44,897 nucleotides of DNA. Source: Methanotrichaceae archaeon (lineage in GTDB: Archaea > Halobacteriota > Methanosarcinia > Methanotrichales > Methanotrichaceae). The position numbers and the translations under genes were made by a program. Below are positions 1 to 44,897 of this stretch, one piece after another. Under the pieces are notes generated by a model that worked only from the letters and a program-made list of their open reading frames with translations, was not told the origin of the DNA and made no database searches. The stretch is taken from the NCBI GenBank assembly GCA_963803145.1, contig CAWDLW010000051.1:1-44897 (forward strand), written 5' to 3'. How positions within the stretch are numbered: the stretch's first letter is position 1; every line of letters begins with the position of its first letter.

Positions 1-120
1 TAACGACCATTTTCATTCTATGGACGCGATTCAACTTCAATCTGAAAGACATAGCATTTTGTAGTTGAATGCATTTCGTTTGGTGGTAACAAAACAAAAA
101 TAAATTAGCGAGCAGCCAGC

Positions 121-2292
121 TTATGCTGGCCTCGCTCTTCCGAATCTTCTGTAGATATCCATTTCGCTTGCTGTAGGCTGCACCTTCTTCATGGCCTCAT
201 CGAAGTGCTTCTTTTCGATCTTGTAATCGCAGAATTGGGCCTCTTCCTTGGCCTTTCCGCTGATCACGCACTCCCTGATTGCCAGCATCGCGGCCTCGCT
301 GACTATGGCCGATAGGTCAGCGCCCGAATACTTATCGGTCCTCTTGGCGATATCCTCGAGGTTGATATCCTCGGCCATGGGCTTATTAGCCGTATGAATC
401 TTCAGTATCTCCAGCCTTGCCTTCTCGTCCGGCAAGCCAATCTCGATAAGCCTGTCGAACCTTCCGGGCCGAAGCAGTGCAGAATCAATTATATCTGGCC
501 TATTTGTGGCCGCTATCACTATTACGTTATGCAGTGCCTCTAGACCATCCAGCTCAGTCAGGATCTGGGATATCACACGCTCGGTTACGTGGGAGTCTGC
601 TGTGCCTCCAGCCCTGGACGGTGCAATAGAGTCGATCTCATCCAGGAAGATCACAGCTGGTGCTGCCTGCCTGGCCTTGCGGAATGTCTCGCGAACCGCT
701 TTCTCCGATTCGCCCACCCACTTGCTCAGGAACTCGGGTCCTTTTACGCTTATGAAGTTAGCCTGGCTCTCGGTTGCGACAGCCTTGGCAATCATTGTCT
801 TTCCCGTTCCAGGAGGTCCATAGAGCAGGACTCCTTTAGGAGGTGTCGCATTCATGTGCTGGAAGAGCTTGGCGTATGTCAGAGGCCATTCAACTGACTC
901 TATAAGCTCCTGCTTCACATCTCCTAGACCACCTATATCGTCCCAGTGAACATCCGGCGACTCAACCATGACCTCACGCATTGCTGACGGCTCCATCTCC
1001 CTGAGCGCATCGAGGAAGTCATCGTTGTTGACCTCGATCTTATTTAATACCTCTACAGGTATCGATTCTACTTCTAGATCGAGCTCAGGCAATATACGGC
1101 GCAGGGAACGCATACCTGCCTCACGAGCGAGGGCTGCCAGATCTGCTCCGACGAAACCGTGGGTTACTGCTGCCAGCTTCTGCTGGTCAACATCCTTGGA
1201 GAGCGGCATCCCACGAGTATGGATCAGGAGAACCTCAAGCCTTGATTCCTTATTAGGAACGCCTATCTCGATCTCACGATCAAAGCGTCCTGGCCTTCGC
1301 AGAGCTGGATCAAGAGCATCTGGCCGGTTTGTCGCGCCTATAACGACGACTTTCCCTCGCGCCTCCATGCCATCCATAAGTGCAAGGAGCTGTGCGACAA
1401 CACGGCGCTCTACCTCGCCTGTTACCTCTTCACGCTTGGGTGCAATAGAGTCGATCTCATCAATCAGGATGATTGAAGGCGCCTGCTCCTCAGCCGTCTT
1501 GAAGAGCTGTCTTAGCTTCTCCTCGGACTCGCCATAATACTTAGACATGATCTCCGGGCCGCTCAACGTCTCGAAATGAGCGTTCGTTTCAGATGCCAGG
1601 GCGCGGGCGAGCAGCGTCTTTCCTGTGCCGGGAGGACCGAAGAGAAGAACTCCTTTGGGCGCCTCTACACCTAAACGCTCGAACAACTCAGGATGCTTCA
1701 TGGGCAGCTCTATCATCTCTCGGACTTTCTTGATCTCAGGCCCGAGTCCTCCTATGTCCTCATAGGTAACCCTGGGCACAGCCTTCTCTTCCTTTGCGGG
1801 CTTCTCAGAGATCTGTATTGTAGTCCGATCTCCTATGACGACAGCGTCCTTGGCGGGCGTGACTCTGACGGCCATTAACTCTATCTTCCTGCCCATGACG
1901 CTTATCTCTATGATGTCTCCACGGGTTATGACACGGCCCTCCATGTACCTCTTTAGGTACTCCTCGCCGCCGGTTATGCGCAAAGGAACTGTCGGAGCAA
2001 AGACAATAGTGTCTGCAGGAGCTGATTGGATTACCTTTACAGTAATGCGATCATCGATGCTGACACTTGCGTTTCTCCTGATATTACCATCCAAGCGAAT
2101 TGTTCCTGTGCCCGTGTCATCAGGATAGCCTGGCCAGAGCAATGCTGCAGTCCTCTTCTTTCCTTGGATGCTGATTACATCCCCGGCCTCCCAGCCCTGT
2201 TGCCTGAATACTGTCGGGTCTACTCTGGCGATGCCCCTTCCAACATCAGATGGGCGTGCCTCGATAACTTTAAGTGAGATCTCTTCGGCCAT
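121..2292 (-). CDS. cdc48: CDC48/VAT family AAA+ ATPase
   Basis: N-domain ([10 protein letters not shown]), two AAA modules with GPPGTGKT Walker A, DEID Walker B and second-region-of-homology motifs; GGAGG RBS upstream. Confidence 0.97.
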
Positions 2293-2665
2293 AAAAACCT
2301 CCGATATAAATATTCATTCGCCTCTCAAGCTTAAGTAATTTTTTAACTGTTCTATTTCACGATTTGATATTCTGAACTTCGATTCATACTGGAAGACTAA
2401 ATTGCAGGATAGTTCATTGATCTACTCAGATCTTTGCGAACGCATCTTGCATTTACTTTCCAGCTACCGTATACTTGTGATTACTAACCTATAGTTAGTG
2501 ATGTTTAGTATTTAAACTTTATGTAGGATGTGGCTTTGCACGTAAAGCCTGTTCTGCACGCAAAGTCTAAGACTTGCACGTAAAGTGACAGGTACATTCA
2601 TTGCATTGGTTATATTCTTCGATAAGCAATTTGATTAAACTTTGGAAATATTAAGAGATCACGAT

Positions 2666-3256
2666 CTAGCGTCTAGGTTCTTTTTTATGGGCTTCGAAGT
2701 TGAATTTTTTTAGCAGCCACTCTAACAATGCCTCTTGGTCTTGTATTGTAGCACGTCGTACTTGGGCAAGAAGCAAAATGCGGTCAGGTTTTGGCGGTGA
2801 ACTATTCTGCAATCCCTCATTACAATTCGTGCAAACCGCCCTTAAATTTTGTGGGGAATCATCGCCTCCCTTCGATTTATCTATAATATGCCCAATTGTC
2901 AATCGGACCGTTCTCTCTGAATTGAATGGGTCCAGGTCACCTGCTGCCATGCCGCACATTTGACAGGTATACCCATTTCTTTCTAAGACATACGCGCGTG
3001 TTTCCTTTGATACATCGCGTTTGAAGGCAGGCAATCGCGCCGTCGTTTCCAGAATATACTGATTCGGCTTCAAATCGGCGCGGTCCTTATGGGAAAGTAT
3101 TTGGTAGCCATCCTCATTACGAAGTTCTCGGACTCTGCGAGCCCACTCTACCGCACCACCGCTGGCGGCTTGGATATCACGCGACTCCAAGACTCTTCCA
3201 ATGTTGTTCATGAAATATTCAAGGATTTTTTGTTTTGACCCTGGTTTTCTTGGCAT
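2666..3256 (-). CDS. wHTH-HNH endonuclease, putative type II restriction enzyme
   Basis: N-terminal HTH-like WARRVRELR; CxxC...GHIIDKSKGG...NL..CxxCN HNH motif; overlaps the methylase 3' end. Confidence 0.85.
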   Translation of the reverse strand: MPRKPGSKQKILEYFMNNIGRVLESRDIQAASGGAVEWARRVRELRNEDGYQILSHKDRADLKPNQYILETTARLPAFKRDVSKETRAYVLERNGYTCQMCGMAAGDLDPFNSERTVRLTIGHIIDKSKGGDDSPQNLRAVCTNCNEGLQNSSPPKPDRILLLAQVRRATIQDQEALLEWLLKKFNFEAHKKEPRR

Positions 3257-4079
3257 TCTTAGTTCGCACCTTACTCATTTCGACATACGAAGGATTGATC
3301 TCTATTAGTACCGACTCACGGTTAAGTTCTTGCGCGGCGAAGCCCGTTGTACCGCACCCTCCGAAAGGGTCAAGGACCGTATCGCCTTCGCTGGAGCCCA
3401 ATAGAATGCACCGCCGCGCGAGCTCTCTGGGGAATGCCGCTGGATGGCCACAGGCATTCGGGTCAGGCCCCAGCACCCAATAATTTCTAAGATTTGCCCC
3501 CGTTGGTTCCCTCACACCATCTGGGTTGTAGTAGTATTTTATGGACTTTGCAAATAAGAAAATATCCTCTGTCGCGTTTGTCGGTCGATTTTTCACGCTT
3601 TCAGGCATTGCAGATTTCTTTATCCACGTTATTCTTGAACGCAATATCCATCCATCTGCCTGCAATGCGAAAGCAACGCGCCAAGGTAACCCCATCAAAT
3701 CTCTGTCTTTCAACCCCCAACAGTTAGGAACCTTACAATTGCGCCTCTGGATTAGTTTTCTTGTATTCCCAACAATCGCATTCGGGCCACAATTTCCCAC
3801 ACCACCATTCCTTGCATAACCGTCCCCCACATTCAACCAGAGAGTCCCATCCTTGCGCAACACGCGACGGACATCTCGGAATATTTTTACGAGATTTTCG
3901 ACATAAATCTCTGGTGAGGGTTCGGCCCCGATTTGACTTGGATGATCATAATCTCGCAGGCCCCAATACGGCGGTGACGTAACACAACATTGTATGTATT
4001 CGGCTTGTAATGTCGGCAGCACTTCCAGGCAATCCCCTATTATTACTCTAGGCGCGAACAAATTTGCATATCCGATCAT
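3219..4079 (-). CDS. Beta-class site-specific DNA methyltransferase (likely N4-cytosine)
   Basis: TSPPY motif IV near the N-terminus; HPAAFP and VLDPFGGCGTTG motif I near the C-terminus. Confidence 0.92.
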   Translation of the reverse strand: MIGYANLFAPRVIIGDCLEVLPTLQAEYIQCCVTSPPYWGLRDYDHPSQIGAEPSPEIYVENLVKIFRDVRRVLRKDGTLWLNVGDGYARNGGVGNCGPNAIVGNTRKLIQRRNCKVPNCWGLKDRDLMGLPWRVAFALQADGWILRSRITWIKKSAMPESVKNRPTNATEDIFLFAKSIKYYYNPDGVREPTGANLRNYWVLGPDPNACGHPAAFPRELARRCILLGSSEGDTVLDPFGGCGTTGFAAQELNRESVLIEINPSYVEMSKVRTKNAKKTRVKTKNP

Positions 4080-4559
4080 TATACATTCACCGATCTGTGT
4101 TTTCTGAGATTGATTTTGGGTTCAGTCTCTTATAGACCTTAGCATTTTCATTACCCATGCAATCATCCTTTCCGGTGGATTCAGCCTCCATACTAATAGG
4201 CTCTAACTTGACGTAAAGTTTCCCATTTTTAGAGGGGACAAATTGCCACCTAAGCGTATCACCTCCCTTTGTACGAAAAATGGGATCCACCCAGACGTCC
4301 TGCATGTAAAGTCTAAGGGATGCAAGTAAAGTAGGGCCAAAAAGGCCCTTTACGTGCAAAGCCGTGGATGTCAGTCATTGAGGGTTAGATATTCTAGCGC
4401 ATGCATCCGCGGAAGGCAAAATGATAACGGCGTTTAGCCTCATATCCCAAAACGCGTGCATAGGCAAAGCTATGCGCGAATCGAGACATGAAATTATAGT
4501 GCTTCTCTCAACTTTTTGCCTTATACTTTTCCTGCCTTAATCCCATGTTCTTTCGTCGC

Positions 4560-4630
4560 TCTTCGTGTCTTTGTGCCTTCGTGGTTGGCCGTCACTGAAC
4601 GCTCACCACAAAGACACGAAGGCACAAAGA
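4560..4630. repeat. Inverted repeat built of CTTYGTGY units (long hairpin)
   Basis: CTTCGTGTCTTTGTGCCTTCGTGGT ... ACCACAAAGACACGAAGGCACAAAG arms with a ~19-nt spacer. Confidence 0.75.
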
Positions 4631-4848
4631 ACGGGTTTGGAGGCTCGAATTTATTGGGCAATTAGTCGAAAGAAGGACTATAGTAATAATAAAAGCAAAA
4701 ATAGGTTATGCTATCTGTGATGCCATAAGATAGGGCAATTTGTGATCTAATGCTGCCCGACTATGCCATGAAGATCTAAAGGTACAGAGCCGCTATATAC
4801 CAAGCCATTACTCAGCAATCGAGCTATTCTTGATCTCAGGATGGTCTC

Positions 4849-5295
4849 TCATCTCAGCTTTTCAGCCGTCTCTTCCATTGAACTCCGCTCTGCCATGCTA
4901 GCCAAGATCTTCGGAGACTCCTGGAAGCCCTCGAGGGCATTGAAGAACCTATCCAGAGGATCGCCTTTGTAAGTTGGAACCAAGAAGATGTGGGTATGAG
5001 GTATCCTTCTCCCCCGAGCATACATACAGACAAAATCAGGCTTGAATGCCTTCATGATTCTACCAGCCACAATTCTTGCTACGCTGAAAAGACTTTCAGT
5101 CTCCCGAGCAGTTAGATCATGCCACCAGGGAACATGCCTTTTCGGTATCACTAAGCAATGGCCCTCAGCAAGAGGGTTGATGTCAAGTATCGCCAGCGAT
5201 AGATCATCCTCATAAACTCGATGGGCCTCTGCATTGCCAGCAACTATTCGGCAGAAGATACAGCGATTATCACTGCTCTGATCATCCCCGGTCAT
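4849..5295 (-). CDS. HIT family hydrolase
   Basis: CIFC, GHCLVIPKRH, IPHTHIFL (variant HxHxH); start moved to ATG 5295, which has a GAGGT RBS. Confidence 0.9.
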   Translation of the reverse strand: MTGDDQSSDNRCIFCRIVAGNAEAHRVYEDDLSLAILDINPLAEGHCLVIPKRHVPWWHDLTARETESLFSVARIVAGRIMKAFKPDFVCMYARGRRIPHTHIFLVPTYKGDPLDRFFNALEGFQESPKILASMAERSSMEETAEKLR

Positions 5296-5332
5296 TGTAA
5301 CCACATCTACCTCAAAGTCTTCAAAGATGATC

Positions 5333-6136
5333 TTATCTATTATTCTTCGCATCAATAGCGACTAGAAAATCGTCCATGATCTTGTTAAATTCTTCTGGTT
5401 TGTCCATTTGCAGCCAGTGGCCAGTGCCCGCCATCCGTATGTAGGGCAGGCTTGTATCGATCCTATGAAGACTGAAGGGCATATCGTTGAGATGGGTGAT
5501 TATAGATAGCTTTGGCCCATGATAGCTTCGTAATGCAGGAAAAGGATCATACTCAAGAGTTGCCTTGAATGTGCCTATAACTGTCTCACGCGACGTATTT
5601 CGTAAATCTTGCAATATCTTTTCTCGTACGTCAGGCCTCGCTCCAACCAAGAGCTGGCTATAGTAGTCTTCGATGACCTTAGGATAGTAATTCGACTCCA
5701 AGGCCGAGAGGAATTGGCGCATCTGCTCCTCCGGCACCATTCTCGCATCACCTGATGGATCGGCAAGAAGAAGTCCTGCAACCCTTTCGGGGTGCGAGCC
5801 CGCATATGCTATGGCTACTGTTCCCCCAAAGCTGTGGCCTATGAGGACAAACTTATCGATACCTAAATTGTCGGCGACCGCATCTACATCTTCGGCTTGA
5901 GATTCAATCGAATAGTCTCCATCTTTGGGAGGCGGAGAACGGCCATGCCCTCGCAGATCAAAGGCTACAGCACGCCTATTCGTTCGCAGATGCTTAAGCT
6001 GAGCGTCCCAGTGCGAAGAGTTGCCCGCCAGGGAGTGCAAGAATATTACAGGCATTCCACCTGATCCGCCATCATCTAAGCTGAGGCGAGGAGTTCTTGC
6101 AGTTGCTTCAATATATGATAAAGCCGTTTCTACCAT
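5333..6136 (-). CDS. Alpha/beta fold hydrolase
   Basis: FDLRGHG, GHSFGG nucleophile elbow, GHW catalytic His. Confidence 0.92.
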   Translation of the reverse strand: MVETALSYIEATARTPRLSLDDGGSGGMPVIFLHSLAGNSSHWDAQLKHLRTNRRAVAFDLRGHGRSPPPKDGDYSIESQAEDVDAVADNLGIDKFVLIGHSFGGTVAIAYAGSHPERVAGLLLADPSGDARMVPEEQMRQFLSALESNYYPKVIEDYYSQLLVGARPDVREKILQDLRNTSRETVIGTFKATLEYDPFPALRSYHGPKLSIITHLNDMPFSLHRIDTSLPYIRMAGTGHWLQMDKPEEFNKIMDDFLVAIDAKNNR

Positions 6137-6189
6137 CTTTATAGCCTGTGGATCTTGCTGCCGCAGTACCTCACCAAACTTATGCTAGC

Positions 6190-6537
6190 TTATACGCCGC
6201 ACCCACCGCCAGACTCGTATGCTTCTCTTACCTTAGCCAGGGTTCCAGAGGACAGTTTTCCCAATAGAACCTCAAAGAATACATCCGCATACTCCGGATA
6301 GAGACATCCAAGGCTCTCCGAGCCGTCGATCACACGGTCTGTCAGATAGTTCAGATCCTCTGTAGATAGCCGCTTCAGCCTCTCACCGAAGTCCCTTTCA
6401 TCCTTTGAGTGGTGGTTTGCAACAGGGGGCAGTATGTTCATATACTCCAGATCGATTCCCTGAGAAATTAGCTCGTCGAACTCAGGGACGAGCTTTCTAA
6501 GTATCTCCCTATCCTTATCGCTAAGCTCCCTTGCCAT
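6190..6537 (-). CDS. Conserved hypothetical protein
   Basis: GAGGT RBS, co-oriented in the operon, PPVANHHS motif; function not recognised. Confidence 0.75.
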   Translation of the reverse strand: MARELSDKDREILRKLVPEFDELISQGIDLEYMNILPPVANHHSKDERDFGERLKRLSTEDLNYLTDRVIDGSESLGCLYPEYADVFFEVLLGKLSSGTLAKVREAYESGGGCGV

Positions 6538-6584
6538 AGAACCTCAATGTCAATATCGAAATAAAGTTTAGCCTATAGACTGGC

Positions 6585-6896
6585 CTAGCCTACGGACTGG
6601 CCGATCCATTCGAGGTAGCGTTCATCGCCTCCAACTATTGGAATTGCAATGATCTCAGGCAGCTCATAGCTGTGGAGCTCCTTTATTCGAGCCTTGATCT
6701 TATCCGCCAAACTCTGCTCGGTCTTTATTATCATCAGCTCCTCGCGCTCGTCTGTTAGCCTTCCGTTCCAAACAAAATACGACCTGATCTGGGAAATATT
6801 TACACAGGCTGCCAGTCTCTCCTCAACAAGCGCTCTGGCAATCTTGTCAGCACCACCTGGAGGCGCGGTGCATAATAGTATCATGAACTCAGTCAT
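6585..6896 (-). CDS. cutA: Divalent-cation tolerance protein CutA
   Basis: LVEERLAACVN and HSYELPEII motifs. Confidence 0.93.
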   Translation of the reverse strand: MTEFMILLCTAPPGGADKIARALVEERLAACVNISQIRSYFVWNGRLTDEREELMIIKTEQSLADKIKARIKELHSYELPEIIAIPIVGGDERYLEWIGQSVG

Positions 6897-7284
6897 GTCC
6901 TACCCATCGCTCCCCGTTCGTTGCTAGCTCCTTCTTCCAGATCGGCACTCTTGCCTTGAGCTCCTCAATGATGTAGCTGCATCCTTCGAACGCTTCTCTT
7001 CTGTGGCTAGCTGCACAGACTATGAGTGCAATATTATCCCCAACTGAGAGAGAGCCGATACGGTGGATTATATCAACAGACTTCAAATCGAACTTATGCA
7101 CTGCCTCATCGCGTATCTTTTCAAGCTCCGGCAGGGCGGCATCTCTGTAAGCCTCAAGCTCCATCCTTTGGATGTTATCGTTTCTGACTGTGCCAAGAAA
7201 TGTAACGATAGCACCGACATCCTCTCTTTTTGCCTTGCTTACAATCTCATCTATAGAGAAATCTCTCTCGGTGATATCGATCAT
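6889..7284 (-). CDS. moaE: Molybdopterin synthase catalytic subunit
   Basis: GAIVTFLGTVR, HRIG, HRREAF and PIWKKE motifs. Confidence 0.95.
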   Translation of the reverse strand: MIDITERDFSIDEIVSKAKREDVGAIVTFLGTVRNDNIQRMELEAYRDAALPELEKIRDEAVHKFDLKSVDIIHRIGSLSVGDNIALIVCAASHRREAFEGCSYIIEELKARVPIWKKELATNGERWVGHD

Positions 7285-7287
7285 GAG

Positions 7288-7647
7288 CTATTTCTTCCAC
7301 ACATTCTGGTAATCGACTTGTGTTGGCTCGACCTTCAATTCACCCTTTTTGAGAGAGGCCTTTATCTTCTCCGCTTCACGGTTCCTGAGCCTCTGGATCT
7401 CCTCCTCCGACTCAATAGTCATGACGAAGGCTCCATGGCACGGTTTGACGTAGGTGAAGACAAGATTGTTTCCCTTAGCACCTATGGCGATAGGAGGAAC
7501 ACCTATGATGTAGTAATCTTTGAAAATCTTATAGCCCGGATCTACGTAATAGACCTCATCAGCATTCTTTTCAATGAACTGACGGGCCTCCTTGAAGGAT
7601 GTCCTCTCAAGAAGAAGCTTATACTTCATCTGCTCAATACAGCTCAT
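7288..7647 (-). CDS. DUF1894 domain protein (methanogen-associated)
   Basis: MSCI start, SFKEAR, YIIGVPPI and KPCHG motifs; adjacent to DUF1890. Confidence 0.85.
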   Translation of the reverse strand: MSCIEQMKYKLLLERTSFKEARQFIEKNADEVYYVDPGYKIFKDYYIIGVPPIAIGAKGNNLVFTYVKPCHGAFVMTIESEEEIQRLRNREAEKIKASLKKGELKVEPTQVDYQNVWKK

Positions 7648-8090
7648 AGCTCCACCCTGTCCAGCTTGCTCTTTAGTGGAATGGGGTTGTGAACAGCCTT
7701 TGCCACAATCTTTTCTGCAGGGAACTCTATTGTATCTGCTAGCGCCTCCGATCCTTTTCCAAAGACCACTGCATAGATTTTCGCCTGCGATATAGCGCTT
7801 AAAGTGGCTGCATAAGTCACTCCGGCATCATTGTGCATGAAGGCAAAGCATATATCAAAGTCCCTCTTGCGCTCAACTATATCCGCGATACACTGATCTA
7901 CATCAATCGTGTTCTTAACATAATAGCCCTCTGGATCTGCCACCATCAAGAGCTTCAGGGCCGCATCTGTGCCTGCGAGCGTAACGTTGAAGCCCTTCTT
8001 GTTCAGCATGTTTGAAAGGTAGAGAACTATACTCGTCTGAACAGGAACCTCAGGGCAGCCCATCATAAGAAGTACATTACGACCTGCCAT
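7644..8090 (-). CDS. DUF1890 domain protein (methanogen-associated)
   Basis: MGCPEVPVQT, DPEGYY, FMHNDAG and AVHNP motifs. Confidence 0.88.
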   Translation of the reverse strand: MAGRNVLLMMGCPEVPVQTSIVLYLSNMLNKKGFNVTLAGTDAALKLLMVADPEGYYVKNTIDVDQCIADIVERKRDFDICFAFMHNDAGVTYAATLSAISQAKIYAVVFGKGSEALADTIEFPAEKIVAKAVHNPIPLKSKLDRVEL

Positions 8091-8205
8091 CTTTTATCAT
8101 CCCTTGAGCACCATTTTTTTCAAACTAGATTAACCTATCATTCTCTCGAACTTTTCCATAGCTATCTTAACATCCGTTTCATGAAACTTTAGGATTGCCT
8201 CTTCC

Positions 8206-8412
8206 TCAGCCACCGTGCACAATCCTTACGATTTTTAGCTCATCCTCTGCTCGAGCCATCTCAAGCTCAGAAACTATTTTACCGTTCTTCGCAACAATTA
8301 CCTCGACAGGATTTATATCCAGCAGCTTCAGAATATCCTCTATAACCATTGTTTCAATCGATATCTCTTTTGTAACGCCATCCTGTAATGTTATCTTCAT
8401 CTTATCAAACAT
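8206..8412 (-). CDS. MoaD/ThiS/SAMP-type sulfur carrier
   Basis: 68-aa beta-grasp-like sequence, VAKNG, C-terminal GG. Confidence 0.9.
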   Translation of the reverse strand: MFDKMKITLQDGVTKEISIETMVIEDILKLLDINPVEVIVAKNGKIVSELEMARAEDELKIVRIVHGG

Positions 8413-9397
8413 CTCTATGGGGAGTTATATCACATCCGGTACAGGGAAGACACATGGTCTTGGCCTCGTCGGCACGGAGGTCCTGTTCATCCAGCGCCTT
8501 CCTGACATACCGCGAAAGCTTAAGCAGCCTTTCTGCAGAGGGCCTTTGAACCTGGACTTCGCCTGCTCTCAAAGGATGTGGCGATATTGGCCTGAGGATT
8601 GGTATCACACCCATCTTTGTGAGCAGGTCTACGCCCGATGTGACGCTATTATCGCTCTCGCCGAGGCCGATGATGAAGTTCGATGCAACTTTGTTTCTGC
8701 CGAAAATCTTAACTGCTTTCGCTAGCGCTTCCAGGACAAAAGCCAGCGATAGTCCTGGGCAGTACAGCATAAAGATCCTAGGGTCCATTGTCTCAACGTT
8801 ATATTTTATCTCAGTGGCTCCGGCAGCGAAAAGCTCCTCTGATGAGGTATCCGTAGGATAAACCGAAACGCCAATCGGCAAGTCACATCGCTCACGTAGT
8901 GTCTTTACTATCTCTACAGCCTTTCTTACCTCATCCTCAGGCGACTCAGCCACACCACTTGTAAGAGAGATTGCCCTGAGATTTCCGGTCTGTTTTGCTT
9001 CTTCCACCATCATCAGGATCGACTCTGTGCTCTTGATTTCGCCATCGAGCTTTGGCACAGGGCAGAATTTGCAATCATAGACACATCTCCCGCTTATAGT
9101 CAGGTACGCCTGCTCAGGACAGTGGCTAAGCGCTGGCTCAAGCTTGCCTGTAACAATTATTTGTCCATCCCTGATAACTGCTACATCGGAACAGCAGCTT
9201 ACTACCTTCAGCGGTGAGTTCTTGTTTATAGATAGCCTCACCCTGTGGCCGCCGGATTTTATGAAGAATGACTCGAGACCTGCACCGGGGCCTGCGCTGG
9301 GAATTGTCGTCCTAGTAGCTTCTCTTAAAAGACCTTCGTCGATGTCGGCGCTGTCTATGCTTACCAGCAACGCCTTGATCTCAGCATTCATCTCCAT
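8405..9397 (-). CDS. Radical SAM protein (biotin synthase-related, methanogen type)
   Basis: CVYDCKFC cluster motif; HCP and C-terminal CxxCxxC. Confidence 0.9.
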   Translation of the reverse strand: MEMNAEIKALLVSIDSADIDEGLLREATRTTIPSAGPGAGLESFFIKSGGHRVRLSINKNSPLKVVSCCSDVAVIRDGQIIVTGKLEPALSHCPEQAYLTISGRCVYDCKFCPVPKLDGEIKSTESILMMVEEAKQTGNLRAISLTSGVAESPEDEVRKAVEIVKTLRERCDLPIGVSVYPTDTSSEELFAAGATEIKYNVETMDPRIFMLYCPGLSLAFVLEALAKAVKIFGRNKVASNFIIGLGESDNSVTSGVDLLTKMGVIPILRPISPHPLRAGEVQVQRPSAERLLKLSRYVRKALDEQDLRADEAKTMCLPCTGCDITPHRDV

Positions 9398-9559
9398 TTT
9401 TGCGCCTCAAATAGCCTCTATGGGCTTGAAAAGGCTATAGCCTATTGATTGTGCTCTGCTGCAGCTAGCCGGAATTATTCGTTAAAGCCAAAGTCCGGAT
9501 CTAAATGGATTGATATCGCCTTGTAGCAACTTAATTAGTCGTTTTGCCATCCCAGCCCA

Positions 9560-9575
9560 GTTCACGATTGTTAAC
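9560..9575 (-). promoter_or_regulatory. Palindromic operator GTTCACGATTGTTAAC
   Basis: Starts 28 bp downstream of the minus-strand TTATATA box that drives the radical SAM operon; matches sites at 27043, 30888 and 33589. Confidence 0.7.
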
Positions 9576-9863
9576 AGGCCATTAGAGATGGTTTTGTATA
9601 TAAAAATTGGGGTTATGGCAAAGGAATATTTTCAGATTTATGCTCAAAGTTACGTAATGCGACTTATCTTAAGTTGTTTTCAGAGTTATTAACCAAATAA
9701 CACATAAATATAAAATCCTCATGGTTCTATGAATCGTTACTCAAGTATGAAACCCGATATACGGCACGAGTTTTTATAGGGATACATAATATATTCAGTA
9801 TCTTAACCTGCAGTTGAAACTCAATAGCCTTTTACTTCCTATTGGGATTACTACTGGCAATAT

Positions 9864-9928
9864 TTTAGCGCACTCAGTTGCCGTGCGGGCTATCCCTAAC
9901 CCTCATTCGGGAGAGATTTTGGAAAACG
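9864..9928 (+). repeat. ~65-bp structured intergenic repeat, copy 1
   Basis: TAGCGCACTCAGTTGCCGTGCGGGCTATCCCTAACCCTC...TTTGGAAAACG aligns with copies at 17713 and 19155. Confidence 0.8.
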
Positions 9929-10077
9929 CATGCCACAAGTTTAATCCTATTTAGAAATTTTTATATGTTATGAGAAGTATAATGTTTTATCAAGCTTCAC
10001 GGCGATATATAATCGTTTCTTTTCGCCAATCAAGCGGTCGCTGGAATATCCTTTAAGTTTAAAAATGGAGGAACAAG

Positions 10078-10542
10078 ATGGACGTACTTGAAATAATTAA
10101 ATCGGATCATCAGAATTTACTGGATGGCATTGCTCAGCTGGAGAAGAATGCCAAAGGCTCCAGAGAGGATAAATTCAACGCTGTAATGAAGAATAATTTG
10201 GATCATATGAAGGCCGAGGAAGATGTCTTTTATCCTGCGATTAATCAGCAGGCTCCAGAGGCTATGATGAAATCCATTGAGGCGCATAACATCGCCAGAC
10301 TCTCCATGGATGATCTCTCTCTAACACCCAAGGAAGATCCTTGGTGGGTAGCAAAGCTACAGGTCTTCAGGGATATATCTTTAAGCCATATCCGGGAAGA
10401 AGAAGGCCCTATCTTTGATATCGCCAGAAGCATCATGAGCAGCAACGAACTTCAAGAGATGGGTAAGCGATTCCAGCATGCAAAGAGGGCTAGCATACCG
10501 CGTCCACCGGCTGAAGAAGCATCTGCAGGCAGCGGTAAGTGA
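10078..10542 (+). CDS. Hemerythrin/HHE domain protein
   Basis: DH, HMKAEEDVFYP, EAH and HIREEEGPIF motifs; GGAGG RBS. Confidence 0.9.
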   Translation: MDVLEIIKSDHQNLLDGIAQLEKNAKGSREDKFNAVMKNNLDHMKAEEDVFYPAINQQAPEAMMKSIEAHNIARLSMDDLSLTPKEDPWWVAKLQVFRDISLSHIREEEGPIFDIARSIMSSNELQEMGKRFQHAKRASIPRPPAEEASAGSGK

Positions 10543-11196
10543 AGTAGTTTTAGCATCCAAAATGTAGGTGATAAGATCCCCAGCAAACTCCCCGGGGACC
10601 ATTATCCCTTCCAGTAGTTTAGATTGCATTAATCGGTTTTATATGTTGAACATATAAAACAAGGCCACCATTTGCCCGAATACATTCCCCTGGATCTTCG
10701 TAATTTTTCCTTTAAGCTCAACGGGCTCTTCCTTTGACTGGACAGCCTGTACAAGCGGGACTGCCAGAACTACCAGAATCAAAGCTTCAGCCAACCTATT
10801 CCAACCCATTCTTATCACCTTGTTCAACTATTGGCCACACCATAACGGGATGTGCAGTCAGCCCACGGAAAGCCCTGGAGCGAGTCAAGTTCTCGCAATT
10901 AGCAGGACTATCTCTTGTGAATCTTTAGTATTTCACAGCAATCACGTAATTTGTTGATATATGATAATTTGGATTTAGGCAATTACTGTTGGAAAATGAG
11001 GAAAGAATTCGCTGCAATTTGTCGATGTATATTCCTTATAGCTTGTTTATTGAGTCTTAATAATCCATTTTTAGCACTTGGATTCGCGGGACAAATGGCG
11101 GTGGAAATCAGCCGCACTGGTGAAAATCGGGATGTATAGATTCTTCAAATTTGTTTTCCGGATGCTCAACGGCTCTTTGATTTTTATGTAAAAGAT

Positions 11197-11502
11197 CTAT
11201 TTACATTTCATAAGCATCTTTTCAATTTCTATCCTCATCTGCTCTAACAAATTCTTTTCCATGTTAGCCTTCTCACAGTGCGATGCAACCTTGGGGTTAC
11301 AGTTAACAAGAACATCCATTGCCCTATTTGCCATCGACTGGCAGCCCAAGTCCTCCATATCAGACAAGAATAAAGACATGCGATTAGCAAATTCCCTGCA
11401 TTTCTCGTAGTTGGCTATAGCTTCATCGTGCAGCTTACAAAGCTGCTCAATCTCTCTGTTAATCTCCACCCAGTTTTGTCTATCCATAACTTTAGGGTCC
11501 AT
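11197..11502 (-). CDS. Hypothetical helical protein with several Cys
   Basis: 101-aa ORF with protein-like composition, divergent from tRNA-Cys/cysS. Confidence 0.65.
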   Translation of the reverse strand: MDPKVMDRQNWVEINREIEQLCKLHDEAIANYEKCREFANRMSLFLSDMEDLGCQSMANRAMDVLVNCNPKVASHCEKANMEKNLLEQMRIEIEKMLMKCK

Positions 11503-11669
11503 GGCCTACAAAGTCCGTGATTTTATGAAGCGGCGTATATACGCAGAATGCGTATAAGGTTTCTCTTAGTTATGGTAATTATTCATTATTGATTAACTAC
11601 AAAATGCCGACAACTATTGCCGCTATCCTCAGGTATTTGTGTACCTTCACGTATGGTTAATAGATGGAT

Positions 11670-11740
11670 GCCGGGGTGACTGACCGGTTAAGTGCGCGGC
11701 TGCAGACCGCGAGAATTGGGTTCGACTCCCAATCCCGGCC
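11670..11740 (+). tRNA. tRNA-Cys(GCA), atypical (C73 discriminator)
   Basis: Hand-folded cloverleaf: acceptor GCCGGGG/TCCCGGC, anticodon stem CGCGG/CCGCG with CT-GCA-GA loop, T stem TTGGG/CCCAA with TTCGACT loop; no encoded CCA. Confidence 0.9.
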
Positions 11741-11742
11741 TT

Positions 11743-13188
11743 ATGAGGATTCATAATACTCTGAGTGGCGATAAAGAGCCACTACAGACAATTCACAAAG
11801 GTCGTATCAATCTATTTGTTTGCGGTCCGACCGTTTATGACGATTCCCATATCGGCCATGCCAGGACCTACATCGCCTTTGATGTAGTTGCTCGCTATTT
11901 CAAGTACAAAGGCTTCAGCGTTTTCTACCTGCAAAACATAACCGATGTGGATGATAAGATCATCAATAGAGCCGCTGAGCTGCACGTTTCACCCTTAACG
12001 CTGGCACGCAAATTCGAGCGAAGATACCTGGAGGATATACGTGCCCTTGGAGTAACTAACGTCAACCTTTATGCCAGGGCAACTGAGCATATCCCTGAGA
12101 TCATCAGCCAGATAGAAAGGCTGGTGGAAAAAGGATTTGCATATGAGACGAAGACTGGCGTTTACTTTGACGAGTCCAAATTCGACGATTTCGGGAAGTT
12201 GTCGCATCAAACCACAGAGGACCTGGAGAAACACAGGATAGAGCCGGACCTGAGCAAGAGGAACCCTGGAGACTTCTCCCTCTGGAAGAAACGGCAAGAT
12301 GGAGAAGAAGTTATCTGGGACTCGCCCTGGAGCGAAGGCCGCCCCGGGTGGCACATAGAGGACACGGCCATTACCGAGACCTACTTTGGCCCTCAGTACG
12401 ATATCCACGGTGGAGCAATGGACCTGATATTCCCCCATCATGAGGCTGAGATTGCACAAATGGAGGCGGCCTCTGGAAAAAAACCGTTGGTTAGATACTG
12501 GATGCATACCGGCTTTCTAAACGTAAAGGGCGAAAAGATGTCCAAATCGCTGGGAAACTTCATCACAATCAGAGAGATGCTTCAACGGTACGATGCCGAA
12601 TCATTCAGGTTTTTCGTTCTTTCTGCACATTACCGAAGTTCTATTGATTTCTCCGAAGCAGCTCTCGAGCAGTCAAGCAAAAGCTTGGCGAGGATTCGTC
12701 AGCTTGCTAGGATCATAGACGAGCAAATCGGGATGAATAAAGAGATTAATGAAGAGAGTATCCCACAATCATCGGAAACTGAAGAGATCGATGCTAGTGT
12801 GGTTGAGGCAAAAACAAAATTTTTGGAGCATATGGATAACGATTTCAATACACCTTATGCTCTTCGTGTTATCTTCGAGCTTGTAAGAGATGTGAATCGG
12901 CGCATAAGCGAGAAGACGATTTCTAGAAAGGCGCTTTTCGATGTTAAGGCTTTTCTGGAAGAGGCTGGAGAAATCCTCGGCTTACGCTTCTCTGGGGCAG
13001 AGAATGAGGCTATGGGAGCTGCAGAGGATTTGACTGTAAACCTGATTGAGCTCTTGATCGATATACGGCAGAAGCTCCGTGAGAAAAAGGACTGGCAGCT
13101 TGCGGATGAGATACGAGCTAGGATGAATGAAGTGAACATCGTCCTAGAGGATACTAAGACCGGAGGTGGAGGATACACGATTAAATGA
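11743..13188 (+). CDS. cysS: Cysteinyl-tRNA synthetase
   Basis: CGPTVYD, HIGH, GRPGWHIE, FPHHEAE, KMSKS and anticodon-binding C-terminus; true start ATG 11743 (the ORF-track extension runs through the tRNA). Confidence 0.97.
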   Translation: MRIHNTLSGDKEPLQTIHKGRINLFVCGPTVYDDSHIGHARTYIAFDVVARYFKYKGFSVFYLQNITDVDDKIINRAAELHVSPLTLARKFERRYLEDIRALGVTNVNLYARATEHIPEIISQIERLVEKGFAYETKTGVYFDESKFDDFGKLSHQTTEDLEKHRIEPDLSKRNPGDFSLWKKRQDGEEVIWDSPWSEGRPGWHIEDTAITETYFGPQYDIHGGAMDLIFPHHEAEIAQMEAASGKKPLVRYWMHTGFLNVKGEKMSKSLGNFITIREMLQRYDAESFRFFVLSAHYRSSIDFSEAALEQSSKSLARIRQLARIIDEQIGMNKEINEESIPQSSETEEIDASVVEAKTKFLEHMDNDFNTPYALRVIFELVRDVNRRISEKTISRKALFDVKAFLEEAGEILGLRFSGAENEAMGAAEDLTVNLIELLIDIRQKLREKKDWQLADEIRARMNEVNIVLEDTKTGGGGYTIK

Positions 13189-13371
13189 TCATCTAGAGAT
13201 CTGCTAGTTATCTTACTCTATTTTTCAAGTTTTGATGCTATCCGCCTAAATTCGATGATATCCTGGTCATTAGTAAAGAAAATGTATGTAGCTGCCCTTA
13301 AAAATGGGCAGCTATCCAGTGCTGTACCATCAAAGAAAGATGGCGTAGCCTGCTATAGGACCCCAATCGTT

Positions 13372-14412
13372 CTACTCGTCATTTTTGGCGTAGAAGTCAA
13401 GAAGTCCCTTGTAATTCTCGTTGTTCGGATTCTCCTTGATAAGGTCATCCAGAGCCTGCTTGTAGACGGAAGTATCGATATGCTTGTCAATGTCCTCGGA
13501 GGAATGAATGTAACCGATAGTGTTCACCATCTTCCACCACTGCTCGATTGCCTTCTTGTTGGGGTCAGGGGAGTAGTCGAAGTGCTCAGAGTATATCGAA
13601 TCGAGGATTACTTTAACGTCAAAATCCACATATTTCTTGACATCAGCTACAGTCTCCTGCGGATGGGTTTTGATAAAATCATACGCCTTGATCAAAGCCT
13701 TCTCGAACTTGACGTATGTGTCCCTATCCTGGGCCAGCGTGCTGCTTGTCACGACGAAGCGGCAGCATGGGTGGTTTGGATAGAATGTATCGCCATACTG
13801 GACGATCTTTAATCCTTGGGTCTCAGCGACCTGCTGATATGGAAGCCATACGATCCCTACATCAGCCTTGCCAGTCTTAACTGCATCAAGCACGACAGAA
13901 GGCGACTTGAGCTCCTGGATGGTCACATCTTTCGACCAGTTGATCCCAGCCTCATAGAGTGCATTTCTGAAGACTACGTCGCCTGTAGACATTCTTACTG
14001 TTGCTATGGTTTTGCCCTTGAAATTCTTTATATCGGAAAATTCCGCAGCGCGGCTCGACAGGGCAATAACTGCCGCCCCCTCTCCCATGAGCCCACCGAT
14101 GTACTTTAGATCAGTCCCCTTGGCGATGTACACAGCCGGCGCTGTCGATCCCATGGCTATGATATCGAGCTTACCCGCAGTTAGCGCATTATATCCGTCT
14201 GCGCTATTGGGGAACTGAGATAGCTGCACGTCAAGACCCTGTTCAGTGAAGAATCCCTGTTCCTTGGCAACGAAGGTGAGAGCATGTCCAGATGTGGGCA
14301 GATATCCAAGCCGAATTACCTTCGCTGCCGAGGAATCGGCCATGGCGGAAGTGGTCAAAAGCCCTATCAGCAGTATTGCTATTGTCATTAGATTATAGAA
14401 TCTTTTTAACAT
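13372..14412 (-). CDS. SsuA/NrtA/TauA-type ABC transporter substrate-binding protein
   Basis: Signal peptide, IRLGYLP, AKEQGFF, KGKTIA and HPCC motifs. Confidence 0.9.
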   Translation of the reverse strand: MLKRFYNLMTIAILLIGLLTTSAMADSSAAKVIRLGYLPTSGHALTFVAKEQGFFTEQGLDVQLSQFPNSADGYNALTAGKLDIIAMGSTAPAVYIAKGTDLKYIGGLMGEGAAVIALSSRAAEFSDIKNFKGKTIATVRMSTGDVVFRNALYEAGINWSKDVTIQELKSPSVVLDAVKTGKADVGIVWLPYQQVAETQGLKIVQYGDTFYPNHPCCRFVVTSSTLAQDRDTYVKFEKALIKAYDFIKTHPQETVADVKKYVDFDVKVILDSIYSEHFDYSPDPNKKAIEQWWKMVNTIGYIHSSEDIDKHIDTSVYKQALDDLIKENPNNENYKGLLDFYAKNDE

Positions 14413-14604
14413 ATTCTTCCTCTTTCGTCAAGCGTTTTCTTGTATTAAACAAAAGTATAACGAAGTTAGCAAAATTTGCCTCAATGCATAGAAAAGAAAT
14501 TTGATATTTTGCGTTCAATTGAGAAAAATACCTTCAGAATATCAACCTGTAGGCAATTTGCCCGATCAGACAAATTTTTATGAAGGCTTCATGAACACTC
14601 TCTT

Positions 14605-16143
14605 ATGGGAATCGGCATTGCCCTAGACCTGGGAAGCAGCGGCTTTCGCGCTCATGCCGTCGATCTTTCTGAAGGCGACATCCTAATGGGAGCCAGCACA
14701 TTATGCCACCCACTACCAGGCGGCAATGTCGTCGACCATATACTATTTTCGCTGACTTACGGGCATGGCCTCGCCCATGATATCGTGATGGGGACCATTA
14801 ACAAGCTTATCGAATCAATAACGATGCCAAAGGAGGTCGAGCTGATTGCAGTCTGCGGAAATCCAATTCAGCTCTCCATATTCACCAATGGAGAGCTAAG
14901 AGATCTAGCTTTCAGCCCTGATGCGATGATGCGAAAGGGTATCTGCGTCCCTACGAGAGATGGACAGATCCTTGATGCCAAGTCGCTGGGCCTCAATGCC
15001 CGCTGCGACGTACTTGTTCCCCCATCCATCAAAGCAGAGGTTGGCGCTGATGCCATCGCCATGATTATCAAGTCAGGCATGATACAGAAGAAACTGGCCA
15101 TCGCTATCGATTTTGGCACTAATGCAGAGATGGCTCTAAAGTCTGAGGGCTGCATATTCGTGGGTTCAGCCGCGGCTGGACCTGCCATCGAAGGCCAGCA
15201 CATCAGCCACGGGATGCTGGCAGCTCCCGGAGCCATCTGCGACATGGAATATGATTGGGGCTGGAAATGTAAGGTGCTTGATGAACAGATGTTGCCCAAA
15301 GATGGCGATACAGTGGACTTCACAGAGAGAAAAATGATTACGAAGCGCAACATTCATGCCGTAGGGATCACGGGCACTGGTATCATAGCGCTTATCTCCA
15401 TAGGTCTTGGTGCTGGATATATCGACCCGCCCCACATAGCCATCAATTCCGGGAAGCTGTCGCTGCAGGATGGCATTGAGTTCGGAGAGGAGGATCTCCT
15501 GGAAGCTGGCAAGGCCTTTGGAGCTATGAGCGCAGGCGAAAAGACCCTGGCATCAAGCGCAGGCATTTCTTTGGAAGAGATCGATGACTGTTTCATGGCA
15601 GGAGCTGCCGGGAGCTATGCAGATCCTTACAAAGCAAGGGATGTGGGGCTAATACCCTCCAATACGAGGATTGTGCATCAGCTTGGGAATACGTCTCTCG
15701 AAATGGCCGCGGACCTTGTATCCGGCAAGGAGACACTGGAGGGAATGCATAAGATTGCGGACTGGACGAAGCATATCTCCTTCTCCACGAGCGAGACGTT
15801 CAAGCAAAATTATCTCTCGGAGTATGCCTACTGGTGTGAAGGAGCACGTTATCCGAAAAAGAAGGCTGGTCCAACCGCTGATAGGTCAGCTATGGAAATT
15901 GTCAGGGCTGTGAAAAATGTAGCAAGAATCCCTACGAAATATTTCCGCCTCATCTACTGTATCCCTTTCTTAAAATCCCACGAGCAGTGCATTCAGATCT
16001 GTCCGAGAAAAGCTCTTCTGCCGCGAGATGGCTGCTTTGAGTTGAATCTGCAGCGATGTCAGGGTGCGTCATGCCTCAGGTGCGAGCACGCCTGCTCTGG
16101 GTTCAAGCTTGGGGTTAATCGAGTTGAGATCCTAGAAGTTTGA
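14605..16143 (+). CDS. RamA-like ATP-dependent corrinoid protein reductive activase (ASKHA fold plus C-terminal Fe-S domain)
   Basis: GIALDLGSSGFR, HPLPGGNVVDH, DFGTNAEMAL, SAAAGPAIEGQ, GITGTG and C-terminal Cys clusters. Confidence 0.88.
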   Translation: MGIGIALDLGSSGFRAHAVDLSEGDILMGASTLCHPLPGGNVVDHILFSLTYGHGLAHDIVMGTINKLIESITMPKEVELIAVCGNPIQLSIFTNGELRDLAFSPDAMMRKGICVPTRDGQILDAKSLGLNARCDVLVPPSIKAEVGADAIAMIIKSGMIQKKLAIAIDFGTNAEMALKSEGCIFVGSAAAGPAIEGQHISHGMLAAPGAICDMEYDWGWKCKVLDEQMLPKDGDTVDFTERKMITKRNIHAVGITGTGIIALISIGLGAGYIDPPHIAINSGKLSLQDGIEFGEEDLLEAGKAFGAMSAGEKTLASSAGISLEEIDDCFMAGAAGSYADPYKARDVGLIPSNTRIVHQLGNTSLEMAADLVSGKETLEGMHKIADWTKHISFSTSETFKQNYLSEYAYWCEGARYPKKKAGPTADRSAMEIVRAVKNVARIPTKYFRLIYCIPFLKSHEQCIQICPRKALLPRDGCFELNLQRCQGASCLRCEHACSGFKLGVNRVEILEV

Positions 16144-16263
16144 GATTAAATTTTGGGTGAATAGATGAGCAAATATCAAGAGAATGTAGTTCCTTTCGAT
16201 GGTACAACCTGATGGTAAAAAGCTATAAGTTATCGGAAAGAGAATTAATGATGGTGAATTAGG

Positions 16264-16587
16264 ATGAAAGATGAAGTATTTTTCGGAGAGGGAATGGCCA
16301 AGGTAAAAGAACAATATCCCGACCTATACAACGCGATCGTGGGATTAAACGAGGCCGCATACACAGGCAAAGCCATTGACTACAGGACACAGAAGCTGAT
16401 CGCACTTGGCATTAATGCCGCAGCCTCCGATGACCGAGCCACAAAAAAACAAATGATGAGCGCCATGAAGGAGTTCGGCATAACTAAAGACGAGATAGTC
16501 GATGTCCTGCGAGTGGTTCTCCTGACATCTGGAATGCCCCCTTTCACCAAGGCCATGAAGATACTGTATGAATTGGTCGAGAAATGA
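16264..16587 (+). CDS. Carboxymuconolactone decarboxylase (CMD/AhpD-like) family protein
   Basis: AIDYRTQKLIALGI...GITKDEIVDVL...SGMP pattern; lacks Cys. Confidence 0.8.
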   Translation: MKDEVFFGEGMAKVKEQYPDLYNAIVGLNEAAYTGKAIDYRTQKLIALGINAAASDDRATKKQMMSAMKEFGITKDEIVDVLRVVLLTSGMPPFTKAMKILYELVEK

Positions 16588-16673
16588 CCGATAGGGTTCA
16601 CCTTGATTTTTTGGCGGCCTTCCTGTTCCCGTTTGGATTTTCTCTTCGATTCCATACTTCATCCATTCTCTTC

Positions 16674-17604
16674 TCATGGAAACACTGCCGATAAGCTGCC
16701 GATGTATTGCCGATATTTTGCCGATAAACTATAGGATCTAGCCCAGCGTGAAGGATTTGAGACCTCCAGCCATCCGTCTTTAACCCAAGCTCCAAGAAGG
16801 TTCCTGGCCATGCGCTCTGATAGGCCCAGCTCTTCAGCCACTTCTGGAGCAGTGATGGTCTCTTTTTTAGCAAAGAGGCCCAAGACTACCCTTGCTCTGT
16901 GATCCAGGCGGCGCAAATCCTCAGGCTCAGCGGGCGTTCCATTCTCTGCACACTTCTGGGCCCTCTGCCTGACGGCTTCGAAGACCTCTGCCAAAGTGGA
17001 TATGAAGTATTACATCTGCTAGCGATAAGTGTTTTTCAAAGATTAAGTAAAGATCCTGTCCGTCGATTCCAATTATAGACGTTGGCTGAAGTCTTTGAAA
17101 GGCATATACACTATCGGGCGAGAAGTTGCCACATGTAATGAAAATACCACGGCCAATTCTTGAATGTCCTGAAGCTCGACCATGCAAGGCTAGCAGATCC
17201 TTCTCAATAATTGGGTTCGTTTGCCACCTTGCTTCAATCAGATAAAACTGATGCTCGAATTCAATACTTCCGTCTATTTGTTCTCCGGTATTTCTGAAAG
17301 ATGGTCTCGGGTTGAACCCATAGATTTCAAATAGATCATAGAGCAATTTTTGGCGTATATGCTCTCTGCCCTTTCTTTCAAGCTCCTGCTCTTCATGGCG
17401 AAATCTGAAATCTGCATACTTGAGAAATATCAGCCCTAGGACCGGCAAAGAATACTCAGAAGCTTTCAGCTTGGAGTTGACCCTAAGTTCGTCAGCCGCA
17501 CCCCAAAGGCGCTTTTCGATATCGTTGTGGTTTCCGGGCACTATTGTTTCATCTCTTGGAGTATCTTGCCTCGAATTTTGGCCTGGTTCTTCAAACCAGA
17601 ACAT
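16674..17604 (-). pseudogene. Mosaic remnant: HsdM N-terminus, Mrr-like restriction endonuclease domain and an HTH fragment resembling a Fic-protein C-terminus
   Basis: [20 protein letters not shown] (type I M subunit start), GEQIDG..YLIEARW (PD-(D/E)xK-like); overlapping frame carries ITAPEVAEELGLSERMAR HTH. Confidence 0.7.
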
Positions 17605-17712
17605 ATCCGGAAATCGTTCCCTCCAGCGAGCATTATCGATTCAATACGATAAAAGGCTTACCGACGCCAGATAAAAAGGCAGACAGACCCACTCATCAGC
17701 CTTAAGAATTAT

Positions 17713-17780
17713 CGTTTTCTGAAACCTTCCCCCGTAGAGGGGCTAGGGGTAGCCCGCGCGGCGACTGAGCGCGCTAATAA
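17713..17780 (-). repeat. ~65-bp structured intergenic repeat, copy 2
   Basis: Reverse complement reads TAGCGCGCTCAGTCGCCGCGCGGGCTACCCCTAGCCCCTCTACGGGGGAAGGTTTCAGAAAACG. Confidence 0.82.
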
Positions 17781-17970
17781 AACCGTTAGTTTTAGCCCCG
17801 AAAGATGCATTGAGCTAATTGTCATTTCATTCTTCATGTGTGATTCAACATCTATCCGAAATCATTGTGTTTTATAGTCTGATCGAACTTGACTTTGCTA
17901 CATTAGGCGCAAAACCTTTGAAATTAAGGTCGACTTAACTAGAAATGGCATTAGCATGCATGCCGATGCC

Positions 17971-18558
17971 TTATTGCAACGTATCCAGTGCCTTAGCTAA
18001 AGCCGCCAGATCGCCTTCAAGTTTCTCTTTGAGTATAACCATCGATGATGCCTCACAAAGAGTCTTTCTCAAGCCCGTGGAAATGGCCTTGAAACCGAAT
18101 ATATTTATGGCCATTTCAGGTGTAAGCACAACCTCATCTGTATTTTCCCATCCCAGGTGCAGACATTCGGAAAATTCGCCATAGCGATGCGTTCTCACTA
18201 AGAGGCCGTTCTCGTAGAGAATCAGCCTGTACTCGCTGAAAAAGCCCAGACCCTCATCGAGTTGTATTCTCTCTCCCCTGGTCAGGATGACAATCTCACG
18301 GCGGTAACATTGCTCATAATCTTCACTCAGCAGAGGCACCAGAGAGGTGGCCTTCTCCAGAATCGCTTTTAGAACGGTCGCTTCTCTCTCCAGGGTTTCC
18401 TTTTTTAGATCGGTGATCTTGGGGGCTAGAGGATATAGCTCATCCAGTGCTGTGCTCAATTCTGATAGCATGCCTGCGGTTACTGAATCGGCTGCCATTG
18501 TGTTAATTGAATCGGTCGCTATCAGCGAGGCGTTTTCGGACTGGTTCAGGGCGGCCAT
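17971..18558 (-). CDS. Hypothetical protein
   Basis: 195-aa ORF, GAGG RBS, coupled directly to the upstream ORF stop. Confidence 0.75.
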   Translation of the reverse strand: MAALNQSENASLIATDSINTMAADSVTAGMLSELSTALDELYPLAPKITDLKKETLEREATVLKAILEKATSLVPLLSEDYEQCYRREIVILTRGERIQLDEGLGFFSEYRLILYENGLLVRTHRYGEFSECLHLGWENTDEVVLTPEMAINIFGFKAISTGLRKTLCEASSMVILKEKLEGDLAALAKALDTLQ

Positions 18559-18774
18559 TTAGACAGCCTCTGCTTCTGTGATCTCCTGACCGGAGCCTCG
18601 GATAGAGCCTTTGCAGCCATCGCCGCTCATTTTGACGACTTCGAAGAGATATTCCAAGCTAAAGACGTGCATGGCCTCGGAGAAATCACCAATATCCAAG
18701 CTCATGTTATTCAACTTCTCAGCTTCTTCTTGGATTATCAGGATTTTTCCATTGATTCGCACGAAGCCAGACAT
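18559..18774 (-). CDS. Hypothetical protein
   Basis: 71-aa ORF whose stop abuts the next ATG; TATA box upstream. Confidence 0.55.
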   Translation of the reverse strand: MSGFVRINGKILIIQEEAEKLNNMSLDIGDFSEAMHVFSLEYLFEVVKMSGDGCKGSIRGSGQEITEAEAV

Positions 18775-18821
18775 CTCAAATCGCCCTTATGTCATACCTT
18801 AGCATTCATGGTATAAATATG

Positions 18822-18886
18822 TTACCAACTTTTCTATCTTTGGTAGGTTTGGTAAGCTAAATTAGCATAATTACCAGTAAAGGTAA
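18822..18886. promoter_or_regulatory. Repeated TTACCA/TGGTAA-type operator half-sites in a divergent promoter
   Basis: TTACCAA 18822, TTGGTAG 18840, TTGGTAA 18849, TTACCAG 18871, AAGGTAA 18880. Confidence 0.55.
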
Positions 18887-18890
18887 TATA

Positions 18891-19103
18891 ATGACGGCTG
18901 GAAACATGATCGATATGAAGCTCGGAGAAGTCTTGCCTAATTGCGCAGACCGCGAAGTAGAGAAAATCGAATACAAACAACTCGATAAATATGGGAGGTT
19001 ATATATAGCACCTGAGCTGGCGAAAAGGAATTTTGTGGTCATACTACTTCCACCTATCGCGGGAGATAAGGAAAACTTCGTTAAGGTTGGTAGAGACTCC
19101 TAA
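18891..19103 (+). CDS. Small AbrB/MraZ-like (swapped-hairpin) DNA-binding protein
   Basis: KQLDKYGRLYIAPEL..NFVVILL fits the DxxGRxxI pattern. Confidence 0.6.
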   Translation: MTAGNMIDMKLGEVLPNCADREVEKIEYKQLDKYGRLYIAPELAKRNFVVILLPPIAGDKENFVKVGRDS

Positions 19104-19154
19104 TTAACCAAAACTTTTTCATTCGATTCTATGCTTTGGTGCTAACATTAATGG

Positions 19155-19224
19155 TTATTCTAGCGCGCTCAATCGCCGCGCGGGCTACCCCTAACCCCTC
19201 GCTGGGGGAAGGTTTTGGAAAGCG
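19155..19224 (+). repeat. ~65-bp structured intergenic repeat, copy 3
   Basis: TAGCGCGCTCAATCGCCGCGCGGGCTACCCCTAACCCCTCGCTGGGGGAAGGTTTTGGAAAGCG. Confidence 0.82.
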
Positions 19225-19370
19225 GCAGACTATAAGGTCGATTAGGATAATTCAAGATCGTACACTCGGGAACTGTTCAGACTTCGCATTTAGGCTTAAT
19301 TGCTATAATTTGATGGAACAAGCAGCGAAAGAAGAGCGATACAGAAAATGGATTCACTTAAAATAACCCC

Positions 19371-20129
19371 ATGGATATCTTTTCCGTTTCAGCTGAGACC
19401 ATGATCGAGCCATTTGCCTTTGCCTTCCTGATCATCTTAGTCGCCATGTTTATCAGGGCCCTGACTGGCTTTGGGTCTGCTCTGATCGCTATTCCTCTTC
19501 TCTCCATTCTCTTTGGAGCGAAGTATGCCATTCCGTTCATACTGCTCTATGAATGTCTGATTGATATCATGATACTGGGCAGGGATGGTTTGAAGCTGAA
19601 GAACGATATCAATCGGGCCTGGCCATTTCTGATAACGGGATTAATAGGTATACCTCTGGGGACGGAAGTTCTGATCCTATCCAGCGAGAGGCTCTTGAAG
19701 ATTGTGATAGGCACGGCACTCATCATTTTCTCAGTGCTGCTTTTATGGAACGTGAACCTGAAGTTCAAAAGAGATAGGTTTGGAACTGCAACGGTTGGCC
19801 TTTTAGGAGGTTTTCTCTGCGGCAGCATAGGGATGCCAGGACCTCCCATGGCTCTGCTTTTGAGTAGCCAGGGAGCTACGAAAGATGAGTTCAGAAGGCT
19901 TATAGTGATCTTTCTTACTGTAGTCGATTTTTTGACTTTCTTTTATTTCCTATGGATGGGTTTGATAAATGCGGATATGCTCCTGCAGAGTTTGAAGTTG
20001 CTGCCTTCTCTGGCGCTAGGGTTCCTGGCAGGAAACTTTGCTTTCGGCAAGGTCGATGAGGTCACCTTCAGAAGGCTGACCTTGGGGATTACCTTCATAG
20101 CAGGATTGTTGCTTATTTCAGTGCGCTAA
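19371..20129 (+). CDS. TauE/SafE (TSUP) sulfite-exporter family protein
   Basis: About 8 TM segments; ALTGFGSALIAIP and GSIGMPGPP motifs. Confidence 0.9.
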   Translation: MDIFSVSAETMIEPFAFAFLIILVAMFIRALTGFGSALIAIPLLSILFGAKYAIPFILLYECLIDIMILGRDGLKLKNDINRAWPFLITGLIGIPLGTEVLILSSERLLKIVIGTALIIFSVLLLWNVNLKFKRDRFGTATVGLLGGFLCGSIGMPGPPMALLLSSQGATKDEFRRLIVIFLTVVDFLTFFYFLWMGLINADMLLQSLKLLPSLALGFLAGNFAFGKVDEVTFRRLTLGITFIAGLLLISVR

Positions 20130-20236
20130 AATATATTATAACCAATACAACGAACTTCTCAGCCAATGTTCGGGCAAAATATTATCTTATAATTCACTAT
20201 GATACAGGTAAAGCTGATACATGTAAAGCCCACATC

Positions 20237-20914
20237 TTAGATCAGCGGGACTGAATCGGGTATGCTACTGAGAGTCAACGCCAAGAAATCGTCGCCCTTA
20301 AATCGGTCATACAGCTCTCCAAACAACTGGATGACTAAGTTCCTCACCATCTCACCAGTCAGATGATCAGCATCCTCCCTGGAAAAGAGCATCAATATCA
20401 ACTCCACAGGCTCAGTGCCTTGAAAGGGTGGAAGAACATATCTCACGCCCCGTAGCTCTTTCATGCCCAGGCTTTTATAGAATTCCAGCCGCTTTATTTT
20501 TGTCTCGTCCTTATCCAAATACGGATTTTCGATCTCGATGAGGAAGAAATTGGGCTGGACCTCCTCCGTTTTGTCGAGAATGTGCCTCAAGAACGCCCTG
20601 CCCATTCCTGTGCTCCTGTACTCCTTGGCTGTTGCCAGATAATCAACAAGTACGAAAGGCGTGCCCTTTAAAGGATAGAGCAACGACATCAGGACGATCT
20701 CGTTCCCTCTTTTGCCGATCATCAAGTGACTTCTGCCGCTCTTTATCATCTCTTTAATTGAAACTATGGGACGCCGCTCATTCTCCGGAAACGATTCAAC
20801 ATAAATCCTAATGGCTTCTTCGAATTCGATAGAAGACGTATCTGCGATCTTATAGAAATTCACAGAAAAGCATTCGTAAGCTAAATTAAGTAGTTCTCTA
20901 TTCGCTCGCGACAT
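20237..20914 (-). CDS. GNAT family N-acetyltransferase
   Basis: IYVESFPENER, DYLAT..EYRSTGMG, KRLEFY and YVLPP motifs; start uncertain, upstream ORF extension overlaps the cysS remnant. Confidence 0.85.
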   Translation of the reverse strand: MSRANRELLNLAYECFSVNFYKIADTSSIEFEEAIRIYVESFPENERRPIVSIKEMIKSGRSHLMIGKRGNEIVLMSLLYPLKGTPFVLVDYLATAKEYRSTGMGRAFLRHILDKTEEVQPNFFLIEIENPYLDKDETKIKRLEFYKSLGMKELRGVRYVLPPFQGTEPVELILMLFSREDADHLTGEMVRNLVIQLFGELYDRFKGDDFLALTLSSIPDSVPLI

Positions 20915-21081
20915 TTGATCCTTCAACCCATTTATCTCCTTGAATTGAGGTTGACGATGAAAGTACATTATACCCCAGGTTTGGGCAATTGGCAAAGTTA
21001 GATTGAATAGAGTTACGAAGGGATTAGACGCTACCGTGCTGGTAAAGCTCGAATCCTTCAATACACAAAAACCGCGTAAAT

Positions 21082-21834
21082 ATGTTTGTTTGCGGTCCAA
21101 CGGTCTACGACGACTCTCACATAGGCCATGCAAGAACCTATATCGCCTTCGATACGGTAGCACGCTATCTCAAGTATAAGGGATTCAGCGTTTTTTATCT
21201 TCAGAATATAACAGATGTGGATGATAAGATCGTCAATAGAGCCGCTGAGCTTAGCGTCTCTCCTACAGACCTTGCACAGAAATATGAGCGAAGATACCTT
21301 AAGGACATGCATGCGCTCGGCGTAGAGAACGTTAACCTTTATGCATGCGCCACAGATCACATACCTGAAATCATAGATCAGATAAAGGCGCTAGTAGAAA
21401 AGGGATTTGCATACGAGACAGAGACGGGCGTTTATTTCGACGAGTCTAAGCTGGAGGATTTCGGAAAGCTATCGCACCAGACAGCCGAAGACCTGGAGCG
21501 GCATAGAATAGAGCCCGACCCCACAAAGAGAAATCCTGTCGATATTCTCTCTCTGGAAAAACGGGAGGACAGCGTTGATGTTACCTGGGATTCGCCCTGG
21601 GGCAGAGGGCGTCCAGGCTGGCATATAGAAGATACAGCAATCACAGAGACCTATTTCGGCCATCAATACGATATCCACGGCGGCGCTATGGATCTGATTT
21701 TTCCACATCATGAAGCTGAGATCGCTCAGATGGAATCAGCTTCAGGGAAAAAGCCGATGGTGCGATACTGGATGCATACAGGATTTCTGAGGGATATGGG
21801 AATCATCCTGGAAGATTCGAAAATCAAAAGCTGA
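21082..21834 (+). pseudogene. cysS: Truncated second cysteinyl-tRNA synthetase copy
   Basis: Very similar to the 11743 copy up to WMHTGFL, then jumps to the terminal ILED motif (KMSKS and most of the anticodon domain deleted); N-terminus eroded; local compensated frameshift at GDFSLWK. Confidence 0.85.
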
Positions 21835-22032
21835 TATGCAGCTCAAAATGCATGAAGTGGTCAATAACAGTAGATCTCTACTTCATATTTATCACAGATA
21901 TTCATAATGTTTTCTGAAATCTTTACCTTTTATCCCAATTGATGCTTCTTAAAAGTTAGAAATACTCAAATATTGCCGCCATAAAAAGCCTTATATTGTT
22001 CTATATTAGATCAATAATTGGTGAACTAAAAA

Positions 22033-22312
22033 ATGAGGGATCGCCTTTGCACCACTCGAGGATGAGAGTCCTCACCTGAAGATAGAGCGGCTACCGCCGT
22101 CGGCAAAGCTTGTTTTGAAGGTGCTTGAATCAGGCAGCCTTCTGACGCAGAAGGATATAATAAGTAAGACATATCTTCCTGCCAGAACCGTTAGATATGC
22201 GCTAAGCAGACTTAAGGAGGAGAATCTCCTGGAAGAGCGCTTCTACTTCCAAGATGCGCGCCAGAGCCTCTATGGGCTGAATGCTCAGACCGAGGAGGTG
22301 GTAATCGGATAA
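22033..22312 (+). CDS. wHTH transcription regulator (LPPSAKLV...TQK...RTVRYAL...DARQ family), split across frames near the start
   Basis: HTH frame is open from 22037, but its first ATG/GTG/TTG (22115) is inside the conserved domain; ATG 22033 opens an out-of-frame 10-aa ORF MRDRLCTTRG. Confidence 0.75.
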
Positions 22313-22362
22313 TCCTTTTGGTTTATCCGTGCGCTTTTCCAGAAGAATTGATGGAGATTAAA

Positions 22363-22662
22363 ATGCTTCCTATTAAATTGCAGCTTAAAAGAAAGCAAGC
22401 AGATGGCTATGTAATACCACTTGGGCCAGTTAATCTGGTCAATGTAGTTACGGATGTAGGAATGGTGGGTTGTGGGGCCTTTGATGTAGCAGCCTTGAAT
22501 AACTTCGGCTATCCTGCAGCCAAGGTCAGACCTTCTAAGGGTAACTCGATTGCTACTATCGATGATCTTTTGGATGGAATTGTCAAAGAGGTGAACCCAG
22601 CAGCAGAAAAGCTGGGTTTGAAAGTTGGCATGGCTGGCAGGGAGGCGCTCGACCTGCTTTAA
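22363..22662 (+). CDS. YunC/DUF1805 family protein
   Basis: GMVGCGAFDVAAL, TIDDLL and LGLKVGMAGREAL motifs; GGAG RBS before ATG 22363. Confidence 0.88.
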   Translation: MLPIKLQLKRKQADGYVIPLGPVNLVNVVTDVGMVGCGAFDVAALNNFGYPAAKVRPSKGNSIATIDDLLDGIVKEVNPAAEKLGLKVGMAGREALDLL

Positions 22663-22809
22663 TCCTTTTTTAGCCGTCTGCAATCTGAGGTAATATAGCC
22701 AATTCGTCGCCATTGGCGAGCCTTGTATCCAGGCAGTCGAGGAAACTTATGTCCTTTCTAGTTTTTATGAGAATGGATTATACGAATCCAACCATATTCG
22801 AATCCGTCC

Positions 22810-24282
22810 TCATCTGCAAGTCCCCACGAGCCTGCTTACGCCATCGCTGGTAACCATCCCTATGATCCTCTGGCCATCATCCACGACAGGAAGGGCAGAT
22901 ATATTGTACTTAGTCATTCTTTTGGCGGCGCCTTCGATGGGATCATCCGACTTTGATGTGATCACATCGCGTGTCATTATCTCCTCCAGGAGAGTGTACT
23001 TCAGAGCAACGGCCTTTGAGACATCCCAGGCGGTAACTATGCCCTCCAGCCGTCCATCCTCTGAGATAACAGGCAGGTGAGTAACTCCCTCATTCATCAT
23101 GATCATGGCGGCATCCTCGACACTTGAACCTTGCCTTATGGTTACAACCTCTTTGATCATAACGTCTCCAACGGATGTGTGTGAGAGAAAGTTGCCTATG
23201 GTGTAGTTCATCTGACCCGATTCTAGAAGAAACGCATCATGGCCGTAGTTCGATTTTATCTCGCAGTATCTGGCATCAACATCATTTGCAGTCAGCGCTT
23301 CAACGATCTCTTTGGACTGGTATGAGGGGTATAGCCAGTCCGAGCTTATGGATAGCACTAGGAACTTGGCCGTCACATTCCTAAAGGCTTCGGCCAGGGT
23401 GCCATCCTTTGCAAGATCGAAGTAATCTACCGCCTTGGTAATATAGAGGTATGAGTTGGCATCGAACCTCTTTACGAAGGTATCTCCATGGTAACGTAAG
23501 TAGCTCTCCACCTGGAAGTCTAGACCAAAGTTGAAGCCGTACTCGCTTCTATCCTGAAGTCGTCGACCGAACTTCTGGTGCATTGATTCATCGCTAAGAT
23601 ATGTGATATGTCCGATCATCCTCGCCAGAGAGAGGCCTCTCGCAGGTGCAGTCTTTCCGTAGTAATCCCCTTCGATCCAGTCGGGATCGGAGGTGATCGC
23701 ACGTCTACCCACCTCATTGAAGGCTATCTGCTGAGGCGATGAATAGGCACTCGTAGCTATCGGAACTACTAACCTGACGGCGTCCGGGTAGGAGACACAC
23801 CACTGAAGAACTTGCATGCCTCCAAAGGAGCCGCCTATAATGGCAAAGAGCCTTTTAATTCCCAGAAAATCGATCAGCCTTTTCTGAACATCTACAATAT
23901 CCTTGACTGTGATTACCGGGAAATCCAGACCATAAGGCTTCCCTGTCTTTGGACTAACGGAGGATGGGCCCGTCGTGCCTTTGCATCCTCCGAGAACATT
24001 TGAGCAGATTACAAAATATTTATCGGTATCCAATGCCTTTCCAGGACCGATAACAATGTCCCACCAGCCTGGTTTCTCCTCGCCTTTATGCCAACCGGCT
24101 GCATGGGCGTCTCCTGATAGGGCATGGCATATCAGCACGGCATTGCTCTTCTCATTATTCAGCTTGCCATATGTCTCATAGGCGATTTCGACGTCATTTA
24201 GCCGATCGCCATGCTCAAGGACGATCTCCTCCGGAATGTTGAAGCATCGAGTCTCGACTAAGCCGACAGATTCCCGCTTCAT
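22810..24282 (-). CDS. metX: Homoserine O-acetyltransferase with C-terminal CBS pair
   Basis: CHALSG, GGSFGG, RFDANSY and GHDAFL motifs, followed by two CBS domains. Confidence 0.95.
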
Positions 24283-25598
24283 TTCACAGCCCTGGCCAGC
24301 GCCTGATCTAGATCTGCGACAATATCCTCTACATCCTCAATGCCTATCGAGAGCCTTATGAAATCTGGTGTGACGCCTGTAGCCGCTTGCTCAACGGGTG
24401 TAAGCTGCTGATGTGTTGTGGATGCTGGGTGGATCACAAGGCTCTTCGAATCGCCGATGTTTGCCAGATGCGAAAAGAGCTCCACCGATTCGATGAACCT
24501 CTTGCCTGATGCAAGGCCGCCCTTTATGCCGAATCCAATGAGAGCACCATAGCCGCCTTTCATGTACTTCTTTGCAAGTGTATGGCTGGGATGATCTTCC
24601 AAGCCGGGGTAGTTTACCCAAGCCACAGCTGGATGCGCCTTAAGGTATTCTGCAACCTTAAGGGCATTCTCCGAGTGCTTCTTCATGCGTATGCCTAAAG
24701 TCTCCAAGCCCTGCAGGAAGAGAAAGGCATTGAAGGGACTGAGGCATGGCCCCAGGTCACGAAGCAGCTGCACTCGTACCTTGAATATAAATGCAACATT
24801 TCCCATGCCGGGAAAGTTGCCGAAGGTATCCCAGTACTTCAGGCCATGATAGCTCGGATCGGGCTCCGTAAACTCGGGGAATTTGCCGCTCGACCAATCG
24901 AACCTGCCGGAATCTATTATGACTCCGCCAATCGAATTTCCGTGACCGTCTATGAACTTTGTAGCAGATTCTGCAATTATATCCGCACCATGATCTAACG
25001 GCTTCACCAAGCCGACCGCCGATGTATTATCGACCACTAGTGGAACTCCGGCATCATGTGCGATCTCAGCCAGCGCCTCAAAATCAGGAACATCCAGCTT
25101 GGGGTTGCCGAGAGTCTCTGCATAGATGGCTCTTGTTTTATCAGTGATGGCCTTCCTGAACCCTTCAGGATTTGTCGAGTCCACAAAGTTCACCCTTCGC
25201 CCGAGCTTCGGGAATGTGTAATGAAAGAGCTCGTAGGTTCCACCGTAGAGATTGTTGGCCGAGACAATATCATCTCCCAGCTGGCTGATACCCAGCAGCG
25301 CTAGCGAGATAGCCGATTGGCCAGAGGATACGGCCAAAGCACCTGTGCCGCCTTCTATGGCGGCGATACGCCTCTCGAAGGCATCATTGGTAGGATTCAT
25401 TATCCGCGAGTAGATATTGCCAAGCTCCTTCAGTGCAAAGAGATTGGCTGCATGATCTGTGCTCTTGAAGACATAAGATGTAGTTTGATAGATTGGAACT
25501 GCTCTTGAACCCGTTGCCGGATCGGGACTTTCCTGTCCTGCATGGACTGCAAGGGTATTCAGCCCATATTTCTTTTTGTTCAAATTCTCTTGGCTCAT
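24279..25598 (-). CDS. metY: O-acetylhomoserine aminocarboxypropyltransferase (sulfhydrylase)
   Basis: [24 protein letters not shown] lysine and HPASTTHQQ motifs. Confidence 0.95.
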
Positions 25599-25605
25599 GT
25601 TGCCT

Positions 25606-26979
25606 CTAATTTACATTTAATCCATATTTTTCGGCGATCTCGATGAACGATTCGGAAGTGTATTTTATCTGGTCCCACGTGAGGCCGTAGGTATTCAGCT
25701 TCCAGGTGCGAGTGGCTCCTGCAAACTCACCAGCGATTCCTCGATCCTTCAGCTCATCACTGAAGAAGAAACCTCGTCTCTTATGTGTTTTAGCAACTAC
25801 ATCGAAGCTGCCGGTTGTATCCACCTTTGTGAGGGTATGCTTCCTTGGCCACTCGCTCAGGACCTTGGAGCCCTGAATTCTCAGGAACTGCTCAAGGAAG
25901 TAGTTTGATTTGCTGACCTCCTCATCCCAGTGCTTTGTCCTTTCCAGCACCGTTGGGAAGGATGCAATCATGGAGATCAATGTGCCTCCCATGAGCGTGC
26001 AGCCCATGTTCTCCACTTCCTTGATGCCGAACTTGCGCTTTGTCAGATCTCCAACCATCTGGGTTGTTCTGAAGATCTTCGAGGCCCATTCGTCTGTTGT
26101 TGCAAGCACTCCCGAAGGCGCAACTGATGCCATGCTTTTATGTGCCGATCCGACTATGAAATCGGCGCCTATTTTTTTACCATCCACTGGCCTTACGCCG
26201 ACCGCATAGGCTCCATTGCAGAGAAACGGCACATCATATTGCTTTGCGACCTGGGCAATGCCGCAGACGTCATGCTCATTTGCAAACTGATAATCGTAGT
26301 AATCGATCATTATGAGCTTGGGAAGGCTGCCTGTCTCCTTATGCACATTCTCGATCTTCTCTGCAACTGCATCAGCTGTTATAATATTGCGATTATTCAA
26401 AGGGACCTCCATAACTCTGCCGCCCGCAACCTCGACCGCCAGGAACTCAGTATAGTGAGCCAGCGATGAGACTATCACGCTGTCGCCCTTCTCAACTAGC
26501 GATTGAGTGACTGCCTGAAAGCCGCGCCGGGCACCTGGAACAACCCGTGCCTGATCCATGTTGACAAATTTGGCGAGCTCCTGGTGAAACTCCTCAATTG
26601 GCGGCCTGGTTATCTTGTCCAGACGGAAGGGCTTTCTGCAGTAATCGCAGGTGGAGTAGCCATCACCATAGGAGATTATGGCCTTGCGCGCCTCAGGCGT
26701 GAGCCTGCCAGCAGCCTGGATAGGATGGATATTTATGAACTCCTCCTCACGAGTTCTTGGATCAAGCTTGCCGCCGATTTTATTGCAGGATGGCTTTCCG
26801 TCGCCATTCTCAATGCCATCAATGGCTATTTTTATCCTCGAAATTGTGCTCGAGAGCCGCTCCTGCTCAGCTTCGCTAAGCCCGGTTGGCAGCGATTGCC
26901 TGAAGATCTCTCTTAGATCCTCTAGCCCGAAGAGCGCCTCATAGGTTTTCTGAATTTGCAGTCTCTTTTTCAACTCCAA
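25606..26979 (-). CDS. pscS: Sep-tRNA:Cys-tRNA synthase with N-terminal helical extension
   Basis: [27 protein letters not shown] lysine and LGCT-like MGCT; TTG start at 26979 with GGAGG RBS. Confidence 0.93.
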
Positions 26980-27042
26980 TTTACGGCCTCCAAAGCCCCA
27001 ATAGGCATCGAATATTTTATTAGCAGATGCAACAGGGGCTGA

Positions 27043-27086
27043 GTTCACGGTTGTGAACATCAGATAACAATTGTTATGTATATAAA
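27043..27086 (-). promoter_or_regulatory. pscS-metY-metX promoter: TATA box plus tandem palindromes
   Basis: TTTATATA on the minus strand, then ATAACAATTGTTAT (27064-27077) and GTTCACGGTTGTGAAC (27043-27058). Confidence 0.75.
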
Positions 27087-27687
27087 TATTTCGACTTTGG
27101 GTTCTGTAAAGTTGGCGGTTGTTTAGCGATTCCAAAGAATCTGTCAAAACTCGGTTGTTAGAAGGAGATTCAAACACCCTCAAATTTTTATTGATCCATA
27201 TTCAATTCATATTTAACCCTCGAAAGTTTTGGTATTCTAAGACTTGAAATAAGTTTAATAAAGAACTTCTACTGTTGGTGCATTCTTTATCGTTCATTTC
27301 GAATGTTAAATCCAACCTTTACAAATTGTGCATATTTACCATTTTATAGTAGCAAGGTATTTATATCCACGATGAATATATGCGATTTAATTGACATATA
27401 ACATACATTATGGCGACAAAGGCAGAGAAAAATAAACTAAATTAGAAATGAAGGAGTCCTCAGCTCCGACATTCCCAAGCAAAGCAAGCACAACCCCTAG
27501 CATTACCGGAGGTTATCAATGATGATAAGTAACTTCAAGCAATATAAACCTTTTGCATTGAAAGAGACGCTAGTAAAGCATACAAATAAAGTACTCCATC
27601 GCTTTGAGTTGAACTATTCTCAAACCCGTTTTTACAATGATCTGGTATCGCCTTTGCGAACAAGTTTCTCCTATAAGGAGGGTCAAA

Positions 27688-27774
27688 ATGATCGAAGAAT
27701 TTATTTTCGCGCTCTTGGCAGCGTTAATACTCGATCTAATAAGGCGCATGTCAAGAAATATCGTAAAACTATAG
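27688..27774 (+). CDS. 28-aa hydrophobic peptide, type I toxin-like (MIEEFIFALLAALILDLIRRMSRNIVKL)
   Basis: Hand-translated; AAGGAGGGT RBS; one hydrophobic helix plus basic tail; hairpin downstream. Confidence 0.6.
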   Translation: MIEEFIFALLAALILDLIRRMSRNIVKL

Positions 27775-27785
27775 CAAAGGAGCAA

Positions 27786-27827
27786 GCGGGGCAGGTATGG
27801 GCATACTTTTGCCCCGCAAGCCTTTTT
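27786..27827. terminator. GC-rich hairpin with T tract between convergent small genes
   Basis: GCGGGGCA...TGCCCCGC followed by AAGCCTTTTT. Confidence 0.6.
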
Positions 27828-27904
27828 ATTTCCCTTTATTCTCCTCCACAATCGCAAGATTTGATAACAGCTAAAGGGATTAGTATGTATAGATATAGTA
27901 CTAT

Positions 27905-28048
27905 TCAAGCCTTTTGGTCTATCCAAAATCGAAGGGCTTGCTCGATGGCTATTTTCATGTTACCTTTCTTCATTCCAAGCTTTCTAGCTACGGCTTCGCG
28001 AAATTCAGCATCTAACTTGTCATCTATTACTAAGCTGATTTGCCCCAT
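27905..28048 (-). CDS. 47-aa ribbon-helix-helix protein
   Basis: Hand-translated MGQISLVIDDKLDAEFREAVARKLGMKKGNMKIAIEQALRFWIDQKA; divergent from the transposase. Confidence 0.8.
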   Translation of the reverse strand: MGQISLVIDDKLDAEFREAVARKLGMKKGNMKIAIEQALRFWIDQKA

Positions 28049-28067
28049 CAATATCTGTAATGCTAGT

Positions 28068-28141
28068 TATCTAGATATAAAGTTATCGCTTTATCTAGAT
28101 AACCATAAACTATATATCTAGATAACTAGTTATCTAGATAT
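28068..28141. promoter_or_regulatory. Four TATCTAGATA palindromes (likely RHH operators)
   Basis: Copies at 28068, 28092, 28115 and 28131; the last two form a perfect 28-bp palindrome (28114-28141). Confidence 0.75.
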
Positions 28142-28142
28142 C

Positions 28143-29282
28143 ATGGGAAAGGAGAATTTGATTGCGATGAAAGACGTTAGAGAGGAAAAAGGTAAACAAA
28201 TTGTAGATCAAGATCACATATTCCAAGTCACTACTACCTCTTTCGTTGTAAAATCGCAATCAAGCCCTAGATTCTATAATGTCGATAAGACTTCTATAGG
28301 CTGGAAATGCAATTGCCCCGATCATAAGTTCAGAGGTTCAAAGTGCAAACATATTTGGGCAGCGCAATTATGCTCAGGAATTAAAGAGCAGGCAAAGCGA
28401 AACATTGTATTAGAGCCAGTGAAAATTTCAGATTGCCCCTATTGCCATTCGCAGAACATCAAAAAGTATGGTGCTAGACATAACAAAGATGGGGATCTTC
28501 AGAGGTTTGCCTGTAAGGATTGTGGCAGAACATTCAGCATTAACATAGGCTTTGAGCATATGAAGCACAATCCAAAAGCAATAACAGCAGCCATGCAACT
28601 TTATTTCAGTGGCGAGTCCCTACGAAGCACACAGAGATCATTGAAACTTATAGGTGTCGAAGTGTCTCATCAGACCGTTGCCAACTGGATTGCAAAGTAT
28701 ACCAGAATCATGAAGGCATACGTGGACAATATCAAGCCTGATGTAAGCTCAACTTGGCGAGCTGATGAGGTATTCCTCAAAATAAAGGGGGATCTCAAAT
28801 ATCTGTTTGCCTTGATGGACGACGAAACCCGCTACTGGATAGCTCAAGAGGTCGCAGATACCAAAGATAAACACGATGCAAGAGCCCTTTTCAGAGAGAG
28901 CAGAGAGATTGCAGGCAAAAGACCTGAGACACTAATAACCGATGGACTCCAATCATACCATGATGCCTTCAGAAAGGAATTCGCTACAAGCCGTGCCCCT
29001 CAGTCTCAACATGTTAATGCAATTCGTCTTCAAGGATCGAAAAACAATAACAAAATGGAAAGAATAAATGGCGAAATTCGAGATCGAGAGAAGACCATGA
29101 GAGGCTTAAAGACTAAAACCACCCCAATCTTACAAGGGATGCAGATCTATCATAATTACATAAGACCTCATGAGGCCCTTGATGGGAAAACACCATCTGA
29201 AGCATGTGGTATTGAGATCAGGGGAGATAATAAATGGATTACATTGATTCAGAACGCGAGTCAGAAAGTGAAAGTTAAATAG
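28143..29282 (+). CDS. IS6/IS240-like DDE transposase with N-terminal SWIM finger and Zn ribbon
   Basis: CNCPD..CKH (SWIM), CPYC..CKDC, HTH, WRADE, ITDG, NNKMER and HNYIRPH motifs. Confidence 0.92.
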   Translation: MGKENLIAMKDVREEKGKQIVDQDHIFQVTTTSFVVKSQSSPRFYNVDKTSIGWKCNCPDHKFRGSKCKHIWAAQLCSGIKEQAKRNIVLEPVKISDCPYCHSQNIKKYGARHNKDGDLQRFACKDCGRTFSINIGFEHMKHNPKAITAAMQLYFSGESLRSTQRSLKLIGVEVSHQTVANWIAKYTRIMKAYVDNIKPDVSSTWRADEVFLKIKGDLKYLFALMDDETRYWIAQEVADTKDKHDARALFRESREIAGKRPETLITDGLQSYHDAFRKEFATSRAPQSQHVNAIRLQGSKNNNKMERINGEIRDREKTMRGLKTKTTPILQGMQIYHNYIRPHEALDGKTPSEACGIEIRGDNKWITLIQNASQKVKVK

Positions 29283-29382
29283 CGAAGGTGGCAGGGATAG
29301 GAGTTGAGGAAGAGAATAAATGGATGAGATTGCTTAATAGGAGTATAAAGAGCAATAACCATTCATAACTCTCTCTTTAGTA

Positions 29383-29616
29383 TCACTTCGATGGATGCCT
29401 ATTCCTTGCACCCCTCATTTGATTCATTTCAGTTTCTAACTCGACCTGTTTTTCAGCCAAGACATGAATAGAATCGGCAAAATCTTCCAAAAGCCCTTCA
29501 ATATTGTCAATCTCCATTTTTTCGCCTTTTTCCTTTTGCGTCTTAAAGAATTGATTCCACATATCACTTCTATTCAAGACGTTTTTTATGTTTTTTATAG
29601 GAATTCTTTCTGGCAT
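29383..29616 (-). CDS. Hypothetical cargo protein
   Basis: 77-aa ORF downstream of a co-oriented 56-aa ORF. Confidence 0.5.
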   Translation of the reverse strand: MPERIPIKNIKNVLNRSDMWNQFFKTQKEKGEKMEIDNIEGLLEDFADSIHVLAEKQVELETEMNQMRGARNRHPSK

Positions 29617-29636
29617 GTTGTAGAAAGAGAGCTTAC

Positions 29637-29807
29637 TTATGGATATAGTTTATCGCCTATCTTAACGCGAGCGCCTTCTGGAAAGCAAAGAATTATTTTA
29701 CCTTCGCGTATTTCCTTGAATGCCGATTTGATATTAGCCTTAAGTTCTGTTGTGCTTTCCATTATCTGTTCTAGTTCACTAATTCTCTTTGAAGATCGAT
29801 TTTCCAT
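29637..29807 (-). CDS. 56-aa hypothetical cargo protein
   Basis: Hand-translated MENRSSKRISELEQIMES...GDKLYP; strong GAGGTGA RBS. Confidence 0.55.
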   Translation of the reverse strand: MENRSSKRISELEQIMESTTELKANIKSAFKEIREGKIILCFPEGARVKIGDKLYP

Positions 29808-30857
29808 AAAATCACCTCATAACTTTTAACAAAAATTGATTAGTTCTAACTAAAAGCGCTATAAAAACGAGCCTAAAGCATTTATATTCTCCCTTTAAAA
29901 AGCCTGAGTTCTTTAATATTTAAAAATCGGATTATTGATAATTTATAAACAATTAAATCTTATGCGTGATAGAATTTTCTTTCCTTTGTGAGAATATTAA
30001 ATATATGCACATCATTAAGTTTAAATCCTGGCATGCTTTTAATTTATCTTAGCAACTAGATTCAACGCGTTTTCTTTTCTTCACGACAGAAGAGAAGATG
30101 CTGAGAGGATAGTTGACTACGTAAATCGAGGTGAGATATTTGACACGAGAAATCGTGCACGCAGTGAAAATTGTATTGCACCTCATACTGCTGCTGATGA
30201 CTGTATTAGGCTATTAGCAGTAGCGTAGCCCGAAATTGCCAAGCATTCGCCACATTCACTAGAATGCTTGGCATAAGTACGGCGCGAGTTCTTTTTTAGA
30301 AGATTGTAATAATGAGAATGGCAGACTCAAAGAGCCCGCCATTCAAGGATATTAAGTCGAGCCAACCACAGCCAGACTTCAATCCTCCTACCTATGATAC
30401 CTAGCGCCTCACCACGCACGACCGTGAAAGAGGCCATTCTTTCTAAAGCTTGTAGTTTCGCAGACCACGACAAGAGCCACGCAGTGATGAAACTCTTGCG
30501 TAGCCCGCTACCGATGCCACATATCGGATATGCTACGCCTTAGAAATTGGACATCGATAGGTAATACTTCTTTTGAAGGAAGTAATATTTAGCTTTTCTC
30601 TCTTTAATTCGCTTTTAGAGCGCCTTTTTAAACTTTCTTGATTAGCAATCGATCGATTTATATCTTTTCTCCCTAAATGCGCGATAATCATAACATATTA
30701 AACATATTTATTCCATTAGCTGGCATTTAGCAACATGAGGTTGTTACGATTCCCTTATCCGCCGACCATCATGCAACAATACCAACAACCGATTTTTGAC
30801 ACCAAAAGATTCAGACCAAAACAACCTAAGACTTTACAGAACCTCTGGCCAAAACCG

Positions 30858-30903
30858 TTATATCCGTAACAATTGTTACATTACCCAGTTAACAATTGTG
30901 AAT
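30858..30903 (+). promoter_or_regulatory. Antiporter promoter: TATA box plus tandem palindromes
   Basis: TTATAT at 30858, GTAACAATTGTTAC (30866-30879), GTTAACAATTGTGAAT (30888-30903). Confidence 0.75.
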
Positions 30904-30909
30904 AAAGGT

Positions 30910-32213
30910 ATGTGGATGCTGGGACGCCAGAATGGCCTGCTATGGATCATAACATTAGCGCTAGCAGGATTTGCAGCTGCACAAGGCTACCCTGTGCTTT
31001 TTCAGCTATGGCTTCTTCTCGCATCAGCTCTGTTTTTCGGCAATCTTGCAAGACGCATGGGCCAGCCTGCAGTGCTTGGCGAGATACTGGCAGGTATAAT
31101 TCTTGGGCCGACTGTACTCGGCTGGCTGGCACCAGATGTGCAGCCCTGGCTGTTCCCTAAAAACCAAATTGTCCAGACGATAGCGTATATTGGGCTGATA
31201 CTGTTTGTATTCACCGCCGGCCTTGAGGTCAATCTGGCCTACGTAAGACGCCGAAGACGAAGTGCTCTGCTTACCAGCATCTCAGGCGTAATTCTGCCAT
31301 TTGCACTGGGATTTGGTATGGTCACTCTGCTGCCTTGGCTATGGAGCATTCCGTCTGGCGATCTGAGAATCTTTGCGCTCTTCATGGGAACAGCTCTCTC
31401 CATATCAGCCCTTCCGGTCATAGCCAGAATCCCCTCATGGATCTCGATCTCATGAAGATGGAGCTGGGCTCAATGATAATAAGTGCCGCAACGATCGATG
31501 ATATCATCGGGTGGTCTCTCTTCGCCCTTATCTTGAGCATCTTGAATACCGGAATGGGCCTGGCGCTTAACCTGAGCCTGACTGTAGGAGCCCTTGCTCT
31601 GACAATCTACTTAATACATTTAGAAGCTAGAAATGATGCTATATTGCATTCTCGTCATATTGGAAGCCTCATAGATATAGTGGCGATATCCATGCTGGCC
31701 ATATCATTTGTAGCTGAGGCCATAGGTACTCACGGCATCGTATGTGCCTTCCTGTCAGGAGTTATCCTCTCTCAGAGGCACGTTAGACGAGACCTTATCC
31801 TGAAAAATATACGTCCTCCGGCCATGGATATACTGGTGCCGATTTATTTTGCCTCCATAGGGCTTAAAGCAAACTTTGTAACCAACGTCGATCTGACCAT
31901 TGTTATTCTAATTTTCATAGTGGCCTGTGCAGGCAAGATTATTGGAGCAAGCTCTGGAGCAATGGCTGGCGGTATTGCTAGAAAAGAAGCATTAGCAATC
32001 GGGTTCGGAATGAACGCCAGAGGGGCAATGGAAATCGCTCTAGCATCCGCTGCACTAGACTACGGCTTAATCGACCAGCGTATCTTTGTGGCCTTGGTAA
32101 TCATGGCTCTCGCAACATCGATGATTAGTGGCTCGATGATCCAGCATTTCATATCTAAGCCGCTTAGTGAAGGATATTCAGGAATCAGGCCATCCTCCTC
32201 GATCCATGATTGA
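30910..32213 (+). pseudogene. CPA2 cation:proton antiporter, frameshifted near 31430
   Basis: QPAVLGEILAGIILGP...ISALPVIARI continues as LMDL...AATIDD...PIYFASIG...ARGAME in another frame; break at ATCCCCTCATG. Confidence 0.85.
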
Positions 32214-32339
32214 TAAAAATTATAGGTTATCTTCGGAAACAAATCAGAACCGATAGGTCGATAGGGGATAAATAGAAGACATGCAAAAATCGAATATTAC
32301 TATGGCTATTATTTGCAGCACAATTTCTCTCACTTCGCC

Positions 32340-32834
32340 TCACAAGCGATTGTCTCCTGAGCCGCGAACATCGATTCTTCTGCGCTCAGAGAGTCCCTGC
32401 AGCTCCTCATATATCACAGAAAGAGCTTTATCTTGAGCTTCCAGGTGTTCAAGAACGATGCGAATCTCCTCTTCCGCCTTTTCATTTACCATGCAATTAT
32501 GGCACATCCTGACCCTATCTCGCTCGTCCTCCCTGTTTTGGCTTATCATGATAATTGAGGCTGCATAAGCGGCTTCAAGGGATAGAACCAGGTTCATTAA
32601 AACGAAAGGGTACGGATCCCAGCGATAAAACCATCCCGAAACATTCAGCGCTGCCCATGCACCGAATATAATAGTTTGCCATATGATGAAATTCCAGGAA
32701 CCAACCGTTCTGGCAATCCAATCGGCGGCTCTTTGTTTATAGGTAATATGCTCGCCGCAAATCTCATCGACATCGCAAACAGAAGGATGCTCATGCTTAT
32801 ACGGCTCAGGAAACTCAAGCTTATTCAAAGGCAT
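32340..32834 (-). CDS. DUF1003 family membrane protein
   Basis: ADWIARTVGSW, WDPYPFVLMNL and IIMISQNR motifs. Confidence 0.9.
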   Translation of the reverse strand: MPLNKLEFPEPYKHEHPSVCDVDEICGEHITYKQRAADWIARTVGSWNFIIWQTIIFGAWAALNVSGWFYRWDPYPFVLMNLVLSLEAAYAASIIMISQNREDERDRVRMCHNCMVNEKAEEEIRIVLEHLEAQDKALSVIYEELQGLSERRRIDVRGSGDNRL

Positions 32835-32958
32835 AAATTAATAGACCGGACGAGTGTTTTATAAATACTTTTTCGAGACTCATAAGAGTAAACACAAAAT
32901 CTAAAAAAGGGTTAACGATCTTCGCGTACTGGTCCAGATCCGGCGAGAATTCTATATC

Positions 32959-33561
32959 TCATACTTGTGTTGCCTTAAAGGAGGCTGTATTCAGCCCATA
33001 CAGACTCTGACGTGCATCTTGGAAGTAAAAGCACTCCTTGATCACGCGCTCATCTTTAAGCCTGCTTAAGGCATACCGGACAGTTCTCGGCGGAAGGTCT
33101 GTCTTGCTTATGAGATCCTTCTGCGTCAGAGGACCATCAGATGTCAGGACATTGAAGACAAGCCGTGCGGAAGGCGGCAGATACTCTACAACATCCAGAT
33201 CAGGCGGACCTACTTCATCAGAATAAGCTGAAGAAGCACTAGGATATGTGCTTACTTTGCCAGAGTATGGAGAAACTGCCCATGCGCCTTCCTTGCTCTC
33301 CGAACGGGAGCTGCCCTTGCCGAGGTAAGAATAGCCAAGACCGTACACTTCTATACTGGAAGATGGCGAGATCTGACCGGGACAGACGCATATCTGGGAA
33401 GTGCAGGAACCATCTGGGGTTTTGCCGCAGCAATCCATCCCTTTTGAACCGCCACAACACCCGGACATGCAAGCACAATTCTTTCCAGTGGGCATTGAGA
33501 GAGCGGGGGCTACAATAAGGCTGAGGATTGCTAACGTCACGAGCAGTTTTATAATCTTCAT
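32959..33561 (-). CDS. Signal peptide, Cys-rich segment and C-terminal wHTH regulator (paralog of 22033)
   Basis: GGAGGT RBS before ATG 33561; MKIIKLLVTLAILSLIVAPALS; 9 Cys in 32 aa; C-terminal LPPSARLV..TQKD..RTVRYALSRLK..FYFQDARQSLYGLN. Confidence 0.8.
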   Translation of the reverse strand: MKIIKLLVTLAILSLIVAPALSMPTGKNCACMSGCCGGSKGMDCCGKTPDGSCTSQICVCPGQISPSSSIEVYGLGYSYLGKGSSRSESKEGAWAVSPYSGKVSTYPSASSAYSDEVGPPDLDVVEYLPPSARLVFNVLTSDGPLTQKDLISKTDLPPRTVRYALSRLKDERVIKECFYFQDARQSLYGLNTASFKATQV

Positions 33562-33584
33562 CCCACTTACCTCCAGTTCCCTCT

Positions 33585-33608
33585 TGGAGTTCACAATTGT
33601 GAACTCCA
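33585..33608 (-). promoter_or_regulatory. Perfect 24-bp palindromic operator TGGAGTTCACAATTGTGAACTCCA
   Basis: Core begins 31 bp downstream of the minus-strand TTATATA box of the HTH-fusion gene. Confidence 0.8.
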
Positions 33609-33932
33609 TAGAAAGGAGGAGTTATCAATATATAAAAAGCTATCTGAATATACGATGAGTTATCGCCTAAACTTGGACAATATATATTTGGCCGCCCTGG
33701 AACGCCTAATTATAGCGGCCCTGAAAAGCAATCATGTGCAAGCATATTGACATTTTCATTGGACTTTCACCACATATATGCATATTTATTTGGAATATAT
33801 TTACTAGTAATCACAATTAGCTGCGCAAACTACCACCGACATTTGCCTAAACCCAAATCGTCATATGGGATTGAAGTTTATCTTCTTGATGTAAGCTGTG
33901 CGCCAGTCCACTGGATGATAGGTGGGAATCGA

Positions 33933-34448
33933 ATGAAGAAATTAGCTATAATATCAACAATCCTGCTTTTTGCAGGAATCGGATTGACTCTTGGAGAAAC
34001 TGGACATTGCGGCTGCTCAGGCAGTTCAACATGTCTGCAAGCCACATGTGCACCGAACTGCGGAGGCTCGTGTGTTCAGGGTGCCAATATTGCATCCCCA
34101 TGCGGAACCAAATGCCCCAGCAATGGGTGTGGGTCTGCAGGTGGCTGCCTTGCTTGCTGTGGAGCTAACTGCGCTGGCTGCTGCGGAAACTCGGCTACTC
34201 ATGGCACTCCTGCTGCATCAACATGCGGAGCCAATTGTCCCATTGCAGGGTGTGGGGCGGCCGGCGGCTGTCAGACTTGCTGCGGAGCTAACTGTCCTGC
34301 CTGCTGTGGAGGCTTAAATACTCAGAGTACACCTGCCGCATCGGCATGCGGAAATCACTGTCCTACGGGAAACTGTACAGCGGTTGGCGGCTGCCAGGCT
34401 TGCTGTGGAACTAACTGTGCTGCCTGCTGTGGTGTAGCCAATAGTTAA
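33933..34448 (+). CDS. Secreted Cys-rich repeat protein (metallothionein-like)
   Basis: Signal peptide; 33 Cys in 171 aa; three 9-Cys repeats; GGTGGGA RBS before ATG 33933. Confidence 0.85.
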   Translation: MKKLAIISTILLFAGIGLTLGETGHCGCSGSSTCLQATCAPNCGGSCVQGANIASPCGTKCPSNGCGSAGGCLACCGANCAGCCGNSATHGTPAASTCGANCPIAGCGAAGGCQTCCGANCPACCGGLNTQSTPAASACGNHCPTGNCTAVGGCQACCGTNCAACCGVANS

Positions 34449-34744
34449 GCAACTCCTGAAGGTAGGTATACCTACCTCACTAATTTTTATCCCGGTCTGA
34501 TTTGAAGCTTGAGTTTCACCAATTTACACCAAAAGGCTATGCATATGCTACATCAATACATTATCCTGATCTAAATCGCTTGCCTATACCCATTCTGTGC
34601 GGATAACACAGTTAAATGACTGCTGCTCGACTGAAATGGGCATCCCACAGTAAAGCTAGTACAAAATTTTATCTGCACATCTGTCACCGATTTATGGAAA
34701 ACATAATTATAACTATTTAGAGAAATATGATATGATGGAGTGAT

Positions 34745-34906
34745 ATGAGGATCATCGATCCAGTCTTCAAAATGGAATGCAACGTTAGGTATGCCTCATT
34801 CAGATCAGAATATGAAGGCAATATCTACTGCTTCTGCAGCCTCGCCTGTAAGAAAATGTTCGATAAAGATCCAAAGAAACATCAGGATTTTGGTAAGAGC
34901 GTATGA
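34745..34906 (+). CDS. YHS/TRASH domain protein (53 aa)
   Basis: Hand-translated MRIIDPVFKMEC...SEYEGNIYCFCSLACKKMFDKDPKK; GGAGTGA RBS; ATGA overlap with the next gene. Confidence 0.85.
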   Translation: MRIIDPVFKMECNVRYASFRSEYEGNIYCFCSLACKKMFDKDPKKHQDFGKSV

Positions 34907-35873
34907 AAATAGTTATTGCAGATCCCATATTTCTCACTGAAGAGTACAGGAAAAGGCTGGAAGCACTAGGCGAGCTGGAGATTTATGATAGCACGCCTGC
35001 ATCTCAAGAGGAGTTTCTTGAGAGGATAAAGGATGCTGAGATAGTAATAGTAGGAAGATATGGCTTTACAGCCGATGCTTTTCACTATGCCCCAAAGCTG
35101 AAAATGATTTCCCTGTGGCAGACGGGCTACGATAATGTCGATCTTGATGTGGCGACCGAACAGGGTGTGGTCGTCTCAAATGTCCCCAATTACGCCTTTG
35201 ACTCAGTAGCTGAGTTTGTCTCTTCGCCCTTGCACTTGATCTGCTTAGGAAGGTCCGTATTGCCGATGCGAGGCTACACAAAGGAAAATTCGATTGGAGA
35301 TGCTATGTTGGCAGACAGCTCATGGGCAAGACTATAGGAGTGCTCGGAACAGGCGATATAGGAAAGAGGGTTATACAGATCGCTCATGGGTTCAACATGA
35401 ATGTATTATCCACCACTGCTCACCCAAGCCCTGAGAAGGAAAAGGCTCTAGGAGTGAAGTTCGGAAACCTGGATACACTGCTTAGAGAGAGCGATATCGT
35501 AACCTTGCATGTGCCTCTAACGCCTGAGACAGAGCACATGATAGGTGAACGAGAGCTGGCCAAAATGAAGCCCACTGCCATCCTGATCAACACTGCAAGA
35601 GGCAAGATAGTGGATGAAGCTGCGTTAATAGATGCTCTCAGGTCGAGGAGGATCGCCGGAGCGGGCTTGGATGTCTTTGAGGAGGAACCGCTTCCAATGA
35701 ATAGCCCACTACTAGAGCTGGACAATGTCCTGCTGACACCCCATATAGCATTCCTCTCAGAGGAGTCGATAGACGAGTGCACATATATCTGCATCGAGAA
35801 CATAGAGATGTTTTTGAAGGGCAAGCCCCAGAATGTGGTAAACCCCTCTGTGCGCAGGGTAAATGTAAAGTAA
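34903..35873 (+). pseudogene. D-isomer 2-hydroxyacid dehydrogenase (glycerate/phosphoglycerate DH-like), frameshifted near 35220
   Basis: TGYDNVD..SVAEFV continues as FALALDLLRK..GKTIGVLGTGDIG..INTARG..TPHIA after an extra TC (GTC TC TTC). Confidence 0.88.
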
Positions 35874-35921
35874 TTACAGCCCCGAAATTCTATTAGATAT
35901 ATCCCCACGGAAGCTATACGG

Positions 35922-37946
35922 ATGGTTGAAGAACCACAGAAACCATATGAAAATGCCAAGCATAATATGGCAAAGCATCCGGACAAGCCTCATGAGGCAT
36001 ACGGCGGAAGGCATGAAGGCCATACCCTCGAAGACTTCAAGAGAAGATTCACAATATCATTAATACTAACAATTCCCATCCTGGCACTATCACCATTTAT
36101 CCAGAGCATATTTCAATTTGAACTGAATGCCCCTGGCTCGATCTACATCCTTTTCCTGCTCTCCACAATCGTATACTTCTACGGCGGCTATCCCTTTTTA
36201 AAGGGTCTTTTCCGCGAGATCAGGGATAATAACATCGGAATGATGACCTTGATCGCCACCGCCATCAGTGCTGCCTATTTTTACAGCTCCGCTGTGGCCT
36301 TCGGCTTGAGAGGCGAGGTATTCTTCTGGGAGCTTGCAACGCTAATTGATATCATGCTTCTCGGTCACTGGATCGAGATGCGTTCAGTTCTTGGAGCCTC
36401 ACGTGCTTTAGAGGAGCTGGTCAAGATAATGCCTTCTGAAGCCCATCTGATGAAAGATGGTCAGACTGTAGACGTCAAAGTTGAGGATTTAAAACCAGGA
36501 GATGAAGTTTTGGTTAAGCCTGGCGAAAAAGTGCCGGTAGACGGAGTTGTGATTGATGGGGGAACAAACGTAAATGAGTCAATGCTCACTGGTGAGTCAA
36601 AGCCTGTCCCCAAAAAGATAGGAGATCCGTTGATAGGTGGGTCAATCAACGAAGAGGGCGAAATAGCCGTGGAAGTAAAAAAGGTCGGCTCTGAGACCTA
36701 TCTAAGCCAGGTTATCGCCTTAGTCAAACAAGCTCAGGAAAGCAAGTCAAAGACACAAGACTTGGCTGATAATGCAGCCCGCATGCTTACAATAATATCA
36801 CTCAGCGTCGGAGCCATCACCCTTGTGGTCTGGCTTTTCTTTGTCAGAGATTCTGCCTTCGCAATCGAGAGGGCAATCACTGTTATGGTCATATCCTGCC
36901 CACATGCCCTAGGCCTGGCGGTTCCACTTGTGGTTGCAGTCTCGACATCTTTGGCTGCAAAATCCGGCCTGCTGATCAGAGATAGACAGGCGTTCGAAAA
37001 GGCAAAGGATCTTCAGGCGGTGGTCTTCGATAAGACCGGCACCTTGACAGAAGGCCGCTTTGGCGTAACAGATATCATTCTTCTCACAGAATTGAGTGAA
37101 GCTGATGTTCTTGGCCTGACAGCATCACTTGAGGCAAGCTCGGAACATCCGATTGCGTCAGGAATCGTGAACAGCTCCAAGGATAGAAACATCGAACTTC
37201 GGCAGGTGCATGACTTCAGGGCGCTTCCCGGAAAGGGCGTTGAAGGCACGATCGAAGGCAAAAGGCTGCTGGCCGTGAGTCCAGGATACCTGCGTGAAAA
37301 TAAAATCGATCTCAAGGACGAAAGGATAGAGAAGCTCGAGCAGCAGGGGAAAACTGTCATCTTTCTGCTCGAAGAGAACCGGCCCATCGGTGCCATCGCT
37401 CTGGCCGATATCATAAGAAAAGAATCCAGAGAAGCCATTGAAAAGCTGAGGGCAATGGGCATAAAATGTATGATGCTCACTGGAGACAACAGATTTGTAG
37501 CCAGATGGGTGGCTGAAGAATTGGGCATGGATGACTTTTTTGCCGAGGTTTTGCCTCATGAAAAATCAGAGGCGATAAAAAAGGTCCAGATGGATTACAT
37601 AGTGGCAATGGTTGGCGACGGGGTGAACGATGCTCCAGCGCTCGTACAGTCGGATGTGGGAATAGCCATAGGTGCAGGAACCGATGTTGCAGTTGAATCT
37701 GCAGATATAGTACTGGTGAGAAATGATCCAAGAGATGTTGCCTATATAATTACGCTATCTAGGAAGACCTACTCAAAGATGTTCCAAAATTTGGTTTGGG
37801 CCACCGGATATAACGCATTTGCAATCCCACTTGCTGCGGGAGTTCTTTACAGCTATGGCATACTGCTGAGCCCTGCCGCAGGTGCGATACTAATGAGCGC
37901 AAGCACTGTGATAGTTGCCGTAAATGCAAGGCTGCTGAAGATTTAA
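35922..37946 (+). CDS. copB: Copper-translocating P1B-3 type ATPase
   Basis: His-containing N-terminus; TGES, CPH, DKTGT, SEHP, GDGVND, YN and MSAST motifs. Confidence 0.93.
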   Translation: MVEEPQKPYENAKHNMAKHPDKPHEAYGGRHEGHTLEDFKRRFTISLILTIPILALSPFIQSIFQFELNAPGSIYILFLLSTIVYFYGGYPFLKGLFREIRDNNIGMMTLIATAISAAYFYSSAVAFGLRGEVFFWELATLIDIMLLGHWIEMRSVLGASRALEELVKIMPSEAHLMKDGQTVDVKVEDLKPGDEVLVKPGEKVPVDGVVIDGGTNVNESMLTGESKPVPKKIGDPLIGGSINEEGEIAVEVKKVGSETYLSQVIALVKQAQESKSKTQDLADNAARMLTIISLSVGAITLVVWLFFVRDSAFAIERAITVMVISCPHALGLAVPLVVAVSTSLAAKSGLLIRDRQAFEKAKDLQAVVFDKTGTLTEGRFGVTDIILLTELSEADVLGLTASLEASSEHPIASGIVNSSKDRNIELRQVHDFRALPGKGVEGTIEGKRLLAVSPGYLRENKIDLKDERIEKLEQQGKTVIFLLEENRPIGAIALADIIRKESREAIEKLRAMGIKCMMLTGDNRFVARWVAEELGMDDFFAEVLPHEKSEAIKKVQMDYIVAMVGDGVNDAPALVQSDVGIAIGAGTDVAVESADIVLVRNDPRDVAYIITLSRKTYSKMFQNLVWATGYNAFAIPLAAGVLYSYGILLSPAAGAILMSASTVIVAVNARLLKI

Positions 37947-38332
37947 CGTCAAACTGGCTACACCAATGTATCGTGCCATAAAGAGGTTTCTTAGAGCCGA
38001 TAATTACCCAGAATTATGGATTAGCTAGAAAGCCATGGGGATATCGATAAGATATCGATTTCTTAGTATCTGCTGAGATCTGCCAAAGCAGGCAAATCAC
38101 CCGAAAGCTGCAAGTCAATAATTTTAATTGCGTCAGATATGCCGAACTGTCTAGATTATCTCTAAATAAGATTATAACCTAGTAGATAGTTATTTAAGAT
38201 GGTGAAAATCCGCTTGTTGACTAATCCTGTAAGCATGCATGACCTTGGTTCAGGACAATGAAATTGGCTGACTCAAATCAATTATATACTAGTAGGGTAA
38301 CAGGGCGAATTATTTTCGATTAAGTGATATAT

Positions 38333-40747
38333 ATGCCAGAAAATAAAAAATACGTGCTTTGGTTCGATGAAATTGGCATCGAAGATGTACCATCAGTAGG
38401 TGGAAAGAATGCCTCTTTAGGTGAGATGTACAGGGAGCTGACGCCTAAGGGCGTAAAAATTCCCAATGGCTTTGCCACGAGTGCCGAGGCATATTGGCAC
38501 TTTCTAGACTCTGCAGGCATCCTGGACAAGCTCAAGGAAACGCTTGAGGGCCTGGATAAGAGCAACGTGAAGGATCTCGCCACACGCGGCAAGAAGGCAC
38601 GTGAGCTTATACTGAGCGCAAAGCTGCCTGATGACCTTTGGGATCAAATCAAAGCTGCTTATGATAAACTGGGCAGGCAATACGGCAAGGATCCCGATGT
38701 GGCGGTTCGAAGCTCTGCTACCGCAGAGGATCTGCCAACAGCATCCTTCGCAGGCCAGCAGGAGTCATATCTGAATGTTCGAGGCTACGATGAGCTAAAG
38801 GATGCAACTATCAAATGCTATGCATCGCTCTTCACAGACAGAGCGATATCCTATCGTATCGATCAGGGCTTCGACCAGTTCAAGGTCGCTCTGTCAATAG
38901 GCATAATGAAGATGGTCAGATCGGACCTGGCATCAAGCGGCGTCATATTCACTCTCGATACAGAGACAGGATTCAGGGATGTCGTATTCATCACGGGCGC
39001 CTATGGCCTGGGCGAGAACGTTGTACAGGGAGCAGTAAATCCGGACGAGTTCTATGTCTTCAAGCCGACGTTCAGAAAAGGCTTCAGGCCTATAATCAGA
39101 AAGACGCTTGGTGACAAGAAGATAAAGATGGTCTATGGAAGCGGTAGCGAAAAGGCGCTCACAAAGAATGTGGACGTTCCTGAAGCTGACAGAAGAAAGT
39201 TCTGCATCACAGATGATGATGTCCTGACGCTTGCAGGCTATGCGATAATCATTGAGGAGCACTACTCCGAGAAGGCCGGCAAGGAGAGGCCAATGGATAT
39301 AGAATGGGCCAAGGACGGAACCAATGGAGAGCTGTTCATAGTCCAGGCAAGGCCAGAGACAGTTCAGTCGCAGAGAGCAAAGGATGTCCTGGAAATATAC
39401 CACCTGGAGAAACGTGGGTCCGTTATCGTTATGGGAAGAGGTGTCGGAGAGAAGATTGCGAGCGGAAAGGCACACATCATTCCTGATGTAAGCCAACTAT
39501 CATCCTTCAAAAAAGGAGAGATACTGATCTCCAATACAACGACCCCTGACTGGGAGCCTGTGATGAAGATTGCATCCGCTATAGTCACAAACGCAGGCGG
39601 GAGGACTAGCCATGCAGCCATCGTCAGCCGAGAGTTCGGGATACCAGCAGTAGTTGGAACCGGCAATGCCACTGAGAAGATCAAGGACGGCCAGGAGGTG
39701 ACTGTGAGCTGTGCGGAAGGCGATATGGGTGAGGTCTATGAGGGGTTGCTGCCCTTCAACGTTGAGAGGGTGAGCCTGAAGGACCTCACCAGGCCGAAGA
39801 CAGAGATTATGATCAACCTTGGAAATCCTGAGGAAGCATTCGCCACATCTATGATCCCCAACGACGGTGTCGGCCTGGCACGCCTTGAGTTCATCATAAG
39901 CAGCTACATCAAGATTCATCCAATGGCGCTTGTCCATCCGGATAAAGTAAAAGATGAGTCGATGAGAAGGCAGATCGATGAGCTTACCTACGGCTATCCG
40001 AATAAGTCCGATTACTTCATAGAGAAGCTTTCCCAGGGTGTTGGAACTATTGCAGCTGCCTTCTATCCTAAGCCGGTAGTCGTCCGCCTGAGCGATTTCA
40101 AGTCTAACGAGTACGCCAATCTGATCGCAGGCGAGTACTTCGAGATCCAGGAAAGCAATCCTATGATTGGGTTCCGTGGGGCCTCACGCTACTATAACGA
40201 TAGATACAGAGACGGCTTTGCACTGGAATGTGCAGCGCTGAAGCGTGCCCGTGAGGAGATGGGGCTGACCAATATTATTATAATGATACCTTTCTGCCGC
40301 AGGGTTGAGGAGGCGAAGAAGGTTCTGGCAGAGATGGAGAAGAACGGCCTCAAACAAGGTGCCAAAGATCTGCAAGTCTATGTAATGTGCGAGATACCGA
40401 GCAACGTTATGCTTGTGGATGAGTTCTGCAAGCTCGTCGACGGCATGTCCATAGGGTCAAATGATCTGACACAGCTGACGCTCGGAATCGACCGAGACTC
40501 AGAGCTGCTTGCAGCAGATTTCGATGAACGTGATCCGGCTGTGCTGAAGATGGTGGCATTATCGATTCAGGGAACGAAGAGAAACGACCGCCACAGCGGT
40601 CTATGCGGCCAAGCTCCGAGCGATTATCCAGAGTTTGCAGAGTTCCTAGTGGAGCAGGGTATAGACTCTATATCCATCAACCCCGATACAGTGATGAAGA
40701 TAACGCTCAAAGTTGTGGAGACGGAGAAGAGACTGGACAGGAAGTAA
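38333..40747 (+). CDS. ppsA: Phosphoenolpyruvate synthase
   Basis: VGGKNASLGE, RSSATAED, GGRTSHAAI phospho-His and SIGSNDLTQ motifs. Confidence 0.97.
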   Translation: MPENKKYVLWFDEIGIEDVPSVGGKNASLGEMYRELTPKGVKIPNGFATSAEAYWHFLDSAGILDKLKETLEGLDKSNVKDLATRGKKARELILSAKLPDDLWDQIKAAYDKLGRQYGKDPDVAVRSSATAEDLPTASFAGQQESYLNVRGYDELKDATIKCYASLFTDRAISYRIDQGFDQFKVALSIGIMKMVRSDLASSGVIFTLDTETGFRDVVFITGAYGLGENVVQGAVNPDEFYVFKPTFRKGFRPIIRKTLGDKKIKMVYGSGSEKALTKNVDVPEADRRKFCITDDDVLTLAGYAIIIEEHYSEKAGKERPMDIEWAKDGTNGELFIVQARPETVQSQRAKDVLEIYHLEKRGSVIVMGRGVGEKIASGKAHIIPDVSQLSSFKKGEILISNTTTPDWEPVMKIASAIVTNAGGRTSHAAIVSREFGIPAVVGTGNATEKIKDGQEVTVSCAEGDMGEVYEGLLPFNVERVSLKDLTRPKTEIMINLGNPEEAFATSMIPNDGVGLARLEFIISSYIKIHPMALVHPDKVKDESMRRQIDELTYGYPNKSDYFIEKLSQGVGTIAAAFYPKPVVVRLSDFKSNEYANLIAGEYFEIQESNPMIGFRGASRYYNDRYRDGFALECAALKRAREEMGLTNIIIMIPFCRRVEEAKKVLAEMEKNGLKQGAKDLQVYVMCEIPSNVMLVDEFCKLVDGMSIGSNDLTQLTLGIDRDSELLAADFDERDPAVLKMVALSIQGTKRNDRHSGLCGQAPSDYPEFAEFLVEQGIDSISINPDTVMKITLKVVETEKRLDRK

Positions 40748-40930
40748 CATTCCTGTCCTTTGCTGCTATAGAAATATGGTTCCAGCATTGTATAGATATT
40801 GATGGAATCACCATATTATATTGCTATTATTATCTGCCATCGTTGTCATTAAATGGCAATAGGATAATGACTAGTGTCCTGAAAAGTTTAACAAAAGTAA
40901 GCATTGAGTTAGAGAGGAGGGAATAAATTA

Positions 40931-41215
40931 ATGGTTACACAGCCGAAACTATTTGCCCTGAATACCTTATTGCTTATCTCACTGCTTTTGCAGCTTGCGA
41001 TAGGAATATGGCTGTTTATGATTACCCATGGATTTGTTTCAGAATCGACAACAACATGGATTAACCTCCATGTTATCAATGGCCTGATCCTTGTAGGCCT
41101 AGCGCTGATACACATTTATATGAACAGGAGATGGATAATACTGCAACTTAAAGGGCCCATGACAGGAAAGAAAAAGGCAGTCCAAACAGATCGGAAAACA
41201 GAGAAATCCAAATAA
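40931..41215 (+). CDS. Small membrane protein, DUF4405/cytochrome-b-like
   Basis: Two TM helices with WINLH..HIYMN His pair; GGAGG RBS. Confidence 0.75.
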   Translation: MVTQPKLFALNTLLLISLLLQLAIGIWLFMITHGFVSESTTTWINLHVINGLILVGLALIHIYMNRRWIILQLKGPMTGKKKAVQTDRKTEKSK

Positions 41216-41276
41216 GGGAGCGAGAGATGATACGGCAGATCTTTCCGTAGATCTATCCCAATGTTACTTTTATCTT

Positions 41277-43736
41277 CTAAATTTTATCCTCGGAAGGGTC
41301 AGTATTGCGCAGTAGCGTCGCAAGATCATTTACTTTCACAGGCTTTGCGATATAGCCATCCATGCCAGCTTCCAGACACTTCTCTTGATCTCCGTCCATT
41401 GCGAAGGCTGTAATGGCTACTACCTTCGGCCCATTGTCAGGCCAGAGCTTTCGTATCTCCTTTGTGGCAGTAAGGCCATCCATCTCAGGCATCCTGATAT
41501 CCATAAAGATCAGGTCATAAGGCCTGATTTGGAGAGCCTGAAGGACCTCGACACCATCAGCCACTGCATCAGCTCTATAGCCCAGACGTTTGAGCATCTC
41601 AACAAGAACTCTCTGATTTGAGGGATTGTCTTCGGCTACAAGAATGCTTAGAGGCTTCTGGCTTGAGATATTTTCATACTCAGTAGCGTTATCTTTCTCA
41701 CCTAAGTCCAATTGTTTTCCCGAAAAGGCCTCGGCTTGGATAGTGAATCGGAAAGTTGAGCCTCTGCCTTCCTCGCTTTCAGCCCGGATCTCGCCACCCA
41801 TAAGTTCCACAAGCTTCTTACTTATGGCGAGTCCGAGCCCTGCGCCATCACGCTTGCGGCTCATAGTATATTCGAGCTGTGCAAAGGGCTTGAAGAGCCT
41901 GTCCATCTTATCTTGAGGCATTCCAATGCCCGTATCCTTAACTGCAAAAGTTATCTGGCGCTTGTTGCCTCCTAGGTCTTTGGAGGAAACCGATACGGAT
42001 ATATCTCCAATATCCGTAAACTTGACTGCATTACTGAGCAGATTGGCCAATATTTGCCTGAGCCTTCCTGGATCGCCAAGGATAGTATCCGGTGTGCCAT
42101 AGCTGACAGTGTAGGCGAGGTTCAAGCCCTTTTTATCAGCCTGCACTGCTACCATATCCAAAGATTCCTCAATGCAAGCCTTGAGGCTGATAGGTTGAAG
42201 CTCCAGCTTTACTTTCTCCTTTTCTGCTCTCGAAAACTCAAGGATATCGCTGATGATTGATAGGAGAGCTTCGCCACCGTTCCTGATCCTCTCAATGTCC
42301 TCCTTCTGCTCTTCTGTGAGATTATCAGCCAGGAGGAGACTTGAGAAGCCTATAACAGCATTCAGGGGTGTCCTAAGCTCGTGGCTCATATTCGCAAGGA
42401 ACGCAGCTTTGGCCTCGACTGCGGCTTCTGCTGCCTCCTTGGCTGCAATAAGATCTTTCTCGGTCTTCTCATGCTCTGAGATCTCCATCTGAAGCTCTTC
42501 ATTGATTACTTCGAGGTTTTCTTTCGCATCGGATAGCTCAGCGGTCCTTTCCTGGACCCTTTGCTCAAGCTCGTCCTTCGCTTTGCGCAGAGCCTCCTCC
42601 ATATGCTTGCGCTCGGTGATGTCATGACCTACAAGCAAATGCTGGCCGGGAAATATGTTAGCTATGCCAATGGCCTCGACAGTACGAAATGTCCCATCTC
42701 TATACCGAATTCCTGCTTCTCCTGCAAACCGGCCGGTTTGTATAAAGGCTGGCCATGCGACTGATAGATCAAAACCTAGATCGAGATAGTCCGACAGGAG
42801 CTGACCTACAAGCTGTTCGTGAGGTACGCCCGTGATAACGCCAGCTCCTGGATTAGCATTGGTGCAGCGCATATCGTCATCAATGGTGATGATAGCATCT
42901 TGCGTTGATTCGAAGATCGAACGAAATCGCTTTTCGCTTCTACGAATTTCATCTTCTGCCCGCTTCCGCTCGACAACCTCCCTCTCCAGATCCGTCTTGG
43001 AGGCGGTGATGGTTTTCAGGTTTGCCGTCATCTGGTTGAAGGCCTTGGCTAGCTCGCTGATCTCATCGTTCTTTTTCTCAACGATTGAATAATCTAGGTT
43101 GCCGGAGCCGATAATTTTCGCTCCGGCCTGGAGATTCGATATCGATGTTAGAGTGCGCCGATAAATCAGGATGTAATCAGTAAGAAGAAATGCCATAAAG
43201 ACGCCCATGAGTGCAAAGATGAGAAGGTTATTTCGCTGTTTCGTCTCCTCTGCCTGCTGGCTTAACATCTGCGCCAGGCGTGAAGCATCAAAGACCATTC
43301 CCTGGGTTTGTACTCCAATCCTGCTCCCTGAGACCTGAATAAACGCCAGATCAGCCGTGTTTTGTTGGGTTTGAGGTGCACTCTTAACTTTCGATATTAT
43401 ATCGTTGAAGATTTCATTCAAGCGCTGCCCGTTGGCCTTGATATTATTGGCGAGCACTTGTTGATCAGACTGCTCAACAGTCAGATTTGAGATATCTGCT
43501 GAGATCGAAGAGTATTTGGATTCCCATCGATCGATCTGCTGGCTTTCATGGTACAGAAGATAGTCGTTCGATAAATAGCTGAGCTCACCAACGTTAAGCT
43601 CAATGTTTTTGGCAAGCTCCTCCTGCTTGTTTAGCTGCTCCACCTGTTGATTTGTAGCGATCACCGATGCTGAGATGATTGCCAGGGCTGCGCCGAAGAA
43701 AACCATGCTGATGATCAACTGAGTCCTTATCCTCAT
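41277..43736 (-). CDS. Hybrid sensor histidine kinase (TM-HAMP-PAS-HisKA-HATPase-REC)
   Basis: MSHELRTPL, NAVKFT, DTGIG, GLGL and FMDIRMP motifs. Confidence 0.95.
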   Translation of the reverse strand: MRIRTQLIISMVFFGAALAIISASVIATNQQVEQLNKQEELAKNIELNVGELSYLSNDYLLYHESQQIDRWESKYSSISADISNLTVEQSDQQVLANNIKANGQRLNEIFNDIISKVKSAPQTQQNTADLAFIQVSGSRIGVQTQGMVFDASRLAQMLSQQAEETKQRNNLLIFALMGVFMAFLLTDYILIYRRTLTSISNLQAGAKIIGSGNLDYSIVEKKNDEISELAKAFNQMTANLKTITASKTDLEREVVERKRAEDEIRRSEKRFRSIFESTQDAIITIDDDMRCTNANPGAGVITGVPHEQLVGQLLSDYLDLGFDLSVAWPAFIQTGRFAGEAGIRYRDGTFRTVEAIGIANIFPGQHLLVGHDITERKHMEEALRKAKDELEQRVQERTAELSDAKENLEVINEELQMEISEHEKTEKDLIAAKEAAEAAVEAKAAFLANMSHELRTPLNAVIGFSSLLLADNLTEEQKEDIERIRNGGEALLSIISDILEFSRAEKEKVKLELQPISLKACIEESLDMVAVQADKKGLNLAYTVSYGTPDTILGDPGRLRQILANLLSNAVKFTDIGDISVSVSSKDLGGNKRQITFAVKDTGIGMPQDKMDRLFKPFAQLEYTMSRKRDGAGLGLAISKKLVELMGGEIRAESEEGRGSTFRFTIQAEAFSGKQLDLGEKDNATEYENISSQKPLSILVAEDNPSNQRVLVEMLKRLGYRADAVADGVEVLQALQIRPYDLIFMDIRMPEMDGLTATKEIRKLWPDNGPKVVAITAFAMDGDQEKCLEAGMDGYIAKPVKVNDLATLLRNTDPSEDKI

Positions 43737-43747
43737 GATTCCTCAAT

Positions 43748-44782
43748 TCACCTGATATTCACAGATTCCGGCTTAACTTCCTCTAAACCCTTCGTGTATA
43801 TGTAATCTTGGAAATATGGTAATGTCTTCTCGCTTGTTAGGTTATTATTAATCATCCAGCGTCCTTCATCGCTCATGGCGATAAGGATCGATTGGTCCAA
43901 CGAGAGCGAATACTGGCTGTTGTTCCAGGACGACTTCATGTACGCATCGTCGTAGTGCATCCGCTTCTGAATAATGGCCTTTGCTTCAGCCGGATGCGTG
44001 CCCACATAGTCATCAGCCATGGCCAGAGACTCCAGGAAACGGCCGATCGGTCCGGGGTTCTTCGTAATCCAGTCGTCTTTGCAGATTAGCAGCTCATAGG
44101 TGTACTTGTTATTTTGTACTGGCAACACAACGACATTGCTGCCCAGGCGATCAGTGATGGTGTCGATATACGGATGCGTTGCGACTACCGCATCTACACT
44201 GCCGTTTATTATAGCGTCCGCGAACTGTGATTTGGCGATGTTGATGAGTGTGACGTCCTGCATGCTAATTCCTTGAAGGCTTAGCGATCTGCCGAGATAG
44301 AACTGAGATATCGTCCCCATGGAGACGCCGATCCTTTTTCCCTTGAGGTCGGTTATGTTATTGATTCCCCGGTCTCTCCTGCCAACAACGTAAGCATAGT
44401 CGCCTTTGTTTATGTTCGCAAACGTGGAGATTTTTTTCTTTTGAAGCGCCATTGTGACAAGGCCGAGCTCCGAAGAGGATCCGATATCCACCTCGCCATT
44501 CAGCAATCCATTAACGGTGGCAAGTCCAGAATCATAATATTTTATTGTCACGTTCAGTCCGCTCTTTTTAAAGAATCCCTGGTCTTCCGCTATAAAAATT
44601 AGCCCTGCCGCCTCAATGAAAGGCGTTCCTATGGTGATCGACGCAGGCGTTCCAGAATAAGTTGTCGTGGAACTCGCCTGATGCCATGCAACAAATCCTG
44701 CCAAGGCGATTACGGCGATAACAGCTATCGCAGCGATAACGCTCGTTTGCATCTTCGCCCCAGACCTCATGCTGATTTTCAT
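43748..44782 (-). CDS. NrtA/SsuA/CpmA-type substrate-binding protein
   Basis: N-terminal anchor; IAEDQGFF and DLKGKRIGV motifs; start could be 44752. Confidence 0.88.
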   Translation of the reverse strand: MKISMRSGAKMQTSVIAAIAVIAVIALAGFVAWHQASSTTTYSGTPASITIGTPFIEAAGLIFIAEDQGFFKKSGLNVTIKYYDSGLATVNGLLNGEVDIGSSSELGLVTMALQKKKISTFANINKGDYAYVVGRRDRGINNITDLKGKRIGVSMGTISQFYLGRSLSLQGISMQDVTLINIAKSQFADAIINGSVDAVVATHPYIDTITDRLGSNVVVLPVQNNKYTYELLICKDDWITKNPGPIGRFLESLAMADDYVGTHPAEAKAIIQKRMHYDDAYMKSSWNNSQYSLSLDQSILIAMSDEGRWMINNNLTSEKTLPYFQDYIYTKGLEEVKPESVNIR

Positions 44783-44793
44783 GCTTCTCCGAT

Positions 44794-44897
44794 TTAACCT
44801 ATGATCTCCACAGATTCCGGCTTTACTTCCTCAAGGCCTTTCGTATAAATGTACTTTCTGAAGTCGGGTATAGTCTTCTCGCTGGTGAGGTTGTTAT
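44794..44897 (-). CDS. 3' end of a tandem paralogous substrate-binding protein (partial)
   Basis: NNLTSEKTIPDFRKYIYTKGLEEVKPESVEIIG* is nearly identical to the C-terminus of the 43748 protein. Confidence 0.85.
   Translation of the reverse strand, partial: NNLTSEKTIPDFRKYIYTKGLEEVKPESVEIIG

What the first reader, a model, noticed from the sequence alone, without database searches (positions are those of the whole stretch)
11670..11745. tRNA-Cys with C73 discriminator sitting 2 nt upstream of the cysS start codon
Seen: a complete GCA cloverleaf ends ...TCCCGGC-C followed by TT-ATG of cysS, with no room for a separate RBS. Position 73 reads C and the 15:48 pair reads C:A. Known: U73 is a major identity element for both CysRS and SepRS; some synthetases (E. 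coli ThrRS) autoregulate through tRNA mimics in their leaders. Inference: either a tRNA-like cis-regulatory leader whose binding or 3' cleavage controls a near-leaderless cysS mRNA, or a private tRNA/CysRS pair orthogonal to the SepRS-SepCysS route.
Basis: partly seen in the sequence, partly recalled or inferred. Interest (0 to 1): 0.72.

Follow-up and report, generated by a model that had tools for sequence, protein, structure and literature searches.

The report
Private cysteine tRNA fused to its synthetase gene
A second cysteine tRNA with an unusual end base sits two bases before the start codon of the cysteine-charging enzyme in one family of methanogen-type archaea, so trimming the tRNA probably creates the enzyme's messenger RNA; unusual tRNA-enzyme pairs of this kind were already noted in methanogens, but this fusion was not found in the papers searched.

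Summary
Window 11670-11740 (+) is a tRNA-Cys(GCA) with C at discriminator position 73. TT follows, then the ATG of a full-length cysS.

It is not an error. All 31 distinct junction sequences read in the family have C73. Twenty-nine keep a 1-2 nt spacer before ATG, and the cloverleaf shows compensatory changes.

The genome also has a canonical U73 tRNA-Cys, SepRS, SepCysS, cysE and cysK. In the family, SepRS and the U73 tRNA are near-universal. The C73-tRNA/cysS module is accessory (40 of 105 genomes) and goes with cysK.

One CysRS residue tracks C73: Glu144 in the CP domain in 32 of 32 enzymes linked to an intact C73 tRNA, against 0 of 30 others. In one genome the tRNA has decayed to an acceptor/T-arm minihelix and the enzyme has Val144, yet C73, the 2-nt spacer and ATG remain.

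Best reading: a co-transcribed private tRNA/CysRS pair, kept apart from the U73-reading SepRS/SepCysS route. RNase Z cleavage after C73 would release a near-leaderless cysS mRNA. None of this is tested by RNA or enzyme data.

Non-U73 tRNA-Cys in methanogens is already in print. My seven literature searches did not find the fused arrangement, the Glu144 link or the minihelix remnant.

The scan holds no earlier finding of this on other DNA.

The parts
11632..11645 (+). Conserved upstream box GGTATTTGTGTACC, 25-38 nt before the tRNA 5' end. Likely the archaeal TATA/BRE promoter of the tRNA-cysS transcript (inferred).
   Evidence: Variants of (A/G)GTAT(T/A)(T/A)GTG lie at this distance in many of the 31 distinct family sequences, but not all; L016, L020 and L022 lack it. 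Sequence checked. Promoter function is inferred from position only. No archaeal promoter scan was available.
11670..11740 (+). tRNA-Cys(GCA), 71 nt, no encoded CCA. It has G37, a G13:A22 mismatch, C15:A48, and discriminator C73 at 11740.
   Evidence: ARAGORN. Rfam RF00005 50 bits. Covariation on 18 distinct homologues. C73 in 31 of 31 distinct family sequences.
11741..11742 (+). 2-nt spacer (TT) between discriminator and start codon. Predicted 5' end of the cysS mRNA after RNase Z cleavage.
   Evidence: Spacer is 2 nt (tt/tc/gt/tg) in 27 and 1 nt in 2 of 31 distinct sequences. There is no run of five or more T before 12610. The RNase Z gene is present in the genome at 364.8 bits against a cut-off of 293. 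Cleavage itself is inferred.
11743..13188 (+). cysS, cysteinyl-tRNA synthetase, 481 aa, with HIGH and KMSKS motifs and an anticodon-binding domain.
   Evidence: Pfam and NCBIfam matches. PDB relatives 8qhp at 452 bits and 1li5/1u0b at 370 bits. Motifs checked.
12172..12174 (+). Codon GAG for Glu144 in the CP-domain motif YFDESKF (aligns with E. coli Val146). Candidate reader of C73.
   Evidence: Glu in 31 of 31 C73-linked CysRS and 0 of 30 others (V 17, I 7, L 4, T 2). L020 also has Glu. The one family enzyme whose tRNA has decayed (L021) has Val. E. coli numbering. Contact with base 73 is not verified.
13221..13225 (+). First T5 run after the cysS stop codon. Likely transcript end (inferred).
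11197..11502 (-). Divergent 101-aa Cys-containing ORF that travels with the module. Function unknown.
   Evidence: DNA homology among family loci runs from about 11193 to 13201. tblastn gives 71-91% identity over 90 or more residues in 7 loci. No Pfam, NCBIfam or Atlas hit.

Best explanation
This is an accessory 'direct cysteine route' module. One transcript carries a dedicated tRNA-Cys with discriminator C73, followed immediately by its own cysteinyl-tRNA synthetase gene.

Transcription probably starts at a promoter about 30 nt upstream of the tRNA. It runs through into cysS, because there is neither a terminator nor room for a promoter or ribosome-binding site between them.

RNase P and RNase Z would cut out the tRNA. 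The RNase Z cut after C73 would leave a cysS mRNA that begins UU-AUG and would be translated as a leaderless message. That would make tRNA maturation and synthesis of its synthetase one linked event.

The CysRS, with Glu144 in its acceptor-binding CP domain, would charge the C73 tRNA with free cysteine made by CysE/CysK. The core SepRS/SepCysS route would keep to the canonical U73 tRNA-Cys.

Shown here: the anatomy, its conservation, the co-occurrences and the Glu144/C73 covariation. Inferred: co-transcription, RNase Z generation of the mRNA 5' end, leaderless initiation and orthogonality.
For: 1. Real tRNA. Covariation is 6 of 21 pairs with compensatory changes. The GCA anticodon and G37 are invariant in 18 distinct homologues.

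2. Fixed junction. C73 is present in 31 of 31 distinct sequences, and a 1-2 nt spacer plus ATG in 29 of 31. In 37 of 105 family genomes a BLAST match runs from tRNA base 1 across the junction.

3. Unique in the genome. No other ARAGORN tRNA in this genome has a long ORF starting within 10 nt downstream.

4. No terminator at the junction. There is no T5 run between the tRNA and 12610. The canonical tRNA-Cys is followed by TTTTT within about 15 nt.

5. The enzyme for the cut exists. RNase Z is present.

6. Core versus accessory. SepRS is over its cut-off in 97 of 105 family genomes. The canonical tRNA-Cys is found in 83 of 105, with U73 in 30 of 30 copies read. The module is in 40 of 105 genomes and 8 of 16 genera, and 38 of those 40 also have the U73 tRNA.

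7. Link to free-cysteine synthesis. Module and cysK: both in 31 genomes, module only in 9, cysK only in 4, neither in 61 (my hand cross-tabulation). cysK lies 2.5-13 kb from the module in G097, G041, G104, G049 and G002. The window's genome has cysK and cysE side by side.

8. Glu144 tracks C73. It is Glu in 31 of 31 C73-linked enzymes against 0 of 30 others.

9. Natural experiment in G011 (L021). Its cysS is intact (462 aa). Of the tRNA only a 6-bp acceptor stem and the T-arm remain (MFE -26.1 kcal/mol; ARAGORN finds no tRNA). C73, TC and ATG are still in place. The enzyme has Val144. It lies inside the family clade at 99/96 support, and the genome has three canonical U73 tRNA-Cys genes.

10. 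Same layout elsewhere. A non-U73 cysS-linked tRNA, canonical U73 tRNA(s) and SepRS occur together in Methanobacteriaceae G121 and G123 (C73), Methanoregula G125 (G73) and G039 (A73). Three Methanobrevibacter-like genomes in which no SepRS was found keep U73 on their only tRNA-Cys.

11. Published support. SepCysS gates on U73 through R345/G346/F347/G364, and U73G weakens binding (PMC5688128, passages). The CysRS CP1 domain reads the acceptor end (PMC5389517, passages).
Against: - No RNA data could be obtained, so transcript ends, processing and charging are all unobserved.
- A rough count shows that this genome mostly uses leadered, Shine-Dalgarno-type starts. An SD 5-mer occurs in 21% of 1739 crude ORF starts against 5% background, and there is no TATA signal at -27. 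Leaderless initiation would therefore be the exception here.
- In this window's copy the AUG sits in a weak 6-bp AU hairpin.
- The Bathyarchaeota genome G128 has SepRS and this CysRS clade, yet its cysS-linked tRNA keeps U73. Co-existence with SepRS therefore does not force a changed discriminator.
- In G122 and G129 no second U73 tRNA-Cys was found (both records carry 'MAG' in their titles, and absence in a metagenome-assembled genome is weak evidence). There the odd tRNA might serve both routes.
- SepRS is reported as relatively insensitive to position 73 (PMC5688128, passage).
- I could not verify that residue 144 lies near base 73, because no coordinates were available.
- The G011 remnant is a single case.
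- The careful tree leaves the C73 Methanobacteriaceae, the U73 Methanobrevibacter group and the family clade as an unresolved fork (94/86). One origin of C73 is therefore not shown, although the quick tree gave one clade at 86.
Confidence: 0.6

Rival explanations
1. Independent transcripts. A weak internal promoter in the 3' half of the tRNA gene starts a primary, truly leaderless cysS transcript at or next to the ATG. The candidate is the A/T-rich variable loop, AGAATT/ATAATC/ATATTC, about 27 nt before the ATG. On this view the tRNA is processed separately and the abutment is only gene compaction.
For: The variable-loop region is the only A/T-rich patch in the tRNA. It lies at the distance expected for an archaeal TATA box (the distance rule is recalled, not from a call). 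The G011 remnant keeps exactly this 3' portion.
Against: The match to a TATA box is poor and the flanks are G+C-rich. The same variable loop (ATAC-TT/TC) occurs in Methanobacteriaceae, where cysS lies about 30-130 nt further downstream, so it looks like a tRNA feature and not a promoter adaptation. The G011 remnant also keeps the 5' acceptor strand that pairs with the 3' strand, which a promoter would not need.
Confidence: 0.15
2. Regulatory leader. The tRNA moiety of the precursor acts mainly as a cis element. CysRS binds it and thereby controls RNase Z access or ribosome loading, giving autoregulation as in E. coli thrS.
For: The synthetase's cognate tRNA touches its own start codon in 29 of 31 distinct sequences. 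Binding of CysRS to the precursor would sterically cover the AUG. This is inference only.
Against: The element is a full tRNA with an invariant anticodon, G37 and T- and D-loop signatures, plus compensatory changes. A homologous tRNA lies about 30-130 nt from cysS in Methanobacteriaceae. In G011 the anticodon arm is lost, although it is a major CysRS binding site (PMC9976931, passages), while the junction is kept. The junction's value therefore does not depend on CysRS recognition. Regulation could still be an added layer.
Confidence: 0.1
3. Not orthogonal. The C73 tRNA is simply a second isoacceptor. CysRS charges both tRNAs, SepRS/SepCysS may also use C73, and the odd discriminator is a tolerated, hitch-hiking change.
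For: Bathyarchaeota G128 keeps U73 on the linked tRNA despite having SepRS. No second U73 tRNA-Cys was found in G122 and G129. SepRS is reported as relatively insensitive to position 73 (PMC5688128, passage). G011 shows that the enzyme lineage can live on U73 tRNAs after one CP-domain change.
Against: Three different non-U discriminators (C, G, A) all occur in genomes that have SepRS. The three genomes in which no SepRS was found keep U73. Glu144 is strictly coupled to C73. SepCysS structurally excludes non-U73, and both SepCysS copies of this genome keep a motif of that kind.
Confidence: 0.25
4. Artefact: the extra C is a sequencing or assembly error, or the tRNA is a pseudogene.
For: None found. 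The assembly is rated 6.77% contaminated.
Against: C73 is present in 31 of 31 distinct sequences from independent genomes of 8 genera, including two same-genus genomes. Compensatory changes keep the cloverleaf.
Confidence: 0.01

Closest known systems
Non-U73 tRNA-Cys in methanogens that have both SepRS and CysRS. Perona et al. 2018, known to me only through the discussion of Mukai et al. 2022 (PMC8762117, passages).
   Same: A tRNA-Cys with G73, C73 or A73, accompanied by changes in the acceptor-binding region of CysRS, was proposed to make the two routes orthogonal. C73 is reported there for some Methanobacterium. I found those enzymes to be the nearest named relatives (58-63% identity).
   Different: The quoted passage does not list this family (Methanothrix/Methanosaeta-like, by inference from one record title). 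It does not mention gene linkage, the 2-nt abutment, Glu144 or the minihelix remnant. I could not read the 2018 chapter or any supplements, so some of this may already be recorded there.
selC* tRNA-Cys with the dedicated CysRS* of Desulfobacterales (Mukai et al. 2016, PMC5389517, passages).
   Same: A second cysS gene is genetically linked to a non-standard tRNA-Cys. Specificity was re-tuned by a few CP1-domain residues that read the acceptor end, and this was tested in E. coli.
   Different: That system is bacterial. It has an 8/4 tRNA with U73, an A1:U72 pair and a UCA anticodon, the enzyme lacks the anticodon-binding domain, and selB* lies between the genes. Here the tRNA is a standard 7/5 cloverleaf with GCA, the enzyme is full-length, and the change is at position 73.
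Mitochondrial tRNA punctuation with leaderless mRNAs (recalled; only reference-list entries seen).
   Same: The tRNA directly abuts an ORF. Excision of the tRNA defines the mRNA 5' end at or next to the AUG.
   Different: That is an organellar, genome-wide strategy. Here it is one locus in an archaeon that otherwise looks mostly leadered, and the tRNA is the substrate of the very enzyme encoded downstream.
[quoted passage not shown]
   Same: An acceptor/T-arm-type structure is used by the tRNA-processing enzymes to set the exact ends of a neighbouring RNA. The G011 remnant looks like such an element.
   Different: In all but one genome the element here is a complete tRNA that is presumably charged.
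Two PylRS/tRNA-Pyl pairs in one archaeon, separated by G73 against A73 (Zhang et al. 2022, seen only as passages of the review PMC9499178).
   Same: The discriminator base alone, with a small change in the synthetase, makes two pairs for the same codon set mutually orthogonal inside one cell.
   Different: A different synthetase class and amino acid, and that case has been demonstrated experimentally.
E. coli thrS operator, a tRNA-mimic leader
   Same: A synthetase gene is preceded by an RNA that resembles its tRNA next to the start codon.
   Different: The thrS operator is an anticodon-arm mimic that overlaps a Shine-Dalgarno site and is not a tRNA. Here there is a genuine tRNA and no Shine-Dalgarno site.

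Membership tests
tRNA (Rfam RF00005), cysteine isoacceptor | Cloverleaf with conserved D- and T-loop signatures, scoring over the Rfam gathering threshold | tested here: met
   50 bits against 29, model positions 1-71 of 71. ARAGORN agrees. Six of 21 pairs are compensatory.
tRNA (Rfam RF00005), cysteine isoacceptor | GCA anticodon, with G37 | tested here: met
   Invariant in 18 distinct homologues.
tRNA (Rfam RF00005), cysteine isoacceptor | [quoted passage not shown] | tested here: not met
   C at 11740. C73 in 31 of 31 distinct family sequences.
tRNA (Rfam RF00005), cysteine isoacceptor | Is matured, receives CCA and is charged with cysteine | not testable with these tools
   No RNA run was listed.
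Cysteinyl-tRNA synthetase (TIGR00435 / PF01406) | Score over the curated cut-off, with catalytic and anticodon-binding domains | tested here: met
   497.9 bits against 340. PF01406 at 397 bits plus DALR_2.
Cysteinyl-tRNA synthetase (TIGR00435 / PF01406) | HIGH and KMSKS motifs | tested here: met
   HIGH at residues 36-39 and KMSKS at 265-269.
Cysteinyl-tRNA synthetase (TIGR00435 / PF01406) | Zinc ligands equivalent to E. coli Cys28, Cys209, His234 and Glu238 (the ligand list is recalled, not from a call) | tested here: inconclusive
   Cys, His and Glu are present. The Cys209 position is Asp207 (HIEDT). This is shared by the whole archaeal clade whatever the discriminator, so it is not linked to C73.
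Co-evolved non-U73 tRNA-Cys/CysRS pairs of SepRS-bearing methanogens (as described in PMC8762117) | Non-U73 tRNA-Cys in a genome that has both SepRS and CysRS | tested here: met
Co-evolved non-U73 tRNA-Cys/CysRS pairs of SepRS-bearing methanogens (as described in PMC8762117) | Accompanying change in the acceptor-binding region of CysRS | tested here: met
   Glu144 in the CP domain: 31 of 31 against 0 of 30. Val in the tRNA-less G011 enzyme.
Co-evolved non-U73 tRNA-Cys/CysRS pairs of SepRS-bearing methanogens (as described in PMC8762117) | Functional orthogonality of the two routes | not testable with these tools
   This needs aminoacylation kinetics.
tRNA-punctuated / RNase Z-generated leaderless mRNA | The ORF start lies within a few nt of a tRNA 3' end on the same strand, with no terminator or ribosome-binding site between | tested here: met
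tRNA-punctuated / RNase Z-generated leaderless mRNA | Processing enzyme present | tested here: met
   RNase Z (TIGR02651) at 364.8 bits against 293.
tRNA-punctuated / RNase Z-generated leaderless mRNA | The mRNA 5' end is monophosphorylated at the base after the discriminator, and that mRNA is translated | not testable with these tools
   No RNA run was listed.
tRNA-mimic autoregulatory leader (thrS type) | A partial mimic (not a functional tRNA) overlaps the ribosome-binding site and is bound by the synthetase to repress translation | tested here: not met
   The element is a complete covarying tRNA and there is no ribosome-binding site. Binding was not testable.

The most novel reading that the evidence does not exclude
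The locus is a self-contained, naturally orthogonal translation cassette in which one RNA processing event does two jobs. Excision of the tRNA-Cys(C73) by RNase Z licenses translation of its own synthetase by creating a leaderless mRNA. Free CysRS competes with RNase Z for the tRNA moiety of the precursor, which gives built-in homeostasis of the pair. A single Glu/Val switch at CP-domain residue 144 sets C73 against U73 specificity. The acceptor/T-arm half of the tRNA is under selection as an mRNA-maturation signal even after the tRNA function is lost, as in G011.
Probability: 0.15. Interest if true: 0.8.

Novelty: new variant of a known kind. Interest (0 to 1): 0.58.

Why it matters
If the reading holds, three things follow.

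1. It would be a clear archaeal chromosomal case of tRNA punctuation. My seven literature searches found no earlier one, but this rests on listings and passages only. A synthetase mRNA would be born by cutting out the synthetase's own tRNA.

2. It gives the proposed insulation between the direct (CysRS) and indirect (SepRS/SepCysS) cysteine-coding routes a concrete, testable molecular handle. That handle is C73 paired with Glu144, with a natural revertant (Val144) in a genome that lost the tRNA.

3. A compact natural CysRS/tRNA-Cys pair with a non-U discriminator is a candidate orthogonal pair for genetic-code engineering.

If charging turns out not to be selective, what remains is a tidy but modest gene-organisation curiosity.

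Tried and rejected
- Expression data: the look-up of sequencing runs (kind rna) on window 11300-12500 listed no RNA holder.

- A third tRNA-Cys: ARAGORN in intron mode called one at C17:213340-213430, with an intron at position 35/36. In no-intron mode the same locus is tRNA-Arg(GCG). I rejected it as an artefact.

- The window's second SepCysS (25606-27183, minus strand) as a C73-adapted partner: rejected. It keeps the KRRGFFF...G residues that align with the M. jannaschii U73 gate (against PMC5688128). I did not test its distribution against the module.

- The Asp that replaces the zinc-ligand Cys (HIEDT) as a C73-linked change: rejected. It is clade-wide.

- The CP1 motif that reads the 1:72 pair (GARV against HR(I/V)): it does not separate C73 from U73 enzymes.

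- My fixed pattern for tRNA-Cys missed the canonical Methanobacteriaceae tRNA-Cys. For a while this suggested that C73 was their only tRNA-Cys. The covariance-model search corrected that for G121 and G123.

- The apparent internal deletion of the tRNA in L019 is an NN scaffold gap.

- The small AUG hairpin in this copy is absent from most of the relatives' junction sequences, by my reading.

- The MAFFT alignment A2 of all discriminator types was not consistent with the structure in the anticodon stem. I did not use it for a model.

- Earlier scan notes held nothing on this feature.

- Rows left out. For the CysRS column test and trees I used 28 or 29 family enzymes, dropping duplicates, ORFs under 440 aa and ORFs running off a locus (L020 was added back as a partial). 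From the 80 named loci I used 32, picked by hand: all those with a linked tRNA-Cys except the partial L074, plus 22 others.

- The cysK cross-table was made by hand. Kin are not independent, so no test was run on it.

- Literature. Searches found no description of a tRNA-Cys abutting cysS or of RNase Z-made leaderless mRNAs in archaea. I saw listings and passages only, so this is not a claim that none exists. PMC2494925 and PMC1838712 are not held. I did not see Perona et al. 2018. The supplements of PMC8762117 and PMC5424206 may list tRNA-Cys variants that bear on novelty.
Full report
**What is there.** ARAGORN finds a single tRNA in the window, tRNA-Cys(GCA) at 11670-11740 (+). Rfam's tRNA model matches the same 71 bases over its full length at 50 bits, against a gathering score of 29. 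The acceptor stem runs from G1-C72 to G7:U66, and the next base, 11740, is C. TT follows, then ATG at 11743.

The ORF 11743-13188 is a complete cysteinyl-tRNA synthetase. TIGR00435 scores 497.9 bits against a cut-off of 340. Pfam gives the catalytic domain at 397 bits plus DALR_2. HIGH and KMSKS are present. Its second residue aligns with residue 3 of E. coli CysRS, so the start codon is correctly placed and no ribosome-binding site can fit.

**It is not an error and it is a real tRNA.** I read 31 distinct tRNA-plus-junction sequences from the same family. All end in C73. Twenty-seven have a 2-nt spacer (tt, tc, gt or tg) and two have a 1-nt spacer before ATG. Two are visibly decayed copies, L025 and L029.

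Across the 105 species genomes of the family, 40 have a match (8 of 16 genera). In 37 the match runs from the first tRNA base across the junction into cysS.

On 18 distinct C73 tRNAs (15 from the family, 3 from Methanobacteriaceae):
- 95% of cells pair.
- Six of 21 pairs show changes on both sides.
- The covariation score is 0.228, against 0.126 in shuffles (0 of 500 as high) and at most 0.071 with slid partners.
- The anticodon, G37 and a G13:A22 mismatch never vary.
- The 15:48 pair is C:A in 12, U:A in 1, G:U in 2 and G:C in the 3 Methanobacteriaceae (read).

**Genome context.** The assembly has 51 contigs, 4.13 Mb, and is rated 99% complete and 6.8% contaminated. It holds:
- exactly one other tRNA-Cys, a canonical one with U73 followed by a T-run (a third call in intron mode is tRNA-Arg);
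- SepRS at 754 bits;
- a canonical SepCysS, plus a second longer one inside the window;
- RNase Z;
- adjacent cysK and cysE.

Among all ARAGORN tRNAs of the genome, only this one has a long ORF starting within 10 nt.

One named record with the same junction is titled 'Methanosaeta sp. UBA80' (L074). From that I infer that the family is the Methanothrix/Methanosaeta family. This is an inference only.

**Core and accessory parts.**
- SepRS is over its cut-off in 97 of 105 family genomes.
- The canonical tRNA-Cys is found in 83 of 105, and all 30 copies fetched have U73.
- The C73-tRNA/cysS module is patchy, in 40 of 105. Of those 40, 38 also have the canonical tRNA. The two misses are 66% and 79% complete.
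- Module and cysK go together: both in 31, module only in 9, cysK only in 4, neither in 61 (my cross-table). cysK lies a few kb away in several genomes.
- Homology between family loci covers 11193-13201. That span takes in a divergent 101-aa ORF, the promoter region, the tRNA and cysS.

The module therefore looks like an add-on 'direct' cysteine route laid over a core tRNA-dependent route.

**How the cysS message is probably made.** A box, (A/G)GTAT(T/A)(T/A)GTG, lies 25-38 nt upstream of the tRNA in many copies. It sits where an archaeal TATA/BRE element would be; that position rule is recalled, not from a call. There is no run of five T between the tRNA and position 12610, and one lies 33 nt after the stop codon.

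With two bases between discriminator and AUG, the simplest route to a translatable mRNA is one transcript cut by RNase Z after C73, giving 5'-UUAUG. That RNase Z cuts after the discriminator and leaves a 5' phosphate is recalled knowledge.

A crude count suggests the organism otherwise uses Shine-Dalgarno leaders: 21% of 1739 rough ORF starts against 5% background. This would then be an exceptional leaderless message.

The relatives' CysRS genes in Methanobacteriaceae, Methanobrevibacter, Bathyarchaeota and Methanoregula, and the less similar one in Methanolobus, also have a tRNA-Cys upstream, but about 20-130 nt away (11 of 80 named loci). Linkage is therefore old, and the 2-nt fusion is special to this family.

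**A natural experiment.** In genome G011 (L021) cysS is intact (462 aa), but ARAGORN finds no tRNA upstream. What remains is the 5' acceptor strand, about 45 unrelated bases, then the T-arm and 3' acceptor strand, C, TC and ATG. It folds into a 6-bp acceptor stem plus T-arm (-26.1 kcal/mol). By recalled knowledge, that is the part of a tRNA that RNase P and RNase Z need.

This enzyme lies inside the family clade (99/96) on a long branch of 0.54. Keeping both ends while the middle was lost argues that the junction is selected as a processing signal. It is one case only.

**Specificity.**
- I compared 31 CysRS linked to a C73 tRNA with 30 others: 4 linked to U73, 2 to G73, 2 to A73 and 22 with no linked tRNA. 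One column separates them completely. It is Glu144 in the CP-domain motif YFDESKF, against Val, Ile, Leu or Thr in the others. It aligns with E. coli Val146.
- The partial L020 enzyme also has Glu.
- The G011 enzyme, which has lost its C73 tRNA and lives with three U73 tRNA-Cys genes, has Val.
- The CP1 domain of CysRS is known to read the acceptor end, and a few residues there re-tuned a bacterial enzyme to a private tRNA-Cys (PMC5389517, passages).
- I could not check the distance from residue 144 to base 73.
- On the other route, SepCysS makes a pocket 'exclusively for U73', and U73G weakens binding (PMC5688128, passages).
- The second SepCysS in the window keeps the residues that align with that pocket, and the canonical copy has a similar GR(Y/F)F...G motif offset by one position in the ungapped alignment.

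**Wider pattern.**

| Genome(s) | Lineage | SepRS | cysS-linked tRNA-Cys | Other tRNA-Cys found |
|---|---|---|---|---|
| G121, G123 | Methanobacteriaceae | yes | C73 | canonical U73 |
| G125 | Methanoregula | yes | G73 | two U73 |
| G039 | family f3 (Methanolobus-like) | yes | A73 | four U73 |
| G124, G126, G127 | Methanobrevibacter-like | none found | U73 | none |
| G128 | Bathyarchaeota | yes | U73 | a second U73 |
| G122, G129 | Methanobacteriaceae; Methanolobus (records titled 'MAG') | yes | C73; A73 | none found |

G128 runs against a strict rule, because it has SepRS and still keeps U73 on the linked tRNA. G122 and G129 leave open that the odd tRNA serves both routes there.

The quick tree puts all C73-linked enzymes in one clade (SH-aLRT 86). 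The careful tree leaves the C73 Methanobacteriaceae, the U73 Methanobrevibacter group and the family clade as an open fork.

**What is known already.** Mukai et al. 2022 (PMC8762117, passages) report, citing Perona et al. 2018, that some methanogens with both routes have G73, C73 (Methanobacterium) or A73 tRNA-Cys. They note changes in the acceptor-binding region of CysRS and suggest orthogonality. The private-pair idea is therefore in print. My searches and the passages I read did not show the abutment to the start codon, the processing logic, Glu144 or the remnant. I could not see the 2018 chapter or any supplements.

**Verdict.** This is a real, conserved and interesting variant of a known kind. 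Confidence by claim:

| Claim | Confidence |
|---|---|
| The tRNA gene and its C73 are genuine | about 0.97 |
| tRNA and cysS are co-transcribed | about 0.85 |
| RNase Z makes a leaderless cysS mRNA | about 0.6 |
| The pair is functionally insulated from SepRS/SepCysS | about 0.6 |
| All of these together (the figure given for the best explanation) | 0.6, set at the level of its weakest steps |

None of the functional steps has been observed.

Noticed in passing
window 21082-21834 (+): A 250-aa CysRS paralogue, 82% identical to residues 24-263 of the full enzyme. It lacks the first 23 residues. An internal deletion removes KMSKS and the whole anticodon-binding domain but keeps about 12 C-terminal residues in frame. 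HIGH and Glu144 are retained. It is either a decaying duplicate or a catalytic-core-only protein.
   Followed up: partly
window 25606-27183 (-), with 24279-25598 (-) and 22810-24282 (-): A second SepCysS of 525 aa with a roughly 140-aa N-terminal extension (NF006810 at 619 bits). It lies next to a Cys/Met-metabolism PLP enzyme and an alpha/beta-hydrolase with two CBS domains. Together they form a sulfur amino-acid cluster 12 kb from cysS. Its U73-gate residues are kept.
   Followed up: partly
window 11197-11502 (-): A conserved 101-aa ORF with five conserved Cys, divergent from the tRNA-cysS promoter. It is 71-91% identical in 7 loci of several genera and has no family in Pfam, NCBIfam or the Atlas. 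It could be a regulator of the module.
   Followed up: partly
L021 (G011) 1449-1529: A tRNA remnant reduced to an acceptor stem plus T-arm directly before an intact cysS whose product has Val144. It looks like a natural 't-element'.
   Followed up: yes
CysRS residue 207 (window 12361-12363) and relatives: The position aligned with the E. coli zinc-ligand Cys209 (ligand identity recalled) is Asp (HIEDT). This holds in the whole archaeal CysRS clade examined: the C73-, U73- and G73-linked enzymes and 3 of the 22 with no linked tRNA.
   Followed up: partly
alignment A1, columns 15 and 46: The 15:48 tertiary pair of the C73 tRNAs covaries: G:C in Methanobacteriaceae, G:U in two deep family members, and C:A (once U:A) in the rest.
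   Followed up: partly
G000:C42:20607-20697 and G000:C17:150968-151057: ARAGORN in intron mode calls a tRNA-SeC(tca) on C42. It also calls a tRNA with an undetermined 4-base anticodon on C17, which reads as Thr-cgt in intron mode. Neither was checked. Two 'tRNA-Pyl' calls with 2-kb introns are surely false.
   Followed up: no
window 28143-29282 (+) and 16927-17604 (-): A DDE transposase (IS240-type domain), and an HsdM_N/Mrr_cat restriction-type gene. They are signs that this stretch of the contig is a variable region.
   Followed up: no
G002:C1:417056 and G002:C1:1244990; G018, G001, G080, G082: Several genomes carry two copies or extra fragments of the tRNA-cysS module. One G018 copy is a pseudogene with an ACG start and internal stops. 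The module duplicates and decays readily.
   Followed up: partly

Follow-up and report, generated by a model that had tools for sequence, protein, structure and literature searches.

In leader-peptide attenuation, a very short open reading frame (ORF) led by a Shine-Dalgarno (SD) sequence contains codons for the regulated amino acid, and the ribosome reads the supply of the charged tRNA. In the yeast element Ty1, a +1 shift at the sense-codon site CUU_AGG_C relies on a scarce tRNA isoacceptor and not on charging. Bacterial prfB, the gene for release factor 2 (RF2), undergoes an autoregulatory +1 shift at CUU_UGA with an SD sequence 3 nt upstream, and prfB frameshifting in Flavobacterium works without SD pairing (PMC10798248). 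The antizyme sensor and hungry-codon shifting have also been described (PMC8211752). For cellular genes of archaea, there is hardly any record of programmed frameshifting, and a 2021 review lists one proven -1 case (PMC8211752, section 7). Described archaeal recoding comprises a -1 frameshift in fucA1 of Saccharolobus solfataricus, a proposed +1 shift in the tail gene of the haloarchaeal virus HSTV-2 and a proposed Mg-chelatase case in Methanococcales, and the passages concerned contain no prfB-like +1 site in a cellular archaeal gene (PMC8211752, PMC5009743). A full-text literature search returned no natural cysteine-specific hungry-codon frameshift and no paper joining frameshifting with the taxa considered here or with cysteine sensing, supplementary tables of predicted frameshifts (e.g. 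Antonov et al. 2013) lying outside the scope of the latter.

Reading frames and proposed mechanism at the window locus

The locus lies in a stretch of 44,897 nucleotides, here called the window, from a Methanotrichaceae archaeon. A preliminary description had interpreted it as a putative prfB-like +1 frameshift site that produces a transcription factor. Comparison with relatives supports this interpretation, and we suggest that the winged helix-turn-helix (wHTH) gene is probably expressed by prfB-like programmed +1 frameshifting, which is the best explanation overall. The parts of the locus are the following.

21985..22010, + strand: putative archaeal promoter, A/T-rich and TATA-like, CTTATATT / TCTATATT, from sequence inspection
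22020..22024, + strand: SD sequence GGTGA, eight bases before ATG 22033, from the sequence and from relatives
22033..22065, + strand: zero-frame leader ORF, ATG...TGA, the first five codons of which would make the N-terminus of the frameshift product
22034..22036, + strand: TGA that closes the wHTH frame and overlaps the ATG
22036..22042, + strand: internal SD-like element AGGGATC, complementary to the genome's own 16S 3' tail ...GGAUCACCUCCU
22043..22044, + strand: variable two-base spacer GC, the only freely varying positions of the block
22045..22048, + strand: putative slippery site CTT_T, with Leu CUU as the P-site codon and re-pairing with UUU
22048..22050, + strand: Cys codon TGC, which is the A-site codon in the zero frame and is proposed as the sensor
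22049..22312, + strand: winged-helix regulator, its body in the +1 frame, with 87 codons and a final TAA
22351..22662, + strand: DUF1805 gene, 38 nt downstream of the wHTH gene (Pfam PF08827, E = 4e-25)

The zero frame from ATG 22033-22035 reads ATG AGG GAT CGC CTT TGC ACC ACT CGA GGA TGA (MRDRLCTTRG-stop), with the TGA at 22063-22065 and the Cys codon five codons past the start. The wHTH frame is +1 relative to it, is open from 22037, ends with TAA at 22310-22312 and gives GIAFAPLEDESPHLKIERLPPSAKLV.... Its earliest canonical start is TTG 22115, within helix 1, and ATG, GTG and TTG are absent before this helix. A shift from CUU (22045-22047) to UUU (22046-22048) yields 5 + 87 = 92 residues with zero Cys. 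This confirms the preliminary description, which had noted the lack of an ATG, GTG or TTG start before LPPSAKLV, the stop 10 codons after the first AUG and the entry of a CUU-to-UUU slip into the HTH frame to give 92 residues without Cys. As to other ways of supplying a start, we rejected read-through of TGA 22034, because a second in-frame TGA lies at 22022-22024 and there is no start between the two stops. A tRNA search with aragorn found genes for tRNA-Leu(GAG) and tRNA-Phe(GAA) in the window's genome.

In the model that we propose, ribosomes would initiate at the SD-linked AUG 22033 and read AUG AGG GAU CGC CUU. With CUU occupying the P site and UGC the A site, peptidyl-tRNA-Leu (anticodon GAG) would move one base forward onto UUU, and decoding would resume at GCA in the +1 frame to give the 92-residue, Cys-free winged-helix protein MRDRL/APLEDES..., in which the predicted junction peptide, LAPLEDESPHLK, follows MRDR. 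The internal SD-like AGGGAUC, two bases before CUU, would pair with the 16S 3' tail and probably aid the slip as in bacterial prfB. Normal decoding of UGC would lead to termination after 10 codons. The slip would compete with the entry of Cys-tRNA(Cys) into the A site, the yield of regulator should climb when charged tRNA-Cys is scarce, and the cassette would serve a sulfur-assimilation regulon by letting the ribosome sense how much cysteine or sulfur is available. We infer that the slip occurs, that the SD-like element plays a part in it, that it depends on Cys-tRNA, and what the regulator targets.

The window protein scores 21.6 bits against Pfam HTH_24 (PF13412; cut-off 21.9) and matches MarR_2 weakly. 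Its match to the NCBIfam model MsvR reaches 20 bits against a cut-off of 220, and a PDB sequence search with it found no relative. Many of the 972 homologues that were found carry a precomputed PF13412. There are also long paralogues, which add a signal peptide and a Cys-rich domain to a wHTH that is 70% identical; the score of the long paralogue against HTH_24 is 28.2 bits. The DUF1805 gene probably shares an operon with the wHTH gene. Of 77 other cassette genes, 16 have a DUF1805 within their fetched flanks, mostly just downstream and on the same strand.

Conservation of the cassette and the choice of start

The frame geometry and the cassette are established by comparison. The block SD-ATG-(0-3 codons)-AGG-RAU-YNN-YUU-UGY stands at the head of all 78 distinct cassette-type homologues, a count that, like every count given here, overstates the support because related genomes are not independent. 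These homologues belong to Methanothrix, Methanoperedens, Methanosarcinaceae-like genomes, Methanospirillum and Methanoregulaceae, and the signal is kept in several methanogen orders. Cultured species with the cassette include Methanothrix soehngenii, Methanospirillum lacunae and M. purgamenti. Each of the 78 has the ATG in frame 0, the wHTH in the +1 frame, and YUU followed by UGY. The distance from ATG to YUU is 4 codons in 64 loci, 6 in three (Methanospirillum) and 7 in 11 (Methanoperedens); the ATG is thus mobile among loci, with the frame always kept. A GGTGA or GGAG lies 6-10 nt upstream of the out-of-frame ATG, and relatives carry a similar AAAAGCCTTATAT upstream, to be compared with the putative promoter. 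The wHTH frame is closed by a TGA at the matching place in 76 of the 78 homologues and by a nearby TAA in two. The zero frame stops 2-24 codons past YUU, and in 23 of the 78 (L023 and 22 others) it stops immediately after the Cys codon, while in locus L068 the +1 frame opens only at GAAGGAAUC. Together, this opening and these zero-frame ends confine the shift to the block RGGRAUY-NN-YUU-UGY, in which YUU_U is the only place allowing re-pairing. We consider it quite probable that a +1 frameshift at YUU_U makes the regulator protein.

The preliminary description had predicted a conserved out-of-frame AUG followed by CUU-UGY, and the pattern turned out to be far stronger than expected. Of 117 sites of the form ATG...AGKRAT at which the zero frame is short and the +1 frame long, YUU and UGY are both present in 96 and both absent in 21, and none has only one, so that the two occur together in 96 of 96 cassettes. 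The strict 18-mer pattern ATGAGGRATCNNYTTTGY is present in 54 of 401 genomes, a sample from the phylum, and in 10 families, with a reversed control giving 0 of 401. In the window's genome, AGGRATCNNYTTTGY occurs once, at the window locus, with no control match. The relaxed pattern AGKRATNNNYTTTGY gives 10 matches in this genome against 5 in the control, which is near chance, and a scan allowing any codon after YTT gives 117 sites, of which 13 besides the window's own have long +1 frames. We rejected these 13 as further cassettes, since 11 lie inside ordinary genes and two (C8:147464 and C8:152055) have in-frame ATGs just downstream. From the two scans, the window's genome has one cassette. A partial match, GGATCGCCTTTGT at window positions 4958-4970, lacks an SD-ATG and lies inside a minus-strand ORF, and was attributed to chance.

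Within the block, individual bases are kept. All 78 cassettes have TTT as their "Phe" triplet, whereas the same genes use TTC in 62 of 65 and 56 of 65 cases where Phe is conserved. Likewise, ATC is found in 78 of 78 cassettes, compared with ATA 13, ATC 31 and ATT 27 at a conserved Ile/Leu position, and AGG is found in 77 of 78, the gene bodies using mostly AGA. The RAT and the C of the SD-like element are each invariant (78/78). The slippery codon is CTT in 59 and TTT in 19 of the 78, always followed by T, and the A-site Cys codon is TGC in 65 and TGT in 13. Zero-frame codon 4 varies synonymously (CGC 16, CGT 46, CGA 10; in addition CTA 5 and CAT 1), and its changes, if read in the +1 frame, would give A, V, D or Y. 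The wHTH body shows clear protein-level conservation with synonymous variation.

The spacer between the SD-like element and YUU is 2-3 nt. Over the cassette loci, the anti-SD duplex profile has a minimum at the initiation SD, with a mean of -6.3 kcal/mol. The predicted duplex of the SD-like element with the 16S tail is stronger than that of the initiation SD (mean -9.7 kcal/mol over the cassette loci, -11.5 kcal/mol for AGGGATC in the window), and the Methanoperedens variant AAGGAAUC is predicted to pair weakly with the anti-SD (-4.0 kcal/mol), so that support for a role of the SD-like element is uneven. No RNA structure is predicted near the site, the fold of 22015-22125 having a z of -0.88 and being equalled by 33 of 200 shuffles.

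The preliminary description had cautioned that other genes in the window have indels. Indeed, the neighbouring cysS copy is truncated and the CPA2-type transporter gene is split into two ORFs, and a pseudogene or a sequencing or assembly indel would be in keeping with such damage. However, homologues from many assemblies share the one-base offset (78 of 78), the pattern recurs in the 54 of 401 genomes, and the wHTH body is conserved as protein. Moreover, four contigs assembled independently from three samples, which are related strains 90-99% alike, have zero indels across 22033-22050; their only indels are at 21859-21917, 22017 and 22028, all upstream of ATG 22033. On these grounds, we rule out a sequencing error or a pseudogene, the probability of which we hold to be negligible. 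Alternatively, correction of the frame might precede ordinary decoding or bypass it, the means being transcriptional slippage or RNA editing at the site's short U-run or a tRNA with a four-base anticodon. Known transcriptional slippage tracts are far longer than 3 U, which is the full length of the run in 59 of the 78 cassettes (CUUUG). As for the tRNA, CUUU and UUUU would require two different ones, and the sole odd aragorn call, 'cgta', resolves to an intron-containing tRNA-Tyr, leaving no candidate in the genome. Such routes are extremely improbable in our estimation, if marginally less so than an indel.

The site is of importance for annotation as well. Gene callers give the wHTH family of the cassette inconsistent and truncated starts. 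Across 120 public homologues, classified by script with 14 of them also inspected in full, there is no consistent start; 24 calls begin after LPPSAK, many begin exactly at the L of LPPSAK, and PGAP starts some M. soehngenii copies at an AUC codon (P0005 MYFAE..., P0032 MDFAE...). As a separate observation, three of the 120 (P0004, P0038 and P0103) have TGG for TGA and an in-frame upstream Met and may bypass the shift, as may locus L084, which has a GTG in the +1 frame at the block.

The many calls at or inside helix 1 would suit a short protein starting at TTG 22115 (65 aa) or at another internal codon, with the block as a non-coding regulatory element of the 5'-UTR such as a binding site for a protein or an RNA. 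Yet LPPSAKLV and the residues preceding it are kept as protein in all relatives, including haloarchaeal ones with an ordinary upstream ATG, and the +1 frame is open from the block to helix 1 despite varying length and sequence. In a 65-residue form the winged helix would miss its helix 1, a start at TTG 22115 is not conserved, and the RNA folding result does not favor a structured element. A canonical in-frame start before LPPSAK is absent in 65 of the 78 homologues, and the other 13 have an ATG, GTG or TTG at non-conserved places; an in-frame start in orthologues, which the preliminary description had raised against its own reading, is therefore not a conserved trait. The short form is in our judgement very unlikely.

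A more serious competitor is a start of the wHTH at a non-canonical codon, either AUC/AUU 22040 or CUG 22076, with the ATG leader as a separate Cys-containing upstream ORF (uORF) that modulates this start. The product of the AUC start would begin (M)AFAPLEDESPHLK. An AUY is conserved at that place (ATC 78/78; ATT on other genes), the NCBI records P0005 and P0032 begin there, and a regulatory uORF would likewise need an in-frame Cys codon. However, the distance from the SD to the AUC is 15 nt in Methanothrix and exceeds 24 nt in Methanoperedens type 2, whereas the SD's spacing from the ATG is canonical in all types, and a ribosome on the uORF would cover the AUC. Such a start also leaves unexplained the invariant U-run against the genes' own preference for TTC, the constant pairing of YUU with UGY, and unshifted paralogues that begin with MRDIFA in the ATG frame. 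The latter are found at four Methanoperedens loci, where paralogues start in frame with ATG AGG GAT ATT TTT GCA (MRDIFA...), have zero-frame ORFs of 96-97 codons and are one base shorter than the cassette. Their M-R-D-I-F-A starts fit the proposed product M-R-D-R-L/A. Finally, CTG 22076, a start that the preliminary description had also considered, is not conserved in relatives. We regard a non-canonical start as unlikely and continue to favor the +1 frameshift.

Cysteine, sulfur and the proposed sensor

The methanogens and ANME archaea bearing the cassette make cysteine largely on tRNA, by SepRS and SepCysS. In the window, the wHTH gene has TauE, the cysS remnant, DUF1805, metX-CBS, metY and SepCysS (pscS) as neighbors. 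This setting among cysS, pscS, metY and metX, which had been pointed out from the start, is real and recurs: one of these four genes lies within 3 kb of 27 of 77 other cassette genes, including those of Methanospirillum and Methanoregulaceae, and the linkage to sulfur and cysteine genes is seen in three orders. The products are poor in cysteine, 65 of 76 being Cys-free, with Cys at 0.19% compared with 1.25% in a crude proteome of the window's genome. Palindromes are found at the promoters of 36 of 76 cassette genes and in 0 of 152 control segments, and the pscS-metY-metX operon has similar, operator-like palindromes a short way downstream of its TATA box (27045-27076); other palindromes are at 30867-30901 and 33591-33602. 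The window's own promoter is without a good palindrome. In addition, the cassette heads 20 unrelated neighboring genes, which encode a TPR protein, a 125-129-aa Cys-free protein and small peptides, and on these non-wHTH genes it is in frame with each gene's own SD-ATG. In all 96 cassettes, which head genes of at least four unrelated families, the zero-frame A-site codon is UGY and never UGA, another stop or another rare codon.

The invariant UGY, the cysS, pscS, metY and metX neighbors, the Cys-poor products and the operator-like palindromes at the pscS promoter together suggest that the frameshift senses Cys-tRNA, to which we give an even chance or slightly less. The frameshift could instead be real but constitutive at a fixed low ratio, giving a low expression level or representing a tolerated ancestral indel, with the Cys codon incidental. 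Sites like that of prfB shift at 5-50% without an amino-acid signal (PMC10798248), and UGY could be kept for context and not for sensing. This reading would have to accommodate that UGY is invariant on at least four unrelated gene families and never swapped for a stop or other rare codon, that the residue at this position in the unshifted paralogues is A, S, T or I, that the products are Cys-poor, and that linkage to sulfur and cysteine genes is seen in three orders. We think a constitutive shift possible but rather doubtful.

The sign of regulation is an uneasy point of the sensor model. The position of the operator-like sites at pscS, downstream of the TATA box, looks like that of repressor sites, and a repressor made at low Cys-tRNA would give the wrong feedback if the small wHTH protein binds there. 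The long Cys-rich paralogues, with their 70% identical wHTH, could be the binders instead. In its broadest form, the proposal is that methanogens and ANME archaea have in the cassette a portable sensor with which the ribosome gauges Cys-tRNA(Cys) charging. Under a shortage of charged tRNA-Cys, the slip would yield regulators and accessory proteins that lack Cys and readjust sulfur assimilation (pscS-metY-metX, cysS). We put this slightly below an even chance.

We know of no established regulator for sulfur assimilation or tRNA-dependent cysteine synthesis in methanogens. If the cassette reports Cys-tRNA charging, it would offer a testable answer to how these pathways are regulated. Cellular genes of archaea would then have their first programmed +1 frameshift, which would also be the first frameshift switch in nature that is tuned to a single amino acid. 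More generally, a conserved +1 site at a Cys codon would show that the prfB mechanism, with a slippery CUU_U and an internal SD, works on archaeal ribosomes and has been re-used as a sense-codon switch that can be moved between genes as a module.

Comparison with known systems

Among small archaeal wHTH regulators of the HTH_24/MarR_2-like type, the cassette protein is familiar in being a single wHTH of ~90 aa with palindromes at the genes' own promoters. It differs in having no curated family, no sensor domain and no Cys, and its likeness to the MsvR DNA-binding domain is weak. The fucA1, HSTV-2 and Mg-chelatase cases likewise concern programmed frameshifting on archaeal ribosomes, but their direction, sites and genes differ from those of the cassette. 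With an attenuation leader, the cassette shares a very short SD-led ORF with a Cys codon. However, it has a single such codon, no terminator or antiterminator structure and no conserved downstream sequence, and it would act by moving the ribosome into the frame of the regulated ORF and not by a decision on transcription. As in Ty1 and hungry-codon shifts, a P-site CUU would slip by +1 at a slow sense codon, and the shift would serve as metabolic sensor and effector; the Ty1 and antizyme cases are found in eukaryotes or retroelements.

The design resembles that of prfB. In both, a short zero-frame ORF precedes a main ORF in the +1 frame, peptidyl-tRNA-Leu re-pairs from a slippery CUU_U onto UUU (as proposed here), the following zero-frame codon starts with UG, and a purine-rich SD-like element complementary to the 16S tail lies upstream, at 2-3 nt in the cassette. 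In both, competition between A-site decoding and slippage would set the outcome. In the cassette, however, the A-site codon is a sense codon, UGC or UGU (Cys), and not UGA, and the sensed factor would be Cys-tRNA and not RF2. The host is archaeal, the encoded protein is a wHTH protein and not RF2, the site lies 4-7 codons after the start, and UUU_U is also accepted as a slippery site. If pairing runs through GAUC, the spacer would be 2 nt and the 5' part of the anti-SD would be used, unlike in E. coli prfB. Lastly, and again unlike prfB, the cassette is a portable module found on the wHTH regulator and on several unrelated genes.

Reading frames of the regulator gene

The small winged-helix (wHTH) regulator gene at 22033-22312 is headed by a block of the form SD-ATG-(0-3 codons)-AGG-RAU-YNN-YUU-UGY, referred to here as the cassette. 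The sequence at 22020-22065 reads GGTGA-N8-ATG AGG GAT CGC CTT TGC ACC ACT CGA GGA TGA, and the zero frame, i.e. that of ATG 22033, gives MRDRLCTTRG and then stops. By contrast, the +1 frame, one base on from the ATG frame, is open from 22037 to the TAA at 22310-12 and codes for GIAFAPLEDESPHLKIERLPPSAKLVLKVLESG..., a predicted winged-helix protein (Pfam HTH_24, 21.6 bits with a cut-off of 21.9; weak MarR_2 match). Two stops close this wHTH frame upstream, TGA 22022-24 and the ATG-overlapping TGA 22034-36; the earliest ATG, GTG or TTG in the frame is TTG 22115, within helix 1. A +1 slip from CUU 22045 to UUU 22046 would yield 92 residues without Cys. Frame translations and a start scan agree exactly with the preliminary description of the frames, the slip position and this product.

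A sequencing error as the source of the one-base offset is ruled out by indel-free independent contigs together with the conserved arrangement in relatives. In independently assembled contigs (four runs, three samples, related strains), 22033-22050 contains no indel, all of their indels being upstream of the ATG, and the offset is upheld in contigs from all three samples.

Elsewhere in the window, a cation/proton antiporter-like gene at 30796-32213 (+) is split into overlapping ORFs (30796-31455 and 31335-32213); this split reflects either a frameshift or an indel from assembly, and the cassette is absent there. The following features are unrelated to the finding:

14605-16143 (+): RACo-like ASKHA protein
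16927-17604 (-): HsdM_N/Mrr-like restriction-related ORF
28143-29282 (+): IS240/IS66-like DDE transposase

Conservation and constraint of the cassette

Homologues were found in 22 of the 41 related genomes searched, and in 26 of 30 fetched loci there is a conserved ATGAGGGATC...TTTG block whose TGA is directly followed by the start of the open frame. When one genome per species was scanned, 80 further named loci were added, in Methanothrix and other Methanotrichaceae, Candidatus Methanoperedens, Methanospirillum, Methanoregulaceae, one Methanosarcina MAG and haloarchaea. The block is present in 78 of 117 deduplicated family members and absent from 39, namely haloarchaeal genes that use ordinary ATG starts, unshifted paralogues, and long paralogues that combine a signal peptide with a Cys-rich domain; because the counted genomes are related, the counts given here overstate independence. 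All 78 cassette genes have a frame-0 ATG with GGTGA or GGAG 6-10 nt upstream and the wHTH in the +1 frame, and the ATG precedes YTT by four codons in 64 loci, six in three and seven in 11. The expectation that orthologues would share an out-of-frame AUG and CUU-UGY was borne out in 78/78, in the form YUU-UGY (CTT 59, TTT 19; then TGC 65, TGT 13). The zero frame stops 2-24 codons past YTT, in 23/78 immediately after the Cys codon.

A few copies could bypass the shift by initiation within the +1 frame: L084 has a GTG in this frame, and in the public records P0004, P0038 and P0103 TGG replaces TGA and an upstream Met is present. PGAP starts some copies at the AUC codon. Among the cassette genes, only 13/78 offer an ATG, GTG or TTG after the +1-frame stop and upstream of the conserved wHTH motif LPPSAK, and none is conserved. 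In locus L068, the +1 frame is not open before GAAGGAATC, and TGC is the last sense codon of the zero frame in L023 and others. Thus, the shift is confined to RGGRAUY-NN-YUU-UGY, within which re-pairing of the P-site tRNA is possible only at YUU_U.

Codon usage argues that the constraint is on bases and not on the +1-frame peptide. The +1-frame "Phe" triplet is TTT in 78/78, while two conserved Phe positions in the gene body are TTC in 62/65 and 56/65; ATC is found in 78/78 cassettes, while a conserved Ile/Leu position is ATA in 13, ATC in 31 and ATT in 27; and AGG is kept in 77/78 despite a preference for AGA in the gene body. Substitutions in zero-frame codon 4 are mostly synonymous (CGC 16, CGT 46, CGA 10, CTA 5, CAT 1), giving A, V, D or Y when read in the +1 frame, and beyond UGY the zero frame is not conserved. 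The codon with which translation would resume in the +1 frame (22049-51 in the window) is GCA in 20 loci, GCC in 26, GCT in 19, GTC in three and GTT in 10. It is never GCG, yet these genes encode a conserved Ala most often by GCG (32/64); G therefore never follows UGY directly, and the shift may depend on this context.

In four Methanoperedens loci, unshifted paralogues start in frame with ATG AGG GAT ATT TTT GCA (MRDIFA...) and have zero-frame ORFs of 96-97 codons; these paralogues are one base shorter than the cassette. It follows that the family's N-terminus is encoded in the ATG-AGG-GAT frame; the expected frameshift product, M-R-D-R-(L/F) followed by (A/V), agrees with the paralogue N-terminus.

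The same block heads 20 other genes in the flanks of fetched loci, where each copy shares the frame of an SD-ATG of its own and leads into a +1 ORF, for example:

L056, 541-927 (-)
L067, 1316-1702 (-)
L093, 2355-2729 (-)
L063, 2234-2362 (+)
L037, 3395-4060 (+)

Their predicted products include a conserved protein of 125-129 aa that lacks Cys (…ERLGRPEFHRIRIGLERL…) and faintly resembles DUF3209, a TPR protein in Methanothrix, and small peptides of ~40 aa ending in VWWLI. A census by geometry only (ATG within 7 codons, then AGKRAT; zero frame at most 35 codons, +1 frame at least 30) gave 117 sites with YTT and TGY together in 96, neither in 21 and one alone in 0. A strict 18-mer occurs in 54 of 401 sampled genomes of the phylum (10 families) and its reversed control in 0/401; the window's own genome has one cassette. 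As judged from these comparisons, the cassette is a module and a real, conserved recoding signal, and probably a programmed +1 frameshift at a Cys codon.

Gene context and the proposed link to cysteine

The regulator's neighbours in the window are a TauE-family gene, a truncated cysS copy, a DUF1805 gene and an operon for SepCysS (pscS; TIGR02539, 397 bits), O-acetylhomoserine sulfhydrylase (metY) and homoserine O-acetyltransferase-CBS (metX). Profile matches thus recover the cysS/pscS/metY/metX neighbourhood noted in the preliminary description, with a cysS copy that has lost ~480 nt of its 3' part relative to relatives, in which full-length cysS ends just before the cassette; in a sister genome the copy is reduced to ~48 residues. 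Both routes of Cys-tRNA charging, SepRS and an intact cysS, are encoded in the genome.

11670-11740: tRNA-Cys(GCA) gene, at the 5' end of intact cysS, overlapping its called GTG start
11692-13188 (+): intact cysS, 498-aa ORF
21058-21834 (+): truncated cysS copy beside the regulator (Pfam positions 4-248 of 301)

The DUF1805 gene (22351-22662, +) starts 38 nt past the regulator, is found in the fetched flanks of 16/77 other cassette genes and is a candidate member of the regulator's sulfur-linked unit.

One or more of cysS, pscS, metY and metX lie at most 3 kb from 27 of 77 other distinct cassette genes, with pscS and metY as the neighbours in Methanospirillum and Methanoregulaceae. UGY is invariant in cassettes; unshifted paralogues carry A, S, T or I there. 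The predicted cassette products are Cys-free in 65/76, and their Cys content is 0.19%, compared with 1.25% in the crude proteome of the window's genome. Tentatively, we suggest that the cassette plausibly senses Cys-tRNA.

In 36/76 loci, the cassette is preceded at a distance of 27-30 nt by a palindrome with a ACAATTGT core (control segments, 0/152), and the window has six matches where 1.95 are expected. The pairs are TAACAATTGTTA with TTCACAACCGTGAA and TAACAATTGTTA with TTAACAATTGTGAA, and the promoters of the pscS operon and the CPA2-type gene have a common upstream 'AACAACC..ACTTTACAGAACC' block.

27045-27076 (-): two operator-like palindromes just downstream of the pscS-metY-metX TATA box
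30867-30901 (+): two operator-like palindromes before a CPA2-type transporter gene, behind a similar TATA-like promoter
32959-33609 (-): long paralogue, 216 aa, ordinary start, wHTH ~70% identical to the regulator
33591-33602: perfect palindrome TCACAATTGTGA before the long wHTH paralogue

The sites at pscS follow the TATA box and so are placed as for a repressor; a regulator made at low Cys-tRNA would give the wrong feedback if it bound there. The long Cys-rich paralogues, with a wHTH 70% identical, may instead bind these sites. The one in the window has a signal or transmembrane segment and a Cys-rich stretch (CACMSGCCGG..CCG..C..C.C), its relatives (197-259 aa) adjoin cassette genes in other Methanotrichaceae, and it may serve the same regulon as a membrane-anchored sensor for sulfide, metals or redox state.

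Comparison with known recoding

In the accessible text of a 2021 review, archaeal recoding comprises only three cases, i.e. the fucA1 -1 frameshift, a +1 shift in a haloarchaeal virus and a proposed Mg-chelatase (PMC8211752), and the portion available of the 2016 Atkins review adds nothing further for methanogens or cysteine (PMC5009743). Our literature search, which covered the openly available main texts, found no paper on such a cassette.

The AGGGAUC element is complementary to the 16S tail of the same genome, ...GGAUCACCUCCU, with a predicted duplex of -11.5 kcal/mol in the window. Over the cassette loci, the mean duplex profile has two minima, -6.3 at the initiation SD and -9.7 at the cassette; for the Methanoperedens variant AAGGAAUC, predicted pairing is weak (-4.0). 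The genome carries genes for tRNA-Leu(GAG), tRNA-Phe(GAA) and tRNA-Cys(GCA); intron-aware parsing left no four-base-anticodon tRNA in it, and in fold prediction no RNA structure stands out at the site. In the proposed mechanism, the P-site tRNA would re-pair from YUU to UUU while the Cys codon UGY occupies the A site. In E. coli prfB, as described in the part of the source available, the slippery-stop is CUUUGA with an SD 3 nt upstream, and peptidyl-tRNA-Leu moves from CUU to UUU during the A-site wait (PMC10798248). The layout of the cassette is parallel, except that its A-site codon is Cys UGY while that of prfB is the stop UGA. The cassette would act in the manner of prfB without belonging to that system: its site contains no stop codon, RF2 is not involved and the host is an archaeon.

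Follow-up and report, generated by a model that had tools for sequence, protein, structure and literature searches.

DNA-binding regulators usually stay in the cytoplasm, and one that follows a conserved Sec-type signal peptide departs from this rule. A gene for such a regulator, conserved in acetate-using methanogens, lies in the 44,897-nucleotide stretch of a Methanotrichaceae genome analysed here (the window; Table 1), and it raises two questions: whether the gene is genuine and, if so, in which compartment its product would act. The initial annotation had described one uninterrupted reading frame with a signal sequence ending in APALS, a nine-Cys segment, a Ser-rich linker and an intact winged helix-turn-helix (wHTH), and had called this topology paradoxical because the wHTH would be exported.

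Gene structure, start site and conservation

The reading frame is single and unbroken (32959..33609, minus strand, 216 aa), the earlier coordinates being right to within 1 base, and the layout is borne out. The ORF opens with MKIIKLLVTLAILSLIVAPALS and continues with NCACMSGCCGGSKGMDCCGKTPDGSCTSQICVC, which holds nine Cys in 32 residues (motifs CxC, CC, CC and CxC); a linker in which Ser makes up 26% of residues follows, and then a wHTH that scores above the Pfam threshold. The true start is most likely M17 (ATG 33561..33559), the second Met of this ORF, giving a 200-aa product, because GGAGGT lies 7 nt upstream, homologs begin at this position with MK(I/L)I.., and the leader frame is not kept elsewhere: in other loci the stretch from palindrome to ATG shifts frame or contains stops. 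The upstream ATG at 33609 was considered as a leaderless start and rejected, as neither its frame nor its openness is preserved in other loci. A conserved internal start yielding a signal-less form was also rejected, Met residues past the predicted cleavage site or in the Cys region being unconserved.

Table 1 Features of the window. Regulator parts (aa 1-22, 29-60, 61-117 and 118-200) are numbered on the 200-aa form that starts at M17.
Feature	Position	Strand	Basis or remark
Radical-SAM gene	8405..9397	-	Single operator 164 nt upstream
Single operator, 15/16, by TATA-like box	9560..9575	.	164 nt upstream of radical-SAM gene
wHTH-only paralog	22033..22312	+	ATG 22033, frame 0 stops after 10 codons, wHTH in +1
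Putative shift site CTT TGC	22045..22050	+	Within wHTH-only paralog
Two tandem operators by TATA-like box	27043..27078	.	Head of SepCysS2-metY-metX genes (minus strand)
Two tandem operators	30865..30903	.	Directly upstream of ATG 30910, CPA2-type antiporter gene
Regulator CDS (most likely start)	32959..33561	-	200 aa + stop; ORF, homolog starts, Shine-Dalgarno (SD)
wHTH, aa 118-200, wing-strand Cys C177	32962..33210	-	HTH_24, AF2, MarR-type structural matches
Ser/Gly/Tyr-rich linker, aa 61-117	33211..33381	-	Motif YDPGYSY(L/F)GKGSSR, alignments
Cys-rich segment, aa 29-60, 9 Cys	33382..33477	-	Conserved Cys columns
Signal-peptide-like segment, aa 1-22	33496..33561	-	n-region MKIIK, h-region LLVTLAILSLIV, c-region APALS
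Shine-Dalgarno GGAGGT	33569..33574	-	GGAGG kept ahead of ATG in loci shown
Operator O1, core GTTCAC-AATT-GTGAAC	33586..33607	.	Perfect palindrome, kept in 21/22 loci
TATA-like box TTTTTATATATT (gene strand)	33624..33640	-	Sequence reading, conserved in intergenic alignment
Degenerate second inverted repeat	33891..33911	+	Just upstream of neighbour's SD
Divergent neighbour, signal peptide + Cys-rich repeats	33933..34448	+	171 aa, 33 Cys

The signal-peptide regulator gene is real and under selection. A word-indexed protein search for the same architecture returned 230 homologs (E ≤ 1e-3, identity down to ~50%) that arrange the parts identically; among the 120 listed, length is 178-271 aa and query coverage 82-100%, and those with names belong to Methanothrix or Methanotrichaceae. 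Residues 1-125 were matched in 26 of 105 Methanotrichaceae genomes (13 of the 64 rated high-quality), representing 5 of 16 genera, and none of the 29 genome matches contained an internal stop; contigs of a related strain assembled independently from public runs span 32707..34500 with 70 substitutions and 0 gaps. A lost stop, an assembly indel or the recent joining by chance of a regulator gene to one for a secreted protein would account for the odd layout, and this assembly does contain split genes (an antiporter at ~31431 and a 2-hydroxyacid dehydrogenase at 34903-35873), but the homologs with identical part order, the stop-free genome matches and the gapless independent contig make such an artefact exceedingly improbable. 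The 'recent accidental fusion' entertained earlier is thus refuted, and neither separate genes in relatives nor an indel, the outcomes named as fatal to the fused regulator, occurred. The architecture is confined to a small part of the wider family. A filter-free profile search of 1.84 billion representatives gave 1265 wHTH relatives, and the N-terminal part is covered in only ~10 of their clusters (50% identity, E ≤ 1e-30), the remainder being NAD-kinase fusions or proteins of 80-120 aa that consist of the wHTH alone.

The DNA-binding core is an ordinary wHTH. Pfam HTH_24 (PF13412) is matched at aa 151-191 of the 216-aa ORF (28.2 bits against a cut-off of 21.9, E 1.4e-6), and the scores for MarR_2 (17.8 bits against 27), HTH_5 (13.4 against 22) and HTH_20 (12.3 against 27) place the domain outside the MarR and ArsR/SmtB families. 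ArsR/SmtB is the name that one source applies to some of the homologs. No NCBIfam model matches the full-length regulator, and searches of PDB by sequence and profile returned weak MarR and Z-alpha matches only (E ~0.04). The AF2 model was computed from 90 sequences, namely the window protein and 89 of the 119 other listed homologs, after hand removal of those with called ends clearly longer or shorter. It contains a confident wHTH at residues 121-195 (pLDDT ~90) and a helix at residues 3-16; residues 22-116, comprising the Cys region and linker, have no confident structure (pLDDT <50). With Foldseek the model matched MarR-type regulators over their DNA-binding cores only (64-87 columns, best E 8.7e-4), the best matches including the DNA-binding domains of NMB1585 and MepR-DNA. 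Like MarR/ArsR-type one-component regulators, the protein combines a three-helix bundle and a beta-hairpin wing with a palindromic operator overlapping its own promoter; unlike them, it has only a ~75-aa core, without flanking helices other than that of the signal peptide and hence without the MarR dimerisation helices, and it falls below the MarR_2 and HTH_5 cut-offs. Its closeness to the wHTH-only paralog 22 kb into the window, already noted from the sequence, amounts to 70% identity over the C-terminal 70 aa (frame 22082..22291(+)), with an identical RTVRYAL recognition helix; the DNA-reading helix and wing are nearly identical to those of the cytoplasmic paralogs.

The Cys-rich part matched no family in Pfam, NCBIfam or ESM Atlas, where a query with residues 1-120 gave nothing usable. 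Across the 90 aligned homologs the conserved Cys columns are 29, 31, 36, 44, 45, 58 and 60, and each sequence carries 6-13 Cys ahead of the GPPD motif. A further Cys occurs in the wHTH itself, at position 177 or 179 in 86 of the 90 sequences (R,C in 54; C,Y in 26; C,C in 4). Both positions lie on the first wing strand, on the face opposite the core residues F178 and F180, and wHTH-only paralogs carry ERFYF there, which makes the wing Cys specific to the signal-peptide form. Because it is so nearly constant in that form, the sequences suggest that Cys cluster and wing act together. Cys codon bias was examined as a mark of programmed slow decoding and proved uninformative: the N-terminal share of TGC (126 of 191, 66%) matches the genome background of 62%, so that there is no codon-level sign of programmed slowness.

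For the N-terminus we analysed 107 of the 120 listed homologs, 13 having been dropped where the parsing rule found no CxC or uncharged stretch, and read the topology from our own counts of charge and hydrophobicity, with a TM-like window defined as a 19-aa Kyte-Doolittle mean >1.6. Net charge of the n-region is +1/+2 in 100 of the 107, and that of the 15 aa downstream of the hydrophobic stretch is 0 or lower in 91. By the positive-inside rule, this basic n-region with a neutral or acidic flank places the rest of the chain, as a prediction, outside. The hydrophobic core before the Pro measures ~12-13 residues (~10 in some homologs), P19 is invariant in the regulator homolog alignment, and the c-region tails are of the AP[AV][LF]S type (APALS, APVLS, VPAFS). 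Such an n/h/c arrangement is, as a sequence-based prediction, that of a cleavable Sec signal peptide. The Kyte-Doolittle scan found a second TM-like window in none of the 107, which upholds the reported absence of a second TM helix and, with the charge of the n-region, makes the paradox of an exported HTH real at the sequence level.

Operators, the divergent neighbour and the predicted regulon

Operator O1, GGAGTTCACAATTGTGAACTCC, is a perfect 22-bp palindrome, unique in the window at up to 3 mismatches; 0 of 100 shuffles gave any. The initial annotation had laid the operator over the gene's own start. Its perfection stands, and it does cover codons 1-8 of the longest ORF, but with the start most likely at M17 it would belong to the promoter and 5'-UTR rather than to the coding sequence, lying between the TATA-like box and the ATG, at 25 nt from the latter. 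Of 22 full-length loci, 21 have a match of at least 12/16 to GTTMACAATTGTKAAC at 35-57 nt ahead of the ATG, the sole miss being a locus with a wrong start call. An operator between TATA box and SD is the usual archaeal layout for autorepression.

Upstream of the regulator, 371 nt away, a divergent gene encodes a secreted Cys-rich protein with no Pfam or NCBIfam family and only 11 homologs. A counterpart of this neighbour was recognized in 16 of 19 loci examined (12 via BLASTP, 4 by eye), loci L009 and L019 being without one, and for the second copy in this genome the secreted neighbour is a different one. The paired secreted protein is a lineage-specific product. In relatives, the neighbour's promoter contains GTGAAC-N7/8-GTTCA, the hexamers of the operator in reverse order (12 of 12 loci shown); this inverted repeat is weak in the window and in L005. 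A shared origin of the N-termini of regulator and neighbour was tried and rejected, an hhalign comparison of 90 with 16 N-termini giving a probability of 3% and no detectable homology.

Operator sites are rare. The 4.13-Mb genome holds only 6 with at least 14/16 matches, of which 4 lie in the window, 1 lies before cysK-cysE on contig C10 and the sixth falls inside a coding sequence. Like the pair before SepCysS2, the tandem sites before the CPA2 antiporter gene adjoin a TATA-like box. The SepCysS that heads metY and metX (PRK09331, E 2.6e-186) is a second copy with an N-terminal extension; read from a table, it is present at 73% identity or more in ~29 of 105 genomes, and a SepCysS paralog ~40% identical to it is found in 103 of 105. 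The second SepCysS has operators upstream at 23 of 27 loci, usually two of them spaced 20-21 bp from each other, compared with 0 of 3 housekeeping loci and a background of 0.06 sites per 700 nt. Judged by these placements, the operator marks a predicted cysteine/methionine regulon comprising SepCysS2-metY-metX, cysK-cysE and the antiporter. The second SepCysS occurs in 17 of the 26 genomes with the signal-peptide regulator, a count in which related genomes are not independent; the two genes lie <25 kb apart on one contig in 5 genomes from 3 genera and are adjacent in one genome. The tandem operators before SepCysS2 are present also in genomes without the signal-peptide form. Our literature search, outside subscription journals, found no description of how methanogen cysteine synthesis is regulated, the tRNA-dependent route included.

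The wHTH-only paralog and a predicted +1 frameshift

The 22-kb paralog has no in-frame ATG, GTG or TTG ahead of helix 1, and it is not alone in this. We found 56 copies, in Methanoperedens, Methanothrix and Methanocellaceae records, all of which carry an SD (GGTGA or GGAGA), an ATG and the frame-0 sequence AGG (G/A)AT CGN YTT TGC, with a frame-0 stop 0-7 codons past the TGC and the wHTH in frame +1. Every copy would need a +1 shift at YUU UGC, where UGC is a Cys codon, to give the wHTH. The slippery site is CUU U (UUU U in 3 copies), and an SD-like AGG(G/A)AUC stands 2 nt upstream. No indel occurs at the paralog in a related independent contig. For comparison, the programmed +1 cassette of prfB (RF2) comprises an SD-like AGGGGG, a 3-nt spacer and CUU UGA C. 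The paralog resembles it in its short frame-0 ORF, slippery CUU U, SD-like element and functional domain in +1, and the sequence features of a prfB-like +1 cassette are found in all 56 copies. It differs in having the sense codon UGC (Cys) in the A site where prfB has a stop, in its archaeal host and in a product that regulates transcription, and the frameshift is so far a prediction.

The codon before the shift site varies among CGT, CGA and CGC, which are synonymous in frame 0 only and encode V, D and A in +1, so frame 0 appears to be read up to the site. As a counter-sign, a G/A change located two codons further upstream is synonymous in +1 and swaps Asp and Asn in frame 0. That change falls within the SD-like element. 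Predicted products are free of Cys in 55 of the 56 copies. Sulfur genes surround the paralog copies: 10 have CysRS immediately upstream, and a sulfonate-type ABC system, metY and metX also occur there. With 20.4 bits against the 220 needed for NCBIfam NF053755, the paralog lies outside the MsvR family. A +1 frameshift at a Cys codon in archaea was not found in our search of literature outside subscription journals, and no proven cellular +1 frameshift in archaea appears in the parts of a review available to us (PMC8211752).

Compartment of action and relation to known systems

We are highly confident of the regulator's identity, its autoregulation and its family, one that would control cysteine/methionine genes in Methanotrichaceae and related archaea. 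The C-terminal wHTH would bind GTTCAC-N4-GTGAAC operators in the cytoplasm, as their conservation indicates, and the regulator would control itself through O1, which its own gene carries between TATA-like box and SD; the promoter of the divergent secreted Cys-rich protein gene holds a related inverted repeat. Some of the regulator probably acts in the cytoplasm, because its DNA-reading surface is kept like that of the paralogs and palindromes stand at its own promoter; if so, the conserved signal peptide is most simply an exit route by which regulator is removed. The N-terminal module would thus consist of a Sec-type signal peptide and a disordered, metallothionein-like Cys cluster, together forming a switch for how much regulator remains in the cell. 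Chains targeted to and threaded across the membrane would be lost as regulators, and chains finished and folded in the cytoplasm would bind DNA. The setting of the switch might come from the decoding of seven to nine Cys codons while the signal peptide emerges, from a ligand of the Cys cluster before export, or from both.

Given the putative Cys-codon checkpoint of the paralog, and since codons 29-60 would be decoded during emergence of the signal peptide from the ribosome, the likeliest input is cysteine supply or a ligand of the Cys cluster. A link to cysteine supply is more likely than one to Cu or redox state, because the operators mark cysteine/methionine genes and the paralog's predicted shift falls at a Cys codon. 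The putative sensor suggested in the initial annotation gains context from both. One coherent story among several has the repressor present under ample Cys. To our knowledge no motor for post-translational export exists in archaea, and a kinetic competition between export and folding is therefore speculative. Our overall reading, a cytoplasmic autoregulator whose retained amount is set by signal peptide and Cys module and tied to cysteine supply, is tentative, and we would put it somewhat short of an even bet; the export switch itself, taken as a separate claim and conditional in every step, is rather doubtful. On the opposing side, the paralog alone could occupy O1 and O2.

Export is the plain reading of the N-terminus, and the regulator may simply be secreted or surface-bound, its winged helix working outside the cell on DNA or another polymer in the sheath space, or on a protein, with the operators bound only by the frameshift-type paralog. 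The pairing with a gene for a secreted Cys-rich protein fits this, as do the Ser-rich disordered linker, a frequent trait of surface proteins, and the fact that the paralog could serve every genomic operator, SepCysS2 operators being present in genomes without the regulator. Such a protein would nevertheless have kept a DNA-reading helix and wing nearly identical to those of cytoplasmic paralogs, and perfect or near-perfect palindromes at its own promoter in 21 of 22 loci; an extracellular winged-helix precedent was not found in the literature searched, which lay outside subscription journals. We regard a purely secreted regulator as unlikely.

An uncleaved N-terminal anchor would resolve the paradox differently, by holding Cys cluster and wHTH on the cytoplasmic face, where metal, an Fe-S centre or persulfide would gate dimerisation or DNA binding. 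Seven conserved Cys (CxC, CC) together with the exposed wing Cys of 86/90 sequences suggest one shared compartment; something else must pair the wHTH on its palindrome, as the MarR-type dimerisation helices are absent; and the predicted regulon concerns sulfur amino acids. Against such an anchor, the basic n-region and its neutral or acidic flank put the C-terminal part outside under the positive-inside rule, a hydrophobic core of this length is short for a stable span, and the Cys region is without a fold in AF2, so that only a small share of our confidence goes to it. Smaller still is the share for a Cys-rich stretch that serves only as an in-frame leader, at which Cys-tRNA shortage would stall ribosomes and leave little regulator, the likeness to a signal peptide being incidental. 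The paralog family does use a Cys codon as a putative translational checkpoint, and 6-13 such codons precede the DNA-binding domain here, but a mere leader would need neither the family-wide n/h/c layout with P19 and the A-x-S tail nor particular conserved Cys positions beyond Cys content.

Returning to the cytoplasmic autoregulator with an export route, we consider one broader and improbable extension of it, that cysteine is sensed at the ribosome in two complementary ways within one Methanotrichaceae regulator family. The Cys-free paralog would be made only when the ribosome fails at the UGC codon and slips +1; in the signal-peptide paralog, decoding speed or Cys-cluster capture would choose between Sec export (loss) and cytoplasmic folding (active repressor). 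If true, the signal-peptide form would be the first transcription factor in prokaryotes to be switched through Sec export, and the paralog the first cellular sensor in archaea to rely on a +1 frameshift. The Methanothrix relatives of this archaeon rank among the major producers of methane, and their need for Fe-S and thiol chemistry is very high. The locus supplies testable pieces, namely an operator, a regulon and two regulator forms seemingly tied to cysteine.

Among known systems, the flagellar apparatus exports the anti-sigma factor FlgM, and SecM and MifM are arrest peptides; the output of all three is set by the occurrence or rate of a polypeptide's export or translation, as proposed here, but a DNA-binding protein carrying a Sec signal peptide is not among them. 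Nrf1 is a bZIP protein with an N-terminal signal anchor, its DNA-binding part lies first in the ER lumen, and its action needs ER retrotranslocation and proteolysis. The nearest analogy in logic is this eukaryotic factor, which likewise joins a signal anchor to a transcription factor and is controlled by topological repartitioning, although it shares no homology with the regulator and the latter bears no sign of retrotranslocation. Nrf1/NFE2L1 is a subject of PMC12285602. Our literature search, again outside subscription journals, found no description of the regulator family or of any Sec-signal-bearing prokaryotic regulator; there is a real chance that the signal-peptide form stands for a new regulatory principle, and it would be one new to prokaryotes if export is the switch. 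In ToxR, CadC and TcpP the order is an N-terminal cytoplasmic DNA-binding domain, a TM helix and an outside sensor. The regulator shares with them a DNA-binding domain, a hydrophobic membrane segment and a putative sensor in one polypeptide, but its hydrophobic segment comes first and a TM helix between sensor and DNA-binding domain occurs in 0 of 107 homologs analysed, which sets it outside that class and therefore predicts Cys part and wHTH to lie on the same side of the membrane.

A probable frameshift site in the wHTH-only paralog

The wHTH-only paralog, a relative of the C-terminal domain of the signal-peptide regulator, belongs to a family that lacks an in-frame start. All copies (56/56) have a Shine-Dalgarno sequence and an ATG followed in frame 0 by ..R(D/N)(R/L)(L/F)C, and the domain itself lies in frame +1. 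The site, YUU UGC, resembles that of prfB, its A-site codon being one for cysteine, and the predicted products are free of cysteine in 55 of the 56 copies. The cassette is likely to be a programmed +1 frameshift that senses Cys-tRNA. The literature searched held no description of this frameshift.

Cysteine genes and operator sites around the paralog

A truncated cysteinyl-tRNA synthetase copy lies directly 5' of the frameshift-type paralog in the window, and a full cysS is found upstream of the paralog in 10/56 relatives. The second SepCysS carries an N-terminal extension of about 70–130 aa and leads an operon that also encodes homocysteine synthase and MetX; a SepCysS paralog about 40% identical to it is near-universal in the family (103/105 genomes). 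The operator GTTMAC-AATT-GTKAAC marks a small predicted regulon comprising the second SepCysS with metY and metX, cysK-cysE, a CPA2 antiporter and a radical-SAM gene, and the window holds four of the six best operator sites of the genome. In the promoter of the divergent, secreted Cys-rich neighbour, the conserved block TTGCC.AAA.CCAAATCGTCATATG precedes an inverted repeat, GTGAAC-N7/8-GTTCA, which shares its half-sites with the main operator but has them in everted order and at a different spacing.

Features of the window, the source genome (G000) and related proteins
Feature	Location	Strand	Remarks
wHTH-only paralog	window 22033-22312	+	relatives at loci L003, L031-L082
Truncated cysteinyl-tRNA synthetase copy	window 21061-21801	+	aligns to residues 39-285 of a relative
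Full-length cysS	window 11692-13188	+	at 11.7 kb
SepCysS, second accessory copy	window 25606-27183	-	relatives at loci L083-L112
DDE transposase, IS240-type domain	window 28143-29282	+	between SepCysS operon and antiporter gene
Operator sites	window 9560-9575, 27043-27078, 30865-30903; G000 C10:19588 (L113)		
Neighbour's promoter block and repeat	window 33891-33911		also at relatives' loci
Second full-length regulator copy (L002)	G000 C16:98594-99193		
Antiporter, split	window 30796-32213		
2-Hydroxyacid dehydrogenase, split	window 34903-35873		
NAD-kinase-like (by eye) wHTH fusions	proteins P0160, P0198, P0199, P0221, P0232		

Other copies of the domain, assembly and a mobile element

The second full-length copy in the source genome (54% identity) has ATT in place of the start ATG present in the other copies. 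It lacks a good operator, and its secreted neighbour differs from theirs; the copy may be in decay or be controlled in another way. This wHTH subfamily (LPPSAK..TQK..LP.RTVRYAL..DARQ) is also found fused to the C-terminus of proteins of 330–355 aa that resemble NAD kinases by eye.

Two genes are split in the assembly, the antiporter and the 2-hydroxyacid dehydrogenase. Because 2 bases at 31431 are missing from contigs of two public runs, the antiporter split is attributed to an indel in either this assembly or this strain. A DDE transposase separates the SepCysS operon from the antiporter gene, and public contigs break or join around 27100-29218.
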